Positions 1 to 20,000 of a stretch of 20,000 nucleotides of DNA are shown here, piece by piece. The DNA is taken from IMG/VR virus record IMGVR_UViG_3300027741_000054, one strand, 5' to 3'. Source of the stretch: an uncultured virus (IMG/VR IMGVR_UViG_3300027741_000054) (taxonomy: Duplodnaviria; Heunggongvirae; Uroviricota; Caudoviricetes). Below the pieces are notes generated by a model. It did no database searches. It was not told the origin of the DNA and saw only the letters and a list, made by a program, of their open reading frames with translations. The translations under genes and the position numbers were made by a program. Position 1 is the stretch's first letter; each line of letters begins with the position of its first letter.

Positions 1-1000
1 TATTCTGATCCATCAAACGTTTTGCAATCTCAATATTCTGAGCATCAAACGCCTGCAAAGCTTGAATAGATTCAGCTTTGTTGGCTTCAAACATAATCCG
101 ACGTTTTTTATTGACGTACTCTGTGGTAGATTTTGCTTCTTCGCTTGCATACTTGGGATCGTTTGTAAGTTCGTCCCACTTCTTTTGGTAATCTGGAATC
201 AACTGACCTAAGTTTGCTCTGTCCTCAAACTCACCCAAAGATGTTCCCAGTTCTGACTTTAAATAGTCATCATGTCTTTTAGCAACTGATTGCGTAACTG
301 TTGACAAAGAAGCTGCAAGTTTTTCGTCGCGGTTACCTAAAGCCATATAACGTTTATTGACGTCATCAATTTTATTTCGCAAAGCCTCGGGGCTTAAACC
401 ATCAACTTTTGTAAAGTTAATTTCGTTGATAAGGTCAATCGCTTGGCCTTGAGTTTTAACATTTGTACGATCTTGATCTAATTGACGTTTTGTCGAAACT
501 AGGGACATAGCATTCTTGTATACGTCGTTCCGTTGTTTAGAACTAAGAATAGATCCGGCCATTTTGTTCGTCCATTCAATAAGTTTGGTAGGGTCATCGC
601 TTTCAAGAGCTATTCTTCCCTCGTTCTCCATTGTGCTGGCAGCAAGATCCTGTTCCCGATCCGATTGTTTTTGTTCGAGATCTTGTAGAGTTTTAAGTTG
701 GTCCCACTTAAACTTGCGTTCGTCTAAATCCCTGTCCAAAGCTTTGGACTGTGCGGCTGCTTGCGCTCTAACCATTTCGCTAGCATTTTGAGCATCGGCT
801 GCCGCAATCCGAGCCGTATTAATCTGAGCTTCTTGAGCTCGGTTTGCAGCCTGTTGGTCTAACTGGGCATAAGACAAGGCCAGTCTATTTTGCTCTTGTT
901 GATCTTGTTGAAACAATTGTTGTTTCTTCAAGTAGTTTTCACGCAAATCGCCAATGATTCCGCGAACCTGGTTCACATAGTCTGGAGCTACTGGTGTCAT
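1..1000 (-). CDS. Probable internal virion (ejection) protein, coiled-coil rich; 3' end runs off the window
   Basis: Not in the ORF track. ATG at 1000, 3 nt after the stop of 1004..2467; my translation stays open to the edge (MTPVAPDYVNQVRGIIGDLRENYLKKQQLFQQDQQEQ...RLMDQN). Q/A/E-rich and helical-looking; function inferred from position after the tail genes. Confidence 0.7.
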   Translation of the reverse strand, partial: MTPVAPDYVNQVRGIIGDLRENYLKKQQLFQQDQQEQNRLALSYAQLDQQAANRAQEAQINTARIAAADAQNASEMVRAQAAAQSKALDRDLDERKFKWDQLKTLQDLEQKQSDREQDLAASTMENEGRIALESDDPTKLIEWTNKMAGSILSSKQRNDVYKNAMSLVSTKRQLDQDRTNVKTQGQAIDLINEINFTKVDGLSPEALRNKIDDVNKRYMALGNRDEKLAASLSTVTQSVAKRHDDYLKSELGTSLGEFEDRANLGQLIPDYQKKWDELTNDPKYASEEAKSTTEYVNKKRRIMFEANKAESIQALQAFDAQNIEIAKRLMDQN

Positions 1001-1003
1001 AAA

Positions 1004-2467
1004 TTAAGCCATCAATTGTGGCACATAGGCTGATCCTGTCCAGTTCTGTGCTTGCTGTTGTGCTTGCTGTTGCATTTGCGCAACAAGTGCTTTTCCTGCC
1101 GGTCCTCTTAGCCGAGAGATTGGAATATCTACCCCACCCATATTAATGCTGGTAACAGAACTCGCGCCACCTAGTCCGGGAAGATTGGGTCTTGTGTCTG
1201 AATATTCACCTGGTTTGAACGACACGTACTGACCTTTCTTAATATCAAACTGACCTGGCAATGCCTGACTCTGCCAAGCGTTAAGGGCATTGGAATTTGA
1301 AATTTGGCTATTGTATTGAGCTTGGTCGATCAAAGCTCCAAACACCAGATTTGGGGGAACCATTTTATTGGCTTCAAATTGAGCTCGAGCCAGGGTAGAT
1401 TGTTGGGCCATATTTGCCATATTGTTATATACATCGGAAGGTTTTACGTAAACCGCATTAAAAATTGTATTTGGATCTACGTGATTGTAGTTGGCGATTG
1501 TACTGAAGATAGTGGCGGGATTCGTAATCAATTGGTTTACAAATTCGGCTCCACTGACTGGCATTATTTCGCGTCCAACTGTTGCAGCAAGTTTGGCTGT
1601 CTGGTCGAGCAATCCAGCTCCAGCCGATTGGAGTTGTAAGCTGGTTAAACCAAGATCTTTGGCAACAATATTCCGACCAATACCGCCACCATAAAGGCCA
1701 GTGGCAAATCCCTTGGCCGCGGAGTTTCGGAAAATCTGATCGACAACATCGGAAGGAATTTTACCAGCAAGATAATTGGATGTAATCTCATTCGTCTTTG
1801 CCATGTTCGCTTTGTAACCAGGCATCGCGGCATCAAATTGATCAATATATTTTTTATTTAAAATCTCGGCCATTTTATTGGCCTGTGCCCCAATTTTTCC
1901 AGGATCATTTAATTGAGCGGCAGCAGCGGCAGCTTGATTGGTAACATCTGAGATTGACGGATTAATCCCGGCAATCATGCTCTTGATTTGAGCTGGACTT
2001 AAATTAAGTTTTTGAGCTGCGGACTTTGCATCTGCAACAAGTTGGTTTTGGTCAACAAAAAAATTAGGATTTACTCCGCTATTAATCTGGTTAAATGTAT
2101 TTCTAAAATTGCCCATCACACCAGAGAGATCAACTCCCTGCATTGTAGGAGCAGCGCCCAAGAAAAATTCAACTGGTGTTGCTTGAGCTTGACTGGCTCC
2201 GGAAAGCCCAGCGCCAAGGCGTGATCCGGCAGAACCGCCACCCCCGCCAAAAACATTTTTGGCTGGAGTGCGAACACCGCCAGTATCCTTGTACTGGCTC
2301 GAATTCGGCATATTAGCCCACAAGCTTCCTGGTCCTGGGGCAGAAACCTGTTCAAAAGTTTGCCGACTAGCCGGAGAACTCATATACGCATTCCAGGCGG
2401 CATCGCCACTAGAATAAGAAGGAGCGGCTCCCCCACCACCCAGATAATCATAAACCATATTAGCCAT
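1004..2467 (-). CDS. Probable internal virion / DNA ejection protein (487 aa)
   Basis: Long ORF, G/A/Q/N-rich and Cys-free, located after the adaptor-like gene where podoviruses often encode ejection proteins. Confidence 0.6.
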   Translation of the reverse strand: MANMVYDYLGGGGAAPSYSSGDAAWNAYMSSPASRQTFEQVSAPGPGSLWANMPNSSQYKDTGGVRTPAKNVFGGGGGSAGSRLGAGLSGASQAQATPVEFFLGAAPTMQGVDLSGVMGNFRNTFNQINSGVNPNFFVDQNQLVADAKSAAQKLNLSPAQIKSMIAGINPSISDVTNQAAAAAAQLNDPGKIGAQANKMAEILNKKYIDQFDAAMPGYKANMAKTNEITSNYLAGKIPSDVVDQIFRNSAAKGFATGLYGGGIGRNIVAKDLGLTSLQLQSAGAGLLDQTAKLAATVGREIMPVSGAEFVNQLITNPATIFSTIANYNHVDPNTIFNAVYVKPSDVYNNMANMAQQSTLARAQFEANKMVPPNLVFGALIDQAQYNSQISNSNALNAWQSQALPGQFDIKKGQYVSFKPGEYSDTRPNLPGLGGASSVTSINMGGVDIPISRLRGPAGKALVAQMQQQAQQQAQNWTGSAYVPQLMA

Positions 2468-2470
2468 AAA

Positions 2471-3700
2471 TTACGCCATGTTGGGAATTTCACCCATTGC
2501 AAACGCTCTCATTTGAACCTGAGGTCGGCCAATGCTGGCTCCGTCTACCTCTCTTAGTTCTTCTTTCAAAAGATCCACAGCTTTTTCCTCGTAAACTTGG
2601 GCTTCAACAAGATTGTTATTTTCTTCTTTTTCGATAGCAATTGCCATCATCTTGAGGGCGCCAAGGTTGGTAACAATAAGATCGTCATCGTCGCCTGTGA
2701 CCGGAATAAACTTACGTTTGGCAAGTACCGTAACGGCAGACCCTTCCTCATTTTCAAAGCCCGGAATTGCATATCGCCTATACTGAGGCAAAGTCTCGTC
2801 GGGCGCAAGTATGGCGATGCAGTATTCGGAACCCGTGGTCGGGTCGACTGCATAGACACGGACCCAACCTTTCGTGGGGCTTTTGTTTATCGCATCGATG
2901 GATCGAAAGGCGTTGACTGTAGTGCGGGGGAGTTCTGTATAAGTTCCAAAATTCCAAACTGATAACCATGGATACTCAGCGGTAGTGCCAAGACTTACAT
3001 CGGAGCCGTAAACACTACTGATAATATACCAAGTAAACCCAGGATCGACAGCCATCGTGACTTCATCAGTAGAGTCTTGCTGATTAATAAATTTATATTT
3101 TGGGTAACCATTTTGTGTTCCTACTTGAAAATAAACTCCATTGTAAGGAGCTCTATTGCCAGTTAACCCAGAAACTAACAGACTGGAACTTACCGAACCA
3201 GAACTTAGGTTCAACCGCTCTCCATCAGCGTAGGCTCCATTTTGAATTGTTTGAATTCGATTGTTATAAGTGTCTGATCCACGAAATAGAATGGTTGAAG
3301 TGGCGTCTTCAATAAGGTCGGTATAAACACGAATAAAACTTTGGTCTGCCAAGGGCCTAAAGCAAGGAACATAACCACGGTCAACGAGCTGACGCCAATC
3401 TCCGGCTTGAAGCATTCCTGGGCCATTAGCCATAAATTCATACCATTGATTATAAACTTGTGCTGGAGATCCCCCAAAATTATATCCTAGGATTGACTCA
3501 AATTCGCGGGGCAGCGTGATGCACCCACCATAAACACAAACAGAATACCGTCCGTAAGTTCCGGCATAAAGTCCCTTATTGAGCAACCTTTCCTGAGCTT
3601 CGTTTACACGAGCCAAAAGTTGAGGATTGTCCGCGCACATCCCGTTCTGGGTAACGCGGGCTAACTGTTGTTTTACCGATCCGTATGTTCTGCGGATCAT
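2471..3700 (-). CDS. Putative head-tail adaptor / tail tubular protein A-like (409 aa) with internal inserted domain
   Basis: N-terminal helix 'LLARVNEAQERLL' followed by 'CITLPREFESI', and C-terminal helical 'ALKMMAIAIEKEE...AQVYEEKAVDLLKEEL', an adaptor-like layout. ATGA overlap with the upstream gene at 3697-3700. Confidence 0.6.
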   Translation of the reverse strand: MIRRTYGSVKQQLARVTQNGMCADNPQLLARVNEAQERLLNKGLYAGTYGRYSVCVYGGCITLPREFESILGYNFGGSPAQVYNQWYEFMANGPGMLQAGDWRQLVDRGYVPCFRPLADQSFIRVYTDLIEDATSTILFRGSDTYNNRIQTIQNGAYADGERLNLSSGSVSSSLLVSGLTGNRAPYNGVYFQVGTQNGYPKYKFINQQDSTDEVTMAVDPGFTWYIISSVYGSDVSLGTTAEYPWLSVWNFGTYTELPRTTVNAFRSIDAINKSPTKGWVRVYAVDPTTGSEYCIAILAPDETLPQYRRYAIPGFENEEGSAVTVLAKRKFIPVTGDDDDLIVTNLGALKMMAIAIEKEENNNLVEAQVYEEKAVDLLKEELREVDGASIGRPQVQMRAFAMGEIPNMA

Positions 3701-4119
3701 GAGTAGTTCCCTACGTAGACTTTATATTTGTATCCGTTGGGGGCGGCTGGAGTGGGTGGAGTTAAAAGTTCTTGCCCCGCCACGGTATAAGTGCTAGATC
3801 CCTCTCCCCATGGGGCGATAACGTTTGATGTTGAATCTACAAGCACCATGTCGCCAAAATTAAATTGAGTAAACTCAAGCCACGATCCATTGACAAAAAG
3901 ATTGACAGTAGACGGCAAACCAGTTTGAGCATTAATCTTAAACCACAATTTGTTTTGATCCGAACCAGTTGGAGTAGAGGAACTAACAACTGCGTAGCGA
4001 AGTTCATCAGGATATTGAACCGAAAGATAGGAAGACAGGGTTGTGAGGAAGTCACCAAAATTTCCAGGATAAGGAGTTCCGGCTGGCACACTACCGGAAG
4101 TAATCGTTATTTCGGCCAT
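3697..4119 (-). CDS. 140-aa virion protein; paralog of the N-terminal domain of 6507..8807
   Basis: AAAGGA SD before the ATG. Aligns by eye with the first ~140 aa of the adhesin (KLWFK/KIWIQ, NGSWLEF/SGTWYEF, GDMVLV/GDIIIV, PWGE/PWGE, YKYKVYVG/FIYKYYIG). Confidence 0.8.
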   Translation of the reverse strand: MAEITITSGSVPAGTPYPGNFGDFLTTLSSYLSVQYPDELRYAVVSSSTPTGSDQNKLWFKINAQTGLPSTVNLFVNGSWLEFTQFNFGDMVLVDSTSNVIAPWGEGSSTYTVAGQELLTPPTPAAPNGYKYKVYVGNYS

Positions 4120-4128
4120 AGATCCTTT

Positions 4129-4156
4129 AGATTAAAGGGTTGCATATTTATGTCAA
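4129..4156 (-). promoter_or_regulatory. sigma70-like promoter TTGACA-N16-TAATCT
   Basis: -35 TTGACA at 4156..4151 (overlaps the upstream TGA stop), 16-nt spacer, -10 TAATCT at 4134..4129. Confidence 0.5.
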
Positions 4157-6510
4157 GGGTAAGCTTGGGAGGTTTGGATATTGAGGGTAGCAGTTCCACT
4201 TAACGCACCATTGTTTGCCGACAAAGTTGAATTTGTACTTGTAGCGGGGTACTGACCCAGAGATCCGCTCACTAAAGTTCGAACCCAACTTCCGGAACTA
4301 TTTGAAAAAGATGTTAAACAGTTATTATCCGCGGAATAAAAATCTTCAGAGCCGTTATAGCAAAACATACCCTGGGCCCGCGGGTAGTATAAATCCAACC
4401 CGCTGATAAAACCATCAGAAATATTGACCCCGTTACCGGTAAAAGACACAATGCGTTGCGGAAGACCTACCCCCCCACTAGCCGAAGCCATTTTACATAC
4501 TCCATTTGTTTCTGGTTGATTGCCTAGAAAAATTGGACTCCCATGGAGGTTAGCAAAAAAGGTGTTGTACGCATTTAGATAATACTGAGTCACTGTTCCG
4601 GAAGAGAATGAATATTTGGCAACCCCGCCCCACCCAACAAATGAAGTAGCGCCAGTAAAGGCTTTTACTCTATATCCAAAGTATACTGAAGAAGAACCAA
4701 CTCCTATTTGACCACAAATTGCATGATCGTTGGAGGCGGAAACCGCACTCCCGTTATTAACAAGTAAATTACCATTAAGAAGAAGTAATGTTGAGACGGA
4801 ACTGGTTGATATGTTTATCGCTCTTAGATATCCATTCCCGCTATTTCCAAGTTGGGTGTCTACTCTATCAGCTACAACTATAACTGCCCCAACTATACGA
4901 ATGGAAAAAGGGTCACTAAATCTGGCTGCTGTACCTACAGCATTAACAAATCCCGAAACAAGAACACTCCCAGCAAAAGTTGTGACTACACCAGCCGAAG
5001 TTATTTTACGAACCGCACAACCATCTAGCACGTATATATTTCCAGAAGAATCGACCGTGATTGATTTTAAGTCTGTGAATCGAGCTGCTCCACCAGTTCC
5101 ATCTTGTGTCCCAGAATTTCCTGGTGATCCGGCAAAAACGGTAGCTCCGGACGCTTCATTCACATATTTTCGAACAACATAATTATTACGATCAGTTATG
5201 TAGGTACCATTTGAGGTTGTCACAATATCCGAAGTATCATTAAAACGTACATTTTGTTTAGTACTTGAATTAGCATAACCGCTAGCCCCAGGAGCTGTAA
5301 GCGGTATAGCTGCGGAGCCCGAGATAACTCCCGTAATCTGGTCGATACTCAATCCAGGGGGAAGCGGAGAGGCACCAAAAACAACAGGGGATTTTGTAGC
5401 TGTAATAGTATAAGGACTCATCGGAGAATATGGGGCTAAAAGTATAGGAGTTAGAGAACTCGTAATTACGGGTCTTTGCTGTAAAGATAAGGTAACGTTT
5501 TGTTGCCCAGACCCAAAAGAGTTTGTCGCAGAAACCCCAATAACAACTGTAATTATAGAGTCATTAGAGGAAGACGTCGGTGTTCCACTTATTAAACCGG
5601 TACTAGTGTTGACAGATAAACCTGTGGGTAAGTTCGTTGCCCCGTAAGAAAGAATAGCGGTTGGAGAAGAAGCAGTAATTTGATATGAAAAAGCTGTGGC
5701 CATTTCACTGGTCTTGGAGTTTGAACTTGTTATCGTTGGAACTATTCCGACAGTAACATTTAGAGTAGCGTTTCCCGTAAGGTATCCATTATCTGCTGAT
5801 AACCCAATATTGGTAGACTGGGGGAGGGATCCTGCGGGAATAACTGGAGCACCAGAAATTATTCCAGTAGATGTATCAATACTTAACCCAGAAGGAAGCG
5901 GAATAGCATTAAATGATATTGGAGACTTAGAGGCTGTGATTGTATAGGGAGTAATTGGAATACCTGAAAAATAAGTCAGGGGGGTCAAAGAACTTGTAAT
6001 AACGGGACGTTGCTGAAGAGAAAAAGTTAAATATTGATTTCCTGTTCCGCTAGCATTTACCGCACTTAATGTTGTAATAACTGTAACTACAGCGTCATTA
6101 GAAGCCGATGTAGGAGTCCCAGTTATTAATCCGGTACCAGTGTCAACGGATAGACCGGAGGGAAGATTTGTGGCCCCATAAGAAAGAATAGCGGTGGAAG
6201 AAAAAGCAGTAATTTGATACGAGAAAGCTGTGGCCATCTCATGCGTCACTGCGTCAGCGCTGGTTATGAAAGGAGTTGGAGGAGCATTAACTGTAAGGTC
6301 AAGAATTGTGGCACTTGTCCCCCCGGCGCTACGGCAAAGAACAGTAACCGCAAATCTTCCTACCTGTTGTAACATCCCACTTATAACTCCGGAACTAGAT
6401 ATACTTAACGACTCAGGTAAATTTTCTGCCGTGAAAAAAATTGCGTTAGGAGCCGTTAAGGTACGAGAATACGGATAACCGGCAAATCTATTTTCGTAGG
6501 TAATTGTCAT
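4153..6510 (-). CDS. Ig-like (He_PIG-type) repeat protein with NHL-type beta-propeller; putative adhesin/tail appendage (785 aa)
   Basis: Five repeats of the 'LPxxLSxxxxxGxIxG' putative-Ig pattern, plus NHL-like repeats (YITDRNNYVVRK, GTGGAARFTDLKSITVDSSGNIYV, AVGTAARFSDPFSI). Start moved from 6537 to ATG 6510 because of the ATGA overlap with the upstream stop. Confidence 0.8.
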   Translation of the reverse strand: MTITYENRFAGYPYSRTLTAPNAIFFTAENLPESLSISSSGVISGMLQQVGRFAVTVLCRSAGGTSATILDLTVNAPPTPFITSADAVTHEMATAFSYQITAFSSTAILSYGATNLPSGLSVDTGTGLITGTPTSASNDAVVTVITTLSAVNASGTGNQYLTFSLQQRPVITSSLTPLTYFSGIPITPYTITASKSPISFNAIPLPSGLSIDTSTGIISGAPVIPAGSLPQSTNIGLSADNGYLTGNATLNVTVGIVPTITSSNSKTSEMATAFSYQITASSPTAILSYGATNLPTGLSVNTSTGLISGTPTSSSNDSIITVVIGVSATNSFGSGQQNVTLSLQQRPVITSSLTPILLAPYSPMSPYTITATKSPVVFGASPLPPGLSIDQITGVISGSAAIPLTAPGASGYANSSTKQNVRFNDTSDIVTTSNGTYITDRNNYVVRKYVNEASGATVFAGSPGNSGTQDGTGGAARFTDLKSITVDSSGNIYVLDGCAVRKITSAGVVTTFAGSVLVSGFVNAVGTAARFSDPFSIRIVGAVIVVADRVDTQLGNSGNGYLRAINISTSSVSTLLLLNGNLLVNNGSAVSASNDHAICGQIGVGSSSVYFGYRVKAFTGATSFVGWGGVAKYSFSSGTVTQYYLNAYNTFFANLHGSPIFLGNQPETNGVCKMASASGGVGLPQRIVSFTGNGVNISDGFISGLDLYYPRAQGMFCYNGSEDFYSADNNCLTSFSNSSGSWVRTLVSGSLGQYPATSTNSTLSANNGALSGTATLNIQTSQAYP

Positions 6511-8335
6511 ATTGTTATGGAATTTGAACTTGTCCAAGAATTTCTGGCTGTGTTAGAAATCACAGTTTTAAAAGGAAGCCCATAGTCACCATTTACACTA
6601 GCAGCTGCAATATAAGCTACTTCGCCAGAATTTGATGTGTCAACCTCGCTTAATTGGGTCCCAATGTAATATTGAGGGAGAGCAGGATTATTTGATAAAA
6701 AAGTGTCCGACGTCCACGTAATACCATTTGTTGAGGAATAAGCTCCAAACCCTCCCCCCTCAATGTTCCACCAAAATTTTCCAGCACGAAATACAATTCT
6801 TATATTACCTGAACTATTGCCTGTGGGTACTGTGTAAGAAGTCCAATTTAAACCATCGGTTGACCTATAATAGGTTGCAGTAACAGTAGCCAACTCGGGC
6901 ATCCCAATAAAGACTGCATTTCCAGCTGCAACATAAGGTTCACTGAAGGATGGATTTGAGACAAAAGGAGCATTATAATACGCCCAGCTAATACCGTCAG
7001 TAGAAACTGCGGCAGACTTGGCTGTCGTAACTGTTCTTCGACCAGTCCTAAGAGCTACTCCACTTATTGTATCGCAATTCGCTAGAGAATCATCACTAGT
7101 GCTCCCTGCTCCTCCACCCGCATTTGTCCATGTGGTTTTATCGGAAGAATACATAGTGCTACCAGCGCTGTTACCTGCGCCAAACAATAAATATTTTCCA
7201 TTAAAATACGTCAATGTATTATTAGATACATTGCTAAAATTTCCTGTGGGAACAATTCTAGTCCAACTGGTTCCGTTGCTTGTGCTAAATACTACGCCTG
7301 GGGTACCAGCAACAAAGGGGTTGGACGTTATAAAAACCCACTCAGTGCCGTTATATACTGACTCAAGATTATTACTAAGTTGGAACCCGGGGGAACTTGT
7401 GAGTAAAGATTTGGTCCAAGCAACTTTATCTGTAGACGTATATACATACCAAGGCGCAGTCGGGGAGCTCCCCGAATAAGGAAGTTGCAATACAAAATAA
7501 GTAGATCCTATTTTAAAAACTCCCCTAGGGTAGGTTACTATATTTGCGGCAACACCAGCCACGGTCAAGGTAACGGGGAGAGAGCCTGTGCCAGTCGCAT
7601 TTGTGGCTGAAACACCGGCCGAAATGGATCCATATGGGGGCCCGCTTATCTGACCCGTAATTGCTCCGGTAGAAGAATTTAAAGATAGTGGGGCAGGAAA
7701 ACTAGTGGCCCCATAACTTGTGGGCGAAGGTGTTCCGCTAGTCGTAATTTGATAAGAAAAATTCTGTAAATATGTGGCTGTTGCCGTAGAAGGGGAAGTA
7801 ATAACTGGGACTTCATTTACAGTTATTGGTAAAGTTGCGCTACCAGTAAGTACTGCATTTGTAGCGCTAATAATAGTACTATAACTTCCTGAAGAACCTA
7901 CTTGGGGAGTTCCAGATATAATTCCAGTGTTTGTATTGACACTCAACCCAGCGGGAAGTGGGGAGGCATTAAATGAAGTTGCAGATTTTGTAGCTGTGAT
8001 TGTGTACGGGGTAATAGCGGTACCAACAGTAAAGACACGCGGAGTCAAGGAACTCGTAATCACTGGGCGCTGCTGAAGGGTAATAACCACATCTTGGAAG
8101 CCAATTCCGACGCCGCTTGCAGCACTTATAGTCGCTGTTGTTACAACAGTTGGACTATTCGAGGCGGAAGTTGGAGTTCCGCTTATTAACCCAGTACTGG
8201 TATTAACGGATAATCCAGAGGGAAGACCACTTGCCCCGTATAAAAGAATTGGAATAGTAGACGAAGCAGTAATTTGATACGAGAAAGCTGTATTCATCTC
8301 TTGAGTAGTTGTACTAGGACTGGTGATGACTGGGC
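5310..8335 (-). repeat. Three copies of a two-Ig-domain module (~5310-5740, ~5750-6275, ~7815-8335) across two genes
   Basis: Protein repeat EMxTAFSYQITA...LQQRPVITSSLTP...PYTITAxKS. A 28-nt stretch (aagcagtaatttgatacgagaaagctgt) is identical at 6204-6231 and 8264-8291 and 26/28 identical at 5670-5697. Confidence 0.9.
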
Positions 8336-8807
8336 TCGGAACATTTGGGACAGGAGTTATAGGCGAAGGGTCGGGTTGTGCTATTTGAGCTCCAATATAA
8401 TACTTATATATAAATCCTACTGGGGGCGTTGGCAGGACTGGGACTGTGAAATTAGATTTCCCAAATGGCGACATATCATAAGTTAACCCGGACTCCCCCC
8501 ATGGGAAAGTTACTACACTGTCATCCGGGACAATAATAATATCTCCTCTATTTAAAGTTGAAAATTCATACCAAGTGCCAGAAACATAACTTCGCAATGC
8601 CGGGGTAAGTAAGTTTGCTGATGGAGTTTGAATCCAAATTTTATCGTCATTTTCAAAATTTGGTATTGTGGTTCCTCTTACGTAAATATTCTCAACATCC
8701 GTTCTTTCTACGTGGGCATTTAACGCTACGTGGTCAACAGTATCCTGAACAGTTCGAGGATAATCGTCAAACCCAGGAGGATTAAAATAGACAGAATACT
8801 CGCTCAT
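6507..8807 (-). CDS. Adhesin/tail appendage: N-terminal anchor-like domain, Pro linker, 3 Ig-like repeats, Asp-box (BNR-like) beta-propeller (766 aa)
   Basis: Three He_PIG-like repeats, then ~7 SxDGxxW-type motifs (TSTDKVAW, STSNGTSW, YSSDKTTW, VSTDGISW, RSTDGLNW, SSTNGITW, degenerate SNTARNSW). Start set at 8807 from the ATGA overlap. Confidence 0.8.
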   Translation of the reverse strand: MSEYSVYFNPPGFDDYPRTVQDTVDHVALNAHVERTDVENIYVRGTTIPNFENDDKIWIQTPSANLLTPALRSYVSGTWYEFSTLNRGDIIIVPDDSVVTFPWGESGLTYDMSPFGKSNFTVPVLPTPPVGFIYKYYIGAQIAQPDPSPITPVPNVPSPVITSPSTTTQEMNTAFSYQITASSTIPILLYGASGLPSGLSVNTSTGLISGTPTSASNSPTVVTTATISAASGVGIGFQDVVITLQQRPVITSSLTPRVFTVGTAITPYTITATKSATSFNASPLPAGLSVNTNTGIISGTPQVGSSGSYSTIISATNAVLTGSATLPITVNEVPVITSPSTATATYLQNFSYQITTSGTPSPTSYGATSFPAPLSLNSSTGAITGQISGPPYGSISAGVSATNATGTGSLPVTLTVAGVAANIVTYPRGVFKIGSTYFVLQLPYSGSSPTAPWYVYTSTDKVAWTKSLLTSSPGFQLSNNLESVYNGTEWVFITSNPFVAGTPGVVFSTSNGTSWTRIVPTGNFSNVSNNTLTYFNGKYLLFGAGNSAGSTMYSSDKTTWTNAGGGAGSTSDDSLANCDTISGVALRTGRRTVTTAKSAAVSTDGISWAYYNAPFVSNPSFSEPYVAAGNAVFIGMPELATVTATYYRSTDGLNWTSYTVPTGNSSGNIRIVFRAGKFWWNIEGGGFGAYSSTNGITWTSDTFLSNNPALPQYYIGTQLSEVDTSNSGEVAYIAAASVNGDYGLPFKTVISNTARNSWTSSNSITI

Positions 8808-10765
8808 CCGCATTCTCCCAAGTCGCTGATGTCCTTACGAGAGGCGTGAAGTCTGAACAACGCAAGTTTAGCCTGGCCCTCCCAATAAAGTTTGGCCTGG
8901 AACATATAACCAAAATTAGACAACCGATTTGTAGGGTCAAGACAAACAGACTCTGGCTTCACAGTTCGGACTGTCCTGAATCCATAGGGAAGATCGGGTG
9001 GAGATTGTGTCGTCAGGACTGGAGTCTCCTGTTCGTTGGGTATCGTCTTCTCTTGAATTGAGTAAAATAAATTAACAAAGTCGGGACTATATTTCAAATT
9101 CCAAGTGACGTCTCCATATACATCTGTAAACCCAACATCTGCCCGCATAAGAGTCTTGATGTCAAAAGGAGTTCCAAATGAAAATCGTTTAGTTTCGACT
9201 GAACATTCAATAGGAGTTGTAACGACACCAGCACTTCGGGAAGGTTTTATCTCGTCGGCATAATCTGCGAGCGTGACTTCATAAAGGCAATTTTTACCAT
9301 CTGAATCGCATGTAATTGCAAAACATCGTCTAGAATTGTCGAACGTTCCTTCCACTAATTTACAAATTTGAAAACCATTCCACTCTCCATCAAAAACAGG
9401 AACTGGTGCATTAAGGACAGAACCTGCATTAAAATCTTTGCTTACAATTTTAGAGAAAACAATGTTAAACCTTCCGGTATAATTACCATTTGCATTAGTG
9501 ATTCTTTGAATCTTTGGGGCTCCACCAAGAAGATATCGACTATCAAATAAAATACCAGGAGCATAAGTTAGCCATCTCTCCGTATCATAAGCCATTACCC
9601 TAGCCGCTTCCAAACTGTTGACAAAACTAAGTATTCCGAACCCACTAATAGTTTGAGCCAGAGATCTTATCCCCTCTAAAGATCTGAAATATATATCTCG
9701 ATCTGTAAGAATAATTGATTCTTGGTTTTCTGATCCTCGACCAACAAATATCTTTCTTTGCATTCCTGGAGTAGTTTGCCAAGTTGTACGATCGTAATTA
9801 GTGGCTCGAATAGCGTAAATTGCATTTTGTGTAAAAACAATAAGGTCTCCTTGGCCAACAGAATTATCTTGTCCCGGTAAAAAGACAAGTCCAGTTATAT
9901 TCTCGTTGAAATAAAAACTTCCGCCACCAGTTAAATAAATTGTTTCAGTAAATTTAATTTCAGCATTCAAGCTTGAGCCAACAAGATCTCCAGCAAAAAG
10001 GTTATTATTGTTTGCCACCCATAACCGACCGTTGCCGTAAGCTACAAGTGAACCTACGGGTATTGAAATATTGTCACGGACAATTCCGGGAGAATAAAAA
10101 AGAAGTGTGGTAACAATAGTCCTTGTCGCGTCTTTACTTAACGTAATAGTTGAATTTTCAATATCAAAAGATGTTACAAAAGTTCCATCTTGCACGGCTC
10201 CGGAATTGGAAGCAACGAACATTCCAACTTCAATTCCAACCACATTTGGTACAGCAATAAGATTATTGTTTGCTCCTAAGACGGCGTCTGTAATGGTAAC
10301 TGCCGGACTGGCTAATTGTGTTTTTCCCTGGGACCTAAAAGAAGTAGCTCCGTCGTAAACAATAGCCGGAGAGGTTCCATCCTGCGAAACTAGAAAAGCG
10401 TTTGCCTGCACCAAGGAAGCTTTTTGAGAAACAAAAGGACTTGTCTCGCCGGCAGGAGAAATATCCCTGGCTTCTGTGGAGGCTTCTAGAGGAGAAAGGT
10501 CATACAATTTTCCGTTGATCAAAGCAATCAGGTCCTGAGTGTTTCGAATTCGATTTGTAAAGTAGCAAGCTCCCTGAACAACGCCAGGAGGAAGTAACTT
10601 AATAAATTTGAAACCGGGGCGGGTCTTGGGAAAACCATCTCGGATAACAATGTTCTCACCCCATGAGTATTGATTCTCTGAGATTAAGGCTGGGTCAACG
10701 GCAGAATTAGCTCCCCCCAGAAAGGACCCCATCCCCTCTGTTAACCTATTCTGGTCCGAGATCAT
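8804..10765 (-). CDS. Putative tail nozzle / tail tubular protein B-like (653 aa)
   Basis: N-terminal 'FLGGANSAVDP...ENIVIRDGFPKTRPG' resembles the start of podovirus nozzle / P22 gp10-like proteins. Beta-propeller-like repeats (YGNGRLWVA, GDLIVFTQNAIYAI); size and context fit. Confidence 0.7.
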   Translation of the reverse strand: MISDQNRLTEGMGSFLGGANSAVDPALISENQYSWGENIVIRDGFPKTRPGFKFIKLLPPGVVQGACYFTNRIRNTQDLIALINGKLYDLSPLEASTEARDISPAGETSPFVSQKASLVQANAFLVSQDGTSPAIVYDGATSFRSQGKTQLASPAVTITDAVLGANNNLIAVPNVVGIEVGMFVASNSGAVQDGTFVTSFDIENSTITLSKDATRTIVTTLLFYSPGIVRDNISIPVGSLVAYGNGRLWVANNNNLFAGDLVGSSLNAEIKFTETIYLTGGGSFYFNENITGLVFLPGQDNSVGQGDLIVFTQNAIYAIRATNYDRTTWQTTPGMQRKIFVGRGSENQESIILTDRDIYFRSLEGIRSLAQTISGFGILSFVNSLEAARVMAYDTERWLTYAPGILFDSRYLLGGAPKIQRITNANGNYTGRFNIVFSKIVSKDFNAGSVLNAPVPVFDGEWNGFQICKLVEGTFDNSRRCFAITCDSDGKNCLYEVTLADYADEIKPSRSAGVVTTPIECSVETKRFSFGTPFDIKTLMRADVGFTDVYGDVTWNLKYSPDFVNLFYSIQEKTIPNEQETPVLTTQSPPDLPYGFRTVRTVKPESVCLDPTNRLSNFGYMFQAKLYWEGQAKLALFRLHASRKDISDLGECG

Positions 10766-11670
10766 TAGACTGCCAGAGTATAAGTTGAGACTATAACGTT
10801 TAAATTAATGGATACTGAACTGTAGGCATTCGTGCTGTAGTTGTGAAAAAATACATTTACAGTATTTGTGGTAGAAACAACAGCTGAAATCGAAACATCG
10901 TTTTCAAAAGTAGATGCGGGATTTGCCGCGTATCCAATAGTCACGACATCCCCTAAAGCCGCGCCAGTGCAGGTAATGGAAACTCGTTGAACTGCTCCTA
11001 CAGTTCCAGCTAACGTAACAGTAGCTGTTGGAGTAAAAAATAAAAGTTTGGTAAGCTCTGCTGCTGGAGTTGCGGTACCAACACGAAGTCTGGTGCCTTT
11101 TACGTACCCAGAAGAAACTAACGTGTTACCGGTGACTTCCATGCTACCGCCAACAGTTAAAGTTGCTCCACCAGAAGCTGGACTAACATTAACGCCAACT
11201 TTGTTTAACACGGCGTCGGCTTGGATTAGGGGAAGACTATTTGATCCGCTCACCCTAAAAGCTGGATTAACGGAGGTAAAAGACTGATTGATATCAATCG
11301 AAGTTAGATTTGGGTCAATGTATCCTGCAACAGATGATGGTGAGATTCTACGGTTTGAAGAGACTGTCGAACCAGAAGCCACTAAATCTATATTGGCTAA
11401 TTCTACTGTAATTGCAGTTGAAGATACAATAGCAAGAACTTGGTAGTACCCAGCCTGAGCAATATAGATGTTTTGCCCTAAAGCAATCCAAGCAGAATCG
11501 CCAACCAAAATAGTTACATTTGATCCTATATTTGGTTGAGTAAAAGAAGCGGTAAGGGTTGTGAAGGCATTAATTCCGTTCGTACCGTCGGTGCCGTTAA
11601 TGCCACCAAAACCTTGAGGTCCTTGGGGTCCGGCTTCTCCAATTACAAGTGTATTACAATCGCAGCTCAT
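10765..11670 (-). CDS. Putative tail fibre-like protein with short collagen segment (301 aa)
   Basis: GGAGGA SD, MSCDC start, Gly-X-Y run (GEAGPQGPQGFGGINGTDGTNG), beta-rich T/V/S remainder, TAATG overlap with the nozzle gene. Confidence 0.65.
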   Translation of the reverse strand: MSCDCNTLVIGEAGPQGPQGFGGINGTDGTNGINAFTTLTASFTQPNIGSNVTILVGDSAWIALGQNIYIAQAGYYQVLAIVSSTAITVELANIDLVASGSTVSSNRRISPSSVAGYIDPNLTSIDINQSFTSVNPAFRVSGSNSLPLIQADAVLNKVGVNVSPASGGATLTVGGSMEVTGNTLVSSGYVKGTRLRVGTATPAAELTKLLFFTPTATVTLAGTVGAVQRVSITCTGAALGDVVTIGYAANPASTFENDVSISAVVSTTNTVNVFFHNYSTNAYSSVSINLNVIVSTYTLAV

Positions 11671-11680
11671 TTAATCCTCC

Positions 11681-12082
11681 TTATGAAAGTGCGCTCCAAG
11701 CGCCAACAGCTCGAACATATAGGGTGGTCGATGCTGTTCCATTAACTCGTAAAAAAATTGACCCGTTCGGTGCTGATAGTGTAGGCACTCCGGTTCCGCA
11801 TAAAATATGAGGAGCATTTGTTCCGGTTGAAGTAGAACTCAAATCAATGGTGCCACCATTTCCATTTCCTGTACTGTAAGTAAAAATATTTCCGCCAGTC
11901 CCACCATTGTTTCTGGTATCAATGGTACCGCCATTCGGGGGAAGAAAAGGATTTGTTAAAATCGCAGCTTTTGCTTGTTCAACAGTTTGAGCTAATAAAG
12001 TTGCCGGCGGGGGAGTTGTATTTGCCCCAGCTGTTCCGCAATCGCAATCTCTGGCGTAGTTGTCGGGATTTGGGAAACTCAT
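11681..12082 (-). CDS. Small fibre/spike-like structural protein (133 aa)
   Basis: Two GGTID repeats and a C-terminal 'GTGVPTLSAPNGSIFLRVNG...TLYVR..GAW' motif of the type seen in phage fibre/spike modules. Confidence 0.55.
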   Translation of the reverse strand: MSFPNPDNYARDCDCGTAGANTTPPPATLLAQTVEQAKAAILTNPFLPPNGGTIDTRNNGGTGGNIFTYSTGNGNGGTIDLSSTSTGTNAPHILCGTGVPTLSAPNGSIFLRVNGTASTTLYVRAVGAWSALS

Positions 12083-12089
12083 CGCAAGT

Positions 12090-12117
12090 AGTATGGCAAC
12101 TGGTTTTTTGGAGTCAA
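12090..12117 (-). promoter_or_regulatory. sigma70-like extended -10 promoter TTGACT-N16-(TGc)CATACT; probably yields a leaderless mRNA
   Basis: -35 at 12117..12112, -10 at 12095..12090 preceded by TGn. ATG at 12082 follows 7 nt after the -10 and there is no SD. Confidence 0.6.
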
Positions 12118-12120
12118 TAT

Positions 12121-12696
12121 TTAAACCGCATCTAGTTCATAACCCGACATTATACAAGAACTACTGAGTGTTGTATAGGGTGTTGCTCCGCCGGAGACGA
12201 ATGCAATAGTAATTCTACAGTTAATAACTTGTCCGGCTGAGACTACTCCGCGGGCTGTTGCAGAGGAGGAACTGCCAGTCCTAACCCAATATCCAGCTAC
12301 TAGGGGGGATGGAAAGGTTAAGCCACCAAAATTAAAAGTATTGGATAGTTGATTCGTAGAGCCAGTTCCTGTGCCTCTAAAAAGCTGAACTGTGGGTAGA
12401 GTTGTAGCTGTTGACCCCACTACGGTATTTAAGGTATACGTAACATCTTGAATTACAAAACGTTTTCCAATCGGAACTGTGTAGACGGGGGTATTAGTAT
12501 TTAACGAATCAAGAAGATTTAGGGCAACTGTAATAACTTTAAAATTCTCTGCACCGGAAGGGCCGGGAGGTCCTTGTGGGCCGGGAGGTCCTTGTGGGCC
12601 GGGAACAGCGGAAGCCGCGGCAATTTGAGCTTCCGTCAAACCTGTTGAAAGAACATTTCGATCTCGAGTTGGATTGTTAACGTCAGCTAAACTCAT
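12121..12696 (-). CDS. Collagen-segment structural protein with C-terminal beta-rich domain (191 aa)
   Basis: GPQGPPGPQGPPGPSG followed by a beta-rich domain (VYTVPIGKRFVIQDV...); ATGA overlap with the nuclease gene. Confidence 0.7.
   Translation of the reverse strand: MSLADVNNPTRDRNVLSTGLTEAQIAAASAVPGPQGPPGPQGPPGPSGAENFKVITVALNLLDSLNTNTPVYTVPIGKRFVIQDVTYTLNTVVGSTATTLPTVQLFRGTGTGSTNQLSNTFNFGGLTFPSPLVAGYWVRTGSSSSATARGVVSAGQVINCRITIAFVSGGATPYTTLSSSCIMSGYELDAV
12560..12604. repeat. Perfect 18-bp tandem repeat, 2.5 copies (gggccgggaggtccttgt), encoding collagen triplets
   Basis: Directly visible at 12560-12577, 12578-12595 and 12596-12604. Confidence 0.95.
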
Positions 12697-13094
12697 TTAT
12701 GTGAAGCTCCTCTCAACACATTCCAATTGTCGCGCCATTTACAGTTAGGTTCAAGATAAATCGACTTTGTGCGGGGAAGTTTTTCTCTTGGTATAATGAA
12801 CAACGCGTCCAGAGTTGTGTGATAAAATATAAAAATATCGCAGTCTATTTTAGAGTATAACCTTTTTTCCATATGCCCAAAACCTGGACCTCTTATCGCA
12901 AAAAACTTTAACTTCCTACGTCGGCAATCTTCATTTCCAATAGTAGTTTTAACCTGTACCCGCGCCATATTTCCCTTCCAATCTGTAACTAAATCATACC
13001 CGTCATCGTAAATGGGCATACTCACAAGAAAACCTTGTTCCATCAATTTAGTGCAAACCTTCTGTACTCCTATTGCTCCTAGTTTAATACTCAT
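12693..13094 (-). CDS. PD-(D/E)XK endonuclease, PDDEXK_5 / I-Ssp6803I-like, free-standing (133 aa)
   Basis: Pattern 'G..VSMP..D..YDLV.D......RVQVKT' and 'YSKIDCDIFIFY'. Start set at ATG 13094 from the ATGA overlap with the endolysin stop. Confidence 0.75.
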   Translation of the reverse strand: MSIKLGAIGVQKVCTKLMEQGFLVSMPIYDDGYDLVTDWKGNMARVQVKTTIGNEDCRRRKLKFFAIRGPGFGHMEKRLYSKIDCDIFIFYHTTLDALFIIPREKLPRTKSIYLEPNCKWRDNWNVLRGASHK

Positions 13095-13633
13095 AACCAG
13101 TTCCTTGCGAGCATTGTACACAATGGTCGACGCTTGCGATAGACCCCATCCCCCTCTCGACTGCCATTATCGTTTGTATTACCTTCTATCGTAACTGCCA
13201 TCTTGCCCTCAATTCGCTCTATAAGCCCCGTGTGAGCCACCCTACGTAAGCTTTGGAAGTATATGCCAAAAGCGTCAGCGGGGCCCGGGGACACGCCTTT
13301 ACCGCGATCCCAAGTGGGTTTAACGACAAAGGCCGGACTCCAAGCGGAACGGGGGAAAGGATTGGACTTCTTGCCGAAAGCCTTGTCTCCTACATAGACA
13401 ACCCAAGCCGCGCACCAAGGAGCACGACTACCTTCTAATCCAACTGTGGCTAAAATCTCGTCCACCACGGCCCCGGAGTTTCCAGGTTCTTCTCGGAGTC
13501 CGATCGTATTTCTGGCAACTTCCATAAGGCTTTCCACTCTTGCTCCTCGCGGTAGTACGACTCCCTGAGCAACTCCCTCTCCGGCACCCAGCAAAGATAG
13601 AGATGCCAAAGCCAGCGCATAAATTATCCACAT
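13091..13633 (-). CDS. CHAP-domain endolysin with N-terminal hydrophobic signal/SAR-like segment (180 aa)
   Basis: 'IGLREEPGNSG', 'PWCAAWV' (catalytic Cys), 'HTGLIE' (His), 'TIEGNT'. Hydrophobic N-terminus MWIIYALALASLSLLGAG; overlaps the holin stop by 10 nt. Confidence 0.85.
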   Translation of the reverse strand: MWIIYALALASLSLLGAGEGVAQGVVLPRGARVESLMEVARNTIGLREEPGNSGAVVDEILATVGLEGSRAPWCAAWVVYVGDKAFGKKSNPFPRSAWSPAFVVKPTWDRGKGVSPGPADAFGIYFQSLRRVAHTGLIERIEGKMAVTIEGNTNDNGSREGDGVYRKRRPLCTMLARNWL

Positions 13634-13965
13634 AACAAGGCAAAAGCTAAGACAAGACCTATGAAAACGGTGACCAGTATGGTCGTTCGCGTCTGTCCGC
13701 TTAGTTCCCGCCAGTCATCCTCCAAAGCATTATTATCCATGTACTGGTCTAAAAACTTGAACTCAATATTGATTATTAGCCAAGCTAATGTCACTGCAAA
13801 GAGCAACTTAACGCCTGCAAACAGAACAACATGAAGGGCTCCAAGGTCTACAACTCCAGCTCCGGGGTCAATAGCGTGAAGGATTGGGCCTAAGGCAAGA
13901 AACAAAACAAGGCCACACGACAAAGCGCCCAAACCCTGGACGTTATCCTTTAGCCACTTTTTCAC
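13624..13965 (-). CDS. Putative holin, three TM segments (113 aa)
   Basis: GTG start directly after the spanin stop, three hydrophobic stretches, immediately upstream of the endolysin. Confidence 0.7.
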   Translation of the reverse strand: MKKWLKDNVQGLGALSCGLVLFLALGPILHAIDPGAGVVDLGALHVVLFAGVKLLFAVTLAWLIINIEFKFLDQYMDNNALEDDWRELSGQTRTTILVTVFIGLVLAFALLCG

Positions 13966-14352
13966 TTAAAAGAGTTTAAGAAAGGGGAAGAAATTACGCA
14001 AGGCCAAAAATGCGGGTAAAAGAAGCATACCGCCGATACCAATCAGGCGCCATTTCCATAATAGACCGACCGATTGGCTGTACTTGGCCTCAAGATACTC
14101 AAGCCTTTCAGCCATCTCCGAACGTTCTTTGAAGTTCTTGTCGACCTGAGACTGGAGCTTTAGGATCTGGTCTTTGGTATTGTCTAGCTCGTCTGCCACG
14201 GGCTTACAGGCGGGGATTGAACGGGCTATGGATTGAGCCTTCAATACGGATTGAGTCGTTGCTTCTAAGGTAAGTGAACCAGAAGAACTATATTTTGTAG
14301 AAGCGCAGGAGGATAGTAAAATGCAAACTATTAATAGCGCAATAAATTTCAT
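13966..14352 (-). CDS. Putative unimolecular spanin (lipoprotein with C-terminal TM, 128 aa)
   Basis: Signal MKFIALLIVCILLSS|C16 (lipobox LSSC, +2 Ala), heptad-like middle region, C-terminal hydrophobic LIGIGGMLLLPAFLAL, adjacent to holin and endolysin. Confidence 0.75.
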   Translation of the reverse strand: MKFIALLIVCILLSSCASTKYSSSGSLTLEATTQSVLKAQSIARSIPACKPVADELDNTKDQILKLQSQVDKNFKERSEMAERLEYLEAKYSQSVGLLWKWRLIGIGGMLLLPAFLALRNFFPFLKLF

Positions 14353-14361
14353 ACTAAATGT

Positions 14362-15633
14362 TTAGCTAGTATAAGTATATACTGAAGTGATTCCAGAAGA
14401 GTTTCCTGGAGCTAAAGGAGTCCAAGTTCCTGTTCCTAATTCAGAGGTATTTTGAGCTACATTACCTATGGCAGAAGAAAAAATATACCAAACTCCTGCG
14501 CTAAAGAAAATAGAGCCGGGGGTTGTGCCAGTTATCTTTGTGAAAGAATTGTCGCTACTCGAAGATCGTGTATATGTTCCATTTGCTTGAGAAAACGACC
14601 CGTTAAAAATATCAATTTGATTAATGTAGGGATCTGGAATAGTTCCAAACTCAACTTTTATTGGTTGAAGAACATATTGCGTTGTTCCAGAAACTGCATA
14701 AGCAACAAAAGAATTAAATGAGTAAGAATTTGGAGAAGTATCGACTGTAGTAATTCTAGCATTAGGCAGAATTGAAGTTACTCTAAGAGAGGACCCTTCT
14801 CTTTTAATTCTTATTGTTATGGAGTAATAAGTACCTGTTACAAGAACCGACGACGCAGTTCCAGATTGAAGTTGAGTATAAACAGAACCAGTTGTGCCAA
14901 TAAGAGAATTGCTACTATTAGGAATTCTCCGGTAAATACCGCCATAAGAAACATTTTTCCCAAACATAAATGCATACCCGCTGGCAGAATTATAAATTGT
15001 AGAGGCTGTTCCTTGGTTTAAATAAGTAGGTTGTCCCGCAATATAATCATTGTTGACTGCTGGATATGTAATCCCCCCATTTACAAGCGGTGAAATATTG
15101 AAAACTCCAAATCGAAGAAAATTAGCGGTGGTTGTGGTTGTTGCTTTGTAATTAAAAGATACTTTTAATGTTTCGCCATCTTGAAGAACTCGTGTAGGTG
15201 GTACAATCCGAGTCCAACCATTTACATCTTCCAATCCAGCAACACTACCTCCGGGAGAATCAACCCGCATAATTGGTGGAAATCCACCACTCCCTCCGCC
15301 AGCCCCAGGACCTGTTTTCCTAAATATCGCATGACCGTATACGCCGCCGTAAATTTCTTCCCCAATTGTATAGGCTCGCCCACTATATTGTGGGTATTTA
15401 TCTTTTGCTGCCTCAAACGCAACAACTAACTGTCCTGATTGGGATGATAAATTTTGTCCTAAAAGACCGGATGTAGTTATTACACTAGCCGTACTTGGGT
15501 AAGCAAAAAATTGTCGCGTTGTAAAACTGTAATCACCAGCTCCCTCATTAATAAAATTATCTTGATACAACGTCAAAGGCGCGTTTCCTCCGATTGCATT
15601 GGCAAGGTTGATGCCTAAACCTAATTTAGGCAT
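14362..15633 (-). CDS. Putative head-spike/fibre protein, multidomain and possibly glycan-binding (423 aa)
   Basis: N-terminal MPKLGLGINL motif, beta-rich lectin-like body, small C-terminal 'NGTY...WYI..S' domain; follows a 96-aa all-beta gene. Confidence 0.55.
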   Translation of the reverse strand: MPKLGLGINLANAIGGNAPLTLYQDNFINEGAGDYSFTTRQFFAYPSTASVITTSGLLGQNLSSQSGQLVVAFEAAKDKYPQYSGRAYTIGEEIYGGVYGHAIFRKTGPGAGGGSGGFPPIMRVDSPGGSVAGLEDVNGWTRIVPPTRVLQDGETLKVSFNYKATTTTTANFLRFGVFNISPLVNGGITYPAVNNDYIAGQPTYLNQGTASTIYNSASGYAFMFGKNVSYGGIYRRIPNSSNSLIGTTGSVYTQLQSGTASSVLVTGTYYSITIRIKREGSSLRVTSILPNARITTVDTSPNSYSFNSFVAYAVSGTTQYVLQPIKVEFGTIPDPYINQIDIFNGSFSQANGTYTRSSSSDNSFTKITGTTPGSIFFSAGVWYIFSSAIGNVAQNTSELGTGTWTPLAPGNSSGITSVYTYTS

Positions 15634-15638
15634 ATAAA

Positions 15639-15929
15639 TTAACCGGCTTTATAAGCAATAACTTTTCCGGAAGCTAAAGTAAAGCCAGTAAATGGACCGT
15701 AAATAATAGTTCCGGCAGTTAAGGTAACACCAACAAGACCACCAACAGTTGAATTAAGGGCAGATAAAGCAGAAAACTGAGCCGCTTCTAAAACTTGAAT
15801 AGCTGCAAAATTGCCTGGCGTTGCTGTAGTGTCCGAAACATAAACGAATCCACGCTGGCCAAGAGAAACGAGAGATGCATCAGTTTCCTGAGTTACGGAT
15901 GGAGCGAGATTTTCATCAAAAAATGCCAT
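15639..15929 (-). CDS. Small all-beta structural protein, putative head-spike base (96 aa)
   Basis: AGGAG SD, alternating hydrophobic strands ending 'AGTIIYGPFTGFTLASGKVIAY', directly upstream of the LGLG protein. Confidence 0.55.
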   Translation of the reverse strand: MAFFDENLAPSVTQETDASLVSLGQRGFVYVSDTTATPGNFAAIQVLEAAQFSALSALNSTVGGLVGVTLTAGTIIYGPFTGFTLASGKVIAYKAG

Positions 15930-15940
15930 AGAGTTCTCCT

Positions 15941-15968
15941 ATTGTGTAGTCTTGTTTTTGTTTGTCAA
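15941..15968 (-). promoter_or_regulatory. sigma70-like promoter TTGACA-N16-CACAAT
   Basis: -35 at 15968..15963 (overlaps the TGA stop of the 71-aa gene), 16-nt spacer, -10 at 15946..15941. Confidence 0.45.
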
Positions 15969-16180
15969 CTGTTCTTGCCAAAAATCTTTGACCAAAAGAA
16001 TTCAGCAAAAGTAGAAATCATAAATGTCATAACAGCTACGACTCCATATCCCATGTGAATATGCTTCTCCACCTTACCGATTCGGTTCTCGTGTTTATCG
16101 CGGGCTTCGAGCAAGGAATCAAGCTTCTCATCCATGCGGGCGGTGCGCTCCAGAAGAGTAATTAGATGGTCATTTTCCAT
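15965..16180 (-). CDS. XhlA-like small membrane protein (coiled coil + single C-terminal TM); second holin-like candidate (71 aa)
   Basis: 'LLERTARMDEKLDSLL...HENRIGKVEK' followed by hydrophobic GYGVVAVMTFMISTFAEFFW. Confidence 0.65.
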   Translation of the reverse strand: MENDHLITLLERTARMDEKLDSLLEARDKHENRIGKVEKHIHMGYGVVAVMTFMISTFAEFFWSKIFGKNS

Positions 16181-16394
16181 GACTAAATATCCTATCTAGG
16201 GTCGGGTATAACCGTGATTTCATCTTATTGGCAGTATAGCTCTCAACACCCAGCAAAGGCAAGAATAGCTCGAAACAAAGTTCGAACGATTCTCGCTCAT
16301 AACAGGCTTTGGGCCTGGCGGGTTTCTTGCCGGTGTCAAGATCCTGGAGATCATTCCAGGCTTGTTTGACAACCGCCAAGATGAGCTTGTCCAC
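16170..16394 (-). CDS. Hypothetical protein (74 aa)
   Basis: GTG at 16394, 4 nt after the upstream stop (MDKLILAVVKQAWNDL...). The track's start at 16538 would overlap the upstream gene by 140 nt. Confidence 0.55.
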   Translation of the reverse strand: MDKLILAVVKQAWNDLQDLDTGKKPARPKACYERESFELCFELFLPLLGVESYTANKMKSRLYPTLDRIFSHGK

Positions 16395-16398
16395 GGCT

Positions 16399-16662
16399 TT
16401 ACGCCATTTTCTCCTGGGACATTCCTTTTTCAACGGCGTCAACCATACCCATTTCAACTTCGGGTTGCCCTGAAGATTGTTCAGCAGCTTTCTCTGCTTT
16501 AGCCTCAGAAGCAGATTCGTCAACTTCTGAACCCTCAACTGCCGTTACGTACATGGTATTGCCCTTAAAATAACCACTGGCCATGAAATCAAACGAATCG
16601 CCTTCTTTTACACCTTCCGGAGGTGTAAAGCCTTTGGGTACGGGGAAAGAGATATTTTTCAT
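16399..16662 (-). CDS. Hypothetical acidic protein (87 aa)
   Basis: ATG at 16662 (MKNISFPVPKGFTPPEGVKEG...). The track's start at 16719 would read through the GC hairpin. Confidence 0.7.
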   Translation of the reverse strand: MKNISFPVPKGFTPPEGVKEGDSFDFMASGYFKGNTMYVTAVEGSEVDESASEAKAEKAAEQSSGQPEVEMGMVDAVEKGMSQEKMA

Positions 16663-16688
16663 AAAATAGAGTTTGTAAAAGAGTATGA

Positions 16689-16715
16689 TCCCCCGGGGGA
16701 TAGAACCCCGGGGGA
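16689..16715 (-). terminator. GC-rich hairpin after the capsid/head-fibre genes; probable leaky terminator or mRNA 3' stabiliser
   Basis: 10-bp stem tcccccgggg / ccccggggga with a 7-nt loop, 11 nt after the stop at 16727, followed by a weak interrupted U-tract (UCAUACUCUUUU). Confidence 0.65.
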
Positions 16716-16726
16716 CCAATTAGTTA

Positions 16727-16957
16727 TTAGCTACCTTCGGCGGGAAGGTTCAGATTTTTGATCAAAGCCAAAATAGTATTGACCTTGGTTGCAATCTGAG
16801 CAGTTGTTGCGGTACCGGTATTCAGATCGGCGAGAGACGTTGTGGCGTCTGCAAGCGTAGATCCAGTGGTATTCCACTCGGGGCCTTTATTCAAGACTCC
16901 GCGAATTTGCGCAGCAAGAACCTTATTCTGCGTTGCTGTTTGAAGAGGGAAAGCCAT
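16727..16957 (-). CDS. Head fibre / capsid decoration-like protein (76 aa)
   Basis: AAAGGAG SD, directly after the capsid gene. 'ATTAQIATKVNTILALIK' resembles the helical motif of phage head-fibre-type proteins. Confidence 0.55.
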   Translation of the reverse strand: MAFPLQTATQNKVLAAQIRGVLNKGPEWNTTGSTLADATTSLADLNTGTATTAQIATKVNTILALIKNLNLPAEGS

Positions 16958-16979
16958 ATTGATGGTCTCCTTTCTTCAA

Positions 16980-18374
16980 TTAGCTAACGTAGTCAAGGCT
17001 GATGGCAGGCCGTGTGTGCAGAACGACATAGCCGTACTGCGGGAACACGGGCCGAGCGCCACTGGCTACAACACCGCGAAAATACCCGACATTACCATCT
17101 GGGTTATTCTCTCGATCCAAGATGTTAACCCATTTGAACTCACCACGGTAGTTCTGGGGGTTGAAACCCATCTTGCTGTCAGTCGACATCGGAGTAGGCA
17201 CCACGGAACGATATACATCTTGGTGGAAGATGTAGCTGATTTCGTAGGATGCCGTCTCGTATGCGGGGTTAATGTTGTAGGCCGTACCCTTGGTCGTGGT
17301 CTCCTTACGAAAAGGATAAATACGGATCAAGTTCTGCGGAGACGAATTATACGTCATAAACCGCGGAGGATACGGGTCAATTGCGTGGTAGAAGCCACCG
17401 TAAGAACGCTCAATACCAAGAGGGGTGAGCAATTCATTCGGCTTGGCATACCGGAAATCCTGTCGGATGTCGGCATTCAAGCGAATGAGGTTCTCGCTGG
17501 TTTCAGCACCGCAAATCAACATGAACACCGGGGCTCCGTTTTCACGGCCCATGGCGTTAGTACCCGCGCCGTCGCGGATAAGTTTCATGTAGAGCCGTTT
17601 CAGGATGCCCTGAGTCAGCTGGCTCTGCGGAAGATTCGCCGCAGTGATTGATCCCGAAGCAGCCGTAGCAACGCCGTTAACTACAGCGGTGTAAACGACT
17701 TTTGCATCACCAGTAGTGGTAGAAGTGGAAGCCACAATACCGTTAGCAACAGTGCTGGGGTAAACAAGGTTTCCTTCATTTGCAACTGCTTTGGTGTACA
17801 GATTCCGATAACGGTCCTGCCAAACCAAGGAAGTCGACTCAGTGAGGACATCCATGATGTTGGAGAGCTGTTCCCGGCGTTTCACTGCGAAGCGCAAGTC
17901 TTCCAGCGAGATATCGGGGGAGTCAACCGAAGCCCATTCCAGGCTGTACTGACGGAGTTTCTGCCCGAAGGTAACTCCGCTCAATTTTGCTGGGAGGACG
18001 TTTCCAGTTGAAGAACTGGATGCTACGGGTAACCCGTCGCCAGCTGTACTGACAGCCTGCGTAAAGGGGTTAAAGCCTTGGTAGTCTTGTGAGACCTGAT
18101 TGGATCCCAAAGTTCTCCACCCGGTTCCTGCATCTTGCTTAATGTCATTGGCTGTATAACCAACTGTGGTATCAGCGGCAGTGGCCAATATGCTGGAAGG
18201 ATAGAAACGTTCGAAGGTGACCGAACTGATCACATCGCCCATCTCCTCGGGGAAGGTTTCTTGCTTGGTCAGTTTGAGCCAAGCGGAGGTGTCGATCGTC
18301 CGGCGATAAATTTCCGGTCCGATACGACCCGCTTCTTTTACAAGAAGCTGTTGAATCGAGTACGTAGTAGACAT
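16980..18374 (-). CDS. Major capsid protein (464 aa)
   Basis: Follows the scaffold-like gene, has its own promoter and a downstream hairpin, and shows codon bias with a long antisense shadow ORF. Motifs (SPDISLEDLRF, SQLTQGILKRLY, NPQNYRGEFKWVNI) are recalled from capsid proteins of uncultured aquatic phages. Confidence 0.8.
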   Translation of the reverse strand: MSTTYSIQQLLVKEAGRIGPEIYRRTIDTSAWLKLTKQETFPEEMGDVISSVTFERFYPSSILATAADTTVGYTANDIKQDAGTGWRTLGSNQVSQDYQGFNPFTQAVSTAGDGLPVASSSSTGNVLPAKLSGVTFGQKLRQYSLEWASVDSPDISLEDLRFAVKRREQLSNIMDVLTESTSLVWQDRYRNLYTKAVANEGNLVYPSTVANGIVASTSTTTGDAKVVYTAVVNGVATAASGSITAANLPQSQLTQGILKRLYMKLIRDGAGTNAMGRENGAPVFMLICGAETSENLIRLNADIRQDFRYAKPNELLTPLGIERSYGGFYHAIDPYPPRFMTYNSSPQNLIRIYPFRKETTTKGTAYNINPAYETASYEISYIFHQDVYRSVVPTPMSTDSKMGFNPQNYRGEFKWVNILDRENNPDGNVGYFRGVVASGARPVFPQYGYVVLHTRPAISLDYVS

Positions 18375-18394
18375 AGTAGTAGTTATTTCCTTTC

Positions 18395-18597
18395 AACCTT
18401 CCCCTGCTCACGCAAAGGGTAGGTTATGATTTATGATGATTACGCCAGCCCCTATCGAGGCTATCCGCTTTCACCACTTTTCAAAACTTTTCCCTGGCGG
18501 CATCCCAGAGCTTTTAATGCCCGAATTCTGCTAGACCGTCTCAATCTTTATAGGTCTTGTCTGGTAAGGATCTCAATCTTTATACCTGTACCGGACT
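18395..18597 (-). ncRNA. Candidate structured cis-regulatory RNA (5' leader of the capsid mRNA)
   Basis: Five consecutive stem-loops at 18559-18596, 18533-18557, 18499-18521, 18447-18462 (within CGCCAG/CUGGCG 18443-18499) and 18395-18425 (GUGA tetraloop), then AAAGGA SD at 18393..18388. Confidence 0.55.
18539..18584 (-). repeat. 14-bp direct repeat TATAAAGATTGAGA x2, 32-bp period
   Basis: Plus-strand tctcaatctttata at 18539-18552 and 18571-18584. Confidence 0.95.
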
Positions 18598-18602
18598 AGT
18601 TA

Positions 18603-18630
18603 AAAGTATCAACCGGATAGAACGTGTCAA
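18603..18630 (-). promoter_or_regulatory. sigma70-like extended -10 promoter for the capsid gene, TTGACA-N16-(TGa)TACTTT
   Basis: -35 TTGACA at 18630..18625 with AT-rich upstream sequence; -10 at 18608..18603 preceded by TGn; predicted +1 about 18597/18596. Confidence 0.65.
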
Positions 18631-18644
18631 TACTTTAATCAAAA

Positions 18645-19871
18645 TTATTTTAATCCGCGCTCCAAGGCTTCCAAGAACCCTAAATCAGCTGGTACATCTA
18701 CTGCTGATTCCTTTGATCCGCCAGAAGAAGGTAGGCTAGATCTAAGATCTTTAGCCAGCTGTTCCAGCTCGGAAATACGAGACTGCGTTTTACTTACATA
18801 GTCTTGGAATACGTTCATTACCACTGGCATAGCAGCGGCATTAAACGTTAATCTAGCTTTTGAACGAGAATCAAGTTCGGTATTTTCAATATCCAAAGCC
18901 TGCTTTTGAATGTTTTGAATCGTATTATTCCACTGTTCATTTCCCTCAATAGGACGTAAAAGGGCGTTTTCTTTCTGCATATTCTCCCACTCACTTTGAT
19001 AAGCAGTTTGAATTTCGGCTTGTGTTCTCTTCTGAAACGCTTCTTGTTGCTGTTTTTCCTCGGATTCAATCAACTGCAAAACGGTATTAACGTCTTTAGT
19101 TAGAATATCTCTGCGAGCAAATACTTTGTGAAGTTCTTCGGCTTTGTTTCGAACAGCAAGGGAATCAACGGGGTCAAAAGCGCTGGTTGCCTCTTTTAGT
19201 AATGCCCTACGTTTAGCTGGATCGGATTCAGCCATGGCAACATACAGATTGCGGGGATCGATGTTTTCATAAAGAGCGGCAATATCAGCCACTTCTTTTT
19301 GCAAACTTGTTAAAGGCTCGGTAACGGCCTGTTTGTACTCGCGAGTTGATTCAAGTCTTGAAAACTTTAATTCGTTCTCATACTCGTCTCGTTCCGACTT
19401 AAGAGTGTCTAGCTGGCTTTGCAAGCTGGCTTGTTCAACGGAAGTGTTGGAGGTATCCGACATCTTTGTCTCAAGATCTTTAAGTTTTGCTCGGGCGTCA
19501 CGCAAATCTTTGGTAAGTCGCGCCCAAGCTGTTTGAGCTTCAGGCTTTAAATTTTCAGGCGTTTTGATGTCTAGGTCTAAATCCAAATCCTTCTTGGAAT
19601 CAATCAAGCTCTCTTCTTTTCCGGTCAAGCGTTTTGTGAGGATATCAAGAGGATTGGTTTTTTCGGAGGCATCGCTTTTAGAATTAACAACTGGTTCTGA
19701 AGATTTTGCTACTTCAGGAGTAGAGATAGTGGTAGTCGGAGTTGTGGAAACCGATGGTGTTTCTGCCGCTTTATTAATAGATTCAAATCCTGCATCTACT
19801 GCGTCGGCAAGAGATACGAAGTCATTTCCCGAAGATGCTGGGGCTTGTGGTGTTGCTGTTGTTTCGCTCAT
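18645..19871 (-). CDS. Putative capsid scaffolding protein (408 aa)
   Basis: TAAGGA SD before ATG 19871 (MSETTATPQ...). S/T/P-rich disordered N-terminus, long acidic coiled coils, short C-terminal amphipathic helix (FLEALERGLK); directly upstream of the capsid gene. Confidence 0.7.
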   Translation of the reverse strand: MSETTATPQAPASSGNDFVSLADAVDAGFESINKAAETPSVSTTPTTTISTPEVAKSSEPVVNSKSDASEKTNPLDILTKRLTGKEESLIDSKKDLDLDLDIKTPENLKPEAQTAWARLTKDLRDARAKLKDLETKMSDTSNTSVEQASLQSQLDTLKSERDEYENELKFSRLESTREYKQAVTEPLTSLQKEVADIAALYENIDPRNLYVAMAESDPAKRRALLKEATSAFDPVDSLAVRNKAEELHKVFARRDILTKDVNTVLQLIESEEKQQQEAFQKRTQAEIQTAYQSEWENMQKENALLRPIEGNEQWNNTIQNIQKQALDIENTELDSRSKARLTFNAAAMPVVMNVFQDYVSKTQSRISELEQLAKDLRSSLPSSGGSKESAVDVPADLGFLEALERGLK

Positions 19872-19888
19872 TGTTTTTTTTTTCCTTA

Positions 19889-20000
19889 TTAGTTTATGGT
19901 TTCTGTTTTGGTTTCCCAAGGCTCTGGCAGTTCGTCCTTCTGGACAAAGTCTTCAGACAGTGAATTTAAAACACGAATGACTTCAAAGTAACCTTCCCGG
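19889..20000 (-). CDS. 3' end of a hypothetical protein (partial)
   Basis: Open frame ...REGYFEVIRVLNSLSEDFVQKDELPEPWETKTETIN* ending TAA at 19891..19889, just before the scaffold SD. Confidence 0.6.
   Translation of the reverse strand, partial: REGYFEVIRVLNSLSEDFVQKDELPEPWETKTETIN

Follow-up and report, generated by a model that had tools for sequence, protein, structure and literature searches.

Two adjacent hairpins with nearly identical loops make up the opening segment of a folded and conserved untranslated leader, approximately 220 nt long, that precedes the capsid gene of an uncultured, N4-like lake phage. They lie on the minus strand of a 20,000-nucleotide stretch of viral DNA, referred to here as the window, and are listed in Table 1 together with the other features discussed. 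A preliminary description, made from the letters of the window alone, had reported a hairpin pair at these positions, with 15-nt loops that are alike at 14 positions and that are carried by stems unlike in sequence. All of this is indeed seen in the window, and the hairpins are real. As judged from related genomes, they are the 5′ module, i.e., the first 64 nt, of a leader in which a sigma-70-type promoter, the twin hairpins, an invariant pseudoknot-like core, a long covarying hairpin and a Shine–Dalgarno region follow each other in this order.

Table 1. Features of the capsid leader and its surroundings (positions in the window).
Feature	Position	Strand	Parts and remarks
Sigma-70-type promoter (predicted)	18603..18630	minus	-35 TTGACA 18630-18625; 16-nt spacer; TG 18611-18610; -10 TACTTT 18608-18603
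Hairpin 1	18559..18596	minus	arms 18596-18585 (GTCCGGTACAGG) and 18569-18559 (CCTTACCAGAC); 15-nt loop 18584-18570 (TATAAAGATTGAGAT), also written UAUAAAGAUUGAGAU
Linker between hairpins 1 and 2	18558	minus	single A
Hairpin 2	18533..18557	minus	arms 18557-18553 (AGACC) and 18537-18533 (GGTCT); 15-nt loop 18552-18538 (TATAAAGATTGAGAC), also written UAUAAAGAUUGAGAC
Invariant core	18492..18523	minus	CGGGCA 18523-18518; P3; loop GAUGCCG
Helix P3	18510-18505 with 18497-18492	minus	CUCUGG with CCAGGG; 7-nt loop GAUGCCG 18504-18498
P4	18423..18487	minus	GUUUUGA 18487-18481 with UCAUAAC 18429-18423; encloses P5
P6 hairpin	18401..18419	minus	just 5′ of the ribosome-binding site; clade 1 only; one-sided changes only
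Presumed Shine–Dalgarno sequence	18388..18394	minus	GAAAGGA; UGAAAGGA kept in clades 1-3
Probable major capsid protein, 464 aa	16980..18374	minus	HK97 fold, N4-like; basis: AlphaFold model and Foldseek
3′ hairpin	16686..16718	minus	13 bp, GC-rich; 7-nt loop UUCUAUC; lies beyond the capsid gene and a 76-aa ORF that precedes the hairpin

Judged by sequence comparison, the reality of the hairpins rests on their conservation. RNAfold returns exactly these two hairpins, both as minimum free energy and as centroid structure (-14.6 kcal/mol). Their folding energy is ordinary (z = -1.49, with 15 of 200 shuffles folding equally well), so that thermodynamics alone would not raise them above chance. The exact 14-mer shared by the loops occurs twice in the window, both times at the hairpins; when up to three mismatches are allowed, 3 matches are found in the window versus 2.79 expected.

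In homologous capsid leaders, both hairpins are kept in 41 distinct related IMG/VR sequences, with compensatory and G-U changes in the stems. A DNA site would, according to the preliminary description, have kept the 14-mer without pairing flanks, but in the relatives the flanks always pair and covary. The set of twin-loop sequences, which comprises the window, loci from the profile search and loci from a degenerate-pattern search, contains 55 sequences that reduce to 40 distinct segments. When folded with the loops constrained to stay open, all 40 give a hairpin 1 of 9–14 bp and a hairpin 2 of 4–5 bp. G-U pairs make up 74 of the 639 stem pairs in these segments. Since such pairs would be A-C mismatches on the other strand, the structures fit RNA hairpins on the capsid-sense strand and not hairpins of the opposite strand or features of duplex DNA.

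Covariation was assessed in alignments of the leaders. For one of them, RNAalifold was given 21 of the 23 clade-1 sequences, leaving out two exact duplicates, and predicted six helices (hairpin 1, hairpin 2, P3, P4, P5 and P6) with 51 pairs, 18 of which show compensatory changes. In a separate test, hairpin 2 taken alone has 90% of its cells paired and three of its five pairs changed on both sides, a score that none of 500 shuffles equaled. Another alignment joined clades 1 and 2 (35 sequences) and 17 pairs were tested in it, namely the top three of hairpin 1, four of hairpin 2, six of P3 and four of the pseudoknot. Here, 99.8% of the cells are paired and nine pairs are changed on both sides, which was reached by none of 500 shuffles, while slid controls gave 35–54%. 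The closing three pairs of hairpin 1 flip from G-C to C-G between the clades. Clades 1 and 2 have nothing in common in the stem sequence of hairpin 1, yet every stem pairs. A single-register test of hairpin 1 over both clades failed (60.1% of cells paired, with a slide of -1 scoring 69.8%), because the stem has a one-base bulge in clade 1 and none in clade 2. This test is superseded by the folding of each sequence separately and by the test of the top three pairs.

The loops are more constant than the stems that carry them. Among 20 distinct clade-1 sequences, mean pairwise identity amounts to 0.94 and 0.92 for the two loops, 81% for the stem of hairpin 1 and 0.70 for the third positions of the first 60 capsid codons. 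On the basis of these identities, the loops are under selection for their sequence. Twin loops are present in 46 (39 distinct) of the 81 sequences formed by the window and loci L036–L115. In clade 1, to which the window belongs, both loops read UAUAAAGAYUGARAY (UAUAAAGAUUGAGAY in the window itself), while in clade 2, with capsid proteins that are 47–52% identical, and in locus L103 both read UAYAAAAAYGGAAGN. The loop consensus is UAYAAARAYKGARRN.

Alignments of the leaders further indicate that both loops changed together between the clades. In 41 distinct leaders, a count that excludes one unrelated coding repeat, loop position 10 of hairpins 1 and 2 is U/U in 27 and G/G in 14, with A/A (27) and G/G (14) at loop position 14, and mixed combinations occur at neither position. 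Positions 7 and 13 mostly agree between the two hairpins of one genome as well. This parallel change corresponds to about one deep split, between clade 1 on the one hand and clade 2 with L103 on the other, and may reflect a single event or short-tract gene conversion. Within the loops, a possible pair between positions 3 and 14 runs U-A (54), U-G (22) or C-G (6). No Watson–Crick target for the loops was found in the predicted capsid transcript: their best complementarity to it is -7 to -8 kcal/mol and shuffled loops pair more strongly (mean -9 to -10). Such avoidance of complementarity to the own transcript fits exposure to a partner. The distance from loop to loop is 32 nt in 26 leaders, 33 nt in two, 34 nt in eight and 36 nt in five. 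Sense or antisense coding across both loops is ruled out by these period changes of 1, 2 and 4 nt, which, not being multiples of three, leave no reading frame through both loops.

Over the whole intergenic stretch between promoter and start codon, the 22 close loci show a mean column identity of 86%. The core is identical in clades 1 and 2, and P3 covaries across clades, with four of six pairs changed on both sides and 100% of the cells paired. In addition, GGCA (18521-18518) is proposed to pair with UGCC of the P3 loop (18502-18499) as a possible pseudoknot of the core; its four pairs never vary and are thus neither supported nor refuted by covariation. P5 is a long variable hairpin inside P4, and the RNAalifold consensus of this region has many compensatory pairs (e.g., UA in 11 and CG in 10 sequences, or AU in 10 and GC in eight). 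In the place of P6, clade 2 has a pyrimidine-rich stretch. The spacing between the Shine–Dalgarno sequence and AUG is rather long in clade 1 (10–14 nt), and the twin hairpins end 139 nt upstream of GAAAGGA. A short ORF starting from the AUG in the P3 loop (MPPG...) was considered and rejected, as the PPG is lost where P3 covaries and the length of the ORF is not kept.

More distant relatives reveal that the architecture is modular. Clade 3, with capsid proteins that are 42–45% identical, retains promoter and UGAAAGGA as well as the core (CGGGCAAYAAAAG...GAUGCCG), whose P3 covaries, and the twin loops are absent. Its 5′ module is a pseudoknot module instead, consisting of a hairpin whose 7-nt loop pairs with an upstream tetramer, like a second copy of the core. 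The four pairs of this pseudoknot are kept in all 10 distinct variants, as GGCG:CGCC in six, GUCG:CGAC in three and GGUG:CGCC in one. The compensatory change from G-C to U-A supports, by analogy, the pseudoknot geometry. In clade 4, the twin hairpins are absent too and the leader is more diverged.

The promoter that would drive this leader is of the extended -10 type, with TG and one base preceding TACTTT. From its position, +1 is predicted near G18596, where hairpin 1 begins, in agreement with the earlier prediction that hairpin 1 starts at +1, and the same start is predicted in clades 1 and 2 alike. GGTATTGACA and the spacer are near-invariant in 23 sequences; conservation of the spacer is unusual and is seen in clade 1, and TTGACA is retained in the more distant clades. 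The promoter is missing from the list of a consensus scan because its -10 hexamer matches at only 3 of 6 positions. With a start at the predicted 18596-18597, the message would have few unpaired 5′ bases, as is required for a 5′-terminal stabilizer.

Metatranscriptomes from lakes contain parts of this region. Contigs from four of them cover parts of the capsid gene, and another contig covers the leader of a relative (18386-18556); in one metatranscriptome the contigs match parts of the capsid gene exactly. Across 18634-19400 no contigs were found in the four lake libraries, in which contigs give neither start, strand nor level. An RNA-library contig of one relative crosses the promoter, which may represent a read-through transcript or DNA in the library.

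The gene behind the leader probably encodes the major capsid protein. The 464-aa product has no match in Pfam or PHROG and no tblastn match in GenBank phages, and none of its 353 metagenomic relatives is informatively named. In IMG/VR, 22 close loci (71–88% identity) were found, and 80 via a profile, down to 37% identity. An AlphaFold model from a 15-sequence alignment was too poor to use (pLDDT 42); a deeper alignment gave a modest pLDDT of 61.5. Foldseek matches that model best to capsid proteins in the PDB, foremost those of the N4 family (Moo19, N4 and DEV), at E values of 4e-4 to 7e-3 and with probabilities reaching 0.96; the TM scores are only 0.24–0.30. Neighbors in the Atlas carry Phage_capsid_3 (41% of the members of one cluster), and a sequence-profile search of the PDB with the capsid protein gave chance-level matches only. 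When 15 capsid homologs were scanned against PHROG, three matched a 'major tail protein' family (best E 2.7e-6) and one a 'major head protein' (E 0.0015); the tail-protein matches may come from a variable inserted domain.

The wider gene content identifies the phage as N4-like (Schitoviridae-like), on the basis of gene layout, the capsid model and a 3892-aa ORF as putative virion RNA polymerase. A full relative of 67.3 kb with terminal repeats carries, in this order, the terminase, a 768-aa portal-sized protein, proteins of 97 and 414 aa, the leader and the capsid gene. The 3892-aa ORF lies further along the same strand, and rIIA, rIIB, a DNA polymerase and a helicase are present as well. Related records measure 67–82 kb, several with direct terminal repeats. 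In the window, every large ORF further downstream is on the capsid strand. Conservation of the 3′ hairpin, including compensatory changes in its stem, extends to 11 of 13 clade-1, four of five clade-2, all nine clade-3 and three of seven clade-4 loci examined. The hairpin is probably the 3′ boundary of the capsid transcript, either as terminator or as 3′ stabilizer, and the capsid message thus appears to be bracketed by structured ends.

The twin hairpins occupy a single place in these genomes. In all ten full genomes (five of five full-length records each for clades 1 and 2) the loop motif is present only at the leader. A degenerate twin-loop pattern found 62 stretches in the whole of IMG/VR, of which 53 are capsid leaders; the other nine are unrelated coding or AT-rich repeats without stems. 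A seeming third copy, TATAAAGAAAGAGA, found 17–19 kb away in relatives, is a stemless and unrelated AT-rich stretch between GGGTGGGGG boxes. Among species-representative bacterial and archaeal genomes, none of 81 motif matches has stems or core, and no prophage relatives were found in these genomes. GenBank phages gave no blastn match to the region and no tblastn match for two capsid homologs. The matches of a core-pattern scan of IMG/VR are mostly due to chance (79 of 110 distinct ones lack P3), and the scan yielded no new type of 5′ module. The preliminary description had not recognized the motif as a known family, and Rfam has no match for it: the whole window has no matches at gathering thresholds, and positions 18300-18700 gave none with E ≤ 10 against the 4227 covariance models of Rfam 15.

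Tentatively, and with somewhat less than even confidence, the element is read as a 5′-terminal protective pair of stems that displays two copies of a recognition loop to a putative, probably dimeric, factor controlling the stability or translation of the capsid mRNA. The conserved promoter suggests that host RNA polymerase would initiate at this strong sigma-70-type site. The first 64 nt would then fold into the two adjacent hairpins, in accordance with the covariation, and by analogy with known stabilizers the paired 5′ end may shield the message from 5′-end-dependent decay. The two 15-nt loops would display two copies of one recognition element to a putative factor that acts in trans through two equivalent binding surfaces, a protein dimer being the simplest case. 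Jointly with the invariant pseudoknot-like core, this binding would set the lifetime or the translation efficiency of the capsid message. Direct occlusion of translation is unlikely, since the hairpins lie approximately 150 nt upstream of the ribosome-binding site.

Tandem sites for an RNA-binding protein had already been suggested in the preliminary description. The identical change of both loops between clades is the pattern expected from such sites; a candidate protein did not emerge. Comparison of the gene content of five genomes with and five without the hairpins gave no convincing hairpin-specific protein, and only four clusters (a 113-aa protein, an Ogg-like glycosylase, rIIA and rIIB) are present in four of the five genomes with hairpins and absent from the other five; as only seven clusters are common to all ten genomes, this comparison is low in power. 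A Pfam scan found a known RNA-binding domain in none of the 71 proteins of one full relative. Moreover, clades 3 and 4 evidently manage without the hairpins, which counts against the proposed reading, as do two further considerations: a plain stabilizer would need no conserved loops, and tertiary contacts within the leader would also conserve them. Two more specific proposals go beyond this reading and are, taken together, doubtful. In the first, the twin loops form an operator for a phage-encoded dimer, e.g., unassembled capsid or scaffold protein, that feeds the status of assembly back to the stability or translation of the capsid mRNA; in the second, the 64-nt module is a further put-type RNA of independent origin that reprograms host RNA polymerase for the late operon of approximately 28 kb in an N4-like phage.

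A purely structural cis element would do without any trans factor, the stems protecting the 5′ end and the loops docking in the same RNA, on the core or P5, through A-minor or loop-receptor contacts. A-rich loops typically serve in tertiary contacts, and the large multi-helix leader with its invariant core, the possible 3-14 pair within the loops and the lack of a binding protein in the searches all agree with docking. Nevertheless, such docking is judged unlikely. Between clades 1 and 2 the loops differ at four positions and the core at none, so that a receptor in the core would not have changed along with them, and inspection by eye found no compensating change elsewhere in the leader between these clades. 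Furthermore, the transcript offers the loops no Watson–Crick target, and in clade 3 the core is present although the loops are missing.

The main rival is a put-type RNA for processive antitermination, in which the nascent hairpins, perhaps with the core, bind host RNA polymerase and cause read-through of the late operon, past the 3′ hairpin after the capsid gene and on to the giant putative gene for the virion RNA polymerase. The 64-nt module, whose two stem-loops are separated by a single base and whose 5′ end coincides with the predicted +1, has the right form, and the genes that would profit from read-through are on the same strand, both in the window and, for the 3892-aa ORF, in the full relative. 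A strong terminator-like hairpin does follow the capsid unit, and an RNA-only mechanism would agree with the 71 proteins of the one relative, among which no phage RNA-binding protein was found. The near-identity of the loops, however, suggests a partner with two-fold symmetry, of which RNA polymerase has none known. In addition, clade 3 shares the operon and the 3′ hairpin but lacks the twin hairpins, and a polymerase that ignores the 3′ hairpin would forfeit the usual role of a terminator after a capsid gene, i.e., an excess of capsid message. Antitermination of the put type is a distinctly unlikely reading.

It is very unlikely that the leader serves as a decoy, its two loops titrating a host RNA-binding protein to the benefit of the phage. 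Two identical exposed loops on a transcript that is probably the most plentiful of the late ones would suit a sponge, the clade-2 loops hold A(C/U)GGAAG, which resembles CsrA/Rsm sites, and no phage partner was found among the 71 proteins of the one relative. The loops in the window, on the other hand, read UUGAGA and have no GGA, the hallmark of CsrA targets, and nothing separates a decoy from an ordinary regulator site. Finally, an element acting at the DNA level or by coding, be it the earlier suggestion of an operator pair with a 32-bp period (about three helical turns), an internal promoter (TTGAGA in loop 1 and TATAAA in loop 2, resembling -35 and -10 hexamers, 18 bp apart) or a sigma-dependent pause, is largely refuted and barely credible even in view of the unusually conserved promoter spacer of clade 1, as the period varies among relatives (32, 33, 34 or 36 nt), the stems bear the RNA marks of G-U pairs and compensatory changes, the clade-2 loops read CGGAAG or UGGAAG and not a -35 hexamer, and two copies per genome do not make a general phage promoter.

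No product of a phage infection is made in larger amounts than the capsid protein, and to our knowledge almost nothing is known about control of capsid genes at the RNA level in tailed phages. As a structured RNA with distinct modules and no Rfam family, the leader is well supported; the function put forward here is a proposal, and the two exposed co-evolving loops offer a direct handle for probing a partner. It is carried by an abundant, uncultured freshwater branch of N4-like phages without a GenBank relative, so that it may serve as a sequence marker for this group. If the loops were an operator for a phage dimer, they would be the first defined RNA operator for feedback on a capsid gene in a tailed dsDNA phage; if they were put-like, RNA-only antitermination would extend beyond HK022. 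In either case, the leader would be a modular RNA device in which the 5′ module can be exchanged and the pseudoknot core stays fixed.

Among known systems, the leader of E. coli thrS carries two mimics of an anticodon arm with 7-nt loops beside the ribosome-binding site, which are bound by the ThrRS dimer. In the dual-site leaders regulated by CsrA or RsmE, ANGGA is presented in hairpin loops (penta- or hexaloops) that are bound by a dimer. The capsid leader resembles both in having two hairpins with the same loop in one 5′ leader, as a homodimer would read them. Unlike in these systems, its loops are 15 nt long, those of the window lack GGA and the hairpins are about 150 nt away from the ribosome-binding site. 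A thrS-type operator was rejected on the size of the loops and the distance of the hairpins from GAAAGGA, and a CsrA/Rsm leader on the missing GGA in the window, although the clade-2 loops do have GGAAG. The nut site of phage lambda consists of boxA followed by the short stem of boxB with a GNRA-like pentaloop; a site of this type was likewise rejected, given the 15-nt loops and the lack of a pentaloop hairpin within 18533-18600.

The leaders of E. coli ompA and T7 gene 10 have 5′-terminal stabilizer hairpins for which no particular loop sequence is needed. The likeness here is a stem-loop predicted to begin no more than a few bases from the 5′ terminus of a very strongly expressed mRNA, in this case paired with a strong 3′ hairpin. 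In contrast to these stabilizers, the loops of the capsid leader are duplicated and more conserved than the stems. EAR, from the Bacillus eps operon, has a pseudoknot structure and an Rfam model of its own. It is comparable as a structured cis-acting RNA with a pseudoknot in a long operon, but EAR is intergenic, whereas the capsid leader is 5′-terminal and matches no Rfam model.

A large survey of phage RNAs is provided by Fremin et al. (2023; PMC10690425), who mined IMG/VR for structured RNAs and obtained 10,006 candidates, five of them upstream of a capsid family. Neither the motif strings nor the sample numbers of six contigs occur in the supplementary tables of that survey that were searched. 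Both the Fremin candidates and the leader of T4 gene 32 share with the capsid leader that they are structured phage 5′ leaders of the pseudoknot type, found by comparative genomics and located upstream of a structural or replication gene. For T4 gene 32, the binder is the protein made from the same message, whereas the factor of the capsid leader is only putative.

RNA antiterminators such as put, EAR, canT and conAn2 serve operons of up to about 30,000 nt, as stated in PMC11658703. The put RNAs of HK022 are approximately 70 nt long and consist of two stem-loops; putL closely follows its promoter, and the effect of these RNAs reaches over a distance of at least 10 kb. Their stems are unlike each other, and they act through stems and bulges and contact RNA polymerase (PMC9378689 for these points on put). 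Compared with putL and putR as described there, the capsid leader differs in that its conserved part consists of duplicated loops and that its phage is N4-like and not lambdoid. Membership in the put type proper would call for a stem I triplex, a stem II bulge and read-through of terminators that depends on the RNA. The resemblance lies in near-abutting stem-loops of about 64–70 nt at the heads of long phage transcription units, and in the capsid leader, as at putL, two adjacent stem-loops follow the promoter directly, counted from a predicted start site.

At the predicted promoter upstream of the capsid gene, the heptamers TTGACAC and TTGATAC are directly repeated at a distance of 18 bp. The spacer of this promoter (see table) is almost invariant across clade 1, the close relatives that include the window. 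Sigma-70 promoters do not usually show such conservation, which could point to a site for a DNA-binding regulator. Further downstream, in the structured leader of the capsid mRNA, the invariant loop of helix P3, GAUGCCG, includes an AUG at which a short ORF with the N-terminal residues MPPG starts. PPG is a ribosome-stalling motif. The encoded start changes to MPAG or MPGE where P3 covaries (L090 and L103), and the length of the ORF is not conserved. We read this ORF as a by-product of the RNA structure.

Features of the capsid region and of other parts of the window
Feature	Position	Strand	Remarks
ORF running off the low end	2-1000	-	probable identity from its location compared with the full relative
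Endolysin-like ORF (phrog_9589), then phrog_5018 protein	12693-13633	-	PHROG assignments
Conserved hairpin downstream of the capsid unit	16686-16718	-	also 3′ of the capsid gene in L001-L019 and L057-L114 (loci of relatives)
Short ORF from the AUG in the P3 loop	18474-18503	-	10 codons in the window, begins MPPG
Spacer of the predicted capsid promoter	18609-18624	-	CGTTCYAHCCGGTTGA

Compared with the 464-aa probable capsid protein, some homologues (P0064 and P0065) have about 40 extra residues and contain an inserted PF12195 domain (endosialidase beta-barrel). Three of 15 homologues match a PHROG family annotated as 'major tail protein'. Taken together, these database matches suggest that a variable surface domain is inserted within the capsid protein.

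Elsewhere in the window, the ORF truncated at the low end probably corresponds to the beginning of the giant virion-RNA-polymerase-like gene (3892 aa in the full relative). The endolysin-like ORF and the phrog_5018 protein lie mid structural operon; a relative's version of the phrog_5018 protein contains a PD-(D/E)XK nuclease domain. Outside the window, at the genome ends of relatives (L031-L034), 17-19 kb separate the capsid leader from a conserved non-coding region upstream of it. This region includes an AT-rich stretch surrounded by many GGGTGGGGG boxes on both strands. Origin iterons, early virion-polymerase promoters or terminal-repeat signals may lie here.

ARAGORN found no tRNA in the window. 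In the hairpin that follows the capsid unit, and in its counterparts, the loop is invariably 7 nt long, reads UUC[U/A/G]A[U/C]C and is closed by a G-C pair; the stem measures 11-15 bp. The hairpin may be a tRNA-like element for 3′ processing or stabilization, instead of or besides a terminator. It resembles the T-loop on an acceptor-plus-T minihelix of tRNA.
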